A stretch of DNA of 63,687 nucleotides. It comes from a virus. The notes below the pieces were generated by a model that saw only the letters and a program-made list of their open reading frames with translations, was not told where the DNA came from and did not search any database. The DNA lies in IMG/VR virus record IMGVR_UViG_3300045988_102303; one strand, given 5' to 3'. The position numbers were made by a program, and so were the translations under genes. This document shows positions 1 to 63,687 of this stretch, in pieces; position 1 is the first letter of the stretch, and each line of letters begins with the position of its first letter.

Positions 1-99
1 ACAAGTCCTAATTCTTCAAGTTTATTGAAAGTTCTATCGAACCAATTAGGAGCAACTATTTTAGTAACAGCTGTCATGTTACAATGTATATCTGATACA
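1..99. repeat. Terminal direct repeat, copy 1 (identical to 63589..63687)
   Basis: Bases 1-99 (ACAAGTCCTAATTC...ATATCTGATACA) recur exactly at 63589-63687; expected for a circular or terminally redundant genome written with an overlap. Confidence 0.95.
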
Positions 100-191
100 G
101 TTACTTTTTTATAATTGTTTCTAGCTAGTATGTCTGCTAGACCTTCTAATACTTGTTGTTGTTTTTGAGTTAATTTAATTTCTTTTTTCAT
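1..191 (-). CDS. 5' end of the junction-spanning wHTH/zinc-ribbon gene (first 38 codons are unique to 78..191; 1..99 duplicates 63589..63687)
   Basis: ATG at 191 preceded by AAAAGGGGATATATAAAA; reads MKKEIKLTQKQQQVLEGLADILARNNYKKVTVSDIHCN in frame into MTAVTKIV..., the start of ORF 63135..63665. Confidence 0.75.
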   Translation of the reverse strand, partial: MKKEIKLTQKQQQVLEGLADILARNNYKKVTVSDIHCNMTAVTKIVAPNWFDRTFNKLEELGL

Positions 192-221
192 TTTTATATA
201 TCCCCTTTTTATTTATTTAGT

Positions 222-242
222 GAGGTTTTTAGGGATAACCTC
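222..242 (-). promoter_or_regulatory. Conserved 5' leader stem-loop (GAGGTT-N9-AACCTC), copy a
   Basis: Minus strand GAGGTTATCCCTAAAAACCTC then ACTAAATAAATAAAAAGGGGA SD and ATG(191); same architecture at 30339, 63097 and (variant) 62687. Confidence 0.5.
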
Positions 243-267
243 CAACCCTGGAATTTTTATATTTATT

Positions 268-639
268 TTATTGACCTATATATTCACATCTTTTATATAC
301 TGTATTTGGAGTCCATTTTCTTCCGTCTGATGTGCAATAAACTACTTTATGACTTCTTGAGTATTCGTATAATCTACCTAATGTAAATTCTTCTCCTGTT
401 GATTTAACTCTTACTCTTGCCCCTGTTTTTATTCTTGGGTCATGTTCTACTTCTACTAATTTGTTGTATTCATCTGTATTCATGAATTGATTTTCTACTC
501 TAAATGTCATTGTTATTATTCCATCTTGTTCAGCTTTTGCTATACATCTTCCAAAGTACATTCCTTTTTCTTCTAAGTTATGCATTTGTTCTCTTATTTC
601 TTTTTTGTTTAATCCTTCTAATACTATTTGTTTTTTCAT
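268..639 (-). CDS. Hypothetical early protein (123 aa)
   Basis: ORF with SD GAAAAGGGGTTAAGGAAA-ATG, directly downstream of a consensus sigma-A-type promoter; no motif recognised. Confidence 0.7.
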   Translation of the reverse strand: MKKQIVLEGLNKKEIREQMHNLEEKGMYFGRCIAKAEQDGIITMTFRVENQFMNTDEYNKLVEVEHDPRIKTGARVRVKSTGEEFTLGRLYEYSRSHKVVYCTSDGRKWTPNTVYKRCEYIGQ

Positions 640-680
640 TTTCCTTAACCCCTTTTCTTCTTTATTTATTTTATACTTTA

Positions 681-730
681 ATTATATACTTTAGTATGTA
701 ATAAGTCAAGTGATTTTAATAAATTTATTT
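681..730 (-). promoter_or_regulatory. Family-2 promoter, copy A (TTGACT-N17-TATAAT plus A/T-rich upstream element)
   Basis: Minus strand AAATTTATTAAAATCACTTGACTTATTACATACTAAAGTATATAAT; -35 = 704-709, -10 = 681-686, spacer 17; ~45-nt block repeated at 22360 and 30672. Confidence 0.75.
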
Positions 731-743
731 GGAAATTTTTAGA

Positions 744-773
744 TAAAAAAATACTTCCTATAATAGGAAGTAT
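744..773 (-). terminator. Rho-independent terminator after lipoprotein gene
   Basis: 10-bp stem ATACTTCCTA/TAGGAAGTAT with 3-nt loop, followed on the minus strand by TTTTTTTAT. Confidence 0.8.
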
Positions 774-779
774 TTATTA

Positions 780-1295
780 TTATATATCATGTTTTGAATT
801 ATCATCTAATTCGTGTTGGTAACAAGATTTATGAAGTAATGCATTACCTACTACAACACTATCATACCCATTATGTATTGGATATCCGCATATCGCACAT
901 ACTAATTCATCATCTTGTTTTATATTTTCTTGTGTATCTTGTTGTGTTGATTGATTATCTTGTTTATGTTCATCTGTATTTCTATTATCAGGATTATGTT
1001 TAACTTTACCTGAGTTATTTTTAACCCTGTCAGCGCCTTTTATAGATTTATTATTTTGTTGTTGATTAATTATTCTAGTATTATCTTGTTTACGTTCTGT
1101 AGGTTGCTCAGAGGCTGATTTAGTAGGTTGTGGTGTAGTTGCTTTCGGTTTATCTACTTCTTTTTTCTCCTGCTGTTGTTCTTCTTGAAAATAACCACCT
1201 TGCTCATAATCACTTACGGTTGATTCTCCCGCTTTTGTACAACCTGTTAAGGTCATTGTTACTCCTAATACAATTGCTAATACTATTTCACCCAT
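780..1295 (-). CDS. Putative lipoprotein with Q/K/N-rich low-complexity linker and C-terminal Cys/His cluster
   Basis: N-terminus MGEIVLAIVLGVTMTLTGC (signal peptide + lipobox LTGC); C-terminus CAICGYPIHNG...LHKSCY; SD GGAGTGAAAAATA-ATG. Confidence 0.65.
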   Translation of the reverse strand: MGEIVLAIVLGVTMTLTGCTKAGESTVSDYEQGGYFQEEQQQEKKEVDKPKATTPQPTKSASEQPTERKQDNTRIINQQQNNKSIKGADRVKNNSGKVKHNPDNRNTDEHKQDNQSTQQDTQENIKQDDELVCAICGYPIHNGYDSVVVGNALLHKSCYQHELDDNSKHDI

Positions 1296-1321
1296 TATTT
1301 TTCACTCCTTTTATAATATAT

Positions 1322-1347
1322 TAAAAGGGGCATTTATTGACCGCCCC
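1322..1347 (-). terminator. Weak stem-loop/terminator
   Basis: Minus strand GGGGC-N11-GCCCC followed by TTTTAATAT, just after the stop of 1413..1811. Confidence 0.4.
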
Positions 1348-1412
1348 AAGTCATTTTATAGTGATTTAATATTATTATATTGTTATTATTTACAGTATTT
1401 TATATTTTATAC

Positions 1413-1811
1413 CTAATTTTGTAAAAGCTCCTCAATTTCATCGTCATCTAATATATCTAATGCTAATTGAGTTAATACATATACAACATATTCATTATTT
1501 AAATTTGCATATGCATCATGTATATCGGATATTTCATCTTTTACTGTTTCTGGAACTTCTTCTATATGATGTTTTTCAAGCGTACATATATCGCCTATTG
1601 CCTCATGTACCTTCAATGTTTTAAGAAAAACATTTATTTGACATTGTTCTAATGCTTTGTTATGGAAATATGATATTCTTTGACTTTCTTTTATAGTAGC
1701 TGCTGTCTCAAATACGTCTCTCATACCTTTTTCTAGTATTCTATATACCTTTTCCTCTGCCATTTCTATAGCAGCTTCACATTGTTCTTGAGTTAATTCT
1801 AATTCTATCAT
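1413..1811 (-). CDS. Strongly acidic hypothetical protein (132 aa)
   Basis: SD CCAGGAGGTAATATA-ATG; 30 D/E versus 11 K/R by my count; first gene after a family-1 promoter. Confidence 0.7.
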   Translation of the reverse strand: MIELELTQEQCEAAIEMAEEKVYRILEKGMRDVFETAATIKESQRISYFHNKALEQCQINVFLKTLKVHEAIGDICTLEKHHIEEVPETVKDEISDIHDAYANLNNEYVVYVLTQLALDILDDDEIEELLQN

Positions 1812-1845
1812 TATATTACCTCCTGGTTTAATTTTTTATTTATAT

Positions 1846-1877
1846 ATTATATACTTTTTTATATAATTTATGTTAAC
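1846..1877 (-). promoter_or_regulatory. Family-1 promoter (GTTAACA-N17-TATATAAT)
   Basis: Minus strand GTTAACATAAATTATATAAAAAAGTATATAATATATA; TTAACA = 1871-1876, TATATAAT = 1846-1853. Confidence 0.65.
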
Positions 1878-2168
1878 TTATCTTTTATTTTCTCTTTCAA
1901 CTAACCATAAAACACAATAATTAGCTAAGTCTAATATTGTATCGTCTAAGCTTTCATCTTTTACTTCTCCGCATTCTCCTCTGTCAGACAATGATAATAT
2001 TCTATTATATTTGTCTGTAATTCTAGTTAGAAATGATACATCTCCAAATTTATTATAGGTATCTCCAACTGAATCTCCATAGTCAGCATTTTTAGCTTCA
2101 TATGTTTTGCTCATATCTTTTATTATTGCATTATATAAATCTTTTTTATTTAATTTAGGTGTACTCAT
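1878..2168 (-). CDS. DUF1599 / nucleotide-modification-associated domain 1 (Nmad1)-like protein
   Basis: KNADYGDS...FLTRITDKYNRILSL...DESLDDTILDLANYCVLWLV matches the K-x-x-DYG ... R-I-x-DK-x-x-R-I pattern I recall for DUF1599; start overlaps upstream stop (TAATG). Confidence 0.55.
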   Translation of the reverse strand: MSTPKLNKKDLYNAIIKDMSKTYEAKNADYGDSVGDTYNKFGDVSFLTRITDKYNRILSLSDRGECGEVKDESLDDTILDLANYCVLWLVERENKR

Positions 2169-2332
2169 TATTTATTTATCTCCTTTTTAGATAATTTGTA
2201 ACATCCTGCTACTGTGTATACCATTATAACTCCACTAACTGGTAGACTTAATCCTGCTATTGCTAACATAGCTCCAACTCCACCTATTGTTATTATATTT
2301 GCACCTGTAGCACTCATTGTCTTTTTATTCAT
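2168..2332 (-). CDS. Small hydrophobic membrane protein (54 aa, not in ORF track)
   Basis: ATG at 2332: MNKKTMSATGANIITIGGVGAMLAIAGLSLPVSGVIMVYTVAGCYKLSKKEINK; stop TAA overlaps ATG of the next gene. Confidence 0.5.
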   Translation of the reverse strand: MNKKTMSATGANIITIGGVGAMLAIAGLSLPVSGVIMVYTVAGCYKLSKKEINK

Positions 2333-2348
2333 ATTTTTTAACCCCCTA

Positions 2349-3041
2349 TTATTTTGATTTATATATAGGACATTCTTTATTAGCTTCAGGACAATATCCT
2401 AATTTTTTACATTGTGGTACTAATAGGAATTTATATCTTGGTTCAACCTCAACTACTTGGTCAACCATTTGTTTTACTATTGTTCTGATAGGTAATTCAG
2501 CCCTAGTGCACAATCTTACGTTTGCTAAATGAGCCAAACATTCTATATTTACTGCTATGTTACAACTTGTACTTATTCCTATTGGTAATATTGTTCTTGC
2601 TATCTCGTTAGCCTTTTCTCCTATTATGCCTGCATCTTCTAAATAATTTTGTATATAGTTATAGTGCGCATTTACTATATTTTCTTGGTCTTGTATTGCT
2701 TTTACCATGTACTCATTTTGAAATAATTCAGGTGCCTCATAAATACTAACTTTGCCATCCTTATTGCAGTATCTTAAACTTTGTACGTTTGTAACAAATC
2801 CTATATTGTGACGCACTAACTGGTCAACTGCGCTTCTTGGTATATTTTCTAATTCAAATACAAAATGTAAATGTCTACTTCCACTAAAATGTCCACTCTT
2901 TAAACAGTGCATTCCTACTACTTCTGCTTTTTCTTTTGGAGTATTGTAACATATAGTTGCAAACTCACCGTGTTTTTTAATAAAACTTTTTACCTCTTCA
3001 CCATTAACTAATCTTACTTTGAAATCATCAATCGTAAACAT
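2349..3041 (-). CDS. thyX: Divergent flavin-dependent thymidylate synthase (ThyX)-like protein
   Basis: SGHFSGSRHLHFVFELENIPRSAVDQLVRHNIGFVTNVQSLRY parallels the ThyX core (GHxS..EH..FxF...R..QxxRHRxxSxxxxSxRY), but RHR reads RHN. Confidence 0.65.
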   Translation of the reverse strand: MFTIDDFKVRLVNGEEVKSFIKKHGEFATICYNTPKEKAEVVGMHCLKSGHFSGSRHLHFVFELENIPRSAVDQLVRHNIGFVTNVQSLRYCNKDGKVSIYEAPELFQNEYMVKAIQDQENIVNAHYNYIQNYLEDAGIIGEKANEIARTILPIGISTSCNIAVNIECLAHLANVRLCTRAELPIRTIVKQMVDQVVEVEPRYKFLLVPQCKKLGYCPEANKECPIYKSK

Positions 3042-3046
3042 ATATA

Positions 3047-3241
3047 TTATTCTCCTTTATATAAATTTCTCATTGCATATAAATCATCGTATGCTTTATC
3101 AAAATATCTATTTCTTTTAAATATATAAACTGTGTGCCCTATTCCCTTAGTAGCTTTAGTGTAGGGGAACCCTAGCCATGCTAGAGCCCCTGCTAAATTG
3201 CTACTGTGTACTGTTCTTAGTTTTGTAACTTCTTTATCCAT
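3047..3241 (-). CDS. Hypothetical small protein (64 aa)
   Basis: SD GGAGGTGAAATATA-ATG; tightly packed in operon. Confidence 0.6.
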   Translation of the reverse strand: MDKEVTKLRTVHSSNLAGALAWLGFPYTKATKGIGHTVYIFKRNRYFDKAYDDLYAMRNLYKGE

Positions 3242-3432
3242 TATATTTCACCTCCTTTAGCTATATATTCTAATACACCTTTTAATTTAATTATTTTTTC
3301 TGTCCATACATCATATGCCCCTTCTGCCTCATCATATTTACTTCTCTCCTCATAAGCCATAATTAATTGACATACTACTTTAAACGGAACGTCCTTATAT
3401 TCTGCAAATGTTTTATCTTCTCCAATACCCAT
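3241..3432 (-). CDS. Hypothetical small protein (63 aa)
   Basis: SD AAGGGGGTAAAATAAT-ATG; stop overlaps next start. Confidence 0.6.
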   Translation of the reverse strand: MGIGEDKTFAEYKDVPFKVVCQLIMAYEERSKYDEAEGAYDVWTEKIIKLKGVLEYIAKGGEI

Positions 3433-3433
3433 A

Positions 3434-3688
3434 TTATTTTACCCCCTTAACTGGTATATCTCTTATTAAGTCGATAGCTCTATTGATATATTCAATAACA
3501 GTATCAACATCTTTTAATTCTGATTTTGCAATTCCTTGTTTTAATATCCCTTTTCTAGCTTGTTCTAATGTTCTATAATAACCTATATCCTTAAATGTAG
3601 GTGTACCCACTTTTGATATATAATGTTGTCTTAATATATAAGTACCTATAGAGTCAACTAATATTTCATACTCTTTATTTATTCTCAT
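3434..3688 (-). CDS. Hypothetical small protein (84 aa)
   Basis: ATG embedded in CAATGA overlap with upstream stop; the G10 tract serves as its SD. Confidence 0.6.
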   Translation of the reverse strand: MRINKEYEILVDSIGTYILRQHYISKVGTPTFKDIGYYRTLEQARKGILKQGIAKSELKDVDTVIEYINRAIDLIRDIPVKGVK

Positions 3689-3876
3689 TGTTTACTTCCC
3701 CCCCCCCTTATTCTCCATACTTCGGGAATGTCCATAGGACATTGAGCCATCACTTCTGCTATTGGACAAGTCCCTGTTCCATTTTTTGATAAATAATTAC
3801 ATTCGTCGCCTTGATGTTGTTTGCATATGTCTCGAATTAAGATTAATGCATTACGTATGACATTTAAGTCTTCCAT
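3685..3876 (-). CDS. Hypothetical Cys-rich small protein (63 aa)
   Basis: SD AAGGAGGTAACGTA-ATG; contains C-x..C..C..C pattern; C-terminal RGGG is encoded by the G10 run. Confidence 0.6.
   Translation of the reverse strand: MEDLNVIRNALILIRDICKQHQGDECNYLSKNGTGTCPIAEVMAQCPMDIPEVWRIRGGGSKQ
3698..3707 (-). repeat. G10 homopolymer (C10 on plus strand)
   Basis: AGGGGGGGGGGA on the coding strand; encodes RGGG at the end of 3685..3876 and forms the SD of 3434..3688. Confidence 0.9.
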
Positions 3877-3907
3877 TACGTTACCTCCTTATTTATTATT
3901 GTTATAT

Positions 3908-3948
3908 GTTATATATAAAACCTGCTAGCTTATGTTAACTAGCAGGTT
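3908..3948 (-). promoter_or_regulatory. Nested terminator/family-1 promoter module
   Basis: Minus strand AACCTGCTAG-TTAACATAAG-CTAGCAGGTT-TTA-TATATAAC: 10-bp stem, -35 TTAACA in the loop, 3' stem arm + U tract form the 17-nt spacer. Confidence 0.6.
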
Positions 3949-3953
3949 ATAAT

Positions 3954-4883
3954 TTAATGTGAATTAAGAATATTTAAAATACAACATTGTACCCCAACTT
4001 CTGGCGAATACTTCCCACTTTTTATACCGTTGTCATACTGTTGAATAAATCTAAGTGCAGCAAGTAGTCCACCTGGACTTATTTTGGTATTATTTAGTAT
4101 TTTCTTTATCTGCCAATAAGGAAGTCCAGTTTTTTCTGTAATACCTTGTTGACCTTTATGTCCTATCACTAATATAGCCATTGACACATTTTTATATAAT
4201 AAAGATAATATTCCAAGCGGATTACTATTTTGTGATAATAAATAATCTAATACATTTATTGCTTTACAGTTGTTACTTAATATCATATCTACTAAGTCAA
4301 ATACAGTATAATTATATTTTACTGGCATCAAATCTATCAATGTAGCCATTGTAAATTCTTTATAGACTCCAGCAGCTTTTAACCTGTTATACTTATCAAT
4401 TTCGTTTATAATTGTAGTATAATCATTATTACAAGCATTAACAAAATATTCTAATGTTTTCTTATCGGTTGTTAGATTATAATGTTGTATCTGATGTATA
4501 AGTTGAGTAGGAGTTAATTTTTTAAATTCTACTACATAATAATTCCATGTTTTATACCAAGCTGCTTTCTTATTAGCAGTTGTGATTTGAACTATTAGCG
4601 TTCCTAACTTTGCTTTTTCCAGCTGTTTAATATTTTCCTCTAAATGTTTGTTATTTAAAAAATCTAAATCGTCACGAACAACATACACCTCTTTTGTACT
4701 TTTATTAAATCCAAAACCCCTTGTAGTCAACTTATTTAATACCTCACTTACAGTATCAACTCTTTTATATTCACCAAATTGTTTTAGATATACATTTTGA
4801 AGTCCAATCTCATCTCCTGTAAATATATAGAAATTACCTATGTTGTTAGTTCTTAATTGTCTATTTAGCTCCACTAATTCCAT
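3954..4883 (-). CDS. holA: Clamp-loader delta subunit (HolA-like)
   Basis: 309 aa; N-terminus NFYIFTGDEIGLQNVYLKQF resembles the HolA start (xLxYGEExxL); sits in an operon with DnaX and delta-prime. Confidence 0.55.
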   Translation of the reverse strand: MELVELNRQLRTNNIGNFYIFTGDEIGLQNVYLKQFGEYKRVDTVSEVLNKLTTRGFGFNKSTKEVYVVRDDLDFLNNKHLEENIKQLEKAKLGTLIVQITTANKKAAWYKTWNYYVVEFKKLTPTQLIHQIQHYNLTTDKKTLEYFVNACNNDYTTIINEIDKYNRLKAAGVYKEFTMATLIDLMPVKYNYTVFDLVDMILSNNCKAINVLDYLLSQNSNPLGILSLLYKNVSMAILVIGHKGQQGITEKTGLPYWQIKKILNNTKISPGGLLAALRFIQQYDNGIKSGKYSPEVGVQCCILNILNSH

Positions 4884-5206
4884 TATCTTTTCCCCTTTCT
4901 ATGAATTACTTTTTTCTTAGATTTCTCTGCTTTTTCTTTTGCTATATGAATTCGTTGTTTAGCTTCTATTTCCTTCATCATACCTTGAGTAAATCTATCC
5001 TCAAATAGTTTTCTAAATTTTCTTGGCATCACATTTTCCATATCGCATTTTTGTATTTGATACAAGGTGTCATATCTTTTATTGGCAAATATTCTCACCC
5101 ATTTTTCAGTACTTTGCCAGTCGAAACACATTTTACAACTATGAACATATGCACATGCTGTTTCTAATATTTGTTGTTCAGTTGTTATTTTAAGCATAAT
5201 ATTCAC
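4883..5206 (-). CDS. Hypothetical protein inside clamp-loader operon (107 aa, basic C-terminus)
   Basis: ORF overlapping both neighbours by start/stop coupling; no motif recognised. Confidence 0.55.
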   Translation of the reverse strand: MNIMLKITTEQQILETACAYVHSCKMCFDWQSTEKWVRIFANKRYDTLYQIQKCDMENVMPRKFRKLFEDRFTQGMMKEIEAKQRIHIAKEKAEKSKKKVIHRKGKR

Positions 5207-6008
5207 CTCTTCTTAATCTACAATCTAATACCCATATATCGAACGCCATTTCTTTATTAGACCCATTTACTTTTATTGTATTCAATGCTTTTATCGTACA
5301 ATCAATAATATATAATGCTTTTGGGTCATCAATATGTTTTCGACATATAAATAACATCATATTAAAAAACATGTCTAAAGGAAATCCATCTCCTTTTCCT
5401 GTAAAGTTAATTCTATTTTTTATTTTGAACGCATTACCCGTTGTAACCTTCATGATATTATTAAATACCATTTCAGCGAAATTATAACAATCTTTATAGC
5501 CAACTTCCATATATAATTTTACATCACCTGGAGTTGTTGCTATTTGGCATATATTTGAAGTGTCTTCATTATCACTCATAGCTAACACCTCTATAGCATA
5601 TTTTTTTAAATCTTGATATGAATATTTATCTATTTCAAATATAGTTCCTCTGGATATAATAGTCTCTAATACTGAATTTATATCAGTTATTTCCATTGCT
5701 ATATAACAATTCTTTGGTGGCTCCTCAGTTATCTTCAATAATGCATTTTTAGCGCCTAATGACATTGTAGTGCCTTCAGATATCACAAATAATGTTGGTT
5801 TTTCTAATGCAACTGAATCTTGAATCAACTCCCTAATATTGTCTATTTTATTATCAATATATTGCACTCTTAATTGTTTCTCAGCAGCCATCCTCTTTAT
5901 AAATAAAGATTTCCCAGCACCTCTTGGTGCTGAGATTATAGACAAATGAGGTAAATTAGTCATTTTATTTAACATTTCCAGACAATTAATCATTCCAACT
6001 ATTTGCAT
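5190..6008 (-). CDS. holB: Clamp-loader AAA+ subunit, delta-prime (HolB)-like
   Basis: Walker A-like SAPRGAGKS, LKITEEPPKNCY (sensor/EEPP box), SRG motif; overlaps dnaX stop. Confidence 0.6.
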   Translation of the reverse strand: MQIVGMINCLEMLNKMTNLPHLSIISAPRGAGKSLFIKRMAAEKQLRVQYIDNKIDNIRELIQDSVALEKPTLFVISEGTTMSLGAKNALLKITEEPPKNCYIAMEITDINSVLETIISRGTIFEIDKYSYQDLKKYAIEVLAMSDNEDTSNICQIATTPGDVKLYMEVGYKDCYNFAEMVFNNIMKVTTGNAFKIKNRINFTGKGDGFPLDMFFNMMLFICRKHIDDPKALYIIDCTIKALNTIKVNGSNKEMAFDIWVLDCRLRRGEYYA

Positions 6009-7015
6009 AATTGCATCAACTCACTTTCAATAAAAATCTTTGGATTATGTTCATATCTAATTTTGAAATATAATTCATTATAACTATCTAATATACTTAA
6101 TAATTGCCCTGATGTACTATGCTTAATTATATCAGTCACTATAGCTTGACAAGATTGGGGTAAATTGTCACTGCTTCCACCCATTTGAAGTTTTATTACA
6201 TCTAACAATACTTTTATTGAGTCCTTAATGAATAATTTTAAATCTTTGCCATCTAAGAATATATTATCTATTGCCCCCAATACATTTTTTGGTTCTTTGG
6301 ATATTATATTATCTATTATTTCTAATATAAATTGGGTTGATGTTAACCCTAAACATTTTATAACTGCACTAGATGTTATATCTTGAGTAAATCCTAATAC
6401 TGTATCTAATTTTGTTATTGCATCCCTCATTCCACCTTCAGCAAGTTGTGCTATATATTGCAGCGCTTCATCAGTATACTTAATTTCATCAGTTCTAGTT
6501 TGATTCTCTTTTTCTATTATATAGGTTAATCTATTCATTATTCGTTGAGTCGGGATTCTCTTGAAGTCAAATCTTTGCACTCTTGATAATATCGTACCTG
6601 GTATCTTTTGTGGGTCAGTTGTACAAAGTATAAATATAGTCCCCTTTGGAGGTTCTTCTAGTATTTTTAGCAGCGCATTGAATGCTCCTATACTTAACAT
6701 ATGAACTTCATCTATTATAAATACTTTATACGTTCCATCAAGTGATTTCATTTTACAGTTATCAATTAAATTTCTTATATTATCGACCCCATTATTACTT
6801 GCTCCGTCTATTTCTATAATTCTACCTTCACCTTTATTTATTTCATTTGCGAATATTCTAGCTGATGTTGTTTTGCCTGTTCCTGCACTTCCACAAAATA
6901 AATATGCTTGTTTAAATTCATTCAAATCTATTTGATTTTGAAGAACTATTTTTACATTATCTTGACATACTATATCATTAAATTTTTTTGGTCTATATTT
7001 TGTCGCTAAATTCAT
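5999..7015 (-). CDS. dnaX: Clamp-loader ATPase gamma/tau (DnaX-like)
   Basis: KYRPKKFNDIVCQ, GSAGTGKTT (Walker A), IIDEVHMLS (Walker B), AFNALLKILEEPP, ILSRVQRFDF (SRC-type motif). Confidence 0.85.
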   Translation of the reverse strand: MNLATKYRPKKFNDIVCQDNVKIVLQNQIDLNEFKQAYLFCGSAGTGKTTSARIFANEINKGEGRIIEIDGASNNGVDNIRNLIDNCKMKSLDGTYKVFIIDEVHMLSIGAFNALLKILEEPPKGTIFILCTTDPQKIPGTILSRVQRFDFKRIPTQRIMNRLTYIIEKENQTRTDEIKYTDEALQYIAQLAEGGMRDAITKLDTVLGFTQDITSSAVIKCLGLTSTQFILEIIDNIISKEPKNVLGAIDNIFLDGKDLKLFIKDSIKVLLDVIKLQMGGSSDNLPQSCQAIVTDIIKHSTSGQLLSILDSYNELYFKIRYEHNPKIFIESELMQLCK

Positions 7016-7611
7016 TATTTATATTCCCCCTTTGTTTCTACTATATAAGTTGCTACCATATCAGCCATGTGTAATAGGAATGCTAATTTATTTTCTTCAA
7101 ATACATCATACAAATTATTAATACTTGATAATGTACTAATATCATAAGCTCCCATATGCCAATAGATAGCTTCTTTTTCATAATCTTCTAGTTTTATAAA
7201 ATCCTGTAGTATACTTAGTGATTTAGCACCATGTCCTAACTTACAATACTCTGACTTTTTATATCCTAATTTTTGCTCCCACTTGCCAGACTCAGTTCTT
7301 TGTGGTGGAACATTTACCATTGTTTCTTGATAAGTATTAATTTTACAGAAGTCATGAGCTAATGCTACTATTATAATACTATCTTTTGGTATACCTTGTA
7401 TATCATAGAATTTAATTAGTTCTCTTAACTCATATGCAACGTTTAATGTATGCACTACAAGTCCCCCAGGATAACTACCATGAAATCTCGTACTTGCTGG
7501 AGCTGAATAAAAATCTGTTGTGTCTAACCAATCTAATAAGTCTATTATTCCATCCCTTTTAACTTGACTCATGATATTTATAAATTGTTCTCTATTTGTC
7601 ATTCTAGTCAT
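7015..7611 (-). CDS. HD-domain metal-dependent phosphohydrolase
   Basis: RFHGSYPGGLVVHTLNV ... ALAHDFCK (H...HD) ... HMADMVA. Confidence 0.7.
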   Translation of the reverse strand: MTRMTNREQFINIMSQVKRDGIIDLLDWLDTTDFYSAPASTRFHGSYPGGLVVHTLNVAYELRELIKFYDIQGIPKDSIIIVALAHDFCKINTYQETMVNVPPQRTESGKWEQKLGYKKSEYCKLGHGAKSLSILQDFIKLEDYEKEAIYWHMGAYDISTLSSINNLYDVFEENKLAFLLHMADMVATYIVETKGEYK

Positions 7612-7948
7612 CTCGCCCCTCCTTCAGTTCTAAATATTCTTTATAATTGACTATAGGTATAATTGCGTATTGGTCGTTTAGTTTTTGGGTACCAAAATCA
7701 AATATTATCGCCCAATTCATTTTTCCCATCTCGATACATTCCTTTTGTAAAGTGCGCATCCATTCCTCTTTTACTGTATGAGATGTACTTAGCTTTGTTT
7801 TTGTTTTACATTCAACTATTGTGTCCTCTAAAAGAATATCGCCTTTTTTATGTTTTGCGCCACTGTTAGGTGTTAATACCCCACCTAAATATTTAGCTAC
7901 TTTTTCCTCTTGTAATCTACTATAATGTCTGGTTGGTTTATTTTCCAT
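7604..7948 (-). CDS. PD-(D/E)xK-type nuclease (possible junction resolvase)
   Basis: NSGAKHKKGDILLEDTIVECKTK fits G-D ... E-x-K nuclease core; SD TATAAGGAGGTAAGCGGA-ATG. Confidence 0.5.
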   Translation of the reverse strand: MENKPTRHYSRLQEEKVAKYLGGVLTPNSGAKHKKGDILLEDTIVECKTKTKLSTSHTVKEEWMRTLQKECIEMGKMNWAIIFDFGTQKLNDQYAIIPIVNYKEYLELKEGRDD

Positions 7949-7969
7949 TCCGCTTACCTCCTTATAAAG

Positions 7970-7999
7970 GTTATATACAATTGTATTAATTTATGTTAA
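7970..7999 (-). promoter_or_regulatory. Family-1-like promoter (ATTAACA-N16-TATATAAC)
   Basis: Minus strand ATTAACATAAATTAATACAATTGTATATAACC overlapping the stop of the sigma gene. Confidence 0.5.
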
Positions 8000-8599
8000 T
8001 TCTTTTCTGCATTTTTGTTTGAACTTACTTACTGTATTTGAAACATGACTTCTAGTAACTCCTAACTCTGCTGCGATATCTACAGGTCTAATACCTTGCA
8101 TGTATTTTAATAATATTATTCTCTTAGTTCCCACATAATTTTGTTCAATGAGTTGTATTGCACTCTCTTTCAATGTCTTCAACTCGCAATCAGTAGCGGT
8201 ATCATCTTCTGCAACCAATTTTGCTTGAAGTGGAACATTATCGGTATCTACTATAATTTGATTAAGACTAGACAATGACCATGTCCCTTGACCTGTTTCA
8301 TAGCGTGTGGCATATGTTTTTAATTTTGTCAAAGAACTTAATATTTGCCAATAGCAATGAGTAAGAAATTTAGTTCCCTTTGTTTCGTCATAAGTTTCTA
8401 TTGCTTGCATAACCCCTATCCACGCTGTTTGAAAGGAATCTTGAGGTAGCTGCTTTGCACCATGAGATTTAATTACGCTCCATATGAATGCTTCCAATTC
8501 AGGAGCTAATTTATCTAGAAGAAGGCGCTTTTCAACGCCTTCTGATTGTTGTATTTGTAATACTAACTCTTGGATTAATTCAGAATTATTTGTTTTCAT
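7991..8599 (-). CDS. Phage sigma-70-family factor
   Basis: Region-2-like FIWSVIKSH...ETYDETKGTKFLTHCYWQILSSL and region-4 HTH VDIAAELGVTRSHVSNTVSKFKQK. Confidence 0.7.
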   Translation of the reverse strand: MKTNNSELIQELVLQIQQSEGVEKRLLLDKLAPELEAFIWSVIKSHGAKQLPQDSFQTAWIGVMQAIETYDETKGTKFLTHCYWQILSSLTKLKTYATRYETGQGTWSLSSLNQIIVDTDNVPLQAKLVAEDDTATDCELKTLKESAIQLIEQNYVGTKRIILLKYMQGIRPVDIAAELGVTRSHVSNTVSKFKQKCRKELT

Positions 8600-9758
8600 T
8601 ATACATCACCTTATCAAGTCTACTTATAATAGTTGCTTTAAGTTCTTTATTAGTTCTTAGTTCATCTAATAGTTTACTTTTACCTTGAAATTTTATCTCA
8701 TTTCCTACTGCATCTAACACGACATTATAATCATCATCTAAATAATAATACCAACTACCGCCTTGACGTATTATTCTATATTGTAGGGCTACTGTAATTG
8801 TATCAGCTAATACATCTATGCCTTCTGTATAATTTAATGTATAATATCCAACTCTTCTATCAGGTTTACATACTTTAGTTTTTGCAATTTCTATCCCAAC
8901 TTTATTACCTGCTGGATTTTCAGCTCTAGAAGTTAACTCACCATTGTTCATATCTAACAAAGTATCTTTTCTAAATCTCAATCTTAATGAACATGCATGT
9001 TTCCACATTTTACCGCCTGGAGTTGATGTTGTATTATACATACTTGATAAATCTTCTCTAATTTGATTTATACCTATGAATGCACATTGATTTTGTACCA
9101 AGTGAGGTGTAACTTTACTACAAAATACAGTCAATGCTTGGGATATGCCTCCATATGATTTTTTCTCTAAGGATTCTTCTAATATATTTTGAGATACTAA
9201 CATTGGGATTGAATCAAGTACACATAAGCCTACATCACCTGTAGCTATTAAATCCAAAGCTATTTGTAATACTTGTTCAGCAGTTTGTTCTTGAGGTCTT
9301 ACTAATATCATTGCTTCGGTATCTACGCCCAATAATTGCGCCCATTTTACATCAAGTGTTTGTTCAGCATCTATATATACCACTACTTTTGGGCCTTTTT
9401 CTACATATTCAACTAAATCAGCTGTTAATTTATCTGCTTTCTTTTTAGATTCTTTATTATCTTTTTCTTTTAGTTGCTCTATTTCGTCTAACACTTCTTC
9501 CCTATGTTGGTCAAATACTTCATTAAATTTCTTTTGTGCATTTGCACATATATCTAATGCTGAAGTTGTTTTACCTCCACCTTCGCCACCGAAAAACTCA
9601 GTTATTTTACCTACTGGAATACCACCATAAGTCATCCAATTAGCCGTAGGTGAGCTAAATGGGATTTTTTCGACTTCTATTATGTCAGTACCTTGATTAA
9701 TTATTTGGGCTTTGAATTTTTTATTAATCTCTGCCATTTTTAAATCAATGTTTCTCAT
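8586..9758 (-). CDS. RecA/UvsX-like recombinase (390 aa; start trimmed to the MRNIDL ATG)
   Basis: Walker A GGEGGGKTT, RecA-like core (VVVYIDAE, CVLDSI); SD AAGGAGGGATATT-ATG at 9758; the track start at 9812 has no SD. Confidence 0.8.
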   Translation of the reverse strand: MRNIDLKMAEINKKFKAQIINQGTDIIEVEKIPFSSPTANWMTYGGIPVGKITEFFGGEGGGKTTSALDICANAQKKFNEVFDQHREEVLDEIEQLKEKDNKESKKKADKLTADLVEYVEKGPKVVVYIDAEQTLDVKWAQLLGVDTEAMILVRPQEQTAEQVLQIALDLIATGDVGLCVLDSIPMLVSQNILEESLEKKSYGGISQALTVFCSKVTPHLVQNQCAFIGINQIREDLSSMYNTTSTPGGKMWKHACSLRLRFRKDTLLDMNNGELTSRAENPAGNKVGIEIAKTKVCKPDRRVGYYTLNYTEGIDVLADTITVALQYRIIRQGGSWYYYLDDDYNVVLDAVGNEIKFQGKSKLLDELRTNKELKATIISRLDKVMYNENK

Positions 9759-9788
9759 AATATCCCTCCTTATATTTAAGTTGTATGT

Positions 9789-9829
9789 ATTATATACAAA
9801 AAACCCTTGCAACTGTAAAGCTACAAGGG
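9789..9829 (-). promoter_or_regulatory. Nested terminator/promoter module (TTTACA-N17-TATATAAT)
   Basis: Minus strand CCCTTG-N14-CAAGGG hairpin with TTTACA in its loop, then TTTTTTG-TATATAATAC; sits between dut stop and recA-like start. Confidence 0.55.
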
Positions 9830-9838
9830 CTAAAATTA

Positions 9839-10354
9839 TTATTGACCAGTTGAACCATAACCTCCACGATTTGGGTTATCTAATGATTCAACTTCTTCAA
9901 AATCTACATTAGGATTAGATTTTTGTATTGTCATTTGTACTAATCTATCATGAACTTTTATACTACCTGGTCTAGTTGCGTAAAATACTGCTAGCCACTC
10001 ATCTGTATCTCCACAATAATTTGAGTCTATAAGTCCTATACTATTAGTTAATATTAAACCTTTTTTAGCGAATGTACTACTTCTTGGAATTACATGAGCC
10101 TCATATCCTTTACCTAATTCTAAAGCAAATCCCAAAGCACAAATTATAACATCACCTCTTTTATATTTAGCTATTATTAAATCTTCACATTTTTGGGCTA
10201 ACTCAAATACATTCGCATTAAATGTATTCGCTAGTGATTCACTACGAACAACCCATACTTTACTTGTAGCGCAATCATACCAGTTACCATTATTTTTTAC
10301 AGGTAATTGTGCGCTTGGTCTTATTTTTCTTATTCTTACTTTTTTATTTGCCAT
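9839..10354 (-). CDS. dut: dUTP diphosphatase (trimeric dUTPase)
   Basis: Motifs PRSS, GLIDSNYCGD and C-terminal RGGYGSTG. Confidence 0.85.
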   Translation of the reverse strand: MANKKVRIRKIRPSAQLPVKNNGNWYDCATSKVWVVRSESLANTFNANVFELAQKCEDLIIAKYKRGDVIICALGFALELGKGYEAHVIPRSSTFAKKGLILTNSIGLIDSNYCGDTDEWLAVFYATRPGSIKVHDRLVQMTIQKSNPNVDFEEVESLDNPNRGGYGSTGQ

Positions 10355-10365
10355 TGTGTTACCTC

Positions 10366-10437
10366 CTAGAATTTTAATAATTGTAATAATGTTAACCCAT
10401 GTAATTGTCTATCTAATGTTTCTAATATTGAATACAT
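10366..10437 (-). CDS. Mini-ORF (23 aa, not in ORF track)
   Basis: Strong SD TATAAGGAGGTAAAATT-ATG; MYSILETLDRQLHGLTLLQLLKF; its stop TAG lies inside the SD (TAGGAGG) of dut. Confidence 0.35.
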   Translation of the reverse strand: MYSILETLDRQLHGLTLLQLLKF

Positions 10438-10470
10438 AATTTTACCTCCTTATAAAAAATTAACTCACTA

Positions 10471-11271
10471 TTAAAATAATTTTTTCTGTTTTTTAGATAT
10501 GTCAGTTTTTGTGTTTAATTGTGCATCATACAATTTAGGATACTTTAATCGTTCTTCAGCTATATTGAAATACTTTTTATCCAATTCTATGCCGATAAAT
10601 TTTCTATTAGTGTTTAAACAAGCAACACCTGTACTCCCACTGCCCATTGTAAAGTCCAGAACTAAATCTCCTTCATTAGTATAAGTCTTAATTAAATATT
10701 CAAGTAGTGCAACTGGTTTCTGAGTTGGATGTAAACCTCTATCCCTTTTGTATTGTAATATATTTACAGGATATCGATACATATATTCACTAACACGCTC
10801 ATCTGAATACTTCAAGGGAGAAGTCTCACTTTTGCTGTTACTTCCCGCTTTTCTATTCATTTTCTCAGATTTAGCTAATTTACTCATTTGTGGGTTATAA
10901 ACTGGAGTTTTATTGCAAAATACAGATATATTTTCATTTTTCATCAAAGGTCTATAGCGTACCAGTTGAAAGCCAACACCCTGTTCTTTTTCCCAAATCC
11001 AATCATATTTATAGTTTTTTATATTACTTGTTCTTAGCTTACTACTAAATGGCTCAGTCCCAAATAATACAATAGCCCCATTAGGTTTTATTAATTTATT
11101 TAATCTCGTCCACATCTCGTTCAAAGGTATAATCACATCCCATTTGCAAGCAGTAGTTCCATATGGTGGGTCAGTGATTATAACATCAACTACTATGCCC
11201 TTTGCAATTAGTTTATCCATTACTTCCAAACAATCCCCATTATACAATTGGTATTTCTCATTCTCAATCAT
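10471..11271 (-). CDS. Beta-class DNA (amino) methyltransferase 1, probably N6-adenine
   Basis: Motif IV DPPYG near N-terminus, motif I DFTMGSGSTG near C-terminus; ends ...KKQKKLF. Confidence 0.85.
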   Translation of the reverse strand: MIENEKYQLYNGDCLEVMDKLIAKGIVVDVIITDPPYGTTACKWDVIIPLNEMWTRLNKLIKPNGAIVLFGTEPFSSKLRTSNIKNYKYDWIWEKEQGVGFQLVRYRPLMKNENISVFCNKTPVYNPQMSKLAKSEKMNRKAGSNSKSETSPLKYSDERVSEYMYRYPVNILQYKRDRGLHPTQKPVALLEYLIKTYTNEGDLVLDFTMGSGSTGVACLNTNRKFIGIELDKKYFNIAEERLKYPKLYDAQLNTKTDISKKQKKLF

Positions 11272-11285
11272 CTAAACTCGCCCCC

Positions 11286-11981
11286 TTAAAATAAATGTTT
11301 TTGTCTCCCACTCGGCTCACTCTTCTTTAGGCGTTCTTCCGCTATATTAAAATAATCTTCATCTAATTCGATGCCGATAAATCTACGATTAGTATTCATA
11401 CACGCTACACCAGTTGAGCCACTGCCCATAAATGGGTCTAAAATTAATTCGTCCTTATTTGTTGACTGTTTTATAAAAATCTTCAACAAATCAACAGGTT
11501 TTTGTGTGGGGTGATATATATTTCCAGTTGCGTGAGCTGGTATGATGTCTGGAAATCTTTTACCGTTTCTTAATCTTCTCCCCTTATGCCCAAATAATAT
11601 AAATTCATGTTTAGGAGCATACGCTCCCTTTAAGTCCCCCATAGTTGAATTATGCTTATCCCATACTATTATATTTTTTAGTTTAAAATATTTTTCAAAT
11701 GCAATTTTAAATTTATCTATATGATGCCAACTACAGAAGCAATATATATGAGTGTTATCTTTTAGTAGCTTATCGCATTTCTGAAAAAATTCATCAAGAT
11801 ACGATAAATCGTCATCATTGGCAATTTTTTTATACTTCTCGGTTCTTTGGCCACTTTGAAAATTTATCCCATATGGAGGGTCTGTTATTACTGCATCTAC
11901 TTTGACTCCAGTCTCGATTAATTTATCCATAACCTTCAAGCAATCCCCATTATATAACTCATATTTGTCATTTTTAATCAT
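11286..11981 (-). CDS. Beta-class DNA (amino) methyltransferase 2
   Basis: DPPYGINF ... HPTQKP ... DPFMGSGSTG; ends ...GRQKHLF. Confidence 0.85.
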   Translation of the reverse strand: MIKNDKYELYNGDCLKVMDKLIETGVKVDAVITDPPYGINFQSGQRTEKYKKIANDDDLSYLDEFFQKCDKLLKDNTHIYCFCSWHHIDKFKIAFEKYFKLKNIIVWDKHNSTMGDLKGAYAPKHEFILFGHKGRRLRNGKRFPDIIPAHATGNIYHPTQKPVDLLKIFIKQSTNKDELILDPFMGSGSTGVACMNTNRRFIGIELDEDYFNIAEERLKKSEPSGRQKHLF

Positions 11982-12000
11982 CTATTCACACCCCCTTCAA

Positions 12001-12492
12001 TTATTTTAATATATTATTTCTTGTTATTTCTAATTCAGATGTCTTCCAACTTTGAACTTTTTTCAAGCTCGAATGTAGCATAGTTGCTATCTCTATTTTA
12101 CTTGCACATTCTTTATAAGCTCTTAACATTACATCTTCCACGAATTGTTCATTCATTGATTGATTTTGTGCTACGGATGTTTTTTTAGAGACTGTTCCTT
12201 GAGTCTGCTCTAAATATGCCTCATTGAATACCGTACGTCTTTGCATTTTAGCCGCATCAGATTTTATTCCTAATTCTGTTATTTTACCAGTTATATCATA
12301 TAATAATATCGGCAATATAGTTATATAGTAATTAAGTTGTTGAGGAGAAATATCCTCCTCATTACTTAATAATACTTGTATTTCATTGATACACTTGTCA
12401 AGCTCTGACGTATAGCTAGATGTGATATTATTAACTGTGTCAATTACATCTAGTGTATCTGTATTTAACTTTTGTATTAACGGTAGGCGCAT
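12001..12492 (-). CDS. Hypothetical helical protein (start ambiguous: 12492 or 12507)
   Basis: ATG at 12492 has GGGGTGGAAAAGA upstream; ATG at 12507 has no SD; no motif recognised. Confidence 0.55.
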   Translation of the reverse strand: MRLPLIQKLNTDTLDVIDTVNNITSSYTSELDKCINEIQVLLSNEEDISPQQLNYYITILPILLYDITGKITELGIKSDAAKMQRRTVFNEAYLEQTQGTVSKKTSVAQNQSMNEQFVEDVMLRAYKECASKIEIATMLHSSLKKVQSWKTSELEITRNNILK

Positions 12493-12992
12493 TCTTTTCC
12501 ACCCCATCTCATATGATACATAAGACTTGACATAACAGAGTCAAATTCAACTTTGTTAATAGTGCAATTTGTTATTTTATATGTCACTGGTATTTCTCTT
12601 ATTAATTCATGTTCCTCACAATCCCTAATTGAAATTGATTTTTTACATCGTATTTCTAAGAACTCTCTACATACTACTGCTGGTATAAAATATGCTTTTT
12701 GTTGTTCTCTAAATTCAACACATAACCCACCTAGTATACCATCTATTTTTCCAAGTTCAACTAATGCGTCTATTTGTCTTTTAGTTGTTTCTTTGTTTAA
12801 ATAAATATGGTCATATTGGGTACTTTTTAGTTCAAATAAATATTGATAGGGGTAACGATAATATATAAAATCACATGGATTTCTAACTCCTGAAAAACCA
12901 TTAGTTGTATCATATAATCTAATACAACTTAGTCCAAGACTGTCTTTAAAATTTTGCTCCCATCTTTTTCCGTCGTTCATATTATTCACCAT
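12477..12992 (-). CDS. recU: RecU-type Holliday-junction resolvase
   Basis: NPCDFIYYRYPYQYLFELKST fits the RecU D-F ... F-E-x-K-S/T catalytic core. Confidence 0.55.
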   Translation of the reverse strand: MVNNMNDGKRWEQNFKDSLGLSCIRLYDTTNGFSGVRNPCDFIYYRYPYQYLFELKSTQYDHIYLNKETTKRQIDALVELGKIDGILGGLCVEFREQQKAYFIPAVVCREFLEIRCKKSISIRDCEEHELIREIPVTYKITNCTINKVEFDSVMSSLMYHMRWGGKECAYR

Positions 12993-13758
12993 CTTTCATA
13001 CATTGATTTTGATACTTACAATATTTGCATTTATTTAATTCTCGTGGTGGTACTTCTTTATTATCTATGAAAGTATTAACACAATCAATTATACTTTCTA
13101 TTCTATTTTTCATTAGCTCATTTACTTCAACTAAATAACCCTTTTTAGTGCAGTTATCTCTATCCTCATAAATGAATAATACTTTTGGTACACCTATTGT
13201 CATTGAATAACAAGTTGCTTGCAGCTTGTGGTCGGGCCAAGCATCTGTATGACGATTGAATTTATGAGTTGACTCTGTTTTTATTTCAACTATATAATAC
13301 TCGCCATTATATTTTATTAAACCATCACACATAAAACGCATATTATATTTATGAGAATATAATTTTGTTTCATTTCCAACTTTACTTATTATCTCTGGGT
13401 CTGTTACTTTATGTTCTTTAAGATATTTACCAACATCCAGCCATTGACAATCTATATTGTATTTATTCATTTTTGCTATATAATCTTGAATACGTTCATG
13501 TCTATCTGTACCACTTTCACATATACCAATCAAATTAACTCCAGAATCGGAATCGTCTGGGGATACCCCTGTTAATTGATAATATAAACTTCTAATACAG
13601 CTACTTATACCTGAAGGTTTAAATGATTGAGTAGGAGTTCTGACTGAACCCCTATCTTCCTCTTCTATGGTATAAATTAGGTCTTCAATAAATTGTTCTG
13701 CAACTTTATTCTCTTGAGCTTGCTTTACCATTTTAGCAAGTGCCCCTAATTTTGCCAT
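12982..13758 (-). CDS. Cas4/RecB-family PD-(D/E)xK exonuclease with Fe-S cysteines
   Basis: One N-terminal Cys (SSCIRSLYYQ) plus C-terminal CKYCKYQNQC (C-x2-C-x5-C); core YYIVEIKT. Confidence 0.65.
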   Translation of the reverse strand: MAKLGALAKMVKQAQENKVAEQFIEDLIYTIEEEDRGSVRTPTQSFKPSGISSCIRSLYYQLTGVSPDDSDSGVNLIGICESGTDRHERIQDYIAKMNKYNIDCQWLDVGKYLKEHKVTDPEIISKVGNETKLYSHKYNMRFMCDGLIKYNGEYYIVEIKTESTHKFNRHTDAWPDHKLQATCYSMTIGVPKVLFIYEDRDNCTKKGYLVEVNELMKNRIESIIDCVNTFIDNKEVPPRELNKCKYCKYQNQCMKDGE

Positions 13759-13769
13759 TTCAATACCCC

Positions 13770-14828
13770 CTATTCATTATCCATTGTGGATAATAACATT
13801 TTATCTTTGTCTGATACTATTTTTATTAAATCTGGATTTCCATATTCAATATCTATAGTAGGAGAATCTACTGAGCTGATTAAATCATATAAGAACTTGA
13901 TATTTACTTCATATACTATATCTTCATGTCTAGGGCTGTCTTTTGTTGTTATGCTTTCCACTGAACCGCCTGATGTTTGTAGAGTTATTAAATCACCTAC
14001 AAATGCTATTTGCAAAGTATTCATATCATATACATCAATAAATAATCCTATTCTATTCAATGCCTTTAAGAATTCTTGTGTATCAACTGTGCATAAACTT
14101 GGTTGTGATTCTTCTATCATTGGTAATATACCTGGATATTCTTCAACACCTTCCATTAATGTTCCGCTTATTACTATATTTTTACATTCGAACATTATTG
14201 AATTATTATCTGTATCTACAAATATATCAACTTTTTCATCATTTAATGTAGATGCTAAATTTGCTAGAGAAGGTGGAATTAATACTTCTAACCCGTCACA
14301 TTCAAAATCTGATGCATTTACTTTTATTGCGTCTGCTGTTATTATATGGTTACTTCTAATTAGATATCCAAATAAACAACCATCAGCAGCTGTTTGAGAT
14401 TTAACGTTTTTTCCTACGTTAAAACCATGCTTCAAGTTGTAAGTAACACAATCTTTTATTTCTAATGCTCCATTAGTTTCGATTTTATGGTCAGGATATA
14501 CTTCATCTTGTACTAGCTCAACTTTATATGTTCCATTACCTTTTACTTCTAGATAAGTTCCTTTATCTGTAAGAGTAACATTTTCTGTTGTTGTTTTATT
14601 TATCAGTCTTACAAATTGGTCTGTCTTTATTATGAACTCAACTGGTTCATCATTTACTTCATTATCTTGGAATACTGTTATGTGATTATCCCCATCTGTT
14701 GCATTAATTTTTAGTCCGTCACTATCACATATTAATTGAATATAATTAGATATTTCTAATAATGGATTTGGTTTTATTTTAGTCACATGTCCCAGCATGT
14801 TTTTTAATTTATTTGTGTTTATCTTCAT
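13770..14828 (-). CDS. dnaN: Sliding clamp, bacterial beta (DnaN)-like
   Basis: 352 aa; N-terminus LKNMLGHVTKI...NPLLEISNYIQLICDSDGLKINATDGDNHI resembles the DnaN domain I pattern; size fits three-domain beta. Confidence 0.7.
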   Translation of the reverse strand: MKINTNKLKNMLGHVTKIKPNPLLEISNYIQLICDSDGLKINATDGDNHITVFQDNEVNDEPVEFIIKTDQFVRLINKTTTENVTLTDKGTYLEVKGNGTYKVELVQDEVYPDHKIETNGALEIKDCVTYNLKHGFNVGKNVKSQTAADGCLFGYLIRSNHIITADAIKVNASDFECDGLEVLIPPSLANLASTLNDEKVDIFVDTDNNSIMFECKNIVISGTLMEGVEEYPGILPMIEESQPSLCTVDTQEFLKALNRIGLFIDVYDMNTLQIAFVGDLITLQTSGGSVESITTKDSPRHEDIVYEVNIKFLYDLISSVDSPTIDIEYGNPDLIKIVSDKDKMLLSTMDNE

Positions 14829-14859
14829 TATGAAGAACCTCCTTTTTCTAAATATGTAT

Positions 14860-14896
14860 GTTATATATAATAAAGACTCGGTTTTGTTAACCGAGC
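14860..14896 (-). promoter_or_regulatory. Nested terminator/family-1 promoter module
   Basis: Minus strand CTCGGTT-AACAA-AACCGAG hairpin containing TTAACA, then TCTTTATTA-TATATAAC; between pol stop and clamp start. Confidence 0.55.
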
Positions 14897-14904
14897 CTGT
14901 AAAA

Positions 14905-15825
14905 TTATAATTCTATTCCTTCTCCGTACCATCTTTCTGTAACTTCTATATCACATTTCATTGGTATTTCGAATTTGTCATCTACTACATGCACCATTAT
15001 ATACTCTAATCTATCTCGTACTGCTTTTGCATTTTCTCTTGGGCATATTCCCAACACCTCATCGTGAACTGGGATTATTAATTTATACCCAAGTCTATTA
15101 AGTTCTGTATCATTAAATATTCTTATCATTGTAATTTTAGTCATATCAGCAGCACTTCCCTGGATTATACTATTTACACATTGTCTTTCAGCATCTTTAA
15201 TAAAGCCTCTATTATCTTTTATTGTATAACCTTCCTGTGCTGCTAATTCTTTTACATTTTGTTGCTGTTGTTTACCTCTAGCTTTATTTAATAATGTCCA
15301 GTACTTCTTATATATCTCATTAGGTACATAATCATCTTGAGGTAAGTCAGTATTACCAAATGCGAATGGGTCAAAATTATCACTATATGATTTTATACAC
15401 GGTTTTATTTCTATTGGAGGTAATTGCATATCTGATAATCTTCTTTTTCTACCCCAAGCAGTTTCAACAAATCCATAATCTCTTGCAAATGATTGAGCAA
15501 AGTCTACAAATTCTTTTACCTTTGAAAATTCAGTATAAAAATCATCAATTATTTTTTGGGCCTCTTGAGTTGATATTTTTAGCTGCTCTGCTATACTTGG
15601 TACACCTCTACCATACATAATCCCCAATAATACGGGCTTAACGCTTGTACGTCTTGCCTTACCTTCAGGATTAACAGAACCATCGGGTCTAAATTCCAAA
15701 CATTCTTCATATGGCATTTTGTATATTTTACTGGCGATTGTACCATAGAGGTCTTTTCCTTCTAAATATGCATTTATCATATGTTCATCACCACTCATAT
15801 GTGCTAGACAACGTGGCTCTTGCTG
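14905..15825 (-). CDS. polA: Family A DNA polymerase, exon 2 (begins QQEPRCLAHMSGDEHM)
   Basis: Frame stays open upstream of the track ATG to CAG CAA GAG CCA at 15825; carries the rest of motif A, motif B (KPVLLGIMYG) and motif C (VHDEV). Confidence 0.85.
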   Translation of the reverse strand, partial: QQEPRCLAHMSGDEHMINAYLEGKDLYGTIASKIYKMPYEECLEFRPDGSVNPEGKARRTSVKPVLLGIMYGRGVPSIAEQLKISTQEAQKIIDDFYTEFSKVKEFVDFAQSFARDYGFVETAWGRKRRLSDMQLPPIEIKPCIKSYSDNFDPFAFGNTDLPQDDYVPNEIYKKYWTLLNKARGKQQQQNVKELAAQEGYTIKDNRGFIKDAERQCVNSIIQGSAADMTKITMIRIFNDTELNRLGYKLIIPVHDEVLGICPRENAKAVRDRLEYIMVHVVDDKFEIPMKCDIEVTERWYGEGIEL

Positions 15826-16583
15826 CTTTCTGTTACGAGGTTCGCTACACCTCCTCCAGTTTCCTGGAGTGTCGGACTAGCTCTTCAGTATCGGTAATTA
15901 TCCGATAAACTGCTCGGCGTTTCGAAGTCGCTTGACTCCTACTCTACTAAGTTGACTTATATTATAAGTCCTGTTCGATAGTCTCTACACTCGGTACATA
16001 TCTCCATTTATAACCCCCTGCGGTTTTTCTTTTACCTCTACATACTTTGCTTATATTCTGTCTAGCAATTCCTGTCTTCTCTTCAGCATGTATAGGACTT
16101 TCAAATTTTTGGATTATATTTCCTTCCAAATCTAATTGGAATACAGGTTTACATTTAGTTCCTGGGTATATTTTAAATCGTTCTATTTGATTCTTAGAGT
16201 TGTCTACCCATTCTAAATTACTTACTTTATTATTTAATCTATCACCATCTATATGATGTACTATAGGGTAATTATTGGGATTTGGAATAAATGTCATAGC
16301 TACTAATCTATTTACTCTATACATCCCCCTTTTACATCCTCTAGATAGTTTAACCCTATAATATCCATCAGTAATATGCTTAGTAAGTAATTTACCTTCT
16401 TTGTTATATACATCACCATCTTTAGTAATGAAATAAAATGGATTTTCTATATTATCTATTATTAAGGGTTTCATATATTCACCTCCATTAATAGATATGT
16501 ACCTAGCTCGATATTGCCATGCCATTTATGGTTTAGGTTTCATCGAATTAACCGAGTTTTACTTCAGCCAGTCTTTTAGGTTA
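15826..16583 (-). mobile_element. Group I intron (758 nt) with HNH homing-endonuclease ORF, inserted in pol motif A
   Basis: P1: exon CUUCAGU pairs with intron GCUGAAG (intron nt 16-22) with U.G at the splice site; intron ends in G; GC-richer structured 3' part incl. CTCCAG-GAAA-CTGGAG; splicing restores GGDFS|QQEPR. Confidence 0.8.
15962..16474 (-). CDS. HNH homing endonuclease, I-HmuI-like (170 aa from the SD-preceded ATG)
   Basis: SD GGAGGTGAATAT-ATG at 16474; HHIDGDRLNNKVSNLEWVDNSKN (HNH) and C-terminal GIARQNISKVCRGKRKTAGGYKWRY HTH-like tail. Confidence 0.8.
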   Translation of the reverse strand: MKPLIIDNIENPFYFITKDGDVYNKEGKLLTKHITDGYYRVKLSRGCKRGMYRVNRLVAMTFIPNPNNYPIVHHIDGDRLNNKVSNLEWVDNSKNQIERFKIYPGTKCKPVFQLDLEGNIIQKFESPIHAEEKTGIARQNISKVCRGKRKTAGGYKWRYVPSVETIEQDL

Positions 16584-18038
16584 ACTGAAGTCGCCCCCTA
16601 CTATTACCATGCCATCACCCGCTATAAACATCTGTCTTATATCATGTCCTGCGTCTATTACAGTTCCATCACTTAATGTAGTTTTTTGAGATGGTATATT
16701 TTGTAAATTTGGGTCACTACTACTAAATCTACCTGTTTTTGCTCCATATTGATTAAAATTAGCATGAAGTCGGTTATCTCTTTTGGCAATATGACTTGGT
16801 ATGGCTTCTATATAAGTACTCAATAATTTGCTCATACTTCTATATTCCAATATGCTATCGACTAAAGGATGCTTAAAAGATTTTAATATAGCTTCACCTG
16901 TTCCTCTCGGTGATTTCCTATCTGGACTTTCAAACTCTAGCACATCATAAAATAATATAGCTAGTTGAGTTGGTGAACTTATATTAACCTTTCTTATCCC
17001 GTCTTTAAATAGTTTATTATAAGCACCTGGATTTTTTACCATTAATTTATCAAATTTATCATTTAATTTATCTATCTCCAAGTTAAATTTAGTCTCTGCT
17101 GCATCCATATGTTTTGTATATTGTTCTTTTAAACGATTAGCTAAATCTGTATCTATTTGTACCCCAGTACATTCCATTTCAAATACCACCTGAATTAGTG
17201 GCATCTCTATATTACGAAATACTTCTGCAACTCTCTCTAAGCCTTTTTCTTTACAATATTTTCCATTGATGTCTAAAAATTCATACTGGAATTGATATAA
17301 TTCATACGTCATTATTGGGTCAAATGATGCATACATATAAGCGACATCTGGAGGTACTTTGTTAAATTCTATACCTTTAAATAATGAGTTAAAAGATGCA
17401 ACTTTACTATCTTCATCTGCGTTATCTACATATTTCTTATATAATTGTTTCAATCCATGCGGCTCATTTTCATTTAATAAATAACCACCAATTAAAGTGT
17501 CCCAATATGGAATTATTTTAACTTTGAGCATCCACCATAATATGTGCATGTCAAATTTAGCATTATGAAGTATATATTTTACTTTAGACTTATTCATTCG
17601 TTCAAATTGCTCTTTCATGAAATCTACTGCTACATTTGTCTTCAATTCAATCCCAGTCATATAGCTTTCATGTCGTATTGGAATATATATCCCCTTCTGA
17701 CCTGGTGTGTATAAGCATACACCTGCTATTTTTCCATCTATTCTATCTAGTCCATTTGTTTCGGTATCAACTGCTATTATGCCATTTGCAATAGCGCAAT
17801 CTATATAGGATTTAATCCTATTATCATCATCTAATAATTCCAGTCTATCTAATTTATCTGCAAACACTTCTTGAGACATATCCTTCGCCAATTGCACTTT
17901 ACCACTAATGCTCTTAGGTACTATTTTTCCAACTTGTTTTTTACTGGATTTTTTATTTAACATTTCAAGTGCTTTCTTTTGGGCCTCTTGAGTTTTCCTT
18001 GCACTAACATTACAGAACATATCGCCTATTCGTCCCAT
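16584..18038 (-). CDS. polA: Family A DNA polymerase, exon 1 (3'-5' exonuclease + N-terminal polymerase part, ends GGDFS)
   Basis: Exo motifs IAVDTETNGL and YASFD; SSPTQLAILFYDVLEF; NLQNIP; ORF stops on a TAA that is the first triplet of the intron. Confidence 0.85.
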
Positions 18039-18054
18039 AGTATTATACCTCCTT

Positions 18055-18086
18055 ATAAAATAACCACCCCTTAATTGAGGTGGTTA
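18055..18086 (-). terminator. Stem-loop/terminator upstream of pol SD
   Basis: Minus strand TAACCACC-N10-GGTGGTTA followed by TTTTAT, immediately before AAGGAGG of pol. Confidence 0.55.
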
Positions 18087-18095
18087 TATTTATTG

Positions 18096-18260
18096 CTATT
18101 TAACAACTATACTGATAACATAGTCTAGATTGTACATTCCTACCCATACGCCATCTTTTTTTATTATGAAATATTTTCCGTCATAAAGGTAATCGTCCCA
18201 TTTAGTCGATGACCATTCTACTTCCTCTGAATTTACCATCGTTATTCTTATAAATTCCAT
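18096..18260 (-). CDS. Small hypothetical protein (54 aa, not in ORF track)
   Basis: SD GGAGATGATATT-ATG; MEFIRITMVNSEEVEWSSTKWDDYLYDGKYFIIKKDGVWVGMYNLDYVISIVVK. Confidence 0.5.
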   Translation of the reverse strand: MEFIRITMVNSEEVEWSSTKWDDYLYDGKYFIIKKDGVWVGMYNLDYVISIVVK

Positions 18261-18274
18261 AATATCATCTCCTA

Positions 18275-18943
18275 TTAAAATACATCACTTGGAGCAGTAG
18301 TTCTTGTTCCTCTAGTTGTATGCATAGGCTCAAAGTGTTGTTCTTGCATTTGATGTTGTTGTGCTGCATGTTGAGGTGTATAAGTTCCTGCTATCATTTG
18401 ATTCATTTCATCTATTGATGCTTTGATAATTAGGCTTCCTTCAAGTTCTTGCTTTTGTGGCAAGTCTTCAAGTTTTACATCATCTTTGCCCATTGGCATA
18501 AATTCATATTGAGTCTTTTGGTCGCCCTTTTTACCTCTTCTTATTACCTTAATTTTAACTCCTGATAAATTTCCAAATTCATTTAGATATGTTATTATCT
18601 TTGATACAAAACTTGAACCTCTCTCCCAAACTTGCACTGCTTCTGGATTATCTGATGCTACAAGTTGTAAGAATAATTTTTCTTTAGGTTTATTACCTGC
18701 TTTACATAATGGGCAATCATCTGGATGAGATTCTCCATTTTCATCTACTGAATTACAACTAACATATCTTTTCTTACCATCAATTTGTACTTCATGTACT
18801 AAGAAATAATCTATATCTGAGCCATCTGGTTGGTTGTATAAAAATCTAACCACTGCACTATCTCCATCATCTCTTAAACTGAAATATCCCCCATTTCCTG
18901 AACCTTGATATTTACCTGCATTTCCAATTCCTATTTTTGCCAT
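18275..18943 (-). CDS. T4 gp32-like single-stranded DNA-binding protein
   Basis: AVVRFLY (cf. gp32 AVIRFLP) and Zn site C-x9-H-x3-C-x2-C (CNSVDENGESHPDDCPLC), as I recall them in gp32; ends ...APSDVF. Confidence 0.7.
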   Translation of the reverse strand: MAKIGIGNAGKYQGSGNGGYFSLRDDGDSAVVRFLYNQPDGSDIDYFLVHEVQIDGKKRYVSCNSVDENGESHPDDCPLCKAGNKPKEKLFLQLVASDNPEAVQVWERGSSFVSKIITYLNEFGNLSGVKIKVIRRGKKGDQKTQYEFMPMGKDDVKLEDLPQKQELEGSLIIKASIDEMNQMIAGTYTPQHAAQQHQMQEQHFEPMHTTRGTRTTAPSDVF

Positions 18944-19023
18944 TTTGTGTTCCTCCTAGTTTTTAGTTTTTATAAGTTTTTAGGTTTGGGAGATATATTT
19001 TATAACCCTCTCCCTGTTGGGTT
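18944..19023 (-). promoter_or_regulatory. 5' leader of SSB gene: candidate H-type pseudoknot + A-rich repeat (translational operator)
   Basis: Minus strand AACCC-AACA-GGGAGA-GGGTT-ATAAAATATA-TCTCCC, then AAACCTAAAAACTTATAAAAACTAAAAACT-AGGAGG-N8-ATG. Confidence 0.5.
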
Positions 19024-19029
19024 ATGTTT

Positions 19030-19061
19030 ATTATATATTTTTATTACTAAAATTTGTTAAC
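19030..19061 (-). promoter_or_regulatory. Family-1 promoter for SSB
   Basis: Minus strand GTTAACAAATTTTAGTAATAAAAATATATAATAA (TTAACA-N17-TATATAAT). Confidence 0.65.
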
Positions 19062-19068
19062 TATATAT

Positions 19069-19143
19069 TTAATATAATGCATATATTATGCAACTTATTA
19101 CAAAAGTCATTAAGACTATTATAATCACATCAGGTGTAATCAT
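19069..19143 (-). CDS. Mini-ORF, hydrophobic peptide (24 aa, not in ORF track)
   Basis: SD AGCAGGAGGTGCTATA-ATG right after the nrdJ stop; MITPDVIIIVLMTFVISCIIYALY. Confidence 0.3.
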   Translation of the reverse strand: MITPDVIIIVLMTFVISCIIYALY

Positions 19144-19159
19144 TATAGCACCTCCTGCT

Positions 19160-20623
19160 CTAATCACATTTTGTCCAGCCACAATTAAAGCAGCTAATGC
19201 AACCTCCAGTGTAAGTTAACGCTGCACCACATTCTGGACATTGTTTACTCTTGGCAATAATTTTATCTTGTACTTTTAATTCAACTATTTCAGGTTGATT
19301 TAAATAGGTACATTTAAATTGCTCATGCAATTTTAGGAGTTCTCTGCCTATTGCATCTGCGCAGCTTCTACCACTACTTATATCTGATTGAGTAGCTTTT
19401 TTACTTATAAATGAAGGGCAAGCAACAACTGAATTTAGTTGGTCAACTATCTCCTCAACAGTCGCACCTTTTTTACCAGCTAGTGATATAAGTCTTGATA
19501 ATCCTACCATATAACTATTACAACCGCCTTTACTTCCTTTGTTTAGGAATATATGACATAATTGTCCAGTTTCCTTATGGAAATATACGGTCATCCATAA
19601 ACTACCACAACCTGTTTGTAGTTTGCTGCCAAATGCAATACAATGATTTATTGCTGTATCAATTGTATTTAGTTGAATAGGTTTAGATTTTTCTTCTTTA
19701 GGTTCAATTTTGTTTAATATACCGACTTTTTTACAACCATCTCTAAATACGGTTAACCCCTTACAACCTAATTCATGTGCTAATACGTATGCCTTAAATA
19801 CATCTTCAACAGTTGCCTCATTCGGTAAATTAAGCGTACTGGATATACTAGCATCAATCCATTGTTGCCAATCTGCTTGAGTTTTTACCCTACTCATAAA
19901 GTCAAGGTCTTTTGCTCCTATCAGATAAGCTGGTTTATTATTTAACATATCTATGTCATCAGCTTCTATTGCTTGGTGAACAATATCTGGGTATTCCATA
20001 TATACTTTATCTTCGGCATTTAGAGACTTAGTAGTTCTTGCGAATCCGTTAACATCGTATACAGGCTCAACTCCAGTTGATATTCCAAACATTGTACCAA
20101 TACTGCCTGTTGGAGCTATTGTAAATAATTGACTATTTCTTAAACCATAAGTTTTTATTAAATTAATAGTTTCATCTGAAATTACGCCATCTTTTATTTT
20201 ACTTTGCATATAAAATGAATTAAGTATAAAGTCTTCATTATATGATTCAAATGTACCTAATTCCTTTGCAAGTAAAGCAGACTCTTGAAGTCCTGCATTA
20301 CATAATGCTTTACCTATTGTCGCTATTAATTTTGAGCATCTATCACTACCATATGGAATTCTCATTTTAATAAGCATATCACCAAATCCCATAATACCAA
20401 GTCCAATTTGTCTCCATTTTGCAACTGAATCTCTTTGTATTTGTAATGGATGTAATGGTAGGCCTTCATCTAATACTTGATTCAATGCTCTTACTGCAAT
20501 TTTTACAGCCCTTATAAACGCTGGTGTATTAAATACGGGTCTTTCCCCAAATGGGTCTTTTACAAATTCAGATAAGTTTAATGACCCTAACAAGCAACTA
20601 CCTCCAGCTGGTAATGGTTCTTC
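19160..20623 (-). CDS. nrdJ: Class II (B12-dependent) ribonucleotide reductase, exon 2 (begins EEPLPAGGSC)
   Basis: EEPLPAGGSCLLGSLNL follows the NPC(A/G)E active-site loop; TGCGSLWMTV (TSCPD-type domain); C-terminal CPECG...CFNCG. Confidence 0.8.
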   Translation of the reverse strand, partial: EEPLPAGGSCLLGSLNLSEFVKDPFGERPVFNTPAFIRAVKIAVRALNQVLDEGLPLHPLQIQRDSVAKWRQIGLGIMGFGDMLIKMRIPYGSDRCSKLIATIGKALCNAGLQESALLAKELGTFESYNEDFILNSFYMQSKIKDGVISDETINLIKTYGLRNSQLFTIAPTGSIGTMFGISTGVEPVYDVNGFARTTKSLNAEDKVYMEYPDIVHQAIEADDIDMLNNKPAYLIGAKDLDFMSRVKTQADWQQWIDASISSTLNLPNEATVEDVFKAYVLAHELGCKGLTVFRDGCKKVGILNKIEPKEEKSKPIQLNTIDTAINHCIAFGSKLQTGCGSLWMTVYFHKETGQLCHIFLNKGSKGGCNSYMVGLSRLISLAGKKGATVEEIVDQLNSVVACPSFISKKATQSDISSGRSCADAIGRELLKLHEQFKCTYLNQPEIVELKVQDKIIAKSKQCPECGAALTYTGGCISCFNCGWTKCD

Positions 20624-20925
20624 CACTTTGTTATCCTAAAGGCTTTTTATCCTCTAGTTCTAGGGATTTCTCCCATCGTTAGATATTACCATCTCTAACT
20701 ACTAACGGTCAATTCCGCTCTAGGTCGGCATATATTTTCACCTCCCACAGGGTAGTGGTTCAAACGGTGTTAGGAACTCGTGGAGGGATTATTACTTTCA
20801 TTTTAACGTTCACCCTCTATGCTCTACAAACGATATTAGATATTATCGCTCTCGGTATTACCTTATCCATTTAGAACTTAGGCTTCACCGATACATCCTA
20901 ATTTTTTACTTGAGCCAAATTATTT
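20624..20925 (-). ncRNA. ORF-less group I intron (302 nt) in nrdJ
   Basis: Exon CUUGUGCU pairs with intron GGCUCAAG (nt 10-17; 7 of 8 pairs, U.G at splice site); last nt G; visibly GC-richer than flanks; no ORF; splicing restores NPCA|EEPLP. Confidence 0.75.
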
Positions 20926-21672
20926 AGCACAAGGATTCACCCCTGCAAACTCAAATTCACCATTCTTAATATATTCAGATAGTAATGTTTCTTTATTAAT
21001 ATTATCCCAAAATAACATTCCAGGTTCTCCCCAGTCCCAGTTATTTTCAGCTAATTTATACATTAAATCATTAGCATTTCCATCTCCAGCTATTACTCTT
21101 GTCATAAATAGGTCATCGGTTCTTACTGATATATTACATTGTTCTAATTTTTTATTTTGAGTTTTTGCGTTAATGAAATCTTTTATCTCTGGGTGATTAA
21201 CACTCATGGATATCATTAATGCCCCACGACGTCCCTTTTGCCCTATCGTTTGAGATGTGTTATTGAAAGTATCCATAAAGCTAACTGCTCCAGTTGTGGT
21301 CATTGCTGCGTTATTAACAGGGCTACCTTTTGGTCGAAGTTGTGATATATCAATACCACAACCTCCACCATAACTAAAGGTTCTAGCTAAATATTTATTT
21401 GTATCATATATCTCCTCAATACTGTCGCCAACTTGAGGTAATACATAACAATTACTATATGTTACTTTTCTATCTGTTACCCCTCTCGATGCTAATATTC
21501 TGCCACCAAATATAAATCTTTTATTTATTATTAAATCTTTAACTTCAGTATCTCCATTTGATACTCTATCAAGCCATTGGGCAAAAGTTTCATCGCCATT
21601 TTGATATTTTTTCTTCCAAATATCTTCTCCTAACTGACTTAATTTCCAATCTTTTAGTTCCATATACAACAT
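20926..21672 (-). CDS. nrdJ: Class II ribonucleotide reductase, exon 1 (ends GVNPCA)
   Basis: FIFGGRILASRG, GGGCGIDISQLRPKG, RRGALMISM and terminal NPCA; the ORF runs 2 codons into the intron before TAA. Confidence 0.8.
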
Positions 21673-21678
21673 TCCTCC

Positions 21679-22311
21679 TTATATAGCTTTTAAATCTATT
21701 AATTTTTCTTGCAATGCCTTAACTATCACGTTAGCTCCAGCTCTTGAAATACCTATTTGAGCGGCTACAGCAGATTTTGTTGGTTTACAACCATTTATCA
21801 AAGCATTACAGAATTTTCTTTGGTTATTATTCATATCTATTGATTCTATATAATATTTTAATTCCACTTCGTCAAAATCTTTTGAATCTGTTTGACCCAT
21901 GCAACTATGTTTGTCTTCACTTCCTTCATCGTCATCTCCAACAAAATAATCTGAAAATAATTGTGTATGAGTACATTGATTCAATACTCTCTTTTGCATT
22001 TTTTCCGCTTGAGTTAGATGTCTTAATTCATTATAGATATATGTGCATATTAGACTTGTTAATTTAGCTTTACTTCCTATTTGATAATTTTCTAAGCCTT
22101 TCCATATTTGTTCTAATATAACTGATTCTTTAGTAGCTTCATCTAAGCCTAAGAATTTATTTGATATTGAACTGAATTGTGGATATCCTGTTTCATATAC
22201 AAATGCTATTATAACGTCTTTGTTACCTCTATGATATTCATTAATTAGCTCTTCTGTAGATTTTTCACCTGTAAAATTATCCATTATATTTAATAACATT
22301 TCATGTTTCAT
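21679..22311 (-). CDS. Sigma-like factor / HTH transcription regulator
   Basis: Region-2-like LICTYIYNELRHL and C-terminal HTH SAVAAQIGISRAGANVIVKALQEKL; transcribed from a consensus family-2 promoter. Confidence 0.55.
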   Translation of the reverse strand: MKHEMLLNIMDNFTGEKSTEELINEYHRGNKDVIIAFVYETGYPQFSSISNKFLGLDEATKESVILEQIWKGLENYQIGSKAKLTSLICTYIYNELRHLTQAEKMQKRVLNQCTHTQLFSDYFVGDDDEGSEDKHSCMGQTDSKDFDEVELKYYIESIDMNNNQRKFCNALINGCKPTKSAVAAQIGISRAGANVIVKALQEKLIDLKAI

Positions 22312-22359
22312 AATATAACCCCCATTATTTTTATTTGTTTTATTTTATTTGATACTTAT

Positions 22360-22400
22360 ATTATATACTTTAGTATGTAATAAGTCAAGTAAGTTTAATA
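22360..22400 (-). promoter_or_regulatory. Family-2 promoter, copy B
   Basis: Minus strand AAATTTATTAAACTTACTTGACTTATTACATACTAAAGTATATAAT; -35 = 22383-22388, -10 = 22360-22365, spacer 17. Confidence 0.75.
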
Positions 22401-22403
22401 AAT

Positions 22404-23390
22404 TTATATAATATTTTTTATATCAAGATTTAGCACATCTGCACCTAAATCATTAATATCTCGTGTATCGTCATATCTATATTGTAGAACTTTAAGCAAT
22501 TTTGTGTTATGCAATTTTTGAATAATCTTATCAGTTCCCTTTCTACCTGCATCATCATTATCTAATGCTATCACATACTCTCGAGCTGGTAATCTCTTTA
22601 GCAATTCATATTGTTTACCCCCACCTGTACCTAATAATGCTACTGCTGGTATTCCTAATTGCCAAAGTGTTAATGCATTAAATATAGATTCTACTATCCA
22701 TACTATTTTACAATTTTCGATAATACATTCATATCCACCGAATAAAAAATCTGTTTTCTTTATTCCAGGTGGTATCATATAAAATTTACTATTTATATTT
22801 CTCGTTTGTATAAATTTTACTTCGCCGCTTAAATCCTTAACGGGCAAAGTTATTATCATTTCTGTGGGACTGCATCCAATATTGAATTTAATGCAAATTT
22901 CCCTGCCTATGCCTCTGTCAGCCAGGTATTTACAATAGTAGGAGTAATTATCCAATACTGAGTTAGGTATTGTCTGATAGGCGATAGGAGCGGCATCTCT
23001 AGTTATATTGATATCTAATGTTCTAGTTGATTCAATTAGAGTAGTTCGATATTTTGATTTTATCCAATTATTACCATATAGTCCACTATCATTGTACCCA
23101 AAACAAAATGAAATAAAACTTGCTAAATCAGCTGTATATCCGCAAGTAAAACAATGAACAGTTCCCGCTGGTGTTAATTTACCATTTGAATAGGTGTCTA
23201 CTAAAGACATACCGCAGCTTGGTTTTCGTTCTTGCCCTGACTTATGAGATGGACAAGAAATCATTATATTATCATTCACAGGTTTTATTGAATGTAATAA
23301 TTGAATTCCATTTAAATTCAAATCTTGTTGTAAATCTGTTAATAATGTAATTCCATCTACATCGACAGATAATCCATTTACTTTGAACAT
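22404..23390 (-). CDS. dnaG: DnaG-type primase
   Basis: Zn ribbon CPSHKSGQERKPSCGM...HCFTCGY and TOPRIM (VESIFNALTL, ALDNDDAGRKG). Confidence 0.8.
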   Translation of the reverse strand: MFKVNGLSVDVDGITLLTDLQQDLNLNGIQLLHSIKPVNDNIMISCPSHKSGQERKPSCGMSLVDTYSNGKLTPAGTVHCFTCGYTADLASFISFCFGYNDSGLYGNNWIKSKYRTTLIESTRTLDINITRDAAPIAYQTIPNSVLDNYSYYCKYLADRGIGREICIKFNIGCSPTEMIITLPVKDLSGEVKFIQTRNINSKFYMIPPGIKKTDFLFGGYECIIENCKIVWIVESIFNALTLWQLGIPAVALLGTGGGKQYELLKRLPAREYVIALDNDDAGRKGTDKIIQKLHNTKLLKVLQYRYDDTRDINDLGADVLNLDIKNII

Positions 23391-23414
23391 CTATATTCCT
23401 CCTTCCACGATTAT

Positions 23415-23447
23415 GTATTATATACAAATTTTATAAATTTTGTTAAC
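23415..23447 (-). promoter_or_regulatory. Family-1 promoter for primase (N16 spacer)
   Basis: Minus strand GTTAACAAAATTTATAAAATTTGTATATAATAC. Confidence 0.6.
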
Positions 23448-23583
23448 AGAAAAAGACTCTAACATTTTAAGTTAGAGTCTTTTCACGGTTATTATTCATA
23501 AATATATTATAAGGAGAAAAGTGTGTAATGGGAATTACTTTCCTTACTTATATTATATATAATTTTATAAAATTTATGTTAAC
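23447..23583 (-). ncRNA. Short promoter-to-terminator unit (candidate sRNA, ~95 nt)
   Basis: Family-1 promoter 23552-23583, then ...CACTTTTCTCCTTATAAT... and terminator AAGACTCTAAC-N7-GTTAGAGTCTT + TTTTCTG (23447-23483); no minus-strand ORF. Confidence 0.45.
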
Positions 23584-23589
23584 TAATTT

Positions 23590-24888
23590 TTAGAAAACAT
23601 CTATAGGATTTGCCATACCCTTCGGAATATTGTTTTTATCATTCTTAAATGATAACTCGGTATCCTTCTGAGGCCCTTCTTCAGAAACAAATCTAAAAGT
23701 ACCTAAATCTATATCCCAACTATATATAAATTTTTTATTATTTTCTCCGTAACGATTCTTTGTCACTAATAATGACAGTCCTAATTTTGTTTGAACTAAG
23801 GAAATTACCCTGCTGCTATTTTGTCCTATTGCGTCAGCCTCACCAATATCTGCTAACTCTGGATTTTCAGGTTCTTCTGTATTAGTTTTATTACGGTTTG
23901 CTTGTGCATCTGCTAATACAGGAATTCCTAGTTCTTCTGAAATTCTAAATAGGTCCATTGTAATATTACTAAGTTGTAATCTCCTATTCTCGCCCCTTCT
24001 ATCATCATCCATCAGAGATAATTGGTCTATACCTACTATATCGGGTTTATATTTTTTACATAAGGCTTTTAACATACTTACTGTCATATATTTTCCGCCC
24101 AAATCTTTTGGTGTCACTACAATAAAAGGTTCTAATTCTTCGGCTCTTTTCTTTAGTGCATTTTCATAATTTTCAAATTCTAAATCTGAAATAGTACCTC
24201 TAGTTAGTTGTCGATTTGAGTAATTCATAGCTAATGTATCGTGTCTATACCCTACTTGCATTGCACTCATCTCACCAGAATATAATAACACTCTTTTTTG
24301 TTGAGTATGCGCTGCTGTTAAAAACTTTTGTAATAGCCAAGATTTACCTTGATTCACACGACCAACTATTGTTACAAGTTCCTCGCCTGGTAGCCACCCA
24401 CCAAGTATATCGTCTAATTCTTTTAATCCAGTTGATATACCTAAAATACCGTCTATACGCTTCTTAGAGGCGATATCGTCCAATTTTTTATTAACTATAT
24501 TATTTATATCTGTCCCCTGTGTTATGGAGTTACTAACAAGCAATTTTTCGCCCTTTGCTAGAATATTTCTAAGTCCTTCAAACGCATTTTGTTTTAGTAG
24601 CTCAACAGATTCATTGAATAGTTTTGCCGATTGTCTAAATACATAGTCCTCCCTTAAATTCTCTAATAAGTATTTGGGAGGTTCTAATACCTCAATTAAA
24701 TCAAAGTCAGTAAACGCTGCTAAAAAAGTAGCTTGGTCAGGAACTTTATCATATTTCTTATAATGGTCTAAAATATAATTCCATTCTTTTATATAATTTG
24801 GAAAAAAGTCCTCATTAATACCTTCCTCTAAATATGTTTCTATGTTATTTTCGGCTAATATATTATTAATACATTGTAATTCAATCAT
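23590..24888 (-). CDS. dnaB: DnaB-type replicative helicase
   Basis: Walker A GRVNQGKSW, DQLSLM, RNKT... RecA-like C-terminal domain; ends ...NPIDVF. Confidence 0.85.
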   Translation of the reverse strand: MIELQCINNILAENNIETYLEEGINEDFFPNYIKEWNYILDHYKKYDKVPDQATFLAAFTDFDLIEVLEPPKYLLENLREDYVFRQSAKLFNESVELLKQNAFEGLRNILAKGEKLLVSNSITQGTDINNIVNKKLDDIASKKRIDGILGISTGLKELDDILGGWLPGEELVTIVGRVNQGKSWLLQKFLTAAHTQQKRVLLYSGEMSAMQVGYRHDTLAMNYSNRQLTRGTISDLEFENYENALKKRAEELEPFIVVTPKDLGGKYMTVSMLKALCKKYKPDIVGIDQLSLMDDDRRGENRRLQLSNITMDLFRISEELGIPVLADAQANRNKTNTEEPENPELADIGEADAIGQNSSRVISLVQTKLGLSLLVTKNRYGENNKKFIYSWDIDLGTFRFVSEEGPQKDTELSFKNDKNNIPKGMANPIDVF

Positions 24889-25598
24889 ATTCTAACCCCC
24901 TTTGGTGTACGTTGAGGCGGATTATTGAATTCAACTATTGTTGAAGTTTCTAATATCCTACTTGCGAGTCTACCACCTACATTACCAACAAACTCATCAT
25001 CTATGACATTTGATGTAAATATATTACACTTATTAGAACTTATTCTACTATTTATAAGTGGAAATAATATTGAATGGTCATAATCACTCAACTTAGTGCA
25101 ACCTATATCGTCCCATATTACAATATCTACTTGTGATATTAATTCTTCTATTTGAAGTAATCTAACATTCTTTTGAGATATAGATGATTTTTTCTGCATT
25201 AAGAAATCATCTACATTTATAAATAAGCCTCTACATTTTGTACCATTGCCATTCCAAATTCTACTAAAATACGCACTCATTAATTTTATACTCCACGTAG
25301 TTTTGCCATTACCATAATATTTACTATAAAGAAATAAATTATGGCCCTGTGATACAAAATCTATTATATTTTCTTTTATATTAGCAAGATATTTATATTT
25401 ATCAATATCCACCCCAGCACTTAACTTTTGATTTTCTGGATATTGTAGTTGTTCTGGAATATTTGCCAAATTTACTAGATAATAATATTGACAATATAAT
25501 GGACATCCACAGTTACAAATATCTTTTTTATAATTATTGCAGCTGCTTTTAAACCAGCAGCCATCTTGTTTAAACTTAAATTCTTTTACATCATACAT
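24885..25598 (-). CDS. DnaI/DnaC-like helicase loader (AAA+) with N-terminal Cys cluster
   Basis: N-terminal CWFKSSCNNYKKDICNCGCPLYC (Zn-type), Walker A YGNGKTTW, Walker B IVIWDDIG. Confidence 0.6.
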   Translation of the reverse strand: MYDVKEFKFKQDGCWFKSSCNNYKKDICNCGCPLYCQYYYLVNLANIPEQLQYPENQKLSAGVDIDKYKYLANIKENIIDFVSQGHNLFLYSKYYGNGKTTWSIKLMSAYFSRIWNGNGTKCRGLFINVDDFLMQKKSSISQKNVRLLQIEELISQVDIVIWDDIGCTKLSDYDHSILFPLINSRISSNKCNIFTSNVIDDEFVGNVGGRLASRILETSTIVEFNNPPQRTPKGVRI

Positions 25599-25617
25599 TG
25601 TAAAACCTCCCTTTATA

Positions 25618-25650
25618 ATTTATATATAAAAAATAGCATAATTTGTTAAT
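25618..25650 (-). promoter_or_regulatory. Family-1-like promoter (ATTAACA-N17-TATATAAAT)
   Basis: Minus strand ATTAACAAATTATGCTATTTTTTATATATAAATT upstream of SD AAAGGGAGG of the loader gene. Confidence 0.6.
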
Positions 25651-25762
25651 AAAAAAAATAACCCTAAAGTGTTTACCAGACACTAAAGGGTTGAAAATAA
25701 TTTAGAAAATACTATTAATGAATTGTATGTATTATATACAATTAATATATATTAATGTTAAC
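25651..25762 (-). ncRNA. Short promoter-to-terminator unit (candidate ~80-nt RNA)
   Basis: Family-1 promoter (TTAACA 25756-25761, TATATAAT 25731-25738), then terminator AACCCTTTAGTG-N8-CACTTTAGGGTT + T8 (25651-25692); no ORF. Confidence 0.4.
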
Positions 25763-25774
25763 TATAAATGTATA

Positions 25775-26422
25775 TTACTTTCTATAAAGTTCTTTATTAA
25801 TTAATGGTCTTACAGGTTTTAGAGGTTGTAAATCTTTTAATATTTTATCTAATCCCCTTGAAGTAAAATGTATATCTTTATGTCTTACTATAAAGATATA
25901 TCTATAATCATAATTTGTTATTGCTCCGTTATATTCTACTACCCAATCATTATCAAATAAATATTGTTTTATATCTTTACGTCTTAAACCAGTAGCACTG
26001 CATACATCATTTATAGTATCACCTTTTATTTTATAATTTAATAATTTGGTTATTTTATGTTGGAGTTGTTCTAATTGTTGTGTAGTTGCTCCCTCATCTA
26101 TATAACCTCCAGTTTTTCTTATTTCTGGTAATACTTCATCCATAACCCATTCTTCAAATTTTTGTGCTGATGGTAATTTACTACTAAATATAAGTCTATA
26201 AACATCTCCTTCAGGTATTAAATTAATTTCAGTTCCATTAACTTTTAACCCGTTACATTTTGTAACGCCTTTACATTTTCTACTTAATACAGTTCTCCAA
26301 CTACCTTCAGCATATCCCAATGATTTTAATACATCATTAGCAACTACATATGGTTTACCTTCAATTTCTATTCCTCTCATTTCTCCAAATTCTTCATTAG
26401 TGAATAGTTGTAATTGTTTCAT
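25775..26422 (-). CDS. Bro-N domain protein (antirepressor-like)
   Basis: FTNEEFGEMRGIEIEGKPYVVANDVLKSLGY ... KFEEWVMDEVLPEIRKTGGY. Confidence 0.75.
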   Translation of the reverse strand: MKQLQLFTNEEFGEMRGIEIEGKPYVVANDVLKSLGYAEGSWRTVLSRKCKGVTKCNGLKVNGTEINLIPEGDVYRLIFSSKLPSAQKFEEWVMDEVLPEIRKTGGYIDEGATTQQLEQLQHKITKLLNYKIKGDTINDVCSATGLRRKDIKQYLFDNDWVVEYNGAITNYDYRYIFIVRHKDIHFTSRGLDKILKDLQPLKPVRPLINKELYRK

Positions 26423-26451
26423 TTTTATTCCTCCCTTTATTATTAATTTAA

Positions 26452-26486
26452 ATATTATATATTAATGTTGGTAATTTTTGTTAACC
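26452..26486 (-). promoter_or_regulatory. Family-1 promoter for Bro-N gene
   Basis: Minus strand GGTTAACAAAAATTACCAACATTAATATATAATATT (TTAACA-N17-TATATAAT). Confidence 0.65.
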
Positions 26487-26494
26487 TCAATTTA

Positions 26495-26576
26495 CACAAA
26501 ATAAAATCCCACCTGATATTTATCAAGTGGGTTAATAAAGGGGAGATTAAATGTGGATTTAAATTATTTATTTGTT
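26495..26576 (-). ncRNA. Candidate sRNA D (promoter 26579-26615)
   Basis: Transcript ...TTTAATCTCCCCTTTATTAA-CCCACTTGATAAATATCAGGTGGG-ATTTTATTTTG: single-stranded C-rich anti-SD motif, then intrinsic terminator; no ORF. Confidence 0.5.
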
Positions 26577-26633
26577 ATGTATATTATATATAATAATTTA
26601 ACTAAAATGTTAACTATTATCAGTAATTTAAAT

Positions 26634-26731
26634 AAAAAAATACTGAGTTGAAGGGGAAGTTTCAAACTCAGTATCCAAACCAAATAAAATAAATTCAAAA
26701 GGGGGACTTACTTTATAGATATAAAGTATTT
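26634..26731 (-). ncRNA. Candidate sRNA C (promoter 26734-26770)
   Basis: GTAAGTCCCCCTTTTGAA..., then terminator ATACTGAGTT-TGAAACTTCCCCTTC-AACTCAGTAT + T7; second C-rich motif sits in the terminator loop. Confidence 0.5.
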
Positions 26732-26770
26732 ACATATATTATATACTATAATACTATAAAAATGTTAACT

Positions 26771-26873
26771 AAAAATTAAAAAGTACCTAATAATAATTAG
26801 GTACTTAATGGAAGGGAGATGTTACAATGAAATAGTTAAATTGTATTGGGTAACTAAATAATAACTTTAATTA
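26771..26873 (-). ncRNA. Candidate sRNA B (promoter 26876-26912)
   Basis: ...CATTGTAACATCTCCCTTCCATT, then terminator AAGTACCTAAT-TATT-ATTAGGTACTT + TTTAATTTTT. Confidence 0.5.
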
Positions 26874-26912
26874 CTATATATTATATACTGATATTATAAT
26901 TTAGTGTTAACC

Positions 26913-27019
26913 ATAAATTACTAAAATTATAAATATTAGTTGAGGTGCGTTAGCACAATAACTCTCCCCAACATTTATTTTTTTTTAATTTTTATTTAAC
27001 TTGTTTATCTTGTTTAACT
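26913..27019 (-). ncRNA. Candidate short transcript A (promoter 27022-27058), no strong terminator
   Basis: A9 run, then GTTGGGG-AGAGTTATT-GTGC-TAAC-GCAC-CCTCAAC nested stem-loop; runs into the next promoter. Confidence 0.35.
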
Positions 27020-27066
27020 TTATATATTATATATTTTTTTGAAGTGTTAATGTTAACCTCAAAATA

Positions 27067-27082
27067 GTTACAATATTGTAAC
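27067..27082. promoter_or_regulatory. Perfect 16-bp palindrome GTTACAATATTGTAAC (candidate operator)
   Basis: Located 10 bp upstream of the -35 of the first promoter of the array. Confidence 0.45.
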
Positions 27083-27099
27083 CTTTTAGTAATAATATA

Positions 27100-27128
27100 C
27101 TCAACCCGTTGATATTACAAGGGTTGAG
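27100..27128 (-). terminator. Stem-loop/terminator after 27142..27576
   Basis: Minus strand CTCAACCCTTG-N7-CAACGGGTTGAG (G.U-containing stem) followed by TATATTATTACT. Confidence 0.45.
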
Positions 27129-27141
27129 CAATTTTAGTAAA

Positions 27142-27576
27142 TTAAATTCTGCGATTAGCCGTATTTATTTGGTTTACATTATTATTTTGATATGAAGTTT
27201 GTTTACTCTTATAATTGGCAATATTAGCATCAAGATTATGCAATAACCAGTCAGTATTTAGTTTAGAAAAATCAAACATACCTTCGTAATTAAGTTGTTT
27301 ATATTTTAGAATCCAAACATCAAGTTTAGCAGCTAATGCTAGATTATTAAATTGATATTTATCTTTTATTTTATTTAGTGTCTTGTTACAATATACAACT
27401 TGAGTTCCTAACATCTTATCTTGATAAACTTTCTCACATTTATAAATAAACCATTTTCTAATTTCATTCATATTAGGTTCTTGAGCATGTTGTAATTTAT
27501 GCTCAACAATTTGGTATTCTCTCTCATTCGGTATAATTTGCTTACTATTTTTCTTGGATTGTAATTCCCTAAACAT
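27142..27576 (-). CDS. Hypothetical protein (144 aa)
   Basis: ORF contiguous with upstream gene (stop/start 1 nt apart); no motif recognised. Confidence 0.6.
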   Translation of the reverse strand: MFRELQSKKNSKQIIPNEREYQIVEHKLQHAQEPNMNEIRKWFIYKCEKVYQDKMLGTQVVYCNKTLNKIKDKYQFNNLALAAKLDVWILKYKQLNYEGMFDFSKLNTDWLLHNLDANIANYKSKQTSYQNNNVNQINTANRRI

Positions 27577-27577
27577 A

Positions 27578-28015
27578 TTAATCCTCCTTTTTAGGTTTAC
27601 TGAATGTTAATCTTGTTTGAACTGAAGTTTCCATAGCAGGAGCTATATCTTCAATATTTAGAAGCCCTTGATATATTAGTTGTTGTACTTTTTTCTCGTT
27701 AATAATTGGCTTATATTCAATACAGTGTATAAGGCTGTCAGCGACTTCTGTGTCCTTTTGAGCATTAATTATAGTTAATAATATATCTATTAGTTTTTCT
27801 TCGTTCATAGCGGTTTTTTCAACTTCTGTACATTTTACACAACATACACCTGGAACATTATATTCGTTTATATCCCTACTTTTAAACTCAGTTTTCACTT
27901 GGTCAGTTAATTTTTTAGTTTCTGCTTTTACCTCTTTTTCTTTGTCCTTCATTTCCTTACATTTTTGTAATAATTTTACAAATGCAAATTCGTTTTGTAT
28001 AGCACCTATTTTCAT
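27578..28015 (-). CDS. Hypothetical protein (145 aa)
   Basis: SD AAAAGGAGGAATACT-ATG; coiled-coil-like N-terminus; no motif recognised. Confidence 0.6.
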   Translation of the reverse strand: MKIGAIQNEFAFVKLLQKCKEMKDKEKEVKAETKKLTDQVKTEFKSRDINEYNVPGVCCVKCTEVEKTAMNEEKLIDILLTIINAQKDTEVADSLIHCIEYKPIINEKKVQQLIYQGLLNIEDIAPAMETSVQTRLTFSKPKKED

Positions 28016-28084
28016 AGTATTCCTCCTTTTAATTTATAAATTATCAAGTAACCTTATACAACCTCGCTACGAGGCGTACAGAGG

Positions 28085-28351
28085 TTATTTTTTACACTTT
28101 CCACTATATTTATCTGATATTACTTTCATTTCTCCTTTTACTTTATTTGTTTTAAAAGTTAAGATTTTCTCTATGTCATCTTCGCTCCAATATCTTGCAT
28201 GATTGCCTCCAACTCTAATAAATGGTGGTAATAATACTCTTCCAGTTGTTTCTTCGTACTCATACCATCTAATTAAGGTATTTCTAGTAACATGACATAA
28301 TTCAGCAGTTTCAAAAGCTGTATAATATTTTTTTCCATCAATTATTTTCAT
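28085..28351 (-). CDS. MerR/excisionase-type helix-turn-helix protein
   Basis: KYYTAFETAELCHVTRNTLIRWYEYEE is a typical MerR-like HTH start. Confidence 0.6.
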   Translation of the reverse strand: MKIIDGKKYYTAFETAELCHVTRNTLIRWYEYEETTGRVLLPPFIRVGGNHARYWSEDDIEKILTFKTNKVKGEMKVISDKYSGKCKK

Positions 28352-28355
28352 TTTA

Positions 28356-30029
28356 TCACACTCCTATTAAGAATTTTATATCTGAAGGTTTAACTGCAAT
28401 GCCATCAACAATACGGTCAGATAATTCACCTTTATCTTTTATTATTTGATGAATCTTTTCATCTATCGTATCTTTACAGATTAATGTTATGATGTTAACA
28501 GTACCTTTAGTACCTATTCTATGGCATCTATCCTCAGCCTGGTCTTTTATGGCCTTATTCCAGGGCTCGTCGACAAATATTACTGTATTTGCAGCAGTTA
28601 GTGTATACCCAGTACCTAATGCTGGAGTTGTACCTAATATGACCCTACACGATTTATCATTTTGAAATTTATTCATCTCTTCTATAGGCCCTTTTGTTTC
28701 TCCAGTAACAATTGCTGGATTATAACCTAAGCTGCCCAATTTAATATACAGGGGATTTATAACTTGAGTCCAATTGCTGAATATTATTACCTTATCTGTT
28801 GTAGATTCTAAAATATCAAATACTCTATCATACTTCACATTAGTAATATTCTTACTAGATAAAATGTTCGGATTAGAAGTAACTTGTCTTAATCGAATTA
28901 ATTCAGTTAGTGGATTAGGTAATAACATAATTCTATCAATATCTTCAATAATCTGATTTGTAACATCTCTATATAACTTATCTTGTGAATTATCCATATC
29001 CAGTAGTTCATCAGTATAAATTTTCGGTGGTAAGTTAAGTACATCTTCTTTACGTCGTCTTAACATATTTTTACTGAGCATACTTTCTAATTGTTCTAAG
29101 TTTTTATATCCTATAATTTCATAGCCACCAAATCCACCCATTTCGCAATATAAATTTTTGAAATATGACAATGAGTGATTTTCTACCTCCAACCATTTTA
29201 GTACATTATATAAGTCAATTGGGTTGTTCATAAGTGGAGTACCTGTTAGTGCTAGTCGATAATAAGAGCAACAACAATGTATCGCTTTACCTTGTTTCGA
29301 TTGACTATTTTTGCATTTATGAATTTCATCTATTATAGTCATTCCTATTATGCCCTCACTACACATTTTCTTTATCTGAGCCTGTATACCCTTGTCTCGC
29401 AATGTTTCGATATTAGTTATTATAAAATATTCATCATGTACTTGTTTAAGGTCTGTGAGGCGCTCAGAACTGTTACCAATAACAGTCTTTCCTTTCCTAT
29501 TGACTCTACTGCCTAATATATGTGCTTTTTCATTAGTATGTATTTCTACTTCTTTATACCAGTTCCACTTCAAGTTATTAACACCACACACTATAAGACA
29601 ATGTCGCATTTTCGATTTTCTACTTACTGCTATATCAAGTGCCTGCTTCGTTTTTCCAAGACCTTGCTCATCACCTAATAAAAATTTGTTATGAGTTAAC
29701 GCATATTTAAAAGAATCCATTTGATGGTCAAATGGTTTTGTTTTACTGTTATATGACGCATCTTGTGTATCGTACACATTGAGTAATTTTAAATACTTTT
29801 CAAACTTCTTAGGTATTTCACCGCAAATTTGAACATCCTCAAATTTTAGTTTATCCAGAATTATTGGGAAATAATCTATTTTGCATTCCCATAATTTACT
29901 ATTTCTATGATAATATCTAGTTTGAAAAGAATGTATTGTATCCAATATAGTTGGATTATAGTCCCCTTTGATGTAGAGGGACTGTTTATACTTTAATTTT
30001 TGTGAAAAATCAAATTTTAGTTTTATCAT
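28356..30029 (-). CDS. SNF2-family helicase/ATPase
   Basis: LGDEQGLGKTKQAL (motif I), IIDEIHKCKN (DExH), LTGTPLMNN, C-terminal helicase motifs incl. QAEDRCHRIGT. Confidence 0.85.
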   Translation of the reverse strand: MIKLKFDFSQKLKYKQSLYIKGDYNPTILDTIHSFQTRYYHRNSKLWECKIDYFPIILDKLKFEDVQICGEIPKKFEKYLKLLNVYDTQDASYNSKTKPFDHQMDSFKYALTHNKFLLGDEQGLGKTKQALDIAVSRKSKMRHCLIVCGVNNLKWNWYKEVEIHTNEKAHILGSRVNRKGKTVIGNSSERLTDLKQVHDEYFIITNIETLRDKGIQAQIKKMCSEGIIGMTIIDEIHKCKNSQSKQGKAIHCCCSYYRLALTGTPLMNNPIDLYNVLKWLEVENHSLSYFKNLYCEMGGFGGYEIIGYKNLEQLESMLSKNMLRRRKEDVLNLPPKIYTDELLDMDNSQDKLYRDVTNQIIEDIDRIMLLPNPLTELIRLRQVTSNPNILSSKNITNVKYDRVFDILESTTDKVIIFSNWTQVINPLYIKLGSLGYNPAIVTGETKGPIEEMNKFQNDKSCRVILGTTPALGTGYTLTAANTVIFVDEPWNKAIKDQAEDRCHRIGTKGTVNIITLICKDTIDEKIHQIIKDKGELSDRIVDGIAVKPSDIKFLIGV

Positions 30030-30065
30030 TTTTTCGCCTCCTTGTATATTTTTATATCCTCATTT

Positions 30066-30311
30066 TTATCTACAAGTACCTTTTATTTTTATTTCTTCTA
30101 ATGTTAAAAATCCAAATTTGCTAATATGTTCAGCAAATTCATTCCAATCTTTATAGCCTTCATTTTTTAATTTGAAGGTATAATTTTCACTTGGAGCATA
30201 TGCTTCAAATTCATCAATCCAAGTATAACTATAAAAATCTACAGTATTATTGTCTTCTCTCAAGTTATAATATTCTCTTTTCAATCGACTATCATATATC
30301 ATTGATTGCAT
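30066..30311 (-). CDS. Hypothetical early protein (81 aa)
   Basis: SD AAAAAGGGGATAGAAAA-ATG preceded by conserved leader hairpin b. Confidence 0.6.
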   Translation of the reverse strand: MQSMIYDSRLKREYYNLREDNNTVDFYSYTWIDEFEAYAPSENYTFKLKNEGYKDWNEFAEHISKFGFLTLEEIKIKGTCR

Positions 30312-30338
30312 TTTTCTATCCCCTTTTTATTTTATATT

Positions 30339-30359
30339 GAGGTTTTTGTTGAGAACCTC
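30339..30359 (-). promoter_or_regulatory. Conserved 5' leader stem-loop, copy b
   Basis: Minus strand GAGGTTCTCAACAAAAACCTC then AATATAAAATAAAAAGGGGA. Confidence 0.5.
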
Positions 30360-30370
30360 CTAACTCATCT

Positions 30371-30634
30371 TTATAATAGAACTGTTACTTTATCAGTTAC
30401 TTTATTAGTATCGTTTACTTCTATAAGTCCCATTGTTTGTAATTCATCTAATGCTTTTTCTACTAATACTAAAAAGAAATCGTCATATGTTGTATTTTCT
30501 CTGTATGCTAATTCGTCTGCTATTGTTTCTGCATATAATGTAGGTTGTTCACCTGTTTGGTCTATTACTTCTTGTACGCTTTCTCTTATTATTTCCCATA
30601 CTGCGTTTGTTTTGTTTTCTTTAAATTTCATCAT
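30371..30634 (-). CDS. Acidic hypothetical early protein (87 aa)
   Basis: First ORF after family-2 promoter C; SD AAGGAGAT 9-12 nt before the ATG ATG. Confidence 0.6.
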   Translation of the reverse strand: MMKFKENKTNAVWEIIRESVQEVIDQTGEQPTLYAETIADELAYRENTTYDDFFLVLVEKALDELQTMGLIEVNDTNKVTDKVTVLL

Positions 30635-30671
30635 TTTTCATATCTCCTTTTCTTATTTAATTTATACTTAT

Positions 30672-30712
30672 ATTATATAGAAAAGTATGTAATAAGTCAA
30701 GTGTTTTGATTA
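30672..30712 (-). promoter_or_regulatory. Family-2 promoter, copy C (start of early transcription after the late-operon terminator)
   Basis: Minus strand AAATTTAATCAAAACACTTGACTTATTACATACTTTTCTATATAAT; -35 = 30695-30700, -10 = 30672-30677, spacer 17. Confidence 0.75.
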
Positions 30713-30730
30713 AATTTATTTATTTTTTTT

Positions 30731-30764
30731 CAATAAAAAAATAGCCTTAATAATAAGGCTATTT
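30731..30764 (-). terminator. Rho-independent terminator after endolysin (end of late operon)
   Basis: Minus strand AAATAGCCTTA-TTAT-TAAGGCTATTT followed by TTTTTATTG. Confidence 0.8.
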
Positions 30765-30770
30765 ACGGTA

Positions 30771-31565
30771 CTACAATTTTTTAACATACTTAGATGATAC
30801 ATTAATCCAACCAGCTCCAGATTTCAGTTTACCCCATCCGTCATTTTCTTCAATTATTGTATAGGCATCATCTTTTTTAAGTTCTCCGACTTTGTCATTA
30901 TTTACACCAGGGCCTGTTCTAACATTCAATTCATCTACGATTATTTTTACTAGATATGGTTTGAATTCATTTGTAACAGGTTTATCGTTTGGTACAGTTG
31001 TACTAGACTTAGTAGACTTAATTAAATTCTTATACCAAGTCCAGTCATAACCAAAACGCTTATGTCTTAGTAAATATGGGCAATCTTTCTTTGTCCAAAA
31101 ATAATGCTGTACTATATGAGCTAAATCTATTACTGGATATTCTTTCATGAGTTCAACACATAAAGATGCACTATTTTCCCATACTTTTCTTTGTTTAGAT
31201 TTATCTTTGCTATATTGGCAATGTTCTATGCCTATAGAATGTCTGTTACCTTTTCCATTTTTACCATCTCCAGCGTGCCATGCAACTCTATTAAATGCTA
31301 CAGATTGATATATTTTGTCATAGTCGACTGTAATATGCCAGGAAGCAGTACGCCAACCATCTAAATTTGCGCTTCTTAAAGCATTATACCAATTTGCACC
31401 TGGTACATCATCATCACCTACATTGTGTATTGTTATACTTGTGGGATTCATAGTATAACCTGGAACAGCGTGACCTGGTTTTTCTATTCTATTAGATACA
31501 ACTGTGGCGTGTCCTATTTTACAACCATTCACTAATTTATGATTTTGAATTAAATTACTTCCCAT
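30771..31565 (-). CDS. Endolysin: N-acetylmuramoyl-L-alanine amidase (Amidase_2/PGRP) + C-terminal SH3b
   Basis: ITIHNVGDD, WHITVDYD, AWHAGDG, SIGIEHCQ; C-terminal LNVRTGPG...DGWGKLKSGAGWI. Confidence 0.85.
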   Translation of the reverse strand: MGSNLIQNHKLVNGCKIGHATVVSNRIEKPGHAVPGYTMNPTSITIHNVGDDDVPGANWYNALRSANLDGWRTASWHITVDYDKIYQSVAFNRVAWHAGDGKNGKGNRHSIGIEHCQYSKDKSKQRKVWENSASLCVELMKEYPVIDLAHIVQHYFWTKKDCPYLLRHKRFGYDWTWYKNLIKSTKSSTTVPNDKPVTNEFKPYLVKIIVDELNVRTGPGVNNDKVGELKKDDAYTIIEENDGWGKLKSGAGWINVSSKYVKKL

Positions 31566-31576
31566 TTTATCAACTC

Positions 31577-31927
31577 CTATTTTTTAAATCCTATTGTTTT
31601 ATCTCCTTTTAAAGTTTTATTTAGTTCTTGCACAGCTGCTTCAATCATTATATCAAGTTCATTTTGTGTGATAGTTATACCATTTTCATACAATAATTGA
31701 ACTATATGATTTTCACATTGGGCTTTTTTATCATCTCCATGAATATCTGTATAAATTTGTTCTACTGCTTTTACACAATCTTTCACTATAATTTTTTTCA
31801 TTTCTGTGTTTATGTATTTTTGATATAATCTTTTTCCAGCTATACCTAGATAGGCTACTAGAATTGCTAAAAATGTTTGAATAATATTTCCTGCTACTTG
31901 ATTAATTAATTCTTGTATCATGCTCAT
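31577..31927 (-). CDS. Holin, LL-H family-like (start ambiguous 31927/31939)
   Basis: N-terminal TM IIQTFLAILVAYLGIAG, then ...CVKAVEQIY...MIEAAVQEL, typical of LL-H holins as I recall them; the track start is a TTG abutting the SD. Confidence 0.7.
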   Translation of the reverse strand: MSMIQELINQVAGNIIQTFLAILVAYLGIAGKRLYQKYINTEMKKIIVKDCVKAVEQIYTDIHGDDKKAQCENHIVQLLYENGITITQNELDIMIEAAVQELNKTLKGDKTIGFKK

Positions 31928-32216
31928 GTTGTTGTTCAACCTCCTTTTTTAACTGGTCATATATTGAATGTACATAACCGTTCCCATGCAATTCGATATA
32001 TCTATCCCCTGCGTGGATTCGCTCCTCCAATGATAAATCTTCATTCAAAATAACAAGTTTTAAAGTATACATTGTATTTTCTTCCATAATTTCTTGAAAT
32101 TCATGAATTTTATCAGCTACTGCTTTCATTACTTTGAATATTTTTATAAAAGTCGTAACAACTACAGTAAGTGCAGTTAGGAGACTTGCTAGATATAATA
32201 TAGAATTTACTGTCAT
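31902..32216 (-). CDS. Membrane-anchored protein of lysis cassette (104 aa)
   Basis: N-terminal TM ILYLASLLTALTVVVTTFIKIF; SD AAGGAGGTATTCGAAT-ATG; first gene after the lysis promoter. Confidence 0.6.
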   Translation of the reverse strand: MTVNSILYLASLLTALTVVVTTFIKIFKVMKAVADKIHEFQEIMEENTMYTLKLVILNEDLSLEERIHAGDRYIELHGNGYVHSIYDQLKKEVEQQHEHDTRIN

Positions 32217-32241
32217 ATTCGAATACCTCCTTGTTACTTAT

Positions 32242-32272
32242 ATTATATTTAAAGTAAGCGTAAAATTGTAAA
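32242..32272 (-). promoter_or_regulatory. Family-1-geometry promoter for lysis cassette (TTTACA-N17-AATATAAT)
   Basis: Minus strand TTTACAATTTTACGCTTACTTTAAATATAATATAAG. Confidence 0.55.
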
Positions 32273-32303
32273 TAAAAACTACCTACATATAAAGTAGATA
32301 GTT
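32272..32303 (-). terminator. Rho-independent terminator after tail-fibre gene
   Basis: Minus strand AACTATCTAC-TTTATAT-GTAGGTAGTT (one G.U) followed by TTTTATTT. Confidence 0.7.
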
Positions 32304-32328
32304 TTTATCAATGTATACTATTTTTAAA

Positions 32329-35300
32329 TTATGCATTTAAAAAAGTTTTTATAGCCATCATAGCTGTTTGTATTTCAGTATCTGATAAGACTCTATTATA
32401 TACTAATACCACTTTCCAATATATTCCAGCTGTACCAACATTTCCTAATAATGCTGGATAACTTCCTTGTGTAAATGCTGATGATAATACTACATTTTTA
32501 TTTTTTACAGTATCTTCTGTAAATGCCATAGTATCAGCGTCTACTCTTAAAATTTGTTTATTATATCTTAATGCTATACAACCATCTATTTTATATCCTG
32601 CCTCTTGAGTAGTCATATTTATTGTACCTAATTTAGTACCAGTTGCACCGATATATCCTACCTCATTTGTATTTATATATGCTGTACTTTGATTTTGAGA
32701 TAATTTTTGTTTATTTGAGAAAATAGGATTTTTAGCATTTGTAAAATCACCTGCAAGTATTACAGTTTGTGATTCTCCAAAATCATAATAGTTACTAAAT
32801 CCAGATAATGTTAAGTGGTCTTTATAATTTGCTCCTGCCCAATAGAAACTATCTCCGTCATATACCATATAAGAAGCTATATCAGAAGAATTATTAGTTG
32901 CAACTTTCCATTGTAGTTGAGTATTATCTATTGCATTTCGCCATGATGTACTAGACATACCATTTCTATCTAATTGAAGTGTTAAGCCTGATGTTGGATG
33001 TCCTGTTAATTGTACAGCATCTTTAACTGTTATAGAACATTCAGCTTTTACACTCGAATCTGCACTAGAGTATGCAGTTATAGTACAAATACCTTTAGTT
33101 TTACCTGTAACAACACCATTAGTTACAGTAGCTACATCCGTATTACTTGATTTCCAAAGAATAGAGTCAGTATGATTAGCAGGTGTAGCAGTTGCAATAA
33201 GAGTACTGCTAGTTCCATTATAAATTGATAATGTATTTTTATTTAATTCAATACTTTTAGCATTTATATTTGTATTTTGTGCTACAGTTACATTAATAGT
33301 AGCTGTAACTCCATTAGTTGCTCTAGCTGTTATTTTACAATTACCAGTACCTATAGGATATATTCTTGAACCATATACTGTTGCCACATTAGTATTGCTT
33401 GATTCATAGTTGACATTATTATCCCAAGCTATAGAAGGGTTAACTGAATAATATACATCAATAGGGTCATCACCCATATTAAATGATAAATTATTTTGAC
33501 TTAATGTAATAGATTGAACATCTGTTTTTTCTGTAACTCCAACTGGTGCATAAACTCTAACCCAATCAACTTCCATTTTCATTGAAGTACAATCTTCTGT
33601 AGGATATCCACCTGTAGAACCAACCGCCATATTTAAGATTATGTATTGAGGTCTTTGCCATGATGTTATATCGGATATATTTTTTCTTCCAGTTTCAACG
33701 CCATCTATATATGCAATCATTGTTGTTTCTGTCCATTCTACAGCATATACATGATATTGTGAAGCGTCAATATTTTTACTACCAAATATCATCTGTAGAT
33801 TACCTTTTCCGTCATCTTGATTATACCAACCACCTTGAACGATTTCACCATTAGTTCCTCTACCTTCGAACATATCTATTTCACCATTTTGTGCCCATTG
33901 AGTTCCTTTACTCTTAAGAACACCATGTATATTTTCACCAGTTGGATAATATGCGCAAGTACCAATTGTCCAGAAAGCTGGAAATGCGCCAGATACTACG
34001 TCATATTTTAATTTTGCTTCTAATCTTCCATATTTGAACCCAGCTAAACCGCTTGTGTCTATTCTACCACTACTCCAAGTATAACCACTAACATAGCCAT
34101 CTTTTTTAGCTTCTAGAATTAAGTTACTATTTTCTAATCTAGTATTTGCAGTTCTAGCTACTGTATATGCTTGTTGTTCACTACCTCCACTATTATGAGT
34201 TGCATATCTCCATTTGCTAGTATCTAGTGTTTGACCATCAAATTCATCATGCCATACTAATAATCTATCTTTTAATAGTCCGTCTAAGTTTGACTCATCT
34301 CCTCCACCTGAAACGTATTCAGTAGTAACTGTTATGACAATATTTCCAATAACTCTAGGTATAATTATTTTACCACCTGAATAGACATCATTTGTAATGT
34401 CTGTGCCATACATAGTTACTGTTACATTTTTTATTCTATAATTGCTATCGGCAGTTATAGTAGCAGTATAAGAAGACTTTTCTTCTATAGATGTTGCAGA
34501 GTTACTATTAGTAGCATGAGATAGATTGTTAGTTATAGTGTATCTTGTTATTTCACTTGTAACTGATTCAGTAGTAACAGTTATAACAACATTTCCAGTA
34601 ACACTAGATATATTGATTCGTCCATTTGAATATGCAATATTTGTAATATCTGTACCTCCCATAGTTACTGTTACAGTTTTTATTCTGTAGTTACTATTAG
34701 CAGTTATAACAGCATTATACGATGCATTTTCTGCTATAGATGTAGCATTATTTGAGTTAGTAGCATTGGATAGATTGTTAGTTATAATATAAGTATTTGG
34801 AGTAGGCGGTTCAACTGTACCACCATCTATAGTAATACTAGACAGTTCTCTTGTTCCGAACATTAATTTTATAGTATTATTAGCACCGGATACCAGTTTT
34901 AGCGAGTTTGGAATATTATTTATATCAGCTTTTACTCCACTATCGTCGTAATTACTTAATCCTTTTAGTTTGTTTTTTTCTTCAGTTGTAAAATCATTAG
35001 TACTAAGTCCTTTACCTGTGACTTTATCAACCTTTGTACTAATATCAGGTATATCAGATTTTTTTGCATAATCACTTAAATCGACACCAGCACCATTTTC
35101 AATTTTCTTCACAATATCTTTACATTGTGTATTAACTTCATTTATTGCACCTTTAATTGTTTTATCTGTAGTGAGTAAATCTACTGCACCTAAATTATTT
35201 TTAATATTATTAATGTTAGTTTTTATATCGCTATCATCATAATTTCTTAAATTAGATAATTTAGTTCGTTCTTCATCTGTAATAATTTTTTTACTAATAT

Positions 35301-35904
35301 TTTTCAATTGTGTATTATTATAGGTAATCCCATCTTCCATTCTATTTAGTTCTGCTGTTGTTATTTTTTCTTTAGCTACCCATGTTTTTCTATTAAAAGT
35401 TCCCTCATTTGTTACTGCTTCAAGTGGTGCGGCATATGTTGTTAATGCTTGGTTAACAATAGCGTCATCAGTCAAATTAGAAGTTCCTATTTTATCAAAT
35501 AAAGGTTGTTGTATATGGATGCAAGATTTAATAGGAGGTAAAGTTAATACAGCCTCTTTTTTAGCATCAAGTAATCTTATTTGGATACTATAATCGCCTA
35601 TCTCTACATCTTCATCTGTGAGCTGCTCTTCTATAATTAAGATTACCGCACCATTTTTTGTAGCTTGTATATCAAAGTCAATTTTAATATCACTTTCATA
35701 ATCATCTTTCTTAAATTTGACTTGAGCATACGATGCTTGTGAGCTAACTACTAAGTTGTTAGTAATATCACTATCATACATATATTTATTATTCACAATA
35801 CTAAAAGTTATTTGAATATTCTTGTCATATTTATATATGTATATATCATTGTCGAGAGTCGCGACATTATTATTTACAGTTATTATACTATCTCGTTTTA
35901 TCAT
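32329..35904 (-). CDS. Tail fibre / receptor-binding protein with fibre repeats, duplicated ~84-aa module, GH16 glucanase-like domain, two Big_2-like domains and a C-terminal lectin-like domain
   Basis: TDEERTKLSNLRNYDDS / TTEEKNKLKGLSNYDDS fibre repeats; GH16 motif NGEIDMFEGRG; ATVYGSRIYPIGTGNCKITA and ATVTNGVVTGKTKGICTITA Ig-like. Confidence 0.75.
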   Translation of the reverse strand: MIKRDSIITVNNNVATLDNDIYIYKYDKNIQITFSIVNNKYMYDSDITNNLVVSSQASYAQVKFKKDDYESDIKIDFDIQATKNGAVILIIEEQLTDEDVEIGDYSIQIRLLDAKKEAVLTLPPIKSCIHIQQPLFDKIGTSNLTDDAIVNQALTTYAAPLEAVTNEGTFNRKTWVAKEKITTAELNRMEDGITYNNTQLKNISKKIITDEERTKLSNLRNYDDSDIKTNINNIKNNLGAVDLLTTDKTIKGAINEVNTQCKDIVKKIENGAGVDLSDYAKKSDIPDISTKVDKVTGKGLSTNDFTTEEKNKLKGLSNYDDSGVKADINNIPNSLKLVSGANNTIKLMFGTRELSSITIDGGTVEPPTPNTYIITNNLSNATNSNNATSIAENASYNAVITANSNYRIKTVTVTMGGTDITNIAYSNGRINISSVTGNVVITVTTESVTSEITRYTITNNLSHATNSNSATSIEEKSSYTATITADSNYRIKNVTVTMYGTDITNDVYSGGKIIIPRVIGNIVITVTTEYVSGGGDESNLDGLLKDRLLVWHDEFDGQTLDTSKWRYATHNSGGSEQQAYTVARTANTRLENSNLILEAKKDGYVSGYTWSSGRIDTSGLAGFKYGRLEAKLKYDVVSGAFPAFWTIGTCAYYPTGENIHGVLKSKGTQWAQNGEIDMFEGRGTNGEIVQGGWYNQDDGKGNLQMIFGSKNIDASQYHVYAVEWTETTMIAYIDGVETGRKNISDITSWQRPQYIILNMAVGSTGGYPTEDCTSMKMEVDWVRVYAPVGVTEKTDVQSITLSQNNLSFNMGDDPIDVYYSVNPSIAWDNNVNYESSNTNVATVYGSRIYPIGTGNCKITARATNGVTATINVTVAQNTNINAKSIELNKNTLSIYNGTSSTLIATATPANHTDSILWKSSNTDVATVTNGVVTGKTKGICTITAYSSADSSVKAECSITVKDAVQLTGHPTSGLTLQLDRNGMSSTSWRNAIDNTQLQWKVATNNSSDIASYMVYDGDSFYWAGANYKDHLTLSGFSNYYDFGESQTVILAGDFTNAKNPIFSNKQKLSQNQSTAYINTNEVGYIGATGTKLGTINMTTQEAGYKIDGCIALRYNKQILRVDADTMAFTEDTVKNKNVVLSSAFTQGSYPALLGNVGTAGIYWKVVLVYNRVLSDTEIQTAMMAIKTFLNA
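34312..34794 (-). repeat. Tandem duplication (2 x ~252 nt) inside tail-fibre gene
   Basis: TYIITNNLSNATNSNNATSIAENASYNAVITANSNYRIKTVTVTMGGTDITN... versus RYTITNNLSHATNSNSATSIEEKSSYTATITADSNYRIKNVTVTMYGTDITN... Confidence 0.85.
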
Positions 35905-36043
35905 TTTTTTCCTCCTTTTCCTGTTTTAATTTTTCATATTGTTGCTGTAAAACAACATATTTAGCCTTAAATAGATTACATTCTTCTATTGAGTCAGCTA
36001 ATTGTTTTTTATATAAGTTTAGCATAATTTCTATCTCGGACAT
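35888..36043 (-). CDS. Small coiled-coil protein (51 aa; start trimmed)
   Basis: SD GAGGTGATTTAT-ATG at 36043 (MSEIEIMLNLYKKQ...); the track extension to 36097 overlaps a terminator hairpin. Confidence 0.5.
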   Translation of the reverse strand: MSEIEIMLNLYKKQLADSIEECNLFKAKYVVLQQQYEKLKQEKEEKNDKTR

Positions 36044-36069
36044 ATAAATCACCTCATACTTAATTATAT

Positions 36070-36099
36070 AAAAAGAAAGGTGATAAGTTAATATCACCT
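36070..36099 (-). terminator. Rho-independent terminator
   Basis: Minus strand AGGTGATA-TTAACT-TATCACCT followed by TTCTTTTTAT. Confidence 0.65.
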
Positions 36100-36105
36100 C
36101 TATAT

Positions 36106-38685
36106 TTATTCTGCATAAGTAATTTTTATTTTACAAGTACCTGAACATACTGAATAATGTGCTTTATCTTGTGATGAAGGTACAAGTCCAACTCCTTTTG
36201 CTTTCATGAAGTTTGATATATCGGTACTACTTGTTAATGTAATTATTCCAGTTGAACCTACACCGACAGATACAGATTTACTAAAGTCACTTCTAAAGGA
36301 AGGTGTGCCACTTGGTCTTGAACTATAATTATGTGTTTTTACTCCATGTAAAACTTCTCCATAACTACCTCCGCTTTGTCTTGTAAATGTAATTACTATT
36401 TTACTAATATTTTTATTAGCATAATTACTCAATTTATTACCGAAGAACCAACAACCTACGCAATCACCGTAACCATAGTCACCTTGTCTAACTGTACCAT
36501 CTTTTTTCCAGTTGTTATAAACTGTTTTTCTATAAGTGTCGCCATAATCGGCAGTTAGTGTGATAGTTTTAGTTTCTGTCGATGTGTTGGTATTTGTATT
36601 TGTTCCACTTATTGTAGTTCCATTAAATGTTGCGCCTTCTGCACGAATAATACCATTAGAACCTGTTTTATAATGATTAGTGCCAGACTTTCTACTTACT
36701 TGAGTTGTGGCACTTAATGATATATCTGAACCTGATAAACTATAAAAGGCAAAAGAAGATGTAGTTCCATTAGATGATGCACAATGAACTTTAGACTGAA
36801 CATATGCTCTTACTGCATTATAACAATTTACAAATGAAACATTATCAATTTTTCCTTGCGCAAATGAAGAAAATTCTATTCCACTATTATTGCCACTTCC
36901 ATTTCCTGCGTATATAGTTGCATCTTTAATTTTTAAACTTGTGTTATATACAAATACTGAATAATTTCCATTATCTCCAACGTAAGCGTTATTTGGCATT
37001 ATAACTCCATTATTATTATCCGCAAATTCATATTCCATAGTTTTTATACCAAAGTATAAATAGCCTTTAATTGTATGATTATTGAAGTTTAATATTATTC
37101 TGCCGTTATTTTGAGTAGCAAAAACCAAATTACCGTCATAATTGCTAGCAAATATTAACGTAACTTCATGACCATTTAAATTAATTGGACAAGCTTCTTG
37201 AAAATCAAATAATGTTGTATAAGTACTGCCATTTTCAAATTCATCTGAATTTGTGCTTGTATTATCAATAGTGATAACGACGTCTTCGTCTAATACAGGT
37301 TGATATCTTGAATTATTAATAGTATTAAATGTTAATATATCAGTTGATATTTCTTTGTCAACAGACAGCGAGTCGATTTCAGCTCTACCGTCTTCTAGTA
37401 TTCTGAAACTTCCATTCGCAGTAATAAGCCCTTCAAGTGAAATGTTCTTGGCTTTTAATTTTATATTGGAGTTAGCTATTGCTTCGATTGTTGCATCAGT
37501 CAAAGTTAAACTTGATTGAGTTGAACCTTTCTGTACTATCCATTGGAACATCTCAGCAGTTTGATTTGCTACTGAGATTGCTTTCGCTGACTCATGCTTA
37601 GCCTCCCAGCTACTTAAATAAGCAGGAGTAGTATATGTTACTGTTCTATCCGAATATGTGATTTCCGTCATATACCAAAGGAATTTTCCTTCCACATACT
37701 CAGGCATATTTTTAGTCCAACCACTAGCATGCACATCTGGAGCGCTAGTTTTTGATGTATGTACAAAATAATATATTGCCGTATTTGTAATACTAACTCC
37801 ATCGTCTCCTTTTTCACCTGGGGTACCTGGGTCACCTTTTTCACCTGGAGGACCTTGTTTTCCGTCAAGTCCACTTATACAAGTTGGGTCATCATAGGTA
37901 ATTTCACCTTTACTATTTCTTGCAGCTGTTCTCATCCAAATATATCCTGTAGTAGCACTTGATGGTCTAGTAGTTGACCAACTGCCTCCTATTAATTCAG
38001 TAGAAGATGTGGATACATAAAATTCATTATATACCCCAGTAACTGTAATATCTAATGTGGATTCCATACTTTGTACTTTAGTAGTGAAGCCATCCATTGT
38101 CTGTTTTAATTGTGACGCTTTAGTCATAGCTGCGTCTGCTTTCGAATTAGCGTCATTTGCTACTCCTTCAATTGTACCTACATTTGTTTCAATGCCATTA
38201 ACTGTTTGTGATAATGTAGAATATAATACTTTTAATTTTACTTTTGTTCCATCAAGTTGTTCAACTTCAGTATCTGCGATAACGCCGTCAATTCTTTTTC
38301 TTTGTTCATCAACTGATAATTTTATTTGATTTAATTCTTCTAAACTACCTGCATTTAAAATAATTGTGCCGTCATCACTTACAGAAATGGCAGTACTTCG
38401 ACCGCCATTTGTAAGTAAGTCTATAACTGTATCAATATTCATATCTAACTTGGTATTTTGTAAATCGTCAATTTGTTCTTGTAAATTTTCAGATTGCGCT
38501 TGTTTTTGTGCTGCATTAAGTTTATTGTAATCTTCAGTTTGTTGTTGCATTGAGTTTTCCATTTCTTCAAGGTCAGTTTGAGTAACTTCTCCTTTTTCCA
38601 ATACTTCTAGTAGAATTTTCTCTAGTTGACCATATGAATTTTTATACTTATTATTTAATTCCAGTATATGTTCCAAATTAGCCAT
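36106..38685 (-). CDS. Tail/baseplate structural protein with collagen-like G-X-Y segment
   Basis: N-terminal coiled coil; GLDGKQGPPGEKGDPGTPGEKGDDG; position between tail-associated lysin and fibre. Confidence 0.7.
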   Translation of the reverse strand: MANLEHILELNNKYKNSYGQLEKILLEVLEKGEVTQTDLEEMENSMQQQTEDYNKLNAAQKQAQSENLQEQIDDLQNTKLDMNIDTVIDLLTNGGRSTAISVSDDGTIILNAGSLEELNQIKLSVDEQRKRIDGVIADTEVEQLDGTKVKLKVLYSTLSQTVNGIETNVGTIEGVANDANSKADAAMTKASQLKQTMDGFTTKVQSMESTLDITVTGVYNEFYVSTSSTELIGGSWSTTRPSSATTGYIWMRTAARNSKGEITYDDPTCISGLDGKQGPPGEKGDPGTPGEKGDDGVSITNTAIYYFVHTSKTSAPDVHASGWTKNMPEYVEGKFLWYMTEITYSDRTVTYTTPAYLSSWEAKHESAKAISVANQTAEMFQWIVQKGSTQSSLTLTDATIEAIANSNIKLKAKNISLEGLITANGSFRILEDGRAEIDSLSVDKEISTDILTFNTINNSRYQPVLDEDVVITIDNTSTNSDEFENGSTYTTLFDFQEACPINLNGHEVTLIFASNYDGNLVFATQNNGRIILNFNNHTIKGYLYFGIKTMEYEFADNNNGVIMPNNAYVGDNGNYSVFVYNTSLKIKDATIYAGNGSGNNSGIEFSSFAQGKIDNVSFVNCYNAVRAYVQSKVHCASSNGTTSSFAFYSLSGSDISLSATTQVSRKSGTNHYKTGSNGIIRAEGATFNGTTISGTNTNTNTSTETKTITLTADYGDTYRKTVYNNWKKDGTVRQGDYGYGDCVGCWFFGNKLSNYANKNISKIVITFTRQSGGSYGEVLHGVKTHNYSSRPSGTPSFRSDFSKSVSVGVGSTGIITLTSSTDISNFMKAKGVGLVPSSQDKAHYSVCSGTCKIKITYAE

Positions 38686-38689
38686 ATTA

Positions 38690-41600
38690 TCAATCCTTTC
38701 TTATTCTACATACTAATATAACCTTGCCAGGTTGATTATCTTTTAATTTACGTTTATATACAACATCACTAACAGAAGTAACTTCAATAGTAGTCGCATC
38801 TCCGTCAGCATCAAATCCGCTACATATTCCTACATGAGAAACTGACATAAATCTATTTAAATCTTTGCCGTCTCTATCCCAAAATATCAAGTCACCTTTT
38901 TCTATATTTGACCAATTAGTTGTATCAATTCCAGTTGCTACCCAACCTTTTGATACACAATATTTTGCGATGTCGGCAGCAGTTCGACCTGGGTTAAATG
39001 CCCATGCTACTGTCGAACTTTTTTTATCTCGTGAAGTCCATTTTTTACTATAAGGCGACTCAGTATACGGAATGCCTTTACAACATAATGCCACGAATGT
39101 TGAGCAATCTATATGATATTTACCATTAGAGTCTTTCCATTTTGATTTATTCTTATGTGGGTTTGTATAAGTTAATGGAGTTTTTGTATTATATACAAAT
39201 TTTGCTCTATTTTCCCAATAAGTTTCTCCGATTTCAATAATCTTATCTCGTCCTATAAAATCACCACAATCTGTGTATGTGCCATCACCATGATTAGCAG
39301 TAACAACTCCTATATATTTTTTGCCATTATATGAGTTAGCTCTATTTGGGTTACTTAAACATAAAATTGTATATTCAGTATCTGCTTTACATATTAATGC
39401 ACCGCTACTACAGTCATCGCCTTCATAATATATTATATTCGATTGTGTAAATTTTGTTGGTTCAGTATCTTTTTGTGTTTTAAATTTATACTTAGCCCAA
39501 AATGTATCAGATACAGCTGAATAAAATTTAATGAATATACTTTTTACAAGTCCGAAATCTTTATCATCTTTAAATTCCATAATGTACTCCACATTCTTTG
39601 CAGTTTCTTCAGGTTTTGTATCTTCTGAAGGTGTATAGCCTATCACTTTATTTTTTATTGCCGTTTTTACTTGATTATAATAAGCTTGTGTACTTGCTTT
39701 ATCTGCGCATGTATACCCATCTGAAGTGTCTGGAACGTTACCTATATCAAGGAATATAACATATTGAGTTTTATTACAGTATGTTTCAATTATATTATTA
39801 TATTCATCGACATTTGTATTTATAGTTTGATAATCAGCTAATACAGAAGTTGCATGCCATTCTTTTGCAATAAATATTGGAGTTTTCGGATATTTAACTA
39901 ATAGAGTTTCTACTAGATTTATTACATTCTGTGCATCGTCTGTAGTTAGATGATTTATTCCAAAATGTAAAAATATATATTCAGGTTGAGTTGGGTAAGG
40001 TAATGAGTCAGCAGTTTCCCCAACTTGTATATATGAAACTAAAAGGTCGTCTTCATAGAACATATCTGCAGTTGCACCTGGAACTCCTTTAGCTGTAAAT
40101 GCATTTAAGTCTTTATTTTGCACTATTTGGTCATCAATAATAATTTCACCGTCAGCTCCTGTACTCTCTGTATTAGTAACAAGTTTATCTTTTTCTACTA
40201 ATTCATAAGGTCTTAGACAGAAACCATATTTGTAAATGTCAGAATATACTGGCATATACATTATTGCTTTTGGCCACCAATCCCATTTTCTTGCATGTGC
40301 TACCATATGAGTGCCATTTTCTTTTCCACAATATATTAATGTGTGATGCGTAAAGTTCTTTGATATAGCTTGCGCTCTTGTAAATGTTGTAGGGCATGTT
40401 TTATTAGTCATCATTATAATATCGCCAGGTAGCATATTCTCTATTGATGTTTTTGTTATTTTAAACATTTTGTAGCCAGGTTTTGCAGTGGCACCTGCAA
40501 CTAATGTACCATAAGCACAACTTTTAGCATATACAGATTTCATGCCAGCTTTTAAATATGAACATGATACTAATGATGAACAGTCATAACAAATTGGATT
40601 TTTTATACCATATATTGTTCCCTTATATCTGTTCGGTTTATCGAAATTGACAGTTCTACTACCCTGGTCATAGGTAGCTATTTTTTGGTCGACATGCTGA
40701 CTTACTATTTTCTTTGCTGTATCTACTATTATTTTTCTAACTTCGGAACCCGTAGCTTGAGTTGTTTGTTGTTGCCCAGGTTTACTATCTCCAGTATTAC
40801 TAACTCCAAGACCATATTTTTTACCTTGTTTATCGAGTATATAAGGTAAACTACCATTCTGTGACTGATAGAAACATAAATATAGTTCAATATTATTGAC
40901 TGTACCTGCTGGCTTGCCTATCGAATTTCGATAAGCTACCCAATCTTTCCTATATGATGCAAAATCACCTGTGCCACTCTCTAATACCTCATAACATTTA
41001 GTTCTGTATGCAGTAGGTAAACTATAGAAATTCAGATAAGAATTTTTAAAAGTGAAGCCATATTTCTCTGCTGTGTATTTTGCAACTATCCAAGCAGCTG
41101 CCCCTATGCCCATATTGTTACCTATCAACATAGCAAATATATTATAATGACACCAATCAGCGGAATATCTTAGTTCATGGCAGCCAAACATTATTTGATT
41201 ACTAATATTCTTATCTACTACAACTCCATTTACTGTAGTAGTTCCGCCCTTGTTAGGTTGCATTGTATTATAAGAAGGCGTGAATGTTCTCGTACTTCCA
41301 TCTATAAAAGTTATTGTTTGCTTTTTATTAAAGTATGTGGAGCGTTCACATTGCATTAATCCATATCCGCCGCCGCTGTAAGAAGTTGCAGATGTTGGAT
41401 TCCCCCTGGATTCTCCGCAAATACACATAAAAACAATATAAGGGTCTAATCCGAATTTAGGGGCCCAATAATTTACTATTGTAGGTATTTTATATTTATT
41501 ATTAGGGTTGACTATCGCTGTAAATTCTGGGTCATTAACTGACTTACCTAAATTGTATTTACTATAGTATTTTATTGCTTCTGCATAGGCTTTCGTGTCT

Positions 41601-43039
41601 GGAGTTATATCGTCATCTTGTTGTTCTGCTATTTTGATAACTCCATAATTTTTTAAATCGTATATTCTTTTATCCCCTAGCCATAATCCTTTGTCTAGCG
41701 TATTTATTTTTATCGCAGTATAGTCTTCTAAATCATCTCCGATATCATCTGGCAATTGAGGGATATCTGGTTTTAATTTATTAATAATATCATCTATTAT
41801 TTTGTCCATATTTGCTTTATCTACATGTAACTTTGAAAGCAAATTCTGTATTGCTAACCTATCCGCTGGAGTTAATTTTCCAACTCTAAGGTTTAATATA
41901 TTTGATACTGCTTCCTTAATAATATCATCATTACTATAATGTCTTATTTTAGATTTTACTGACTTATAATTACTTAGAGTTATTTTATTTTGAGCTGGGT
42001 CAGTAAATGATATTTGTAATGTACCTACCCTAGCAGCTAAAGTTATGTCTGGGTTAAATTTTGGGTTAAATACTTGAACTGTATCCCCTATATCTATATT
42101 TTCATATTCAGATTTTTCTAGATATATAGGAACTTCAAAATTAACTTTTATGCTTTTAACCTCTTGAAGTTTTTCATATGTTTCCCATAATAAATCAATT
42201 GGAGTTGTAGCACTATCAGAGTTATAAGAACCTAAAATATACTTTCCTCCATTGTTATAAATCTCATGGATTTCTGGGTCAACAAGATAATCTTGACCTA
42301 ATGGTTTATTTAGGGGGTCACCTCTGTAAACATCCCAATAAATATCAGAGAAGGTAATTCCATTTTTTCCTTGAGCAATTAAACCACTATAATAGTTACT
42401 TCCATCGCTTGTCTTTTTTAATCCATATTCATTCCAGTCATATTCAATTCTTAAATCTGTTTTGTTACCTAATTCGCCGTTATTATATACATCAATATAA
42501 AATTCATATTTGCCTTGAATACTGTTTATACGTTCTACTCTTATATCTAACTCAATATTATCAAATAATGATATTAAATCTTGTAATACAGTATAAACTG
42601 GCGTAATAGAGGTAATATTCATACTTTTCCCCATATTTGCTAATGATGGAGAAATATTTCCCACCTTAAAATTCGTGTCTTGTAAGATACTTGTAAGACA
42701 TGTTTCAATAGTACCTTCAATAGTGATAGGTCTAACATGATTTTGATATAATTCTAAAGTACATGGCACAGCATAGACATTTCTTGTAACATATAGAATT
42801 CCTTCTGTGTCTTTTATAGTTTCTATTTGGAACATCTTTAATTTATTACGCCAATAGAACACCATATAATTTTTTTCTTCTAAAATCTCACTATTATTAG
42901 CATCTAAAATAATATCAAATTCGTAAGTAAAAGCTCCTGTTTCTAGATATTGAATGAACTTGTCATTACTTATGTTAGATGTTTCTGTATCTATTGAGCC
43001 TATATTATATTTTTTATTATCTAAAATATATATTTGCAT
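38690..43039 (-). CDS. Tail-associated lysin (Tal), 1449 aa, with lytic transglycosylase and two NlpC/P60-like domains
   Basis: SLT motif CGESRGNP...GGGYGLMQC; NlpC/P60 #1 CYDCSSLVSCSYLKAGM...HHTLIY; #2 HIDCSTFVALCCKGIPY...SHVGIC; follows Dit. Confidence 0.8.
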   Translation of the reverse strand: MQIYILDNKKYNIGSIDTETSNISNDKFIQYLETGAFTYEFDIILDANNSEILEEKNYMVFYWRNKLKMFQIETIKDTEGILYVTRNVYAVPCTLELYQNHVRPITIEGTIETCLTSILQDTNFKVGNISPSLANMGKSMNITSITPVYTVLQDLISLFDNIELDIRVERINSIQGKYEFYIDVYNNGELGNKTDLRIEYDWNEYGLKKTSDGSNYYSGLIAQGKNGITFSDIYWDVYRGDPLNKPLGQDYLVDPEIHEIYNNGGKYILGSYNSDSATTPIDLLWETYEKLQEVKSIKVNFEVPIYLEKSEYENIDIGDTVQVFNPKFNPDITLAARVGTLQISFTDPAQNKITLSNYKSVKSKIRHYSNDDIIKEAVSNILNLRVGKLTPADRLAIQNLLSKLHVDKANMDKIIDDIINKLKPDIPQLPDDIGDDLEDYTAIKINTLDKGLWLGDKRIYDLKNYGVIKIAEQQDDDITPDTKAYAEAIKYYSKYNLGKSVNDPEFTAIVNPNNKYKIPTIVNYWAPKFGLDPYIVFMCICGESRGNPTSATSYSGGGYGLMQCERSTYFNKKQTITFIDGSTRTFTPSYNTMQPNKGGTTTVNGVVVDKNISNQIMFGCHELRYSADWCHYNIFAMLIGNNMGIGAAAWIVAKYTAEKYGFTFKNSYLNFYSLPTAYRTKCYEVLESGTGDFASYRKDWVAYRNSIGKPAGTVNNIELYLCFYQSQNGSLPYILDKQGKKYGLGVSNTGDSKPGQQQTTQATGSEVRKIIVDTAKKIVSQHVDQKIATYDQGSRTVNFDKPNRYKGTIYGIKNPICYDCSSLVSCSYLKAGMKSVYAKSCAYGTLVAGATAKPGYKMFKITKTSIENMLPGDIIMMTNKTCPTTFTRAQAISKNFTHHTLIYCGKENGTHMVAHARKWDWWPKAIMYMPVYSDIYKYGFCLRPYELVEKDKLVTNTESTGADGEIIIDDQIVQNKDLNAFTAKGVPGATADMFYEDDLLVSYIQVGETADSLPYPTQPEYIFLHFGINHLTTDDAQNVINLVETLLVKYPKTPIFIAKEWHATSVLADYQTINTNVDEYNNIIETYCNKTQYVIFLDIGNVPDTSDGYTCADKASTQAYYNQVKTAIKNKVIGYTPSEDTKPEETAKNVEYIMEFKDDKDFGLVKSIFIKFYSAVSDTFWAKYKFKTQKDTEPTKFTQSNIIYYEGDDCSSGALICKADTEYTILCLSNPNRANSYNGKKYIGVVTANHGDGTYTDCGDFIGRDKIIEIGETYWENRAKFVYNTKTPLTYTNPHKNKSKWKDSNGKYHIDCSTFVALCCKGIPYTESPYSKKWTSRDKKSSTVAWAFNPGRTAADIAKYCVSKGWVATGIDTTNWSNIEKGDLIFWDRDGKDLNRFMSVSHVGICSGFDADGDATTIEVTSVSDVVYKRKLKDNQPGKVILVCRIRKD

Positions 43040-43040
43040 G

Positions 43041-45152
43041 TTACTCAGCTCCTATCCATTTCTCCTGTATAATTCCACAGGAATATATATTAGTATCATT
43101 GGTAAATATTTTTATGGGGTTAATACCTTTTTTCACATCAAAGAAATAACTACCTATGTCTACAAGGTCATTTCTAAGTTCTTGATTAAGATATACATTT
43201 CTATTTTCAAAGTCGATATCAATAACATCACCAGCACGAAATTCGATTTTATTATTTACAGTTGTATCAACCTTTGATATACCCTGTACTTTTAAGCTAT
43301 TAAGTGCCATGCTAGTACACTTATCAATATTACCATATGTTCCCATATATAAAATAAAGTATGATAGATTTTCTGTAGCTGTATTATTTATTGTTTTTGT
43401 AAATTTTTTATTAGCTATTATATTACCTTGATACAATTTATTTATTGATACTGTCCATACATGATTTCCAGCACTATCTTTGACTCTTGAAATTGATATT
43501 TTTCCGTAAAAATCATTCCAATTACCTAATACGCCTGACATATAATTTGTAACCTTAACTTCGTTGTTATTTGTAGTAGTATAGCTATTTGGCTTTCTAA
43601 CTTTTGTCTCATCTTGATACTCACATTTCAATCCAACATATACTTTAGGGCAATTATATTCAAAGTATTCTTGGTCGTCACACATTTCAAATTTAAAAAT
43701 TCTTTCACCATTAACACCCATTCCATATAATTCAATAACTCCTGTTTTGTCGTCAGCAGTTTCTAATGGTGTATCATAAGTAATCTTGATTACTGGCTCA
43801 TCTGTAAGGTCATATAGATTACCTATACAAATATACCCATCATATCCCTTATAAGGTTCTGCAAGTTTGTAATATGTTCTTACAACTCCGTCACTATCTT
43901 TACTAGAATAAGTCTTGGATGATATTACTCTAACTACACCATTCTTAGGTACTATTATTAGTGAAGTCGCATCGCTTGTATATGATGCCCTAATACTTGT
44001 TGGCTGTTTTACAACTACATTTCTTTTAGTCGTTGTAATCGTAGTTGAAATTGTTTTAGCCTTTGTATAACTTTTATTACAATACATAGTTGCTCCGTTA
44101 TTTATATCACTAGATGAAAACTTCAACCAACCATTTACTATTTCATAATTTACTATTTGATAACCTTTTTTTAATGTATGAACACATAGGTAAGAAGACC
44201 CAGGTCCTTTTCTACAGTTTAATGTTTTTGTTTTTACTTCATATATAGTTTTCGTACCTCCCACGGTTACTCTATCCTCATCTACAGGAATTACAGTAGG
44301 GTCACCATTTACACCTGTGGACTTCATTGTCAAATACGCTTCCACTTTAAAATCTTCTAGTGGAGCAGTTAAATTTCTTCTCACTTGAACACCTTTCCAG
44401 ACATTTGAGTCTGTGGAACTGCTAGAAGGCAAAGTACCTATACATAACCCAGAATTTTCATTTGTAACTGCTAAAGTTCCTCCGCCACTTCTATTACTAT
44501 CAATAGGTACAGTAGAACTTACCCAATTCGATGTTGTTGTACATGGGTCATTTAGTGCAGTTGAGTATGGGTCTTTGCTTTCCAGTTCTAAACTTGGATA
44601 ATCTCCTACTAATAAAGTTTCTTTAGTAACTTGATTTTGTAATTGTAGGAAATTGGCATTACTTGCAAATACATTAGTGAAGAAAGGTTTTGTTTCCACA
44701 TCTCCAGTATTTTCGAGATTTACTAATACATTGTTTTCTTTATTATCTGTCACTTTTAAATCCACACTATAAAAGAATGGCATATGACATATCAAATGTA
44801 CCTTAGCTAATACATCTAATGCTGATTTTGGAGTTAAGTCTATATCATCAGATACTATTCCATATGAGAATTTAGACTCATCGAATAGTCTAACTTCTAC
44901 AGGTACTTTGCTATATAGTAAATTTTTTAAATCTTTTATTTTTCTTTTTAAATCAGCTTCGTTATCACCACTAATAAGAATTGTTATATCATATTCAATA
45001 GGAGCATATTTGCTCCCATTGAATACTTCACCATCTCTAGATGCAATATCTAGAGTTTCTATTTTCTTTTTCGGTAATAACACTCTTGATATATTTGTAA
45101 CTAAATACAGTTCATTTATTTCACTCTTATTAAACATGAAATAATTTACCAT
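43041..45152 (-). CDS. Distal tail protein (Dit), enlarged with SH3-like/carbohydrate-binding insertions
   Basis: Position right after the tape measure; N-terminal siphovirus tail-component pattern; LNCRKGPGSSYLCVHTLKKGYQIV..NGWLKF SH3-like. Confidence 0.65.
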   Translation of the reverse strand: MVNYFMFNKSEINELYLVTNISRVLLPKKKIETLDIASRDGEVFNGSKYAPIEYDITILISGDNEADLKRKIKDLKNLLYSKVPVEVRLFDESKFSYGIVSDDIDLTPKSALDVLAKVHLICHMPFFYSVDLKVTDNKENNVLVNLENTGDVETKPFFTNVFASNANFLQLQNQVTKETLLVGDYPSLELESKDPYSTALNDPCTTTSNWVSSTVPIDSNRSGGGTLAVTNENSGLCIGTLPSSSSTDSNVWKGVQVRRNLTAPLEDFKVEAYLTMKSTGVNGDPTVIPVDEDRVTVGGTKTIYEVKTKTLNCRKGPGSSYLCVHTLKKGYQIVNYEIVNGWLKFSSSDINNGATMYCNKSYTKAKTISTTITTTKRNVVVKQPTSIRASYTSDATSLIIVPKNGVVRVISSKTYSSKDSDGVVRTYYKLAEPYKGYDGYICIGNLYDLTDEPVIKITYDTPLETADDKTGVIELYGMGVNGERIFKFEMCDDQEYFEYNCPKVYVGLKCEYQDETKVRKPNSYTTTNNNEVKVTNYMSGVLGNWNDFYGKISISRVKDSAGNHVWTVSINKLYQGNIIANKKFTKTINNTATENLSYFILYMGTYGNIDKCTSMALNSLKVQGISKVDTTVNNKIEFRAGDVIDIDFENRNVYLNQELRNDLVDIGSYFFDVKKGINPIKIFTNDTNIYSCGIIQEKWIGAE

Positions 45153-48100
45153 TGTGTTATACCCTCCAATCTATTTAGTCTCATTGTTGTTGTGTCGTTG
45201 TGAGTTTTGACTGGCGCAGCCACTTTTTTCCCTACAACTTCTTTATCCATTAATATTGTTGAGTCGATATTACTTGCACCTGACACAAAACAATCTTTTA
45301 ATTTATTATAGTCTATTTCTTTATTTTGTTGAGCGATGGTACGTTCTAAACCTTGTATAGCTGCAACTGTACTATCATTTTGTACTATGTTTTGAGTACT
45401 TACATCGCCAGTATTAACAGATAGTGCTTGTGAAATATTTCCAAGTTTAGCAGTTTCTATTATTTGATTAGAAAAATCTCGAACCGCTTTTAATGTATCT
45501 TTACTTCCTAATTTAATACCTACGTCTATACCTTTAGGTAAATATTTACCGACTTCATCTCTCATAATTTGAGATGGTGAATGTATTTTAAATGATGCCT
45601 TGAATCCAGAAACTACACTACTAGCAAAACTACTTATTTGACTTCTTAGCCAACCACCAGCTCCTTTTATACCATTCCATAAACCTTGAACTATTTGTCT
45701 ACCTATTCCAGCTACTTGAGATGGAATACTTCTAAGTCCGCTTAATATTCTATTTTTGAAATTATTAGCAGCTTGCATACCTTTATTAGCAAACTGAGAT
45801 GCAAAATTAATTGCTCTTGAAATACAACTTGATAAGTAGTTCCAGATTCTTCCAGGTAAATGAGACATAGCACTTGAGGCCCTACTTACAAATTGAGATG
45901 CTGCTCGTTGTGCTTTTGTTGGTAATTGACTGGCCCATTGACTTGCTCTGTTGTATGTTTGAGTTAACCAATTACCTATTCTCGAAGGTAATTGTGTAAA
46001 GTAATTACTAGCACTTTCAACAAATCTTGATGCGGCTTCTTGAGCTTTGCCAGGTAATTGACTAGCCCATTCTGTAACTCTATTGTATGTGTCAGTTAGC
46101 CATTGCCCTATTAGATTTGGTAATTGTGAGAACCATTGACCTATTTGTGCAAAATATGAAGGTACTGTTTGAGTAACGAAATTCCAAGCACTCACTACAC
46201 CGCTCGCTATTACACCAGCTACAACTCCGATTGCAGTACCAATCATACTTGGTAGATTATTGAAAAAAGTACCTGTTGCATTAAGGGCATTAGATAATAG
46301 AGACATTATAGAAGAACCTAATTGACTGAACCAACCTGTAATTGAACTCCATGCTGAAGATAATGCGTTCATAATACCATCGCCTATACTTCTGAATATA
46401 TCAACTACAAAAGTTCCCAAATCTTGTAATACATTAAGTATATTTTCTCCTAAATGTGAAAATAGCGTCTGTACGCCTTGTAGAGCGCCTTCAAAATCAC
46501 CTGAGAATAAATCCTTCAATATAGAACCTATATCCCTCCAATAGTCGAGTATGAGGTCAAAACTATCTTTAAATACTGAATATAAATCAATCATTGCATC
46601 TCCAAATGCACCTGATATTGAATATCCCCAATCTATGATAGGGTCAAATAATGACTGCAATCCAGCCATAAATACATCTTGTAATGCTTGTAATGCGTTC
46701 TGTGCGATTAACCCTAATCCATTAAATATTTTACCAAATGCATTTTGCAATTTTTCTCCCATGCTTGCTAAATCTTCAGGAATCTTATCGAAGTTGCCTG
46801 TAAATATATCTACGATAATATCTTTAATTCCACCTAATACCGCTTGAATTATATTTACAAAACCAGATATAACATTTCCAAGACCTTGAAAAACTCCCGC
46901 TAATGCTGGAGAAAAACTTTTTATAGCCATCAAAGCATCTTTCCATAACTTAATCCAAAATGCCCTAAAACCTTCGCAATGATTCCATAAATACGTAAAA
47001 CCTGCAACTAATGCCACAATAGCGGCTATTACAAGTACTATTGGATTTGCTAATAAAAATGCCCATAATGATTGTAAAGCTGGAATTACCGTACCTGTTA
47101 TAACCCCAACAACTCGAGTACAAGCTGCTCGAACTCCATTGAGTGCGGTAGAGAATATGCCTGCAAATCTTCCAGCTTGTATAAATGCTCTAAATCTATT
47201 AATTACATCAACACATGCCGCTGCTTTTGTCATTACTGTGCCTATTACTATTAGTAATGGGCCAAGTACAGCAAGTATTCCTGCTATACTCATTATAACA
47301 ATCATGATAGGTTGTGGAATTTTTCCAAAACCTTGAGCTAATTTGGTAATGCCTTGAACTATTAATCGTAATACAGGGTCAAGTTTTTCCATCATAGTTA
47401 AGTAACATTCTTCAATGGCAGAGTGCATTGATTTTAAGTCACCTTCTAAGTTGTCATTCATAGTATCCGCCATTTCTTTAGCTGCTCCATCACTACCTCG
47501 TAATGCTTTTTCAAAATCTTTAATGTTGCCACTACCTGTATTTAATAATATGTTTAATGCTTTTATTGAGTCGGCAGTAAATGTTCCCATTAAGGCGGCA
47601 TTCTTTTGTGCATCTCCCATTCCATTAGTTGCTTTTTCTACATCTCCTAATATATCAGTCATATCTCGGAAATTACCATTTGAATCTTGTACAGATATAG
47701 CTGTCTGTCCTATTTGTATTTTTCCGTTTTTCATCTTTTGAGTTATATCTCTCATTACCGCTGTTAATGCAGTACCCGCTTCTGAGCCTTTTAATCCCTG
47801 GTCGGATAGTTTACCAATTAATGCGGTTGTTTGTTCAATATCTAATCCAAATGCATGAGCATTAGCTGCACAGTTCTTGAATGCCTCACCTAATCCAGCG
47901 GTAGTCGTATTTGAATGGGCTTGAGCGTATGCTAATACATCTGCCATTCTACCCGCTTGGTCTGCACCCTCACCAAAAGCTGAAAGGTAATCTGTTACCA
48001 TATCGGATGCATCGGCCAGCTCCATACCCGAAGCGGCTGCGAGGTTAAGTACCCCTGGTAAACCGTCCATAGATTGCTGAGCGTCCCAACCTGCAAGAGC

Positions 48101-48469
48101 CATGAATCCAAGTGCATCCGCACATTCTGAGGCGCTGAACTGAGTAGTGGCTCCCATTTCTCTAGCTAGATTAGTAAGGTTTTGTAAATCTTGACCTGTT
48201 GCACCAGATAATGCTTGAACATTAGACATAGAAGTTTGAAATGCTTTATTTACATCATATGCAGATTTGGCTATACCTGCCACGGGAACTGTAACTGCCG
48301 CAGTTAACCCTGCTCCTATACCTTGTAATCTTCTACCAGCATTCGCAACTCGTTCAAAACCTGAACTGGCACTTTCTAATTGTTGTTGAGCTTGTTGCAC
48401 GCCATTTTGAAATTGGTTGACATCCAAGTTAAGGTGGGCGACAATAGTCCCTAAGTCTGTTCCTGCCAT
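45146..48469 (-). CDS. Tape measure protein
   Basis: 1107 aa; TMP core GATTQFSASECADALGFMALAGWD, hydrophobic central TM-like stretch, internal repeats. Confidence 0.85.
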   Translation of the reverse strand: MAGTDLGTIVAHLNLDVNQFQNGVQQAQQQLESASSGFERVANAGRRLQGIGAGLTAAVTVPVAGIAKSAYDVNKAFQTSMSNVQALSGATGQDLQNLTNLAREMGATTQFSASECADALGFMALAGWDAQQSMDGLPGVLNLAAASGMELADASDMVTDYLSAFGEGADQAGRMADVLAYAQAHSNTTTAGLGEAFKNCAANAHAFGLDIEQTTALIGKLSDQGLKGSEAGTALTAVMRDITQKMKNGKIQIGQTAISVQDSNGNFRDMTDILGDVEKATNGMGDAQKNAALMGTFTADSIKALNILLNTGSGNIKDFEKALRGSDGAAKEMADTMNDNLEGDLKSMHSAIEECYLTMMEKLDPVLRLIVQGITKLAQGFGKIPQPIMIVIMSIAGILAVLGPLLIVIGTVMTKAAACVDVINRFRAFIQAGRFAGIFSTALNGVRAACTRVVGVITGTVIPALQSLWAFLLANPIVLVIAAIVALVAGFTYLWNHCEGFRAFWIKLWKDALMAIKSFSPALAGVFQGLGNVISGFVNIIQAVLGGIKDIIVDIFTGNFDKIPEDLASMGEKLQNAFGKIFNGLGLIAQNALQALQDVFMAGLQSLFDPIIDWGYSISGAFGDAMIDLYSVFKDSFDLILDYWRDIGSILKDLFSGDFEGALQGVQTLFSHLGENILNVLQDLGTFVVDIFRSIGDGIMNALSSAWSSITGWFSQLGSSIMSLLSNALNATGTFFNNLPSMIGTAIGVVAGVIASGVVSAWNFVTQTVPSYFAQIGQWFSQLPNLIGQWLTDTYNRVTEWASQLPGKAQEAASRFVESASNYFTQLPSRIGNWLTQTYNRASQWASQLPTKAQRAASQFVSRASSAMSHLPGRIWNYLSSCISRAINFASQFANKGMQAANNFKNRILSGLRSIPSQVAGIGRQIVQGLWNGIKGAGGWLRSQISSFASSVVSGFKASFKIHSPSQIMRDEVGKYLPKGIDVGIKLGSKDTLKAVRDFSNQIIETAKLGNISQALSVNTGDVSTQNIVQNDSTVAAIQGLERTIAQQNKEIDYNKLKDCFVSGASNIDSTILMDKEVVGKKVAAPVKTHNDTTTMRLNRLEGITQW
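45845..46135 (-). repeat. Alternating ~22-aa repeats in tape measure protein
   Basis: QLPNLIGQWLTDTYNRVTEWAS / QLPGKAQEAASRFVESASNYFT / QLPSRIGNWLTQTYNRASQWAS / QLPTKAQRAASQFVSRASSAMS / HLPGRIWNYL. Confidence 0.75.
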
Positions 48470-48494
48470 ATATATTCACCTCCATCTATAATAA

Positions 48495-48527
48495 AAGGCT
48501 ATAAGGCTTGAATAGCCCTATAGCCTT
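48495..48527 (-). terminator. Stem-loop/attenuator between chaperone genes and tape measure
   Basis: Minus strand AAGGCTATA-N15-TATAGCCTT followed by TTATTATAG; overlaps the stop codon. Confidence 0.4.
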
Positions 48528-48786
48528 AATCATCTTTTCCTAGTAATAATTCTAAACCTGGATTACTATGTTTAGATTCTTTTTTCTTTCTATCTTCTTC
48601 AAATATAGGTTTTTGAATATGCCCATCTTTGTCTGGTTGCATTTTACTATATAAATAAGTACATGCTTCATCAAAACAATATCTTGTGTATGGGTCATCT
48701 TTACTCAACCCTATTACATCACTTGGCAGAGCATTAAAAGTTTTTGCTATAGAAATAACATCTAATACTTTTCTACTCTGCATCAA
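48526..48786 (-). CDS. Tail assembly chaperone, T segment (probably expressed only as a G-T fusion)
   Basis: Overlaps the end of 48773..49189 in the +1 frame; no own SD/ATG (track start is TTG); canonical position before the tape measure. Confidence 0.55.
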   Translation of the reverse strand: MMQSRKVLDVISIAKTFNALPSDVIGLSKDDPYTRYCFDEACTYLYSKMQPDKDGHIQKPIFEEDRKKKESKHSNPGLELLLGKDD

Positions 48787-49189
48787 TGGGCATAACTTTT
48801 TTTACTCCACCTGACGCTTGTTCAAATATAGTTTGTATTTGTTCTTGAGTCAATACATCTTCTATGTCTTCATATTTAGGTTCGACTAATGCTTCTTTAG
48901 CTATTAGTTTCATCATATTCACTAATTCTTTTAGTTTATCTGGGTCATCTAGTATTTCTTTTGTGTTTACATCAGGTTGTTTGTCTTTATCCAGTTGAAC
49001 TGTTTTAGAGTCAAACATATCTGATACTATTTTTAATAATGAATTTGGTAATTTTCCATTAATTAACATATCGGGAACTGAGACAGATTTTATCATTACT
49101 TCGAAACATTCGTCATCTGTAAACCCAGGTATTGTTATTATTCTAGTTGCTTTTTTTCTGAATTGTTCTGCACTTATTACTCTACTCAT
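48773..49189 (-). CDS. Tail assembly chaperone G
   Basis: 138-aa acidic protein between major tail and tape measure genes; A7 run 5 codons before its stop. Confidence 0.7.
   Translation of the reverse strand: MSRVISAEQFRKKATRIITIPGFTDDECFEVMIKSVSVPDMLINGKLPNSLLKIVSDMFDSKTVQLDKDKQPDVNTKEILDDPDKLKELVNMMKLIAKEALVEPKYEDIEDVLTQEQIQTIFEQASGGVKKVMPIDAE
48797..48803 (-). promoter_or_regulatory. A7 slippery run (candidate recoding site for G-T fusion)
   Basis: GGA GUA AAA AAA GUU AUG; the +1 frame is open from immediately after an overlapping UAA (G GAG UAA AAA AAG UUA UGC CCA UUG AUG CAG). Confidence 0.5.
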
Positions 49190-49263
49190 TTTTAATATAC
49201 CTCCTAATTTATTCTACTGTAGGTTTAGCCTCATCTTGTACTTCTAAATTCTGAGCTGAGGCA

Positions 49264-49827
49264 TTAGCTGGGTAAACTATCAACCCATGCTATTGATTTT
49301 ATAGGTAATTTTGCTTTAGTATTTTCTCTAGCTTTTATTGAGAACTCAGGTGCATAGAATTCTGAACCTACTGTCATATCTGGGAATTTACCAAGACATT
49401 TATTTAATGTTATTTTGCAATAATTTTTTATTGAATCGCCTTCATAGTTAGCTACATATATCTCAGCCATGAAAGGTTTACCTTGATTACCTTGACTCAT
49501 CATTGGAGTCTGTAAATCATTTTCACCTGCACCTGTTCCAGTTGCTTTTACATAACCTGCAACTAATTGGGCAGCTTTTATATCAAACGTATTATCGGTA
49601 AATGTAAAATCATAGCCATATAATAAGTCATCTTCTCTAACAACTGCTAGTATACTTGTAGCATTTCTTAATATTTCTTCAGCCCCTTCAGATATAACTG
49701 CGGCCAGTTTTGCTTCTTTAGCAGTTTTTATAGTAGTTTTTATTGCAGTTTCACCAGTTGCGGGTTTACCTGTTGATGGGTCTAATTCAGTTAAATCTAC
49801 TCTTTCTATATTATATAAAATTTCCAT
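49264..49827 (-). CDS. Major tail protein
   Basis: 187 aa; position directly upstream of the chaperone pair; SD AAGGAGGTTAACAA-ATG. Confidence 0.65.
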   Translation of the reverse strand: MEILYNIERVDLTELDPSTGKPATGETAIKTTIKTAKEAKLAAVISEGAEEILRNATSILAVVREDDLLYGYDFTFTDNTFDIKAAQLVAGYVKATGTGAGENDLQTPMMSQGNQGKPFMAEIYVANYEGDSIKNYCKITLNKCLGKFPDMTVGSEFYAPEFSIKARENTKAKLPIKSIAWVDSLPS

Positions 49828-49839
49828 TTGTTAACCTCC

Positions 49840-50193
49840 TTAATTTGCATTTTTTATACCGAATGTTTTTGGAGTTCTTACTTGAATACTTGAAGAAAAG
49901 GCTTGATATTGTCTGTCAAAGTATTCTGCTCCACCTCCGTAAACTAACTCGGCTGTAGTATTTTCAAGTTGTTTTATAATTAATTGTATTAATTCGTCAA
50001 CTCTTAATGGACTTCGTTTAGAATAAACTTCTATAGTCCAACTATCCCAACCTGCATTGCTATTTGATACAGCGATTAAATCTATATTCTTTCTAAGAAT
50101 ACAACAATCTTTCTCGATAGTGCTTACATCAAATCCAACTGAATAGGTTGGGATTATCTTATTCAATTGTTCATGTAATGTACTTCTAACCAT
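49840..50193 (-). CDS. Tail completion/terminator protein (by position)
   Basis: 117 aa in the conserved neck-gene series preceding the major tail gene. Confidence 0.45.
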   Translation of the reverse strand: MVRSTLHEQLNKIIPTYSVGFDVSTIEKDCCILRKNIDLIAVSNSNAGWDSWTIEVYSKRSPLRVDELIQLIIKQLENTTAELVYGGGAEYFDRQYQAFSSSIQVRTPKTFGIKNAN

Positions 50194-50202
50194 TATATCC
50201 TC

Positions 50203-50559
50203 CTATAATCTTAAATGTTTAACTGCATCTAAAAATTCAGGTAGCATAGCATCTCTTGAATTTTTTAGTATTGCATATTTTTCGTTATTACATAACTCTA
50301 GGTAAATACCATATTCCATTTGATGAAATATTGATATCGTTAACCCATTCTCATTTATCTCGGAATTATATTTAAGTCTTTGTCTCGCATCTCCTGTTCT
50401 ATCAGTCCACGGTGCATTTTCTTGAGCATATTCTTGTATCTTTTGCCCTGTTGCTTGACCTAATAGTTGTAATTGAGATTGCAAGCGTTCTGACATTTCA
50501 CCAAGATTCTGAGCAACTATTCTATCATCAACTGTAACACTAACGTTCATATTTAACAC
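50203..50559 (-). CDS. HK97 gp10-like neck/tail component
   Basis: ...YAQENAPWTDRTGDARQRL... resembles the gp10-family motif; position. Confidence 0.5.
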   Translation of the reverse strand: MLNMNVSVTVDDRIVAQNLGEMSERLQSQLQLLGQATGQKIQEYAQENAPWTDRTGDARQRLKYNSEINENGLTISIFHQMEYGIYLELCNNEKYAILKNSRDAMLPEFLDAVKHLRL

Positions 50560-50926
50560 CCCTTACTGACACTTGATATAATAAACCTACTTCTAATATA
50601 TCAACTGGCATATCTAATATATACTTTATATTATTTATAATCACATAGTCGCCAGGTTCTATTGTATATGTTGGGTCTTGGAAATATGCATAATATAAAG
50701 TTCCAGTAATTGAGTATTGATGAAATTGTTGTTCTTGTTGTACATTAGAATTTGAGATTTTTGAGTTATCTAATACTCCTTTTATCTTTGTTATTAATGA
50801 AGTAGATTGATAAGTTTGTACTCCTACTTCACTCTCATAGGTATCTCTATATACATCGAGTTCTACTCCGTATTTTTCAATAGTGGCTTGGATTTTTGGT
50901 AGCAATCTTTTATAATTATAACTCAT
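50540..50926 (-). CDS. Head closure / head-tail joining protein (by position)
   Basis: 128 aa, overlapping neighbours; neck-gene series. Confidence 0.45.
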   Translation of the reverse strand: MSYNYKRLLPKIQATIEKYGVELDVYRDTYESEVGVQTYQSTSLITKIKGVLDNSKISNSNVQQEQQFHQYSITGTLYYAYFQDPTYTIEPGDYVIINNIKYILDMPVDILEVGLLYQVSVRGVKYER

Positions 50927-51212
50927 CTGAACGCCTCATCGCTAACCCAGTTAAGCCTTCTTCGTTTTGTTCTCTCATAAATTTTCTATAAAATCCATCA
51001 GCCATTTTTAACCAAAAATCATTTGTATTACTCTCGATAGAGATTGGACCTATTGTTATATTTTCAGAAGATGCTTTCATTAAGCATCCATAATAACAAG
51101 CCTCATTAATATTATCATAAGTAGCAGCCAACATTTCCAATTGAGCTTGAGTTAAAGTTGGGTTGCTATCTTCCATTAGCATAGTTTTAATTACTTCGAC
51201 ATTCAATGCCAT
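50916..51212 (-). CDS. Head-tail connector (gp6-like adaptor; start trimmed)
   Basis: SD GGAGGTGAGTAAA-ATG at 51212 (MALNVEVIKT...); the track extension overlaps the capsid-gene terminator hairpin. Confidence 0.5.
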   Translation of the reverse strand: MALNVEVIKTMLMEDSNPTLTQAQLEMLAATYDNINEACYYGCLMKASSENITIGPISIESNTNDFWLKMADGFYRKFMREQNEEGLTGLAMRRSDEL

Positions 51213-51237
51213 TTTACTCACCTCCGATATTATAAAA

Positions 51238-51276
51238 GCCGAGGGAATTAATGGCAACCTCATTCCCTCCCTCGGC
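51238..51276 (-). terminator. GC-rich terminator/attenuator after major capsid gene
   Basis: Minus strand GCCGAGGGA-N21-TCCCTCGGC followed by TTTTATAATAT. Confidence 0.75.
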
Positions 51277-51298
51277 ATGTATATTAAAAATGAGCAAA

Positions 51299-52417
51299 CT
51301 ATTTTATCATGTTACTTGTATCTGTAGATACTTTAGTAACATCTGCTACTGCACAATCGTCTATTGTTTCAAAACTTGGTATCATGACGCTTGATACAAC
51401 GGTTACGACTTGTACTGGATGTTTTTCTTTATAAGTAGTTATTGCAGTTCCGTTATTAACTATAGATACTTGAGCATCTGAACCTGTCATAAGGTCACTT
51501 TCTTCTGGAGTTGTACCATACCATGTAGAACCAAGTGAAGCTCTAGGTGGTAATATTACTACTTTTCCATCAGGGATTAAGTCGACTGGAGTTCCAGTTG
51601 CTATACCTGTATCATGTGATAATGTAGTTATTTTCTTAGCATATACAAATATAGTACAACCTGTAGTTGTTTCTATAAATGATTTAGCTTGAGCATCTGT
51701 AACATAATAATTCAATGCTGAATCATTAGGATACATCATTTTATGAACTTTAGGAGAATGTACCATATTTAAGAAAGTATTTCTATTCATTACTAATCTT
51801 GTAGGTCTTAATCCTCTTAATGTTTCCATATAATCACACCAAGCTATTATATCTCTAACTGGGTCAGCTGCATCATTTTTTTCACCCCAAGCTGCTTGAC
51901 CTTTTTTGCATTTGAATAAATTTTGTTGACCATAGTCGTATACATATTTAACTCTACCGTCAGCAGAAGTGACATCTATTTTACCACCAGTTAATAATTG
52001 GCATCTCATATATTCACCTTGTACTCTAACACCTTCTACTAATCTTGATACTTCATCAAATATGTTTTTGATTATTGGCATGGCCATTTGTTGTTCTGGG
52101 TTGTTTAATAACATGTTAAGTTGTTGTCTATCTTTTTCACCAATTCTAGTAGCTTCTCTGAAGAATGCCATTTCAGTTGCTACGCCTTCAAATCCTTCTT
52201 TTTCTCTTAATCTAGCTTTTACATCATATTCACTTGGTTGTATTGCTACTGGTAATCCATTAGCTCCTTTTAGCCAAGATATATCTGTACCCAGTTGTCT
52301 TTGAGCTGGGAATAATGTTTCGCCAAAGTAAGGGATTTTGTTTTCTGGTTTTTCTGTAACATATGCAGCTATATCAGTTGCATTTATGTAATCGAATAAA
52401 TTTTTTATTATAGCCAT
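51299..52417 (-). CDS. Major capsid protein, lambda gpE-like family
   Basis: YFGETLFPAQRQLGTDISWLKGANGLPVAIQPSEYDVKARLREKEGF matches the N-terminal pattern of capsid protein E family; size and position. Confidence 0.8.
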   Translation of the reverse strand: MAIIKNLFDYINATDIAAYVTEKPENKIPYFGETLFPAQRQLGTDISWLKGANGLPVAIQPSEYDVKARLREKEGFEGVATEMAFFREATRIGEKDRQQLNMLLNNPEQQMAMPIIKNIFDEVSRLVEGVRVQGEYMRCQLLTGGKIDVTSADGRVKYVYDYGQQNLFKCKKGQAAWGEKNDAADPVRDIIAWCDYMETLRGLRPTRLVMNRNTFLNMVHSPKVHKMMYPNDSALNYYVTDAQAKSFIETTTGCTIFVYAKKITTLSHDTGIATGTPVDLIPDGKVVILPPRASLGSTWYGTTPEESDLMTGSDAQVSIVNNGTAITTYKEKHPVQVVTVVSSVMIPSFETIDDCAVADVTKVSTDTSNMIK

Positions 52418-52433
52418 TTATTTTCCCTCCTCA

Positions 52434-52871
52434 TTATTTACTTACTATATAAATCATATTATTATCTAAGTCAGCTTTCTTTGTTCCATATAATCTGTCG
52501 TTTCTTACAAATCCATGAACTAATATAGCTGCGTTTACTTCTGTATCTGTAACTTCATCATATTTTCCAAATTCTATAGTGTTAAATAATACTGCGTTTG
52601 GTTTTACTTCAGCAGCTCCTTCTGGTACAGCATCTGCTGGTGCAGTTACTTTTCCATCTGCGTCCATATGTACAGCTAATCCTCTAGGTAATACTTTTGT
52701 TGAGTCTGTATATATTTTTCCTAATTTTGTTTTTTCTTCAGATGTTAATGTTGCATATAATTTTGCTAAATCCTCAAATGCTATTTTTCCAGGTATATTT
52801 ACATAATGGTCTGGAAAAGCTAAGAATTGAGGTTCTGGTGCTAGATATTGTCTAGTTTGTAGTTTTGGCAT
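52434..52871 (-). CDS. Putative head decoration protein (by position)
   Basis: 145 aa between scaffold and capsid genes, as for lambda gpD-type decoration proteins; no motif recognised. Confidence 0.4.
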   Translation of the reverse strand: MPKLQTRQYLAPEPQFLAFPDHYVNIPGKIAFEDLAKLYATLTSEEKTKLGKIYTDSTKVLPRGLAVHMDADGKVTAPADAVPEGAAEVKPNAVLFNTIEFGKYDEVTDTEVNAAILVHGFVRNDRLYGTKKADLDNNMIYIVSK

Positions 52872-52895
52872 TTTAATTCCTCCTTAATTAATTTA

Positions 52896-53582
52896 CTATT
52901 TTTCACCAAAGAAGTATTCAGGGCCAAATTTTTGACCTTCTTCTGCCTTTGGTACTCCATTTTGTTGTGCTAGCATTTTACCAAAGTCTCCAGGTTGGGC
53001 TGTTTGTGAATTAAATACAAATCCACTAGCTTGTTTACCTGGTACGCCAGTACCGTTGAATGGATTTTTTCCACCTTGTTGTGGTTCTGGTTCACTAGCT
53101 TCAAATAGGTATGATTTTTCTTTTTTAAGATTTTCAACTTGTTCTTTTATACCTATTACTTCTCCATTTTCTCCAATGGATATTTTGCCCATGTCTAAAA
53201 ATCCTTTTAAATCTTTTGCGTCATGAGCTTTACTTTCTACTGCGCATAATTGTAATGCACTATCTATTTGACTATCTTTTAATGCTTTTTTATAATTATC
53301 AAGGTCTGTTTGTAGACTTTGAATTGTCTCTTTAGCTTTGTCATCATCTTTGACTTGAGCCTCAAGAGTTTTTATTGATGCATTTAATGTTGTTATTGTT
53401 TGAGTTGCGGTGTTAAGTTCTCCAATCTTTGCATCTAATCTAGATTTAGGTACAAATATATTTTTATCGCCATCGTCTATGAATAACTTACATTTTGCAT
53501 CTTTTAAATTGTCAGATATAATTTTGGCAACGGCATCTGCGTTGTCTACTCCTTGCAAGAAATCTTTAATATCTTTACTCAT
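52896..53582 (-). CDS. Scaffolding protein
   Basis: Coiled-coil-rich 228 aa with Gly/Pro-rich C-terminus; position before decoration/capsid genes; SD TATAAGGAGGTATTAAAAA-ATG. Confidence 0.65.
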   Translation of the reverse strand: MSKDIKDFLQGVDNADAVAKIISDNLKDAKCKLFIDDGDKNIFVPKSRLDAKIGELNTATQTITTLNASIKTLEAQVKDDDKAKETIQSLQTDLDNYKKALKDSQIDSALQLCAVESKAHDAKDLKGFLDMGKISIGENGEVIGIKEQVENLKKEKSYLFEASEPEPQQGGKNPFNGTGVPGKQASGFVFNSQTAQPGDFGKMLAQQNGVPKAEEGQKFGPEYFFGEK

Positions 53583-53678
53583 TTTTTAATACCTCCTTAT
53601 ACGATTCTTTTGAATAGAGAAAAGTAACTATATAACACAATACAAGGGATTTAAGTGTCCCAGGTCACTACTATCTAT

Positions 53679-53707
53679 ATTATAGTAAAATACGGATTTT
53701 TGTTAAC
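53679..53707 (-). promoter_or_regulatory. Sigma-A-like promoter for head operon (TTAACA-N16-TATAAT)
   Basis: Minus strand GTTAACAAAAATCCGTATTTTACTATAATATAG. Confidence 0.6.
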
Positions 53708-53713
53708 TAAACA

Positions 53714-53744
53714 TAAAAATAGCTAGATACTTATGTATCTAGCT
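53714..53744 (-). terminator. Rho-independent terminator
   Basis: Minus strand AGCTAGATAC-ATAA-GTATCTAGCT followed by ATTTTTATG. Confidence 0.75.
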
Positions 53745-53751
53745 ACTCATT

Positions 53752-53919
53752 TTAGAATATTTTATCAGTGTCATCAATTTCATATGGTTTATTATTTATG
53801 ATACATTTCCTTATCTCGGCTATTATCTCATCGTCTGTACCTGAGAATTGCATAAGCGGGAAAATATCTCCGAATGTATCATAATATTGGTCTAAATATT
53901 CATATACCTTATCACTCAA
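53752..53919 (-). CDS. Small acidic protein (55 aa, TTG start, not in ORF track); candidate immunity/partner of the MuF-metalloprotease
   Basis: SD GGAGGCAAATAA-TTG directly after the upstream stop; SDKVYEYLDQYYDTFGDIFPLMQFSGTDDEIIAEIRKCIINNKPYEIDDTDKIF. Confidence 0.45.
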   Translation of the reverse strand: MSDKVYEYLDQYYDTFGDIFPLMQFSGTDDEIIAEIRKCIINNKPYEIDDTDKIF

Positions 53920-53920
53920 A

Positions 53921-55702
53921 TTATTTGCCTCCTTTAAATTTCATTTTACCATTTTTAATATTTTCATTAAACTCTTTTACTGTTTCTAATATATACGATT
54001 TTGTTTGTGGAAGATATTTATTTACATGTTTACTATTTTCTTTATTTGCCATACATTCTAGTATATCCGCCCAAGCCTCACTTGATACTTCAGCAGCTCT
54101 ATTTTTTCTATCCCAATAAGACTGCGCATGTCCCCAGTAACCTTGAACTTTTCCTTTTGTAACTCCACCGTATATATCAGATACAGGTGCTATTGTATCT
54201 TTGTAACTACGTAATTCATCACTTAATCTCTTTTCAGTCTTACGTTCTAATTGGGCTTCAATATCATCTTTACAATATTCAAATATTTTTTTATTTTTAG
54301 TGAATGTACCTAATTGAGCATCAATCATATGTCCATATTCATGGAAGAATGTTGAATATGGCCCTGTCTGAGCATTAGCCATCTTACTCATTGACATATA
54401 AAGTTTTCCATTTGAAGGTTTATAACATGGAACTGATGAAGTATGTTGTAATTTGAAATATTTGAAAGTTGCCAAATATAAATCTTGAACAGGTAGAGGC
54501 ATATTTTGTAATCGTTTTGTTATTTCCTTAGCATGTGTTTGAGCGCCTCTAGTATTACCAGGACAGTTTTTCATAGCATCAATAAGTCCTTTTTCCATAG
54601 ATGTGATGCGCTCTGCTCTTTCTTGGTCTGTATATAAATGTCCTTTTGGTATCTCTGGATTTACTGATTTTGTAGGTTTTGAAGGTTCTGATTTTTTAGT
54701 AGGTTTAGGTTTTTGAGTTGGTTTTATTGGTATGTGGTTATCGTGTAGCCATTGTTTCATAACGCCACTATTAGGTTTGCCATCGTAATAATCGTTTACA
54801 TCATCAATCATATCTGCTAATGACATTTCAGTTTTTCCATCCTTACTCATTACAGGGGATAGCCAACATAATCCATTTGGGTGGTCTAAAGGTGCATCGT
54901 GAATTGGATATATTTTGCCATCTCTATCTCTACACATAGAACACGTTCTACTTCCAGCATGGCCCGTATGATATTTAACAAATTGATTATATGGATTAAC
55001 TTTATCTGAATTCATAACTGTTAATTGAGCCATATGTGTATTAGTTGTTCTCATTAATCTTAATGCTTCATAGTCAAGTCCACCAGTTCCATATTTACTT
55101 GCATATCCATTTCCTAATTTTTCTCGTATCTTTTTAGTGTCCCAAGTATGATGTCCTGACTTTGCGAATTGGCTAATAATTTTCGATGCTTCTGCTGAAC
55201 TAATACCTCTAGCCAAGCAGCTTGTAATTGCATCTTCTATTTTGCGCCCTGCGGCATTTGTTGAACTCCATAGTCTACTATCAAGCCCTATGCCGTTTTT
55301 ATAAATTTCGCCTTTGGTCATTTGTTCTATTATATTTCGTGATGTAACATCAACATTTTTATTTATTTGGGCTATAATATCTTTATTTTTTGTTATGTCC
55401 TTCATTACTTGAGCATATTGGTCTAATATTCTTTTCGGTATCTTTTCATCGCATATCATTGATTGACTTTGCATGGTTGTATAAAGTTGTTGTATATAAG
55501 CCAATTTACACTTCATAAAATACTGTTGAGAAGGGGTTTTACCCTTCTCAAGTTGTTTTAGATAGTCTGTAAATGCATCATCGAATGATTGTTTATATGC
55601 TCTCATGATTAATCGCTCTTGAGTCTTTGTTGACTTTCTAGCTATTCTTTGTGCGGCCCAATCTATACTAGCTAGATAATCATTCTGGTTTGGAGTAGAC
55701 AT
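53921..55702 (-). CDS. Minor head protein (SPP1 gp7 / Mu F-like) fused to a C-terminal HExxH metallopeptidase-like domain
   Basis: MuF-type end CSMCRDRDGKIYPIHDAPLDHPNGLCW; K/P-rich linker KPTQKPKPTKKSEPSKPTK; C-terminal FFHEYGHMID ... EAWAD. Confidence 0.75.
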   Translation of the reverse strand: MSTPNQNDYLASIDWAAQRIARKSTKTQERLIMRAYKQSFDDAFTDYLKQLEKGKTPSQQYFMKCKLAYIQQLYTTMQSQSMICDEKIPKRILDQYAQVMKDITKNKDIIAQINKNVDVTSRNIIEQMTKGEIYKNGIGLDSRLWSSTNAAGRKIEDAITSCLARGISSAEASKIISQFAKSGHHTWDTKKIREKLGNGYASKYGTGGLDYEALRLMRTTNTHMAQLTVMNSDKVNPYNQFVKYHTGHAGSRTCSMCRDRDGKIYPIHDAPLDHPNGLCWLSPVMSKDGKTEMSLADMIDDVNDYYDGKPNSGVMKQWLHDNHIPIKPTQKPKPTKKSEPSKPTKSVNPEIPKGHLYTDQERAERITSMEKGLIDAMKNCPGNTRGAQTHAKEITKRLQNMPLPVQDLYLATFKYFKLQHTSSVPCYKPSNGKLYMSMSKMANAQTGPYSTFFHEYGHMIDAQLGTFTKNKKIFEYCKDDIEAQLERKTEKRLSDELRSYKDTIAPVSDIYGGVTKGKVQGYWGHAQSYWDRKNRAAEVSSEAWADILECMANKENSKHVNKYLPQTKSYILETVKEFNENIKNGKMKFKGGK

Positions 55703-56132
55703 AATCTCTCACTTCTCCCTCCTTAGCTAAATATTGTTCTTTTAACAGTAATTCGTAACTTTTATTTCTGGATATCATGGCATCTACTTCTTTTTTAAGA
55801 GTTACAATTTTCTTTTGCCATCTTCTGACAACATCTTGTGGAATACTTCTGTTATGCGTATCATAGAATTGGTAATCATTACCTTGTGACTTAACCGCTT
55901 GTTGTAGCTCCGCTTGTTTTTCTTGTAATCTGTGTATCATGGCTCTAAGTTTATTATCGGCTATTAGTGTGACATATACTGCTCCGCAGTTCTTACATTC
56001 GAAGCCTTCTACTCTTAGTTTTGTTTTACTATTGTAATATAATTCTTTTGTCATGACCTTCATCTCTGTAGCACAATTATCACATACTACTTCAACTTGA
56101 TGATTCATTTTTTCTCTTTCCATTCTGCTCAT
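55680..56132 (-). CDS. Zinc-ribbon/coiled-coil protein (150 aa)
   Basis: CDNCATEM...CKNCGAVY; SD AATAAGGAGGTATTAAAA-ATG. Confidence 0.6.
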   Translation of the reverse strand: MSRMEREKMNHQVEVVCDNCATEMKVMTKELYYNSKTKLRVEGFECKNCGAVYVTLIADNKLRAMIHRLQEKQAELQQAVKSQGNDYQFYDTHNRSIPQDVVRRWQKKIVTLKKEVDAMISRNKSYELLLKEQYLAKEGEVRDYVYSKPE

Positions 56133-56171
56133 TTTTAATACCTCCTTATTTTTGCTGGCAAGTATTATATA

Positions 56172-57785
56172 CTATTTTGTAGCATTTTTGTTATCGTCAT
56201 CTTCTTCGCCTTCTTCACCTTGTTGAGTATTGCTATTACCTTCAAATCCACCCATCATCATATTTTGCATATTTTGTATTTGTTCTTGTTCTTCCATAAT
56301 GCGTTCAAATTCTGCATTGGCATCTTCTGAATTACCGAACTCTTCAATGTAAGATTTATGTGAACGTACATTAGCTTCTACTTCTTGTATTGCTATAGTT
56401 CTTACAGATTCATCATCATCTGGTATTGGGTAATTATGAGTCCATGAAGTAGTAGTTTCTAAAGTTAATGTTTCACTTCCTAATACTTCCTTGAATAACC
56501 CAAAACCTCCATATACTTCGAACATATGGACTATCCATATTAATACTTCGTCCCATGTTCTCCATTTTTCTTCACATCTAGTAATTAAGTCATAATACAT
56601 CATCTTTAAGGCCTTTGCACTTGGTACATTTAACAATGCTTCTGGCATTGGTTGTTCCATAAGTTCATACATATCCTTCTTTAGTTGAGTTAAATAGCTG
56701 TCAGCAGCACTTTGAAAATTAAATGTACTAGATAACATACCAAACTTGGCAACTGAAGTACTTCCAGTACCATCACCAAGTGTAGGGTCTGATTTTAAGT
56801 CTATGATTTTATTTGGTGCTATTTTTATATTTTTTAATGAACTTGATTTTACATCAGTAAATACTGGTTGCTCAAACATCTTAAATCTTAGAGCATCTCG
56901 ATAATCTGACATTGTTTTATTGTAATCCATTGCCATGTCCATTAGGTCTTTGACATCTGAATGACCTCTAATATCTCCAGTTAACCCATCATTTAATATT
57001 ACTTTACATGGTAATTCCTCTAGTCCAGTATTCCATTCTTGCTTTAGTTCGACTGCTTGAATTGTGTCCTCGTCTTCATTATCGCCGACATTATTTGTAA
57101 CAGTTGTGAAAGCAGTTATATTTGCTCCGTCAACTATTTTATATATTGCCCAGCAATATCCATCGTCTCTCATTTCATATGTCCATTTGTGCCATCTTTG
57201 GTCACGTTGAATTTTCCCTATTGTAGATTTATCTTGATAAGCTATTTCTACTCTTTTAAGTATATCAACATCGTTTTCATCATATTCATATATAAATTCT
57301 GGCATTGTGTAAAATCTAAATTTCACTTCTCCAGTTGGCACTCCTGATTGGTCTACATCTGCAAGCATACAAAGTAGTACCCTTTTACCTATTGTGCAGT
57401 CCATGAATGCTTTGCCGAATTTATTCCAGAATTTTGTATCTTTTAATATATGTTCTATACAGGCCCTCTTTGTATCTATTGTATCTCTATTGACATTATC
57501 GTCGTAGCTGCTTAATACAAGTGTTGGAGGAACTGATGTCATAAATCTACCTTGTTTATTTAGTAATTTTTTAGTTAAGTTTCTTATTTCTCTTGTAGGT
57601 GTATAATCCCCAACTTTAACTCCCCATAATTGACCTCTAGAGGATTCATAATCTTCCTCTTCCGTCCAATTACGCCCTTCATAAAATTCATAATAGTTTT
57701 GTACTTCTGGTAATTCTTTTCTAAATTCTAAGTCATTAGCGAACAGACCAAGAAGACTATTTTTAAAATCTTTATAATCACTCAT
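56172..57785 (-). CDS. Portal protein (SPP1 gp6-like)
   Basis: 537 aa immediately after the large terminase; acidic C-terminus; typical size and position. Confidence 0.8.
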   Translation of the reverse strand: MSDYKDFKNSLLGLFANDLEFRKELPEVQNYYEFYEGRNWTEEEDYESSRGQLWGVKVGDYTPTREIRNLTKKLLNKQGRFMTSVPPTLVLSSYDDNVNRDTIDTKRACIEHILKDTKFWNKFGKAFMDCTIGKRVLLCMLADVDQSGVPTGEVKFRFYTMPEFIYEYDENDVDILKRVEIAYQDKSTIGKIQRDQRWHKWTYEMRDDGYCWAIYKIVDGANITAFTTVTNNVGDNEDEDTIQAVELKQEWNTGLEELPCKVILNDGLTGDIRGHSDVKDLMDMAMDYNKTMSDYRDALRFKMFEQPVFTDVKSSSLKNIKIAPNKIIDLKSDPTLGDGTGSTSVAKFGMLSSTFNFQSAADSYLTQLKKDMYELMEQPMPEALLNVPSAKALKMMYYDLITRCEEKWRTWDEVLIWIVHMFEVYGGFGLFKEVLGSETLTLETTTSWTHNYPIPDDDESVRTIAIQEVEANVRSHKSYIEEFGNSEDANAEFERIMEEQEQIQNMQNMMMGGFEGNSNTQQGEEGEEDDDNKNATK

Positions 57786-57788
57786 CTT

Positions 57789-59132
57789 TTAATATTCTCC
57801 TTCCTTTTCTAATATTGCAATTTCTTTATCTAGTGTTCCATGTAATATGGAATCTGTCATTATTGCATATCTAATTTTATCCATAGCATGGTCATCAATT
57901 TTTATAACTTCTTCCACGCCTTTATCCAGTTTGTCACTATCCCAAGCATACGTTGTAAACTCTTCAATATCTTTTATGCAGCTTGGGTCTAATGTAAATT
58001 TCCTTTCATTCAATAGAAATGATACAACTTGTATACCCAAGTCCACCCTATTTTTAGCAGGTAATATATCAATTCCATGTCGTGCAAAATATGGGTCTTT
58101 TCTTAATTGTACTATCATCGGAGCAGCTGAAGGGTCAAGTGTAATATACTCTGGCATTACTAGATTATCTGCTAAAAATTGTTTTAAATCATCTGCATAT
58201 TCTTCTGTTGTCTTTTGACCGTCATCTCTACCTGAATGATAATAACTTGCTATTTGGTGGTAACGTCTTTCAGGTGCATAATATCCAAATATGCCAAAAG
58301 TCGTCGCATTCTGAATACCGAAGTCACCTGCTACAAATATTCTAGTCCATCTTCTCTTAACTTGAACCGCATGAATATCTGGGTCAAACATCGGATATAC
58401 TATACCATCGGCAGCTACCCATAGTCCTAATATATATCGCTTATAGAAAACTCCAGTATATAATGCTTTATATCTATTTTTAACTTCTTCACTTAATGAT
58501 GGGTTATCGTCCATTGTGAAATGTAGATATAATACTTTTTTCTCAGTAACTTTATTTATCCATTCTTTTTTAAACCAATGGAACGGTGAATTGGGGTTAC
58601 ATGAAAACCAAAACTTTGCACCTTCAACTGAACATCTAGCTGTTGCTTGATTAACAAAACTCGCAGGCATCAATGCAACTTCATCAAAGAATACGCCAGC
58701 TAAAGTAATACCTTGAATTAAATCTTGTGAACTCTCATCTTTTCCACCGAATATATAATAATAATTAGTTGTTTTCTTTTTAGTTTCTTTGTCTATAGCT
58801 CCTATACAAAAACACCCTTCCATTCTTGAATCTTCTATAATATAGCCTGTTGATTTTAACATTTGTTTTAATGGACCCAGCACATTACGTCTTAACCCAC
58901 CAACTGTTTTACCACACAAAGCAAAGTTCTTGCCGTCAAATGTACTCATACTCCATAATACAAATGATAGTGCTTCAGATACTGTTTTTCCACTTCTTAC
59001 TGCACCGTCGCATATAATTGCATCAAAGTCTTTATACTTACTTGTAGGTGTCCACCAACTCATAACAATACTTTGTTTTTGACTAAATGGCACAAAGTCA
59101 AATGGCACAACTCTATCTTTTAATCTAAGCAT
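57789..59132 (-). CDS. terL: Terminase large subunit
   Basis: Walker A CDGAVRSGKT, Walker B-like GVFFDE, C-terminal nuclease acidic residues (DDHAMD). Confidence 0.85.
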   Translation of the reverse strand: MLRLKDRVVPFDFVPFSQKQSIVMSWWTPTSKYKDFDAIICDGAVRSGKTVSEALSFVLWSMSTFDGKNFALCGKTVGGLRRNVLGPLKQMLKSTGYIIEDSRMEGCFCIGAIDKETKKKTTNYYYIFGGKDESSQDLIQGITLAGVFFDEVALMPASFVNQATARCSVEGAKFWFSCNPNSPFHWFKKEWINKVTEKKVLYLHFTMDDNPSLSEEVKNRYKALYTGVFYKRYILGLWVAADGIVYPMFDPDIHAVQVKRRWTRIFVAGDFGIQNATTFGIFGYYAPERRYHQIASYYHSGRDDGQKTTEEYADDLKQFLADNLVMPEYITLDPSAAPMIVQLRKDPYFARHGIDILPAKNRVDLGIQVVSFLLNERKFTLDPSCIKDIEEFTTYAWDSDKLDKGVEEVIKIDDHAMDKIRYAIMTDSILHGTLDKEIAILEKEGEY

Positions 59133-59755
59133 TATTCATCACCTATTCCTGAGTTGACTGCTGCAAGTCCTAATGCTTTCATTAGTCCAGTTGTATCCAC
59201 AGTCATGCTATCATCTTCTCCTAATAGTTTTTTCTGTAATTCAAATTTACCTTTGTCGATTTCAAGTTTTTGTTTTTTCATGTCTATGTCTATTTGAACT
59301 TCTTTGCTAAGTAATCCTGAAGTAAATTGTTGACCTTGTTGGGCCTTTGTTATTATGTCAGCCAGCTGGTTTAATTTGTACACATCGTATTGACCTGCTT
59401 TTGTAATCCCTTCTCCAGTTTCTAACATATGGGTTGCCTTTGTATAAAGTTGTTGCCATAATGCATGATACTGTAAGTTGATATCGACTCCAGCCTCCAA
59501 ATATACATCATAGGTTTGTTTGTCAATATCTTCTTTTAATGCAGCTACGATTTTATCTTTTTCCTCTTTCCATTTTTCTTTACTGGATAAGCAGCGCACT
59601 GTTTGGTAGCTAATATTAAATTCTTTGGCTAAATCCTGTAAACTCACATCTTCGTAAATATATTTATTTTTTATTATTTTATTTCTTTGAGTTACTGACA
59701 TTTTAACCCCGTTTACATTGCATATGCTGTTCCAGTTGCTTTTCTTTGTTGTCAT
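59132..59755 (-). CDS. terS: Terminase small subunit
   Basis: N-terminal HTH SLQDLAKEFNISYQTVRCL; stop overlaps terL start (ATGA-type); SD AAGGAGGTTAGAA-ATG. Confidence 0.7.
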   Translation of the reverse strand: MTTKKSNWNSICNVNGVKMSVTQRNKIIKNKYIYEDVSLQDLAKEFNISYQTVRCLSSKEKWKEEKDKIVAALKEDIDKQTYDVYLEAGVDINLQYHALWQQLYTKATHMLETGEGITKAGQYDVYKLNQLADIITKAQQGQQFTSGLLSKEVQIDIDMKKQKLEIDKGKFELQKKLLGEDDSMTVDTTGLMKALGLAAVNSGIGDE

Positions 59756-59872
59756 TTCTAACCTCCTTAAAGTTTATTTGGATTTTACTTAATTAAATAA
59801 ACCGTTAAAAGTGTTTCCCTGGGGATTTTTAACACCCAACTTTATTTATTAAATAAAATCCTATGTATTACT

Positions 59873-60187
59873 TTATTTCCTTACATTTTGGGGGGTATTT
59901 CTGTACCCCTTTGAGCCACTGAAACTATGTAATTTGGATTCTAATTTACCTAAGTATTTTTTATCATTGCTTAATCTAATCAAACTAATAATAAAATACT
60001 TGTTAACATTATTTGGAACCTTATTCTTTTTAATACAATCACATAAGTATTCAGCTTGTTTCAATGTCTTAATATGAGTATGACCATTGCTCCATTCTTT
60101 ATTGGTGTTATATACTATATATCTCTCTTCTTTACTGGAATATAGAATTACCAATGGTTTTATTTCTTTTACTATTCTAGACATCAT
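59873..60187 (-). CDS. Basic hypothetical protein (104 aa), first gene of late region
   Basis: SD CGGAAGGAGCTACAA-ATG; no motif recognised. Confidence 0.6.
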   Translation of the reverse strand: MMSRIVKEIKPLVILYSSKEERYIVYNTNKEWSNGHTHIKTLKQAEYLCDCIKKNKVPNNVNKYFIISLIRLSNDKKYLGKLESKLHSFSGSKGYRNTPQNVRK

Positions 60188-60379
60188 TTGTAGCTCCTTC
60201 CGTTTTTAATTATATTATATTTTAATTTAATGAATTTGTTTAGTTATGTATCATATCTGTTAATGGTTTGTTGTTGTATTGTTAATAGTTATATGGGTAT
60301 TTGTTGTATATATACTTTCTGTATATTACTTATACATATCTCCCACACCCCGCAAACTTTTTCTATACATTTATATATT

Positions 60380-60407
60380 AAAAAAGGCGGATATTTCTAT
60401 CCACCTT
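60380..60407 (-). terminator. Rho-independent terminator after third MTase
   Basis: Minus strand GGTGGATA-GAAA-TATCCGCC (one G.U) followed by TTTTTTAATAT. Confidence 0.75.
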
Positions 60408-60430
60408 CTTGTTTGTTTTGAGTTTTATAT

Positions 60431-61198
60431 TTAAAATAGTTTCTTCTGTCTATTACTTAATGTAGCAGCTTTCATTCTATCATTAGCTATATTGAAATAT
60501 TGTGTGTCTAATTCTATCCCAATAAATCTACGATTTGTATTAATGCATGCAACTCCAGTACTTCCGCTGCCCATTGTAAAATCAAGAACTAACTCGTCTT
60601 CATTAGTGTATGTTTTTATAAGATATTCAAGAAGTGCGACTGGTTTTTGTGTAGGGTGTAATCCCCTTTCTGAATTAAATTTCAATACGTTTGACGGATA
60701 ATTAGTATACCATTGTTCATAAGTAGCTCTTTTCTTCTCGCTGGATAAATGCCCTAAATTACCGCCCTTACCTTTATTTGATTGTATTATAGGCTGTTTT
60801 AATTTTATCAATCCTTGCGGATTATATGTTGGCAGTTTCGTATAAAATATATTTATATATTCAGTTTTCTTTAGAGGCATCTTCTTGCAAAGTTGAAAAT
60901 TCACACCTCTCTCCTTTTCCCATATCCAATCATACTTATAATTTTTTATATTACTATTTATTAATTTTGCTGTAAATGGATTATCTGAAAACAATGCTAT
61001 TGCCCCATTGTCTTTTATTAATTTATTTAATCTCTCCCACATTTCGTCAAACGGGATAATAGAATCCCATTTACATGCGGTAGTTCCGTAAGGTGGGTCG
61101 CATATTACTGCGTCCACCTTTACTCCCTGTTCAATTAGTTTATCCATAACTACTAAGCAGTCACCATTATATAATTTATATTCCTCATTATTATTCAT
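60431..61198 (-). CDS. Beta-class DNA (amino) methyltransferase 3 (paralogue of 10471..11271)
   Basis: DPPYGTTACKWD ... RGLHPTQKPVALLEYLIKTYTNE ... DFTMGSGSTG; ends ...NRQKKLF. Confidence 0.85.
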   Translation of the reverse strand: MNNNEEYKLYNGDCLVVMDKLIEQGVKVDAVICDPPYGTTACKWDSIIPFDEMWERLNKLIKDNGAIALFSDNPFTAKLINSNIKNYKYDWIWEKERGVNFQLCKKMPLKKTEYINIFYTKLPTYNPQGLIKLKQPIIQSNKGKGGNLGHLSSEKKRATYEQWYTNYPSNVLKFNSERGLHPTQKPVALLEYLIKTYTNEDELVLDFTMGSGSTGVACINTNRRFIGIELDTQYFNIANDRMKAATLSNRQKKLF

Positions 61199-61219
61199 TT
61201 AAATTAAACCCCCTATATA

Positions 61220-61456
61220 TTATTCTATAGGTTCTAATAAGTTTTCATACCATACCCACTCACCTTCGTCTATGTTTAGTTTATATTCAGGTAAGTCTTC
61301 AAATAACCAATGATTTGATGCCTCTATAATTGTTGCTTCTTTTCCTCCATATTCAAACATTACTCTTGTTATGTCTTCTCCATTGTGTGCTAACTCAACT
61401 AATTGTGCTTTAGGTACTATTCTTACTTTTTGACCTACTGTAAATTTATTTTCCAT
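61220..61456 (-). CDS. Hypothetical protein (78 aa)
   Basis: Compact ORF in operon; no motif recognised. Confidence 0.55.
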   Translation of the reverse strand: MENKFTVGQKVRIVPKAQLVELAHNGEDITRVMFEYGGKEATIIEASNHWLFEDLPEYKLNIDEGEWVWYENLLEPIE

Positions 61457-61460
61457 ACGC

Positions 61461-61661
61461 TTATTCCTCCCTATCTAAAAATTTAATAACACCTTCTGAA
61501 ACTAATTGTGGTATTGACCTTACCACCAATCTTAAAATACAATGTTTACATGCTATATTATTGTTATATTCACATAATACATCTGCACAACATATTGTAT
61601 TTTCGCCCCATAATTTGTCTGGGTATACTATTGCCCATTCGCCTTGAAGATTTATAATCAT
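61461..61661 (-). CDS. Cys-rich small protein, paralogue of 61658..61900 (start 61661 by ATGA coupling; 61676 possible)
   Basis: IVYPDKLWGENTICCADVLCEYNNNIACKHCIL parallels VYPKYPIEP..LGCSHVDCNHINNCNKCML. Confidence 0.55.
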   Translation of the reverse strand: MIINLQGEWAIVYPDKLWGENTICCADVLCEYNNNIACKHCILRLVVRSIPQLVSEGVIKFLDREE

Positions 61662-61900
61662 TTTATCAACTCCCATCTATGCTTATCTAGATTGTAGTTT
61701 TGTATTATTAGTGTCTTAATTTGAAATTGATGACCTTTAGCAAAGTTTAACATACATTTGTTGCAGTTATTTATATGATTACAATCGACGTGTGAACAAC
61801 CTAAATACATGCCACTCTCTATAGGTTCTATCGGATATTTTGGATATACATATAAATCTTCGCCAACTTTTACTCTTTGCATATATTTCATATATGCCAC
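61658..61900 (-). CDS. Cys-rich small protein (80 aa)
   Basis: SD TGAGGAGGTGGCAT-ATG; C-x4-C-x6-C-x2-C cluster. Confidence 0.6.
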   Translation of the reverse strand: MAYMKYMQRVKVGEDLYVYPKYPIEPIESGMYLGCSHVDCNHINNCNKCMLNFAKGHQFQIKTLIIQNYNLDKHRWELIK

Positions 61901-61934
61901 CTCCTCATATTATATTAAATATCCCTCTATACGC

Positions 61935-61970
61935 CCCATACAAAGGTTTTGCGCCTTTGTATGGGTTTTT
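61935..61970 (+). terminator. 12-bp hairpin with a T-run only on the plus-strand side
   Basis: Plus strand CCCATACAAAGG-TTTTGCG-CCTTTGTATGGG-TTTTTAT; on the minus strand the hairpin is followed by GCGTATAG (no U tract). Confidence 0.4.
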
Positions 61971-61973
61971 ATA

Positions 61974-62168
61974 TTATTGTATATTTAGTTGCTCGCATAT
62001 TTCATCTGACAATGGAATTACTCGTATTTCCTGTGCTTCTGTATCATATTCAACTGTGAATTTTGTTTCTTCAGTAACCCCTAACATTGTTCGTATATCT
62101 TTTGGAATACAAATTCTGCCTAATCTATCTATTTGTCTTATATTTGATATTCTTTTTCTTCTATTCAT
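61974..62168 (-). CDS. AbrB/SpoVT-type DNA-binding protein
   Basis: RQIDRLGRICIPKDIRTMLGV matches the swapped-hairpin AbrB motif (D-x-x-GR-I-x-IP). Confidence 0.7.
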   Translation of the reverse strand: MNRRKRISNIRQIDRLGRICIPKDIRTMLGVTEETKFTVEYDTEAQEIRVIPLSDEICEQLNIQ

Positions 62169-62247
62169 ATTTATCCCCCTTGAAATATGTTATTTCTATG
62201 ATAACTTCTAATATTATTACTACTAATACACCTATTATAACTGACAT
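62161..62247 (-). CDS. Mini-ORF, hydrophobic (28 aa, not in ORF track)
   Basis: SD GAGGGGTTAAAAAG-ATG; MSVIIGVLVVIILEVIIEITYFKGDKYE; stop overlaps ATG of abrB-like gene (ATGAATAG). Confidence 0.3.
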   Translation of the reverse strand: MSVIIGVLVVIILEVIIEITYFKGDKYE

Positions 62248-62330
62248 CTTTTTAACCCCTCTAATAATTCCCCAAATGTCATTGTGGGATTTATTGATGC
62301 TATTATTCTAAGTAATGTGATATTATCCAT
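62235..62330 (-). CDS. Mini-ORF (31 aa, not in ORF track)
   Basis: SD GGAGGTATAAAT-ATG; MDNITLLRIIASINPTMTFGELLEGLKRCQL. Confidence 0.3.
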   Translation of the reverse strand: MDNITLLRIIASINPTMTFGELLEGLKRCQL

Positions 62331-62332
62331 AT

Positions 62333-62656
62333 TTATACCTCCTTATTTGAATCTAATAATACTCTTGGGTCTATATCTCCGATATCTTTTTTTAGTACTA
62401 TTCTTAATGGTAGTATTTCATGTGCATTATAGATGTACTTACAAGTTTGTATCTCTTTTGTATCATGTACCCCCAGCACTTTTAAAATAATATTTTGAGT
62501 TAGACAATTATCTATTTTATGACGCTTAGGAGTTGTAAATATACAACCTAGATTTATTAACTCCTCATATACTTGGTCTTTACTTGTTATTTCTCTTGAT
62601 ATTCTTTTGTTTTGAGAAATAATATAAAAAGGTATTCCTTCAATATTGTATGCCAT
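62333..62656 (-). CDS. Hypothetical protein (107 aa)
   Basis: SD TTAGGGGTGAATAGAT-ATG downstream of leader hairpin d and a family-1 promoter. Confidence 0.6.
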   Translation of the reverse strand: MAYNIEGIPFYIISQNKRISREITSKDQVYEELINLGCIFTTPKRHKIDNCLTQNIILKVLGVHDTKEIQTCKYIYNAHEILPLRIVLKKDIGDIDPRVLLDSNKEV

Positions 62657-62686
62657 ATCTATTCACCCCTAATTATATATTTATTT

Positions 62687-62710
62687 GAGTTCTATTTAGA
62701 GTTGGAACTC
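62687..62710 (-). promoter_or_regulatory. Leader stem-loop, variant copy d (GAGTTC-N12-GAACTC)
   Basis: Followed by AAATAAATATATAATTAGGGGTGA SD, the same layout as copies a-c. Confidence 0.4.
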
Positions 62711-62725
62711 ATTAGCAACTTATAT

Positions 62726-62756
62726 GTTATATATAATTTTTACTATTTATTGTTAA
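62726..62756 (-). promoter_or_regulatory. Family-1 promoter (ATTAACA-N17-TATATAAC)
   Basis: Minus strand ATTAACAATAAATAGTAAAAATTATATATAACAT. Confidence 0.6.
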
Positions 62757-62774
62757 TTAGGTTTATCTCTACTA

Positions 62775-63068
62775 TTATCTATATTGACCATAATGATATA
62801 TTAATATTTCAATATCACATTCACATGCATTGATTATTTCCCATGCTTTTGTCATGTTTCTTAATGCATTTATTCCTACTTGTAATGCTTCGACTTTTGT
62901 AAGTTCTAATGTTTCCCCAGTTTTTCTTACTTCATAAGTTGATATTACGTCATCTATACCTAAACTTGTACCTAATCTTTCTATTTTTCCTGCAAATTGT
63001 CTTATTCTGCTATCTCTGCAACTTTCTGCGTATTTTATTTGTTTTTCACTTTTTCCTTCTATTTTCAT
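62775..63068 (-). CDS. Hypothetical protein (97 aa)
   Basis: ATG preceded by TAGGGAAGTGTATAGGCA and leader hairpin c. Confidence 0.6.
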   Translation of the reverse strand: MKIEGKSEKQIKYAESCRDSRIRQFAGKIERLGTSLGIDDVISTYEVRKTGETLELTKVEALQVGINALRNMTKAWEIINACECDIEILIYHYGQYR

Positions 63069-63096
63069 TGCCTATACACTTCCCTAATTTATCTTA

Positions 63097-63120
63097 GAGG
63101 TTTTTATTAGGGGTAACCTC
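63097..63120 (-). promoter_or_regulatory. Conserved 5' leader stem-loop, copy c
   Basis: Minus strand GAGGTTACCCCTAATAAAAACCTC then TAAGATAAATTAGGGAAG. Confidence 0.5.
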
Positions 63121-63134
63121 AAACCCTTTAAGTA

Positions 63135-63687
63135 TTATAATTCTTTACTATCTATAATTGGAGCAACTTCATCTACTGGTTTATTTGGATTTATTTCTAG
63201 TATTAAATGACTTCCTCCGCATTTTTTATGATGGTAACAACCAGTTAATGGATTATAAAGGTATTCTTCATTTGATTTAATTACAGTATTGCAATCTTTA
63301 CATACAAATTTATAAGATATATGACTCTTACTATCTTTATAAGGTAATATCATATCTTTAGTCATTGGTTGTGCCGCATCTATTACTTTTTCTTTATGTT
63401 GTTCTGGAGTTACAACTGTTGTAGATTTTTCTAATGGTTTAACTTCCTTAACTTCTTCTACTGGTTCATTAGGATTATCTATACCTAAATATTCAAGTCC
63501 TAGTTCTGTAATATTATAAGTATAAGTTTTTTCTACTACACCTTTTCTGTAACCACCAGGTACTATAAAATCCATATCTTCTTTTTCTACAAGTCCTAAT
63601 TCTTCAAGTTTATTGAAAGTTCTATCGAACCAATTAGGAGCAACTATTTTAGTAACAGCTGTCATGTTACAATGTATATCTGATACA
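63135..63687 (-). CDS. Winged-helix DNA-binding protein with C-terminal Cys/His zinc-ribbon-like cluster; 3' part of junction-spanning gene (full product 214 aa)
   Basis: With the 38 codons from 78..191: LTQKQQQVLEGLADIL..VTVSDI..FNKLEELGLVEK (wHTH pattern); C-terminal CKDCN...CYHHKKC; reading frame stays open to the window end. Confidence 0.7.
   Translation of the reverse strand, partial: VSDIHCNMTAVTKIVAPNWFDRTFNKLEELGLVEKEDMDFIVPGGYRKGVVEKTYTYNITELGLEYLGIDNPNEPVEEVKEVKPLEKSTTVVTPEQHKEKVIDAAQPMTKDMILPYKDSKSHISYKFVCKDCNTVIKSNEEYLYNPLTGCYHHKKCGGSHLILEINPNKPVDEVAPIIDSKEL
63589..63687. repeat. Terminal direct repeat, copy 2
   Basis: Identical to 1..99. Confidence 0.95.

Follow-up and report, generated by a model that had tools for sequence, protein, structure and literature searches.

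Why do all three DNA methyltransferases (MTases) of a single phage stop at the same few residues? The window analysed here, a viral stretch of 63,687 nucleotides (IMG/VR record IMGVR_UViG_3300045988_102303), encodes the MTases MT1, MT2 and MT3 as well as a sliding clamp and a clamp loader (Table 1). An earlier note, made from the letters alone, had proposed that the shared ending tethers the MTases to a clamp at the replication fork. We consider it fairly probable from the sequence evidence that the tails are sliding-clamp-binding peptides, and clamp docking is the best explanation for them. The source is a gut phage that is distantly related to Streptococcus phage Dp-1.

Three methyltransferases share a C-terminal pentapeptide

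The three proteins match PF01555 with scores of 114.5, 144.1 and 112.6 bits (MT1, MT2 and MT3) against a curated cut-off of 26.7. They have the motif order of the beta class, with TDPPYG near the N-terminus (residues 33-38) followed by FxGxG (MGSGSTG) near the C-terminus (about residues 209-215), in agreement with the earlier class assignment. The pentapeptides were confirmed at the ORF ends. Of the minus-strand ORFs with 60 aa or more (75 in all), three end in Q..[LM]F, all of them MTases, and none of the other 72 does. The chance of the motif per terminus, calculated from the composition of the proteome, is 1.5e-4. The distribution over 3/3 MTases versus 0/72 other ORFs corresponds to 1 in 67,525, where the three tails are not independent events because MT1, MT2 and MT3 are paralogues. 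MT3 lies 46 kb away from the replication module.

Table 1. Features of the window relevant to the methyltransferase tails
Feature	Position	Strand	Evidence or remark
MT1, beta-class N6/N4 DNA methyltransferase, 266 aa	10471..11271	-	PF01555, E 8.8e-33
MT1 terminal pentapeptide QKKLF (...DISKKQKKLF)	10474..10488	-	exact C-terminus
MT1 variable linker, 19 aa, ahead of QKKLF	10489..10545	-	
MT2, beta-class DNA methyltransferase, 231 aa	11286..11981	-	PF01555, E 8.3e-42
MT2 terminal pentapeptide QKHLF (...EPSGRQKHLF), 8-aa linker before	11289..11303	-	exact C-terminus
MT3, beta-class DNA methyltransferase, 255 aa, close to terminase genes	60431..61198	-	PF01555, E 3.5e-32
MT3 terminal pentapeptide QKKLF (...TLSNRQKKLF), 8-aa linker before	60434..60448	-	exact C-terminus
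Large terminase	57789..59132		near MT3
DnaN-type sliding clamp, proposed docking platform	13770..14828	-	PF00712 + PF02768
DnaX-like clamp-loader ATPase	5999..7015	-	PF13177, PF00004, PF22608, PF12169
Delta'-like clamp-loader subunit	5190..6008	-	PF13177
Delta-like clamp-loader subunit	3954..4883	-	PF21694
107-aa protein within clamp-loader operon	4883..5206	-	internal PRKFRKLF, conserved at the equivalent position in relatives
Family-A DNA polymerase, N-terminal part	16581..18038	-	phrog_17
Polymerase residues 1-8, MGRIGDMF: terminal [LM]F motif, then basic linker	18015..18038	-	
Family-A DNA polymerase, C-terminal part	14905..15798	-	phrog_17

Paralogy raises the question of whether the tail is a functionless inheritance from a common ancestor or from gene conversion. 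Such a history would fit the ~60% identity of MT1 and MT3 and the PF01555 core common to all three. However, the tail codons differ synonymously among the genes (CAG AAA AAA TTA TTT in MT1, CAA AAA CAT TTA TTT in MT2 and CAG AAG AAA CTA TTT in MT3), the DNA 3' of the three genes is unrelated, and the fixed end follows linkers that are variable. The tail is also present on unrelated enzyme families and is enriched ~50-fold over shuffled tails in a broad survey, both described below. Inheritance without function is thus extremely improbable. Because the synonymous codons differ and the downstream DNA is unrelated, we also rejected a repeat or a regulatory DNA element at the ends of the genes. 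The tail is kept at the protein level.

All three endings match the loose clamp motif Qxx[L/M]F at the exact C-terminus, but at positions 2-3, where the classical motif has L and then S/D, they have K-K, K-H and K-K instead. The PIP-box, Qxx[LIM]xx[FY][FY], is not matched, as the MTases stop at the first aromatic residue without a second one, and the clamp is not PCNA. The solved structure nearest to MT2 is M1.HpyAVI (5HFJ), whose fold stops earlier, at ...KKRL. In the AF2 model of MT1 the last 20 residues have a pLDDT of 51-59, compared to more than 90 in the core up to about residue 243, and the tail is drawn as a helix. The linkers measure 19, 8 and 8 aa; the earlier note was right that their lengths differ, while its counts of about 20, 9 and 9 needed correction. 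As modelled, its description of the tails as a short linear motif, borne on a variable flexible segment outside the catalytic fold, holds.

The tail in methyltransferase homologues

Close homologues of MT1 with the same core stop ahead of the pentapeptide. MT2 homologues in clamp-module phages conserve [NK][RK]Q[KR][KRH]LF. The tail is kept by the homologues from phages with a clamp or clamp loader (P0122-4, P0126, P0131, P0133 and both L340 MTases), whereas the 79-80% identical MTases P0125 and P0127, found in other contexts in phages without the clamp module, end just short of it. The MT3 homologues P0041 and P0077, on phage contigs of 64-74 kb, retain SRQKRLF and NRQKKLF, respectively. The linkers of the homologues are variable and the terminal end is fixed. 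No tail was seen on those MT2-like MTases that were inspected in the cultured Pseudoalteromonas phages HS5 and H105/1. The homologue counts refer to related sequences without phylogenetic independence. The tail tracks phage type or genomic context, not MTase phylogeny.

DpdA and other enzymes of clamp-encoding phages carry the same ending

Relatives of this phage were obtained by protein-level searches only. The replication module had no megablast match in INPHARED, and a DNA pattern search for QKKLF-stop returned at least 120 stretches, for the most part chance matches. The locus search was seeded with a 13-sequence clamp alignment, a 46-sequence alignment being too divergent as a seed. The sample comprised 43 viral loci with this DnaN-type clamp family (27-91% identity) and the ORFs within 10 kb. 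Every DpdA of these loci (about 45) ends in [Q/R]x[K/R/H]LF, as do 6 of the 7 MTases; the exception, from locus L152, ends ...IKWLKKL. Among the other ORFs of at least 80 aa, one ends in [LM]F, and this 104-aa antisense ORF is probably spurious. The tail was also found on a DpdA-adjoining class-I SAM MTase, an Nlig-Ia ligase-like protein, a DUF6884 protein and a type IA topoisomerase. Its presence on such diverse DNA enzymes resembles a clamp client list. Across the clade the Q is variable (RRRLF, NKRSLF and SNRLF occur), and the strictly conserved part is basic-basic-L-F-COOH only.

In cultured phages, DpdA ends in ...NRQRRLF (Gp7 of Dp-1), ...KQNRLF (MS1) and ...SQGKLF (Flasso), and in all three dpdA is located directly upstream of dnaN. 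The gap between the end of DpdA and dnaN is 2-16 bp in many loci. Some clamp-adjoining DpdAs end otherwise, in ...ARRIGL or ...GFNS, and a search of the genome of the present phage showed that DpdA is absent from it. The dPreQ1 modification has been measured in Dp-1 DNA (PMC6884629), and an interaction of orf7 (DpdA) with host DnaN is not among the entries of the Dp-1/host two-hybrid table (PMC4840434).

These enzymes bear on two readings that dispense with the clamp. As an intrinsic element, the tail would act as a basic DNA-binding arm, a dimerisation peptide or an autoinhibitory peptide with no external partner. The strongly basic tails, the MTase pI of 8.8-9.3 and the helix drawn for MT1 are consistent with this. 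However, a simple DNA-binding arm would need no invariant terminal Leu-Phe, near-identical MTases lack the tail, and the terminal L-F is found on unrelated folds (TGT-like DpdA, Rossmann class-I MTase, ligase-like protein and topoisomerase), making an intrinsic role very unlikely. The tail could also act as a degron at the C-terminus or direct the enzymes to the capsid, serving their timed removal or their packaging into virions. Hydrophobic C-terminal ends can serve as protease tags, the C-terminus of CcrM is required for its turnover, and protective proteins are co-injected by some phages. However, the ligase-like protein is tailed too, and the gene linkage is to dnaN, not to head genes. The motif of the polymerase, described in the next section, is N-terminal and would therefore be left unaccounted for by a C-terminal degron. 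We regard a signal of this kind as highly improbable.

The phage encodes its own clamp, loader and a polymerase with a related motif

The earlier note had read a DnaN-like clamp and a DnaX/delta'/delta loader from the ORFs, and both identifications were borne out by Pfam matches, on all three ORFs in the case of the loader. The AF2 model of the clamp, a three-domain beta-clamp fold, has a pLDDT of 94.6 and Foldseek gave a TM of 0.86 to B. subtilis DnaN (4TR6). In an alignment with E. coli beta, the putative cleft residues L152, D166, V170, P232, M237, L345, L346 and M349 are hydrophobic or conserved, and the equivalents of E. coli beta R365-L366 are acidic. The phage clamp has a pI of 4.45 and an acidic C-terminus. 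Among 150 representatives of the clamp family, 89 have an acidic C-terminal end and none has PxR.

A replicative polymerase is an expected clamp client. The family-A polymerase, a single 792-aa gene in relatives, is present in two parts in this phage. LF-type motifs recur at the N-termini of the clade polymerases (MSLFKDTF, MALFNF), and that of Flasso, MFQNSLF, contains the canonical QNSLF. A further candidate clamp motif, the N-terminal MKQLQLF of 25775..26422, precedes a Bro-N domain and was set aside because it resembles the usual start of Bro-N proteins.

The tail could also dock onto a phage or host factor other than a clamp, with the clamp loader, the 107-aa protein of its operon, the helicase, SSB and the recombinase as candidates. 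The variable Q and the atypical positions 2-3 would suit such a factor, as would the internal KFRKLF of the 107-aa protein, which is similar to the tails and has the consensus [KR]K[FYN][RK]K[LI][FY]; a connection of this protein to the MTase tails is speculative. However, the closest gene linkage is that of DpdA to dnaN, a motif of this type is also present on the polymerase, and we know of no other hub that reads a terminal Qxx[L/M]F. Docking on a non-clamp factor is quite unlikely.

Tail charge and the choice of clamp

In a broad survey, Q..[LM]F was found within the last 17 aa of 25 of 100 diverse phage MTases, compared to 0.5 for shuffled tails and 0 for the reversed motif, and in 2 of 849 other ORFs (OR 141, p 6e-24). 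The variants include the textbook clamp motifs QLSLF, QGDLF, QADLF and QKDMF. Most tailed MTases of the survey have no phage clamp gene within 10 kb, and the host clamp is therefore the likely target there. Canonical Qxx[L/M]F tails are also present on 9 of 84 MTase homologues from bacterial genome contigs. Since tails are found without a phage clamp and on bacterial contigs, use of the host clamp must be frequent. The expected co-occurrence of the tail with a phage-encoded DnaN was thus upheld in one direction: the tail is near-universal with the clamp family, but it is common without a clamp within 10 kb, and strict co-occurrence was dropped.

The same data could be taken to mean that the host beta clamp is the sole target of the motif and that the phage clamp serves the phage polymerase only. 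However, doubly basic tails, Q[KR][KRH]LF, are confined to phages with this clamp family (29/56 in clamp-module phages versus 0/24 other phage MTase tails, p 2e-6). In addition, the phage clamp family has an acidic C-terminal rim in place of the bacterial PxR, and the tail tracks the phage clamp module. Exclusive use of the host clamp by the MTases of this phage is accordingly unlikely.

A model for modification at the replication fork

The sequences and models show the motif and where it lies relative to the catalytic fold, how selectively it is conserved, how it is spread over families of enzymes and types of phage, and the fold of the clamp. In the clamp-docking model that we favour, the terminal Q-K-[K/H]-L-F, at the end of its flexible linker, would fit into the hydrophobic cleft of a beta-type clamp and thereby dock the MTase on phage DNA that is being replicated. 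This would most likely be the phage DnaN, loaded by the phage DnaX/delta'/delta complex. Docked MTases would then methylate the new duplex at the fork or just behind it. The polymerase may use its related N-terminal LF motif for the clamp, and the two clefts of a clamp dimer would allow a polymerase and a modifier to sit on the same ring. Alternatively, the modifiers may use clamps left on the lagging strand. The tail could thus be a shared address label, for MTases in this phage and for DpdA and deazaguanine-tailoring enzymes in sister phages. Physical binding, the choice of clamp and an anti-restriction benefit are what we infer. Docking is contradicted to some extent by the non-classical positions 2-3, the variable Q, the MTase and DpdAs at clamp loci that end otherwise, the Dp-1/host two-hybrid table and the distance of MT3 from the replication module. 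Since relatives carry the same tail on their DNA-modifying enzymes, the phage DNA is probably protected chemically at the replication fork while it is made.

More tentatively, and with somewhat less than even confidence, we propose a general and so far unrecognised phage strategy in which orphan MTases, DpdA and deazaguanine-tailoring enzymes are clamp clients that modify DNA co-replicationally. In Dp-1-like phages, this would be combined with a private pair of acidic-rimmed clamp and doubly basic xKKLF tail, reserving the toolbelt for the phage polymerase and modifiers and insulating it from host clients.

If the model is correct, modifiers that travel with the fork would explain how phages shield newly replicated DNA from restriction, and the bacterial clamp client list would gain epigenetic and hypermodification enzymes. 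The model would further account for why the DpdA and clamp genes are conserved neighbours in phages of Gram-positive and Gram-negative bacteria. A terminal Qxx[L/M]F or xKKLF would be a signature predicting co-replicational phage MTases, and phages might be made sensitive to restriction again by inhibitors of the clamp cleft or by peptides that mimic the tail. Dp-1, which has the dPreQ1 modification, a DnaN of its own and a DpdA with the NRQRRLF ending, is a cultured test system.

Comparison with known systems

The consensus of bacterial beta-clamp clients was reportedly given by Dalrymple et al. in 2001 as QL[S/D]LF, and clients with the motif include Pol II, Pol IV, UmuC, Pol III alpha, MutS, Hda and ligase. 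The tailed phage enzymes resemble these clients in having Qxx[L/M]F at a protein terminus, a flexible linker and membership of many folds of DNA enzymes. They differ in being DNA-modifying enzymes and in having basic residues at positions 2-3 rather than L and S/D. Similarly, the phage clamp is DnaN-type with a conserved hydrophobic cleft predicted from sequence alignment, but its family is divergent and has an acidic C-terminal rim. A literature search found no link of a clamp to an MTase or to DpdA in prokaryotes, and we found no prior report of DNA-modifying enzymes as a client class.

In T4 and RB69, the gp45 clients gp43 polymerase, gp33 and gp55 have short hydrophobic terminal peptides after basic residues. 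The present system likewise combines a phage-encoded clamp with terminal hydrophobic peptides behind basic residues, but gp45 is a PCNA-like trimer, unlike the DnaN-like clamp of this phage. To our knowledge, no DNA-modifying enzyme is among the gp45 clients. The phage Mu late transcription factor MuC has a clamp-binding motif and its function is clamp-dependent (bioRxiv 10.1101/2025.01.04.631326). It is therefore also a phage protein outside replication and repair with a clamp-type motif, but unlike the MTases it is a transcription factor that uses the host clamp and has no part in DNA modification.

The phage DpdA proteins are 7-deazaguanine DNA transglycosylases with an anti-restriction role (Dp-1, 9g and others; Hutinet et al. 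2019, PMC6884629), and a link to the clamp is not mentioned in that study. In the same phage clade, DpdA is an anti-restriction DNA modifier with the same tail, and its slot adjoins dnaN. Its chemistry, a base exchange that inserts 7-deazaguanine in DNA, is unlike that of the MTases.

In eukaryotes, DNMT1 is brought to newly replicated DNA by a PCNA-binding peptide (reviewed in PMC9690074). The phage system differs from this in its DnaN dimer versus the PCNA trimer, its terminal motif versus an internal PIP box, its N6/N4 beta-class versus C5 maintenance enzymes and its probable anti-restriction role versus epigenetic inheritance, and there is no homology. The two are alike in the proposed recruitment of a DNA methyltransferase to new DNA by a clamp peptide, and the phage MTases would, if the model is correct, stand beside DNMT1-PCNA as its prokaryotic and viral counterpart, of independent origin.

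The MTases share an ending maintained at the protein level

The three DNA methyltransferases (MTases), MT1, MT2 and MT3, all matched Pfam and carry DPPY before FxGxG, the beta-class order, and their C-terminal pentapeptides (the tail: QKKLF, QKHLF and QKKLF) are those given in the earlier note. The clamp and loader that the note had ascribed to this virus likewise have Pfam matches, and the clamp model (pLDDT 94.6) superposes on B. subtilis DnaN with a TM of 0.86. The window has a GC content of ~31%, and its minus strand carries nearly all genes. The window's minus strand has 75 ORFs of 60 aa or more; of these, only the three MTases end in Q..[LM]F, which has a chance probability of 1.5e-4 per terminus. 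Synonymous differences separate their tail codons, and the DNA downstream is unrelated, which rules out a DNA repeat and indicates that the shared ending is maintained at the protein level.

Features of the window and of other viral loci (L numbers)
Feature	Coordinates	Strand	Details
MT1	10471..11271	minus	PF01555 N6_N4 methyltransferase; end ...KKQKKLF
MT2	11286..11981	minus	PF01555 N6_N4 methyltransferase; end ...GRQKHLF
MT3	60431..61198	minus	PF01555 N6_N4 methyltransferase; end ...NRQKKLF
DnaN-type clamp	13770..14828	minus	Pfam; structure model
DnaX/delta'/delta loader	3954..7015	minus	Pfam
107-aa protein	4883..5206	minus	between delta' and delta
Family-A polymerase, two parts	16581..18038; 14905..15798	minus	uninterrupted 792-aa gene in relatives
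Polymerase N-terminus	18015..18038	minus	MGRIGDMF, conserved in relatives
HNH_3/NUMOD homing-endonuclease ORF	15962..16525		187 aa, between polymerase halves
RNR large subunit, two ORFs	20920..21672; 19160..20626	minus	start of barrel domain; rest
Bro-N domain protein	25775..26422	minus	Pfam match at residues 15-99
QueT and DpdA genes	L001 6681-9986		between polymerase and dnaN
dpdA, processivity factor, polymerase	L130 1411-3511		Escherichia SHIN8; DpdA end L-F
dpdA, processivity factor, polymerase	L131 1327-3593		Rhizobium RHEph04; DpdA end L-F
dpdA, processivity factor, polymerase	L132 1327-3197		Pseudomonas PSASB_03; DpdA end L-F
Type IA topoisomerase	L109 3099-6125		phage, 1008 aa; end ...IPKQKKLF
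Four tandem MTase genes	L172 7396-10905		unrelated viral contig; all end Q[EQ]RLF
Non-MTase ORF	L247 501-1070		189 aa, family unassigned; near-terminal RQIDLF

The closest solved MTase, M1.HpyAVI (5HFJ, 232 aa), has a complete fold ending ...KKRL, which aligns with ...EERL of the window MTases; hence the 13-24 residues beyond (8-19 of linker plus the pentapeptide) form an appendix. AF2 modelled the MT1 core, to ~residue 243, with a pLDDT above 90 and the final 20 residues with a pLDDT of 51-59. With linkers that vary and an end that does not, this agrees with the proposal of a motif on a flexible tail outside the core. The tail is, with high confidence, a docking peptide under selection.

Other features of the window were noted. 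The Bro-N protein begins MKQLQLF, a perfect QLxLF just before its Pfam match, but this is probably an ordinary Bro-N N-terminus and no clamp motif. The RNR large subunit, a single gene of 603-735 aa in relatives, is interrupted here by ~290 bp with no ORF, perhaps an ORF-less intron.

The tail follows phage type

Most of the 240 closest database homologues end directly after ...RIEE or ...RLENIK, without a tail; those that retain [N/K][R/K]Q[K/R][K/R/H]LF come from 60-74 kb phage contigs. The phage of homologue P0123 has the same DnaB-primase-RNR-PolA module and a second MTase ending ...RQRKLF, and the P0131 gene lies directly after a DnaX-delta'-107aa-delta operon. Homologues P0125 and P0127, 79-80% identical to MT2, stop just before the tail (...NRMENSI*) in unrelated contexts without the module, and further tail-less close homologues come from temperate-type phages, adjoining terminase genes. 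Linkers differ (KKSEPSGR, ENSIISDK, ENVKLNNR, ENTLINNK) and Q-basic-basic-L-F is constant. The conservation that the earlier note asked about is seen in phages with the clamp/loader module, but not in most of the closest homologues, P0125 and P0127 included. Judged by these alignments, the tail is a trait of phage type rather than of MTase phylogeny.

Tails in clamp-encoding loci

In 43 viral loci with this clamp family (27-91% identity), counting ORFs within 10 kb, all copies of DpdA, the enzyme inserting 7-deazaguanine into DNA (~45, tandem pairs included), and 6/7 MTases end in [Q/R]x[K/R/H]LF; the lone exception ends ...IKWLKKL. Apart from these, a single ORF among those with 80 aa or more ends in [LM]F (104 aa, antisense, probably spurious). 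When loci were seeded with DpdA instead, 71/89 DpdAs ended in [LMI][FW], with the clamp gene starting 2-3500 bp downstream for most of the 71. These loci also held a tailed class-I SAM MTase adjoining DpdA (...KKSKKLF), Nlig-Ia ligase-like protein (...RRRKLF), DUF6884 (...KKQRKLF) and two further families without known function. Among the matches listed in a family-blind QKKLF-stop scan of viral contigs, five ORFs reached 170 aa: three MTases (PF01555), one type IA topoisomerase and one unassigned. An unlikely rival reading, in which the tail would be a degron or a tag for packaging, has against it the linkage to dnaN instead of head genes.

Protein-level searches placed the window in a clade with Streptococcus phages Dp-1 and MS1, Bacillus phage Flasso and Clostridium phage phiCTP1, with the common gene order DpdA - DnaN - Cas4/RecB - RecU - ... 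- RecA - ... - DnaX - delta' - delta. Sister phages (DnaN 85-91% identical) often have no MTases in the MT1/MT2 slot; their genes directly upstream of dnaN encode the transporter QueT and a DpdA-like DNA transglycosylase of 305 aa (phrog_887, E 1e-45) ending ...STKFQKRLF. The DpdAs of cultured relatives end ...KNRQRRLF (Dp-1 Gp7), ...KHKQNRLF (MS1 gp6) and ...ISQGKLF (Flasso), and dPreQ1 was shown experimentally in Dp-1 DNA (PMC6884629). DpdA was not found in the window and is present with the same tail in relatives; these genomes therefore have two alternative DNA-protection chemistries, with the tail common to both. Gram-negative phages have dpdA immediately before a gene annotated as DNA polymerase processivity factor, and the DpdA product ends ...VMELF (SHIN8), ...EQRLF (RHEph04), ...QMELF (PSASB_03) or ...QSLW (ZHS); the terminal Leu is invariant in the DpdA alignment (24-45% identity).

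Locus L001 and its sisters (L002-L004, L136-L156) have QueT, one or two tandem DpdA genes and, beside them, two ORFs without known function (318 and 251 aa). None of these loci has queC/D/E there, which suggests queuosine-precursor salvage.

Phage MTases in general

A survey of 80 diverse viral loci yielded 100 non-redundant MTases with 28-57% identity to MT2. Strict Q..[LM]F lies in the last 17 residues of 25 of these MTases, exactly terminal in 13; the frequency in the remaining ORFs of these loci (150 aa or longer) is 2/849 (OR 141, p 6e-24), shuffled tails give 0.5 and the reversed motif 0, and bacterial genome contigs gave a lower 9/84. All these counts ignore phylogenetic kinship. Neutral inheritance is a very unlikely rival, against which the protein-level maintenance in the window speaks. 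The variants QLSLF, QGDLF, QKDLF, QADLF, QKDMF, QKSMF and QQRLF belong to the textbook clamp-binding motif family. The proposed co-occurrence of tail and phage DnaN was near-universal on DpdA and MTases in the 43 clamp loci but did not extend to this sample, where one locus only has a Dp-1-type clamp within 10 kb; many phages would therefore probably direct their MTase tails at the host clamp. Tandem MTases occur in L172 and, in threes, in L174 and L176 (QKDMF(+6), QDSLF, QLSLF); the L247 ORF lies just upstream of an MTase.

Which clamp the tail would bind

Of the unique tails in clamp-module phages, 29/56 have basic residues at motif positions 2 and 3 alike; in the broad sample of MTases the count is 0/24 (p 2e-6). 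In the phage clamp family, cleft positions appear to be hydrophobic and the R365-L366 end is replaced by acidic residues, both as mapped onto E. coli beta; an acidic C-terminal cluster is present in 89/150 representatives and PxR in 0/150. The clamp has a pI of 4.45 and the MTases 8.8-9.3. These differences lead us to propose a co-adapted pair of phage clamp and phage tail; targeting of the host clamp only is less likely. Basic tails would also suit an unlikely rival, an intrinsic DNA-binding arm, which the constant L-F end speaks against. Within the loader operon, the 107-aa protein has a very basic C-terminus and a conserved internal [KR]K[FYN][RK]K[LI][FY] (PRKFRKLF in the window) similar to the modifier tails.

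Family-A polymerases of the clade, expected to use the clamp, start with an LF-type motif followed by ~50 basic low-complexity residues. At the place of the window's MGRIGDMF, relatives have MSLFKDTF, MALFNF and, in Flasso, MFQNSLF, a canonical QxSLF. We regard this N-terminus as a candidate clamp-binding motif in the replicase; in an expected clamp user, it provides internal evidence that the clade clamp reads terminal [L/M]F peptides. The split of the window polymerase gene is probably an intron or mobile insertion.

Against clamp docking, some tails of the clade lack the Q, and the DpdA-DnaN pair is absent from the published Dp-1/host two-hybrid table (PMC4840434); docking on another partner is an unlikely rival to which the first of these points lends weight. 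On balance we favour a model in which the MTase/DpdA tail would dock on a beta-type clamp, most likely the phage's own. Faster protection from restriction is a more tentative pay-off.

Clamp-binding peptides are a well-known mechanism class. The earlier note knew of no clamp-tethered prokaryotic or phage DNA MTase; we too found no description of a bacterial or phage DNA MTase, or of DpdA, as a clamp client in full-text searches of the literature, and Dnmt1-PCNA is the only example cited in a 2022 review on partners of the clamp (PMC9690074). Compared with these known systems, the client class (DNA MTases and DpdA) and the phage-specific flavour of the tail appear new.

Follow-up and report, generated by a model that had tools for sequence, protein, structure and literature searches.

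Can a phage far from the T4 group control the synthesis of its SSB by the type of RNA operator known from T4 gene 32, and, if so, was such an operator inherited or invented anew? The T4 operator is composed of a pseudoknot of ~28 nt and more than 40 nt of unstructured UUAAA repeats, both of which are needed for repression (PMC535899). The pseudoknot nucleates the cooperative binding of gp32 along the repeat RNA, including the RBS (PMC535899, PMC3014915), and how gp32 picks out its own mRNA is unclear (PMC535899). Processing of the T4 gene 32 mRNA, the most stable of the T4 messages, takes place at -71, beside the pseudoknot at -67; according to a 2010 review, translational autoregulation by a viral pseudoknot may be limited to T-even gene 32 (PMC3014915). 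In the literature that we searched, leaders of this type were described for T4-type phages only. The question is raised by the window analysed here (the whole stretch of phage DNA, 63,687 nt), in which an earlier note had pointed to a gp32-like SSB gene preceded by a candidate H-type pseudoknot and an unstructured A-rich repeat, and had proposed that the T4 arrangement was either conserved or re-invented.

Re-reading of the sequence showed the layout given in that note, from the promoter through the pseudoknot segments (loops of 4/0/10 nt), the three AAAAAC repeats and AGGAGG to the ATG, to be exact. The features are as follows.

19032..19060, minus strand: promoter TTAACA-N17-TATATA (-35 TTAACA at 19060-19055, -10 TATATA at 19037-19032)
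19019..19024, minus strand: stem 1 5' arm UAACCC, partner of 19003-19008
19015..19018, minus strand: loop 1 AACA, variable among relatives in the core-only alignment A5
19009..19014, minus strand: stem 2 5' arm GGGAGA, partner of 18988-18993
19003..19008, minus strand: stem 1 3' arm GGGUUA, abutting stem 2 with a junction of 0 nt
18994..19002, minus strand: loop 3 UAAAAUAUA, A-rich, 9 nt
19003-18994, minus strand: segment ATAAAATATA, which is loop 3 when stem 1 is counted as 5 bp
18988..18993, minus strand: stem 2 3' arm UCUCCC, which also resembles an anti-SD sequence
18958..18987, minus strand: spacer AAACCTAAAAACTTATAAAAACTAAAAACT, 30 nt, G-free, unstructured
18981-18976, 18971-18966 and 18964-18959, minus strand: AAAAAC repeats in the spacer
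18952..18957, minus strand: Shine-Dalgarno sequence (SD) AGGAGG, invariant in alignment A1
18275..18943, minus strand: SSB gene, 222 aa, gp32-like (ATG at 18943-18941)

The 5-bp core of stem 1 pairs AACCC (19023-19019) with GGGTT (19008-19004). The U19024-A19003 pair makes 6 bp, and the window phage has a further extending pair, A19025-U19002. The loops are accordingly 4/0/10 nt with the 5-bp stem and 4/0/9 nt with the 6-bp stem.

The family to which the earlier note assigned the promoter is real: TTAACA-N17-TATATA occurs in 13 perfect copies in the window, all on the minus strand, and 18 matches are found at up to one mismatch against 4.7 +/- 2.2 expected. The distance from the -10 box to the equivalent of AACCC is exactly 8 nt in all 14 promoter-bearing homologues. 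From the promoter family and this constant spacing we infer that SSB transcription starts near A19025, 0-2 nt 5' of stem 1, which places the stem at about +1/+2. The SSB leader is thus ~80 nt long, while the other gene-proximal promoters of the family drive unstructured leaders of ~20-30 nt; the long, capped, repeat-bearing leader is therefore specific to the SSB gene. One possible exception in the window is a second promoter-proximal H-type motif at 62687-62720 (minus strand), AGTTG-ctaat-GAGTTC-CAACT-ctaaata-GAACTC, located directly after a promoter at 62756 and upstream of an unknown 107-aa ORF. In close relatives this motif shows one change only, which keeps a U·G pair, and one diverged relative is without it. 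Six copies of the promoter, starting at 27056, 26910, 26768, 26613, 25761 and 23582, lie in the region 23480-27056 (minus strand) and are followed by no ORF; their units run for ~80-110 nt and end in a hairpin and a T-run, and several contain C-rich anti-SD-like motifs (UCUCCC, UCCCCC, CUCCCC). This region, in which neither an Rfam match nor a tRNA was found, looks like a tandem cluster of phage small RNAs.

The product of the gene is a remote homologue of gp32, as fold, pairwise alignment and profile comparison all indicate. It matches the SSB family PHROG 14578 (E 6e-60), while no Pfam-A family, that of gp32 included, was found at E <= 0.01, and a PDB sequence search with the SSB gave no match. 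The AlphaFold model (pLDDT 80.9) has T4 gp32 (8gme) and RB69 gp32 (2atq) as its top three Foldseek matches, with a probability of 1.0 and E-values of 1.8e-4 to 5.4e-3, and these are the only good fold matches in the PDB (TM 0.39-0.48). BLASTP aligns the protein with T4 gp32 at E 1e-4, with 28% identity across 143 aa, and a comparison of the family profile by hhalign yields E 7.7e-5. The motif AVVRFL falls on T4 AVIRFL, and H50/C63/C77/C80 align with the T4 zinc ligands H64/C77/C87/C90. The gp32-like nature of the SSB thus stands. The zinc site had been read as C-x9-H-x3-C-x2-C; these letters are present, but H73 varies within the family, and the residue that all 40 homologues share and that falls on T4 His64 is H50, so that the His chosen was, judging from the alignment, probably the wrong one. 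In the BLASTP alignment, residue 1 of the SSB corresponds to T4 residue 14, and residues 1-16 are predicted to be disordered. No counterpart of the T4 KRKST segment (LAST motif) is therefore evident, a difference from T4 that counts against autogenous control of the SSB. In T4 gp32, this N-terminal segment plays a role in cooperativity, and the SSB possibly has a different cooperativity interface.

The pseudoknot is not a chance pattern. Generic H-type motifs with 5 + 6 Watson-Crick pairs are common (17 in the window against 9.3 +/- 3.4 in shuffles), but the one in the SSB leader is the only H-type motif with at least 7 G-C pairs in the 63.7-kb window, where 300 dinucleotide shuffles give an expectation of 0.01; the G+C content of the window is 31%. 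The fold spans ~37 nt, with two coaxial 6-bp stems, a junction of 0 nt and the A-rich 9-nt loop 3. By nearest-neighbour stacking, stem 1 (6 bp) contributes -11.0 kcal/mol and stem 2 contributes -13.5 kcal/mol; scored as separate hairpins, the stems reach -6.1 and -9.3 kcal/mol, respectively. Ordinary nested MFE folding of the leader finds stem 2 only and gives an unremarkable z of -0.5, because nested folding cannot represent a pseudoknot.

Stronger evidence is provided by homologous leaders. A blastn search of the locus against 50,697 phage records gave no match, and a genome-contig search with the single SSB protein found no relatives. Relatives, mostly from the human gut, were obtained by protein-guided retrieval from IMG/VR, JGI/ENA and Logan assemblies. 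These relatives and the base composition suggest that the host is a low-G+C gut Firmicute. One contig, L126 (OGIG01006048.1), was left out of the leader analysis because its region 365-500 is probably an assembly chimera: the frame directly upstream of the SSB SD ends in a basic tail, ..KNKKASTKLIVRRRNGK, which we take to resemble the C-terminus of ribosomal protein L2. Alignment A5, restricted to the core, holds 16 distinct leader cores from gut metagenomes, on which the following structure was counted: ..((((((.....[[[[[[)))))).........]]]]]]. Examples of the stem variants are listed below.

Window: stem 1 AACCC/GGGTT, stem 2 GGGAGA/TCTCCC
L022: stem 1 as in the window, stem 2 GGGGGA/TCCTCC
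L121: stem 1 AACTC/GGGTT, stem 2 GGGGGA/TCCCCC
L025: stem 1 as in the window, stem 2 AGAGGA/TCCTCT
L016: stem 1 GACCG/CGGTC, stem 2 GGAGAG/CTCTCC
L129: stem 1 CGGTC arm only (contig truncated at its 5' end), stem 2 GGAGGG/CCCTCC
L030: stem 1 ACCCG/CGGGT, stem 2 AAGGGG/CCCCTT
L019: stem 1 AACCT/GGGTT, stem 2 AAGGGA/TCCCTT

In A5 (n=16), 98.3% of the cells over both stems are paired (100% in stem 1), compared with 48-60% in controls slid along the same alignment. Compensatory double changes occur in 9 of the 12 pairs (3/6 in stem 1 and 6/6 in stem 2). Column shuffles yield 3.2 +/- 1.1 such pairs, and none of 500 shuffles reaches 9. The stem 2 helix is recovered independently by RNAalifold. The leaders L030 and L128 precede near-identical SSBs and have different stem 1 sequences, which indicates that the fold, and not the sequence, is kept. 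The junction is 0 nt in all cores and loop 3 has a constant 9 nt with four invariant adenines, while loop 1 varies from 1 to 6 nt and in sequence. Covariation in homologous leaders, which the earlier note had proposed as a check on its H-type pseudoknot, therefore bears it out in both stems. To the level that comparative analysis can give, the pseudoknot is established as real and evolutionarily maintained, and the fixed geometry suggests that both helices form simultaneously. G·U cells are present in both stems, which argues for pairing in the sense RNA rather than in a palindrome of the DNA. We also considered, and rejected, an inverted-repeat operator at the DNA level, since the interleaved topology, the G·U pairs and the change of sequence with complementarity kept point to RNA.

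Another possible reading is a switch. In the folded pseudoknot, the stem 2 3' arm (UCUCCC/UCCUCC) would be sequestered and the SD would be free; if the pseudoknot were unfolded, or its 5' half occupied by a protein or an sRNA, the arm would pair with AGGAGG and block initiation. With the 5' half blocked, MFE folding does pair this arm with the SD in 7/7 variants, at -2.5 to -8.4 kcal/mol, and in L022 the pairing is a perfect 7-bp UCCUCCU/AGGAGGA helix. However, in the window the pairing is weak, at -2.5 kcal/mol, with more than 30 nt in the loop that it closes, and any pyrimidine tract can pair with an SD. Among the variants, the pairing differs greatly in register and strength, and, as the SD is invariant, covariation gives it no support. 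Such a switch is very improbable.

H-type pseudoknots with A-rich tails by the SD are typical of small riboswitches, among them the preQ1-I riboswitches of Firmicutes, whose small H-type fold has an A-rich 3' tail next to the SD. The SSB leader shares this small fold and the A-rich tail near the SD, and could by this token be an aptamer of the preQ1-I or SAM-II type. It could also be the site of another factor, such as a host or phage RNA-binding protein or the C-rich small RNAs of the phage itself: the UCUCCC/CUCCCC motifs of the promoter-terminator cluster could pair with the GGGAGA arm or the SD. Against these possibilities, the element is tied strictly to the SSB gene, and against a riboswitch, no Rfam match was found at E <= 10. 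The variation of loop 1 in length and sequence also leaves no conserved ligand pocket, and, unlike the case of preQ1-I, no covariance model matches, the loop nucleotides lack conservation and the window shows no link to a queuosine gene. We regard a ligand or another factor as improbable. The variable loop 1, the lack of an Rfam match and the weak, variable pairing with the SD thus led us to judge both the riboswitch and the anti-SD switch unlikely.

The second element that had been noted, an unstructured A-rich repeat tract running into the SD, is also borne out. Neither strand of the window has another cluster of three AAAAAC copies in 30 nt, against a background of 0.06 per 43 nt, and the repeat is absent from 55 of 60 gene leaders. 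From the spacer through the AUG, the window leader has an ensemble energy of -1.55 kcal/mol and a mean P(unpaired) of 0.83. Overall, the tract is G-poor and 30-45 nt long, with (U)AAAAAC(U) repeats up to the SD. Members of the pseudoknot clade have 0-2 G in the pre-SD spacer and 36-56 nt between pseudoknot and AUG; over this stretch, the ensemble energy is -0.5 to -3.2 kcal/mol and the mean unpaired probability 0.62-0.94. By the same measures, the T4 leader gives 39 nt, -2.1 kcal/mol and 0.66. The repeat extends beyond the clade. Among 81 representative leaders of the SSB family, AAAAC occurs at 0.86 per 44 nt against 0.11 in coding DNA (~8-fold), and 25% of them contain at least two copies. 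The SSB leader of Streptococcus phage Dp-1 (L012, 52682-52761), which is without the pseudoknot, packs four copies of AAAC[CT]T into 70 nt, more densely than anywhere else in the Dp-1 genome, and the MS1 SSB leader contains similar ACTTTAAAC repeats.

The pseudoknot itself is far more restricted. When 132 unique SSB-family leaders were scanned, G+C-rich H-type motifs appeared in the window lineage, L016 and L030 alone, and no false positive arose among the others; L019, L128 and L129 also have the pseudoknot, as read from the alignment. The pseudoknot-bearing SSBs form one clade in the NJ tree. The sister lineage and more distant relatives (L100, L102-L106, L031-L053, Dp-1, MS1, Flasso and phiCTP1) have short A-rich leaders from which it is absent, and P0010, P0011, P0013, P0014, P0026, P0028 and P0045 are likewise without it. 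In other lineages of the family (L054/L055, L085, L205-L207), simple and unrelated 5' hairpins, such as GTTCTGCAG..CTGCAGAAC and GTAGGC..GCCTAC, precede an A-rich tract, and the L205 leader also carries GTAACCAC repeats. The restriction to one clade and the absence in sister and distant lineages suggest that the pseudoknot was gained once in this group of phages. The leader shows no sequence similarity to the T4 operator. Together with the distribution, this favours re-invention, and of the two origins offered by the earlier note it is the re-invented one that agrees with the clade-limited occurrence, whereas a conserved T4 sequence was not found. The pseudoknot thus looks, from these sequence comparisons, re-invented rather than inherited. 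In the T4 group, too, it is present only in some lineages; RB49 has no gene 32 pseudoknot (PMC535899).

The architectural resemblance to T4 is nevertheless extensive. As in T4, T2 and RB69 gene 32, an H-type pseudoknot with abutting stems sits at the 5' edge of the leader. As in T4, the next ~40 nt, SD and AUG included, are unstructured and A(U)-rich with short repeats, the distance to the AUG is similar (39 nt in T4, 36-56 nt here), and the gene product is a zinc SSB of the gp32 fold. The pseudoknot also lies beside the mRNA 5' end in T4 and probably does so here, but this end is generated by RNase E processing at -71 in T4 and would come directly from the promoter here. Further differences concern the fold, which spans ~37 nt with 6 + 6 bp and loops of 1-6/0/9 nt, as against ~28 nt with 4-5 + 7 bp and loops of 1/0/5-7 nt in T4; the T4 helices are those presumed on the sequence of the T4 leader. 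Moreover, the repeats are AAAAAC(U) instead of UUAAA, the SD (AGGAGG) is strong, and the host is apparently a low-G+C gut Firmicute. Rfam matched neither the whole window (gathering threshold) nor the leader (E <= 10), and holds no family for the T4 operator itself. The T4 leader (L195, 2352-2410) has a sub-threshold match to RF03084, 'DUF2815 RNA' (18 bits against a gathering score of 41.2), whereas the window leader does not match it at E <= 10. RF03084 is likewise a candidate structured RNA, a curated one, named after a phage SSB family, but of a different protein family; DUF2815 is an Enc34-type SSB (PMC5686142).

Given that every architectural feature of the T4 operator is reproduced with unrelated sequence upstream of a homologous protein, an autogenous translational operator of the T4 kind, whose pseudoknot also caps the 5' end, is the function that we favour, at about even confidence. 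By analogy with T4, the SSB would bind and repress its own leader as follows. When ssDNA is abundant, the SSB would be titrated away and the open leader translated efficiently. As free SSB accumulates, it would load cooperatively onto the single-stranded repeat tract, its loading being nucleated at, or bounded by, the pseudoknot. The bound SSB would then cover the SD and the AUG and shut off its own translation. The 5'-terminal pseudoknot would probably also protect the long naked leader from 5'-end-dependent decay. Several observations weigh on the other side, besides the lack of an evident KRKST counterpart. Most of the SSB family is without the pseudoknot and some members have plain 5' hairpins, which a generic structural role fits equally well; an A-rich, G-poor leader with a strong SD also simply favours high translation; and an unrelated gene may have a pseudoknot-like motif of its own close to its promoter.

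These observations lead to the main rival, a pure 5' stabiliser or expression element with no feedback by the SSB, which we consider rather unlikely. In a Firmicute host, the pseudoknot would block 5'-end-dependent decay by denying access to an RNase J1-type 5' exonuclease or a pyrophosphohydrolase, and the A-rich, G-free tract, being unstructured, would let ribosomes land efficiently on the mRNA of a protein that is required in stoichiometric amounts. The constant 8 nt between the -10 box and stem 1, placing the fold at about +1/+2, fit such a role, as does the possible second 5' pseudoknot-like motif at 62720 on another gene. The unrelated simple 5' hairpins that precede the A-rich tract in L054/55, L085 and L205-L207 appear interchangeable, suggesting that any stable 5' structure will do. 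Bacillus 5' stem-loops and polypurine or SD-like stabilisers are established (aprE, SP82 and STAB-SD, as referenced in PMC3997798). The leader resembles the aprE 5' stem-loop, the SP82 polypurine element and the cryIIIA STAB-SD in having a stable or ribosome-binding element at the very 5' terminus of a Gram-positive or phage mRNA, and its purine-rich GGGAGAGGG recalls the SD-like stabilisers referenced in the same paper. In contrast to these hairpins or exposed SD-like tracts, however, its purine tract is paired in a covarying pseudoknot that is followed by a long repeat tract. A stabiliser also leaves unexplained the ~80-nt leader, compared with the ~20-30 nt from the family's other gene-proximal promoters, the recurrence of a specific short repeat in the SSB leaders of distant relatives, and the retention of a pseudoknot instead of a hairpin. 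Stabilisation and autoregulation do not exclude each other, as the T4 gene 32 mRNA combines both (PMC3014915).

Returning to the autogenous operator, we tentatively suggest, a little short of even confidence, that a pseudoknot-capped operator for a gp32-type SSB originated independently in human-gut Firmicute phages, with an interchangeable cap, either pseudoknot or hairpin, and the (A)nC tract as the shared site of SSB loading. If this is true, a structured 5' cap, a tract of single-stranded short repeats and the RBS would constitute a recurrent, convergent solution for sensing free SSB. The leader would be a second, sequence-unrelated example of viral autoregulation by a pseudoknot and would extend the mechanism to Gram-positive hosts with RNase J. 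The natural covariation, with at least seven stem variants of fixed geometry, represents a ready-made mutant series for asking whether shape alone nucleates SSB loading. Should the pseudoknot prove to be only a 5' stabiliser, it would still be a rare, pseudoknot-type 5' cap. The leader also defines a new structured RNA family that Rfam does not contain.

Three genes or ORFs near the SSB locus show further particularities. A 24-codon hydrophobic mini-ORF, MITPDVIIIVLMTFVISCIIYALY, with its own SD, lies at 19069-19143 (minus strand) between the stop of the ribonucleotide reductase gene and the SSB promoter, and one or two similar mini-ORFs occupy this position in the relatives L016 and L019. The ribonucleotide reductase gene itself is interrupted at NPCA|EEPLP by a G+C-richer, ORF-less insert of ~290 nt (20627-20919, minus strand); in relatives, the gene is either intact or carries an intein. 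The insert matches no Rfam model and is a candidate self-splicing intron. The gene for a family A DNA polymerase (14905-18038, minus strand) is split into two ORFs by a homing endonuclease ORF (15962-16525) of the HNH/NUMOD type, similar to I-HmuI.

Follow-up and report, generated by a model that had tools for sequence, protein, structure and literature searches.

Several small RNAs of Firmicutes, such as RoxS/RsaE, FsrA, and CsfG, have C-rich regions that pair with G-rich Shine-Dalgarno (SD) regions (PMC8216469; see also PMC6158497). The streptococcal csRNAs, which are 51 to 202 nt long, have an intergenic promoter and a terminator, display an unpaired anti-SD, and occur as several siblings per genome (PMC3091779). 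RosA, a sponge RNA with a 7-codon ORF, binds C-rich sRNAs through its G-rich regions (PMC8216469). Small RNAs of phages outside prophages are poorly charted, notably in uncultured Firmicute gut phages, and we found no precedent for a phage cluster of anti-SD sRNAs among the titles and abstracts listed in literature searches. DapZ and MicL, sRNAs of the 3′-UTR type, are each transcribed from a separate promoter close to the end of the preceding gene and use the same terminator as its mRNA. In phages, tandem strong promoters (T7 A1/A2/A3) or a promoter-terminator pair (lambda pR′-6S RNA-tR′) stand ahead of an operon; no conserved seeds are known in lambda 6S or the T7 short RNAs.

Here we analyze a promoter-rich gap that lies within the replication region of a Firmicute-type phage of about 64 to 66 kb, which is uncultured and comes from the human gut. 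The window, i.e. the whole stretch of DNA analyzed, is 63.7 kb long. The gap holds four units (A to D), and two more units of like build (F and G) lie outside it. Like RoxS/RsaE, FsrA, and CsfG, most of the units combine a sigma-A-type promoter, a predicted RNA of about 100 nt, a Rho-independent terminator, and predicted unpaired C-rich tracts; unlike those RNAs, the units are phage-encoded and have several unrelated bodies in tandem. The RsaE/RoxS family model does not match the array (no Rfam match), the C-rich unpaired motifs of units B, C, and D are a functional resemblance only, and the complementarity of their seeds to SDs is generic. As in the csRNAs, several promoter-plus-terminator units place an anti-SD in predicted unpaired regions. 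In contrast to the csRNAs, the units are phage-borne and mutually dissimilar, the anti-AUG CAU of B is not conserved, and no CiaR-type promoter repeat (TTTAAG-N5-TTTAAG) occurs in the sequence. A likeness to RosA, namely the GGGGAGAG tract and a tiny ORF in unit A beside C-rich sRNAs, is unsupported in relatives. The arrangement is like that of lambda pR′-6S-tR′, but the array units have selected bodies. The array appears to resemble the known C-rich Firmicute sRNAs, here in an apparently non-integrating phage. We put at roughly 0.45 the probability that independent genes for small non-coding RNAs are clustered in the gap, most of them with C-rich seeds that would act on SDs; the units are probably small regulatory RNAs.

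Results

A promoter motif clusters in the longest gene-free gap

The initial annotation had described a gene-free stretch of about 700 bp, and this is borne out by the stretch 26423-27141, which at 719 nt is longer than every other gap between predicted genes of the window. Scanning the window, we found nine exact copies of the motif GTTAACA-N17-TATATAAT, 9/9 on the minus (coding) strand. Five of the nine lie inside the gap, and all five promoter copies listed there by the annotation, with an exact 17-nt spacer, are exact matches. At up to two mismatches, the motif had 18 matches against 1.72 expected, a count reached by 0 of 100 shuffles. Exact copies outside the array are found about 25 to 35 nt ahead of ribosome-binding sites. 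The promoter motif is real and genome-wide. The standard sigma-70 scan did not pick up the array promoters because TATATA follows TTAACA-N17, while TATAAT stands at N19; the -10 register is ambiguous between the two. In two relatives (L004 and L008), the Bro-N gene comes directly after the promoter equivalent to D.

The units had been described as having no minus-strand ORF. Short minus-strand ORFs do exist in the gap (44 aa at 26698..26564 and 34 aa at 27131..27027), but neither has an SD, and their starts or frames are lost in the relatives, including in hand translations. The ORF list and the relatives gave no conserved ORF on either strand of the array. A type I toxin-antitoxin system was rejected, since the ORFs at 26465..26593 (+), 26553..26651 (+), and 26698..26564 (-) are not conserved. 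Searching Rfam, we obtained no match at the gathering score over the whole window and only noise matches (mir-87, CRISPR-DR47) at E ≤ 10 over 25500-27300; no tRNA or tmRNA was found. The array is present in its annotated span of 26495-27058, but the architecture extends outside it to units F and G (Table 1). At the other end, the terminator of the 144-aa gene has another stem sequence in L006-L010 with the hairpin retained.

Table 1. Coordinates of the array and of neighboring features in the window
Feature	Position	Strand	Description
Intrinsic terminator of upstream 144-aa gene	27100..27128	-	CTCAACCC...GGGTTGAG, read from sequence
Perfect 16-bp palindrome GTTACAATATTGTAAC	27067..27082	.	Just upstream of promoter A; candidate operator
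Promoter A	27026..27057	-	Exact motif match; spacer also nearly invariant in relatives
Unit A body	26912..27019	-	TAAACAAG twice, A-tract, G-rich GGGGAGAG, hairpin, U-rich tail
Unit A G-rich GGGGAGAG	26969-26962	-	Variable in relatives
Unit A hairpin GUGC-UAAC-GCAC	26956-26945	-	
Promoter B	26880..26911	-	Exact motif match; -35 is GTTTACA in relatives
Unit B, candidate sRNA (~100 nt)	26772..26873	-	Two 5′ hairpins, unpaired UCUCCCUUCC, terminator, U-run
Unit B tract UCUCCCUUCC	26819-26810	-	Predicted unpaired probability 0.91-1.00
Unit B terminator, U-run after it	26806-26781	-	Terminator scan
Promoter C	26738..26769	-	Exact motif match
Unit C, candidate sRNA (~105 nt)	26626..26731	-	5′ hairpin, two C-rich tracts, terminator
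Unit C 5′ hairpin	26727-26710	-	
Unit C tract C1 UCCCCCUUUU	26706-26697	-	Predicted unpaired
Unit C terminator, 10-nt loop	26674-26634	-	Found by folding
Unit C tract C2 CUUCCCCUUC	26659-26650	-	In terminator loop
Promoter D	26583..26614	-	Exact motif match
Unit D, candidate sRNA (~80 nt)	26497..26576	-	Unpaired UCUCCCCUUU, terminator, U-run
Unit D tract UCUCCCCUUU	26546-26537	-	Predicted unpaired
Unit D terminator, U-run after it	26531-26508	-	Terminator scan
Promoter E	26454..26485	-	Exact match; drives Bro-N antirepressor-like gene
Bro-N antirepressor-like gene	26422..25775	-	Downstream of promoter E
Unit F	25651..25762	-	~75-nt RNA; promoter directly after Bro-N stop
Unit F promoter	25762-25731	-	
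Unit F terminator, loop CUGGUAA	25692-25660	-	
DnaC-like gene promoter	25650-25619	-	Immediately after unit F
Unit G	23447..23583	-	~100-nt RNA; promoter directly after DnaB stop; primase promoter next
Unit G promoter	23583-23552	-	
Unit G tract CUUUUCUCCUU	23521-23511	-	Predicted partly to mostly paired, with 5′ AGGAAAGU
Unit G terminator	23480-23454	-	Helix 100% paired; compensatory at 3/10 pairs

Units B, C, and D are candidate small RNAs with C-rich tracts

Units B, C, D, F, and G each have their own promoter and their own Rho-independent terminator, which enclose a length in the 50-250 nt range of sRNA genes. The terminators claimed earlier for three array units were recovered, those of B and D in a terminator scan that gave 4 matches against 0.5 expected, and that of C by folding. 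Fold z-scores were -4.8 for B, -4.1 for C, and -2.8 for D. The C-rich tracts claimed in these three units are all present as written, and the predicted unpaired probabilities are 0.63-0.93 for D and 0.55-0.93 and 0.6-1.0 for the two tracts of C. The pattern [CT]3CCC[CT]3 occurs at four loci on the minus strand of the 63.7 kb, and 4/4 are in the array, which makes up 1.1% of the sequence. Long C-containing pyrimidine tracts that are intergenic and not terminator arms comprise those of B, C1, C2, D, and G and three others, one in a 5′-UTR and two in a single gap, which may owe its extent to a mis-called gene start.

The annotation had described an array of tandem promoter-to-terminator mini-units. 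This architecture is indeed shared, but beyond the promoter the bodies are unrelated: they have only 7-12-nt low-complexity words in common, and the repeat families comprise nothing but promoters. The units as duplicated siblings (paralogues) were rejected for this lack of mutual similarity.

Units F and G each fill the space between the upstream stop codon and the promoter of the next gene, so the upstream mRNAs would stop at their terminators as well. This recalls DapZ and MicL: the two units begin a few nucleotides past the Bro-N and DnaB stops and would have their terminator in common with the preceding mRNA. Unlike in DapZ and MicL, the promoter is not inside the coding sequence but directly behind it. 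Unit F is conserved in relatives; L006/L007 and L023 have other stems but retain the loop. Neither F nor A has a C-rich seed, so not all units fit an anti-SD mechanism, and the tract of G is predicted to be mostly paired.

The units are conserved and show compensatory changes in relatives

We compared the region among 23 distinct sequences from related human-gut phage contigs. Units A and B together are 78-92% identical to the window, while the figures for the adjacent gene are 56-79% for third codon positions and 36-70% for 4-fold sites; this contrast is reversed in one near-identical relative. Third codon positions have a mean pairwise identity of 0.73, whereas the columns of promoters, unit A, and terminators are identical or nearly so. 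Unit B was found in 22 of the 23 sequences and is missing from the most distant relative (L023), which is the one exception to the presence of B and G in every examined relative with the respective region. The 5′ half of B is conserved no more than synonymous sites. In the tract of B, C↔U is the only type of change among the 22 sequences, so pairing with G would be kept.

Unit C is present in 13 distinct sequences with 92% mean column identity and lies at a different locus in three of the 13. It is portable, occurring in different genomic contexts in different relatives. A diverged homologue (C′) has kept both C-rich tracts, and purine substitutions are found in the C2 loop of three relatives. 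The C/C′ terminator stem is 100% paired, with three consecutive pairs (3/10) changed in a compensatory manner, and the unit B terminator has one compensatory pair (in L038); as the relatives are all close, with DnaB identity jumping from at least 74% to at most 44%, this covariation rests on few events. Homologues of unit D occur in L006, L007, L041, and L023, always with promoter E and a Bro-N start region downstream of them. In the relatives, the 144-aa gene and the DnaC-like gene are separated by zero to three differing cassette genes, which the units flank. In the comparison of C-rich motifs proposed in the annotation, the tracts are retained and predicted to be unpaired.

Outside this group, we found no DNA relative of the region among GenBank phages except Bro-N gene fragments. 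The phage phiCTP1 has no such architecture and carries small ORFs at the corresponding positions, and in relatives at 40-44% DnaB identity the gaps hold tRNA clusters or ordinary genes instead. Genome contigs searched for a host with the 144-aa protein and the endolysin gave no match. No prophage copy was found, and the phage is apparently non-integrating.

Predicted pairing of the C-rich tracts with Shine-Dalgarno regions

Unit D is complementary to the Bro-N start region at 16 of 19 nt, with a duplex energy of -16.5 kcal/mol; in L023 (67% identity), the pairing is weaker (-12.0 kcal/mol) and is without covariation. The pairing of 13 of 14 nt previously noted here was reproduced by hand alignment as 12 Watson-Crick pairs, one G.U, and one A.C mismatch. 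Against the phage translation-start regions, the seeds of B (p = 0.005), C1 (p = 0.025), and G (p = 0.02) paired somewhat better than shuffles, with the top matches driven by a single poly-G ribosome-binding site at 3688. Non-structural genes were paired better than structural genes by C1 (p = 0.003), C2 (p = 0.043), and D (p = 0.053), whereas the 16S tail paired equally with both; this early-versus-late comparison involves several tests, sorts the genes only approximately, and is exploratory. GGGG-type SDs were found in 18/52 non-structural but only 1/25 structural genes (Fisher p = 0.004).

Performing RNAduplex with the full-length RNAs against 77 translation-start regions, we obtained loop-ridden duplexes with energies no better than shuffles. 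Exact complementarity to all phage transcripts reached 10-12 nt at most, about the chance level, and by duplex energy, exact match, or seed pairing no individual phage mRNA stood out as a target. The SD complementarity of the tracts is weak evidence, because any C/U tract pairs with any SD. In the window, B and D each have a CAU 7 nt upstream of the anti-SD. Many B homologues have a U there, and an anti-AUG function of the CAU in B was rejected as not conserved.

Discussion

Translation control by C-rich seeds as the preferred reading

The comparison with relatives supports that B, C, and D, together with F and G, behave as independent, selected, non-coding transcription units. The idea of an sRNA battery put forward in the annotation is supported to this extent, but unit A does not fit it. 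In the reading we favor, the same strong sigma-A-like promoter, which also precedes phage replication genes, would drive each unit and give an early-expressed transcript of about 80-105 nt, with the intrinsic terminator of the unit ending transcription. Units B, C, and D would expose a single-stranded (U)CUCC(C)(C)UUU tract beside or inside the terminator hairpin. This tract resembles the 3′ end of 16S rRNA; a comparable tract in unit G, close to the primase gene, is predicted to be partly paired. The RNAs would most likely act by base pairing with purine-rich SD regions, thereby blocking ribosome loading. CCCC-type seeds should prefer GGGG-type SDs, which in this phage occur almost exclusively in non-structural genes. 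The accumulating RNAs could therefore lower the translation of early or middle genes. Host mRNAs are equally possible targets.

A more far-reaching version strikes us as improbable as a whole. Here, at least five unrelated early sRNAs would form a translation-control module that mimics the 16S anti-SD with a CCCC twist and masks GGGG-type sites, for a scheduled switch-off of the phage's own early and middle genes or for host translation shut-off; the F loop CUGGUAA might then serve as a decoy against host defences. If the RNAs are expressed, the array would be a compact and conserved case of a phage steering translation through several anti-SD seeds driven by early promoters. The combination of phage promoter motif, terminator, and unpaired pyrimidine tract also offers a search recipe for sRNAs of metagenome phages.

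Alternative readings and the nature of unit A

We give limited weight to a cis-acting architecture, in which each promoter-terminator pair would serve as an insulator or attenuator, possibly with a hypothetical phage antiterminator, setting how much early transcription reaches the variable Bro-N/antirepressor cassettes and the DnaC-DnaB-primase genes, with the short RNAs as by-products in the manner of lambda 6S RNA from pR′-tR′. The next promoter follows within a few nucleotides of each terminator, the exact placement of F and G and the use of their terminators by upstream mRNAs fit well, and unit A, having no terminator, would read into B. Moreover, D moves together with promoter E and the Bro-N start region, with which it could pair in a read-through transcript. 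What this reading leaves unexplained is a promoter right upstream of a terminator, the conserved RNA bodies and loops, the C-tracts on changing stems, and the restriction of the tracts to the array. It is quite unlikely that the RNAs are decoys that titrate an RNA-binding protein (a pyrimidine-tract binder such as S1 or cold-shock proteins, Hfq, or an RNase) or a defence sensor. The non-homologous bodies have only motif type and hairpin as common ground, loops are conserved on variable stems in F and C, and the pairing searches gave no specific mRNA target; the F loop could even imitate an anticodon loop. However, a lone anticodon-like loop may be chance, any protein partner is hypothetical, and a motif with an anti-SD sequence is most simply read as a base-pairing element. 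Cassette exchange in the relatives would also suit non-functional, empty promoter-terminator shells left after cassette loss and kept as homology for exchange. We hold this very improbable, as conservation is well above synonymous sites, the stems evolve in a compensatory manner, B and G persist in the relatives, and a leftover gene leader would have an SD and not its complement. If the units do not yield stable RNAs, the locus would still be a well-defined early-promoter/terminator and cassette-exchange hot-spot beside replication genes.

The fourth alternative concerns the unit A end only and is compatible with B, C, and D as sRNAs. Unit A has no clear terminator, as the annotation had noted, and with the C-rich seed also lacking, we see no justification for counting it as an sRNA like the others. 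It is a different element, which combines a palindrome, a promoter, an A-rich leader, and a hairpin that is conserved; it may serve as an origin or a DNA control element. Unit A is the most conserved part of the array, with about 150 nt from palindrome to hairpin nearly invariant, including the promoter spacer; the palindrome GTTACAATATTGTAAC occurs once in the window and is invariant in all relatives. We rejected a sponge role for unit A, in which its G-rich tract would bind B: the A:B duplex reaches -18.3 kcal/mol in the window, but good pairing is absent in most relatives, being no better than shuffles both in 12 relatives with the G-rich tract degraded to GCGGAAG and in the GGGGGAGAG lineage (n = 7: L006-L010, L040, L041). 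We regard it as rather unlikely that this end is a DNA element, either an operator with the main early promoter or a replication origin. The 16-bp palindrome, the direct repeats (two TTAACA and two TAAACAAG), and the A9 tract, all transcribed through, speak for it, as does the location beside the helicase-loader, helicase, and primase genes. Tandem promoters beside an AT-rich tract are also reminiscent of the T7 primary origin. In phiCTP1, the corresponding position has a replication-initiation protein gene, and the two ORFs next to the array show no homology to that initiator. On the other side, the skew shows no inflection and tracks transcription throughout, the repeats have two copies only, and the transcripts are C-rich and not G-rich, so R-loops are not favored. 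The unit A hairpin, furthermore, carries an RNA-type compensatory change (GUCC/GGAC) in L007, and its stem is longer in L023.

Genomic setting of the gap and its promoters

The window holds a phage-like genome of ~64 kb and ~30% G+C, with all genes on the minus strand. No close cultured phage relative was found; Streptococcus phage Dp-1/MS1 and Clostridium phage phiCTP1 match best, with 40-55% protein identity. The 719 nt between a 144-aa ORF and the Bro-N gene form the window's longest gap between predicted genes. The gap lies within the replication region: genes for an SNF2-type helicase and an HTH protein, with two small ORFs without assigned function, stand upstream of it, and downstream come the Bro-N antirepressor-like gene and those for a DnaC-like loader, DnaB, primase, a sigma-factor homologue and ribonucleotide reductase.

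Searching the window for GTTAACA-N17-TATATAAT with up to two mismatches, we find 18 matches against 1.7 expected. Nine copies are exact, all on the coding strand. Five of these fall in the gap at the positions given by the initial annotation; they lead the mini-units A to D and, as promoter E, the Bro-N gene. Outside the gap, the motif precedes the ribosome-binding sites of replication-region genes by ~25-35 nt, and thus it behaves as an early or middle promoter of the phage. Since a GTTAACA-type promoter heads the operon that contains the phage's sigma-like gene, we suggest, short of proof, that the motif is read by the sigma-A holoenzyme of the host. Generic promoter scans of the window missed the five gap promoters because the -10 register is ambiguous, a 17-nt spacing giving TATATA and a 19-nt spacing TATAAT.

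A 210-aa ORF behind the primase gene (21679-22311, minus strand) is a homologue (E=9e-11) of Dp-1 gp69, whose annotation is RNA polymerase sigma factor. Late transcription is probably under its control, because the structural genes carry only two imperfect GTTAACA promoter copies.

Features in and around the gap
Feature	Position	Strand	Description
144-aa ORF	27576..27142	minus	Upstream border of gap
16-bp perfect palindrome GTTACAATATTGTAAC	27067-27082		Just upstream of promoter A; single occurrence in window; invariant in all relatives
Bro-N gene	26422..25775	minus	Downstream border of gap
Unit F	25651-25762	minus	Promoter at 25762 right behind Bro-N stop; ~75-nt RNA; terminator; promoter of DnaC-like gene
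Unit G	23447-23583	minus	Promoter at 23583 right behind DnaB stop; ~100-nt RNA with CUUUUCUCCUU; terminator; primase promoter

Terminators and C-rich tracts of the units

The terminator scan picked up the terminators of both B and D, and unit C ends in a hairpin of 12-13 bp with a 10-nt loop. A canonical terminator was not found for unit A. All three folds exceed shuffles in stability by a wide margin, with z-scores of -4.8 for B, -4.1 for C and -2.8 for D. The minus strand has a low C content (12.8%), and its four [CT]3CCC[CT]3 sites in 63.7 kb all lie inside the array, which makes up 1.1% of the sequence.

The four C-rich tracts proposed earlier are present as described. The claim of a gene-free array stands for its promoters, terminators and tracts, but short non-conserved ORFs exist and the pattern extends beyond 26495-27058, to units F and G. 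No Shine-Dalgarno sequence (SD) precedes these ORFs, and in relatives either their start or their frame is lost. Reverse-complemented, the C-tracts look SD-like, with only 0-3 codons behind them, which are not conserved. No Rfam family, tRNA or tmRNA was matched.

Across homologues, the predicted unpaired probability was 0.91-1.00 for the B tract, 0.63-0.93 for the D tract, 0.55-0.93 for C1 (the single-stranded seed of unit C), 0.6-1.0 for C2 (the tract in its terminator loop) and 0.13-0.40 for the G tract. The unit bodies bear no detectable similarity to one another; the repeat families span the promoters only. As F and G each start directly behind an upstream stop codon, their terminators are common to the upstream mRNAs.

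Conservation of the units among relatives

Taken together with the window, clade members from IMG/VR and human-gut metagenomes yield 23 distinct sequences for the region. Identity of the adjacent 144-aa protein ranges from 67 to 98%; beyond the clade, after a gap, DnaB identity falls to <=44%. The unit architecture was not seen in phages at that distance, nor in phiCTP1. One such contig, L107 (37% DnaB identity), has a gene-free gap of 711 bp (1245-1955) upstream of its DnaB region that by eye seems to hold a cluster of tRNA genes, roughly at the position of the sRNA-like array.

Over A+B, relatives are 78-92% identical to the window, compared to 56-79% at third codon positions and 36-70% at 4-fold sites of the adjacent gene; the exception is a near-identical relative, L031 (91% in A+B versus 99% at third positions). 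Column by column, the palindrome, promoter A, the unit A body and the promoter, 3' part and terminator of B are at or near identity, while the 5' half of B is conserved no better than synonymous sites. The initial annotation had proposed comparing the C-rich motifs in relatives. The B tract varies in length and sequence; all changes inside it in the 22 B-bearing sequences are C<->U, so that pairing with G is preserved. C', the diverged homologue of C in the more distant L006, L007 and L010, retains GUCUCCUCUUG in single-stranded form and AUCUCCCCCUUC as its C-rich loop. In the C/C' terminator, three consecutive stem pairs have both partners replaced, and 100% of cells remain paired. Unit C itself shows a mean column identity of 92% over 13 distinct sequences, in three of which it lies behind the first antirepressor gene instead of behind B.

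Unit D also occurs in L006, L007, L041 and L023, always ahead of promoter E and a Bro-N start region. In L037, units A, B, C and F stand in succession, with no protein gene ahead of the DnaC-like gene. Unit G was found in all nine relatives examined, with a nearly invariant body and compensatory change at 3 of 10 terminator pairs. Its tract is predicted to pair with the upstream AGGAAAGU, a pairing also suggested by 1-nt deletions that L007 has on both sides. In unit F, with homologues seen in L006, L007 and L023, the terminator loop CUGGUAA, which reads GUGGUAA in L023, is retained on three unrelated stems. These 7 nt have an anticodon-loop layout (U33, GGU, A37).

A cassette hot-spot separates the 144-aa gene from the DnaC-like gene (L002-L010, L023, L031-L041): it contains from 0 to 3 different genes of the Bro-N/antirepressor kind, a 77-aa gene, or a 289-/380-aa ORF whose N-terminus is common to L032 and L010; L037 lacks the cassette genes, and the Bro-N copy of L006 has an in-frame stop. 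In L023 (IMGVR_UViG_3300045988_068681, ~5290-5530), the most distant clade member, an unrelated unit B' replaces B. B' comes with a promoter of its own, a UUACCUCUUAU tract and a terminator unlike that of B, i.e., the same architecture and motif type in new sequence.

Units as candidate small RNA genes

Comparative support for a set of RNA genes is solid. In the best-supported reading, to which we give a probability of about 0.6, B, C, D, G and F would each be a small RNA gene in its own right, driven by the early promoter of the phage. Promoter-terminator pairs could instead be cis-acting insulators or attenuators, which accounts for the tight terminator-promoter junctions but leaves the selected bodies and loops unexplained. 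That the units are dead cassette shells is contradicted by conservation and by the compensatory changes. The RNAs might alternatively serve as protein or defence decoys; the F loop may serve for recognition or as a decoy. The promoter cluster had also been offered as a sigma-factor sink, which nothing observed requires.

The unit A end has a rival explanation of its own, a DNA control element or an origin, with which the near-invariance of A and the palindrome, repeats and A-tract adjoining the replication genes agree. This is compatible with B-D as sRNAs. Palindrome GTTACAATATTGTAAC is likely an operator for a phage regulator, e.g. the 88-aa HTH_17 protein at 28351..28085. Unit A as a sponge fails in the relatives.

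Proposed pairing with Shine-Dalgarno sequences

Most of the small RNA candidates would expose anti-SD-like seeds. That they act via SD pairing is a tentative reading, slightly short of even odds. We tested seed pairing against the phage's 77 translation-start regions, using shuffled seeds as the control. In mean energy, the seeds beat the shuffles somewhat (B, p = 0.005; C1, p = 0.025; G, p = 0.02), as is expected for any C/U tract. The proposal of an sRNA battery finds support for RNA genes in the comparison across relatives. No single outstanding target was found among the phage mRNAs. The proposed pairing of D with the Bro-N leader extends to 16 of 19 nt (-16.5 kcal/mol); in L023 it is weaker (-12.0 kcal/mol) and lacks covariation.

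In an exploratory comparison, GGGG-type SDs precede 18 of 52 non-structural versus 1 of 25 structural genes (Fisher p = 0.004). Their near-confinement to non-structural genes suggests that the phage uses two classes of translation signals. The CCCC seeds favour the non-structural set (exploratory; C1, p = 0.003; C2, p = 0.043; D, p = 0.053), in accord with the concentration of GGGG-type SDs there, whereas the 16S tail pairs equally with both sets.

We regard the units as candidate phage-borne C-rich anti-SD-type sRNAs, members of a kind already known. They resemble RsaE/RoxS and the csRNAs in their probable mode of action, without belonging to either; unlike RsaE/RoxS they give no model match, and unlike csRNAs they have a different promoter and no conserved anti-AUG. 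At the level of titles and abstracts, we found no description of such an sRNA cluster in a phage.

Elsewhere in the window, the ~110-nt 5'-UTR behind the promoter at 19061 (18944-19061) contains GGGAGAGGG and, ~20 nt on, AUCUCCCAAACC directly before the SD, which may form an SD-like/anti-SD leader structure.
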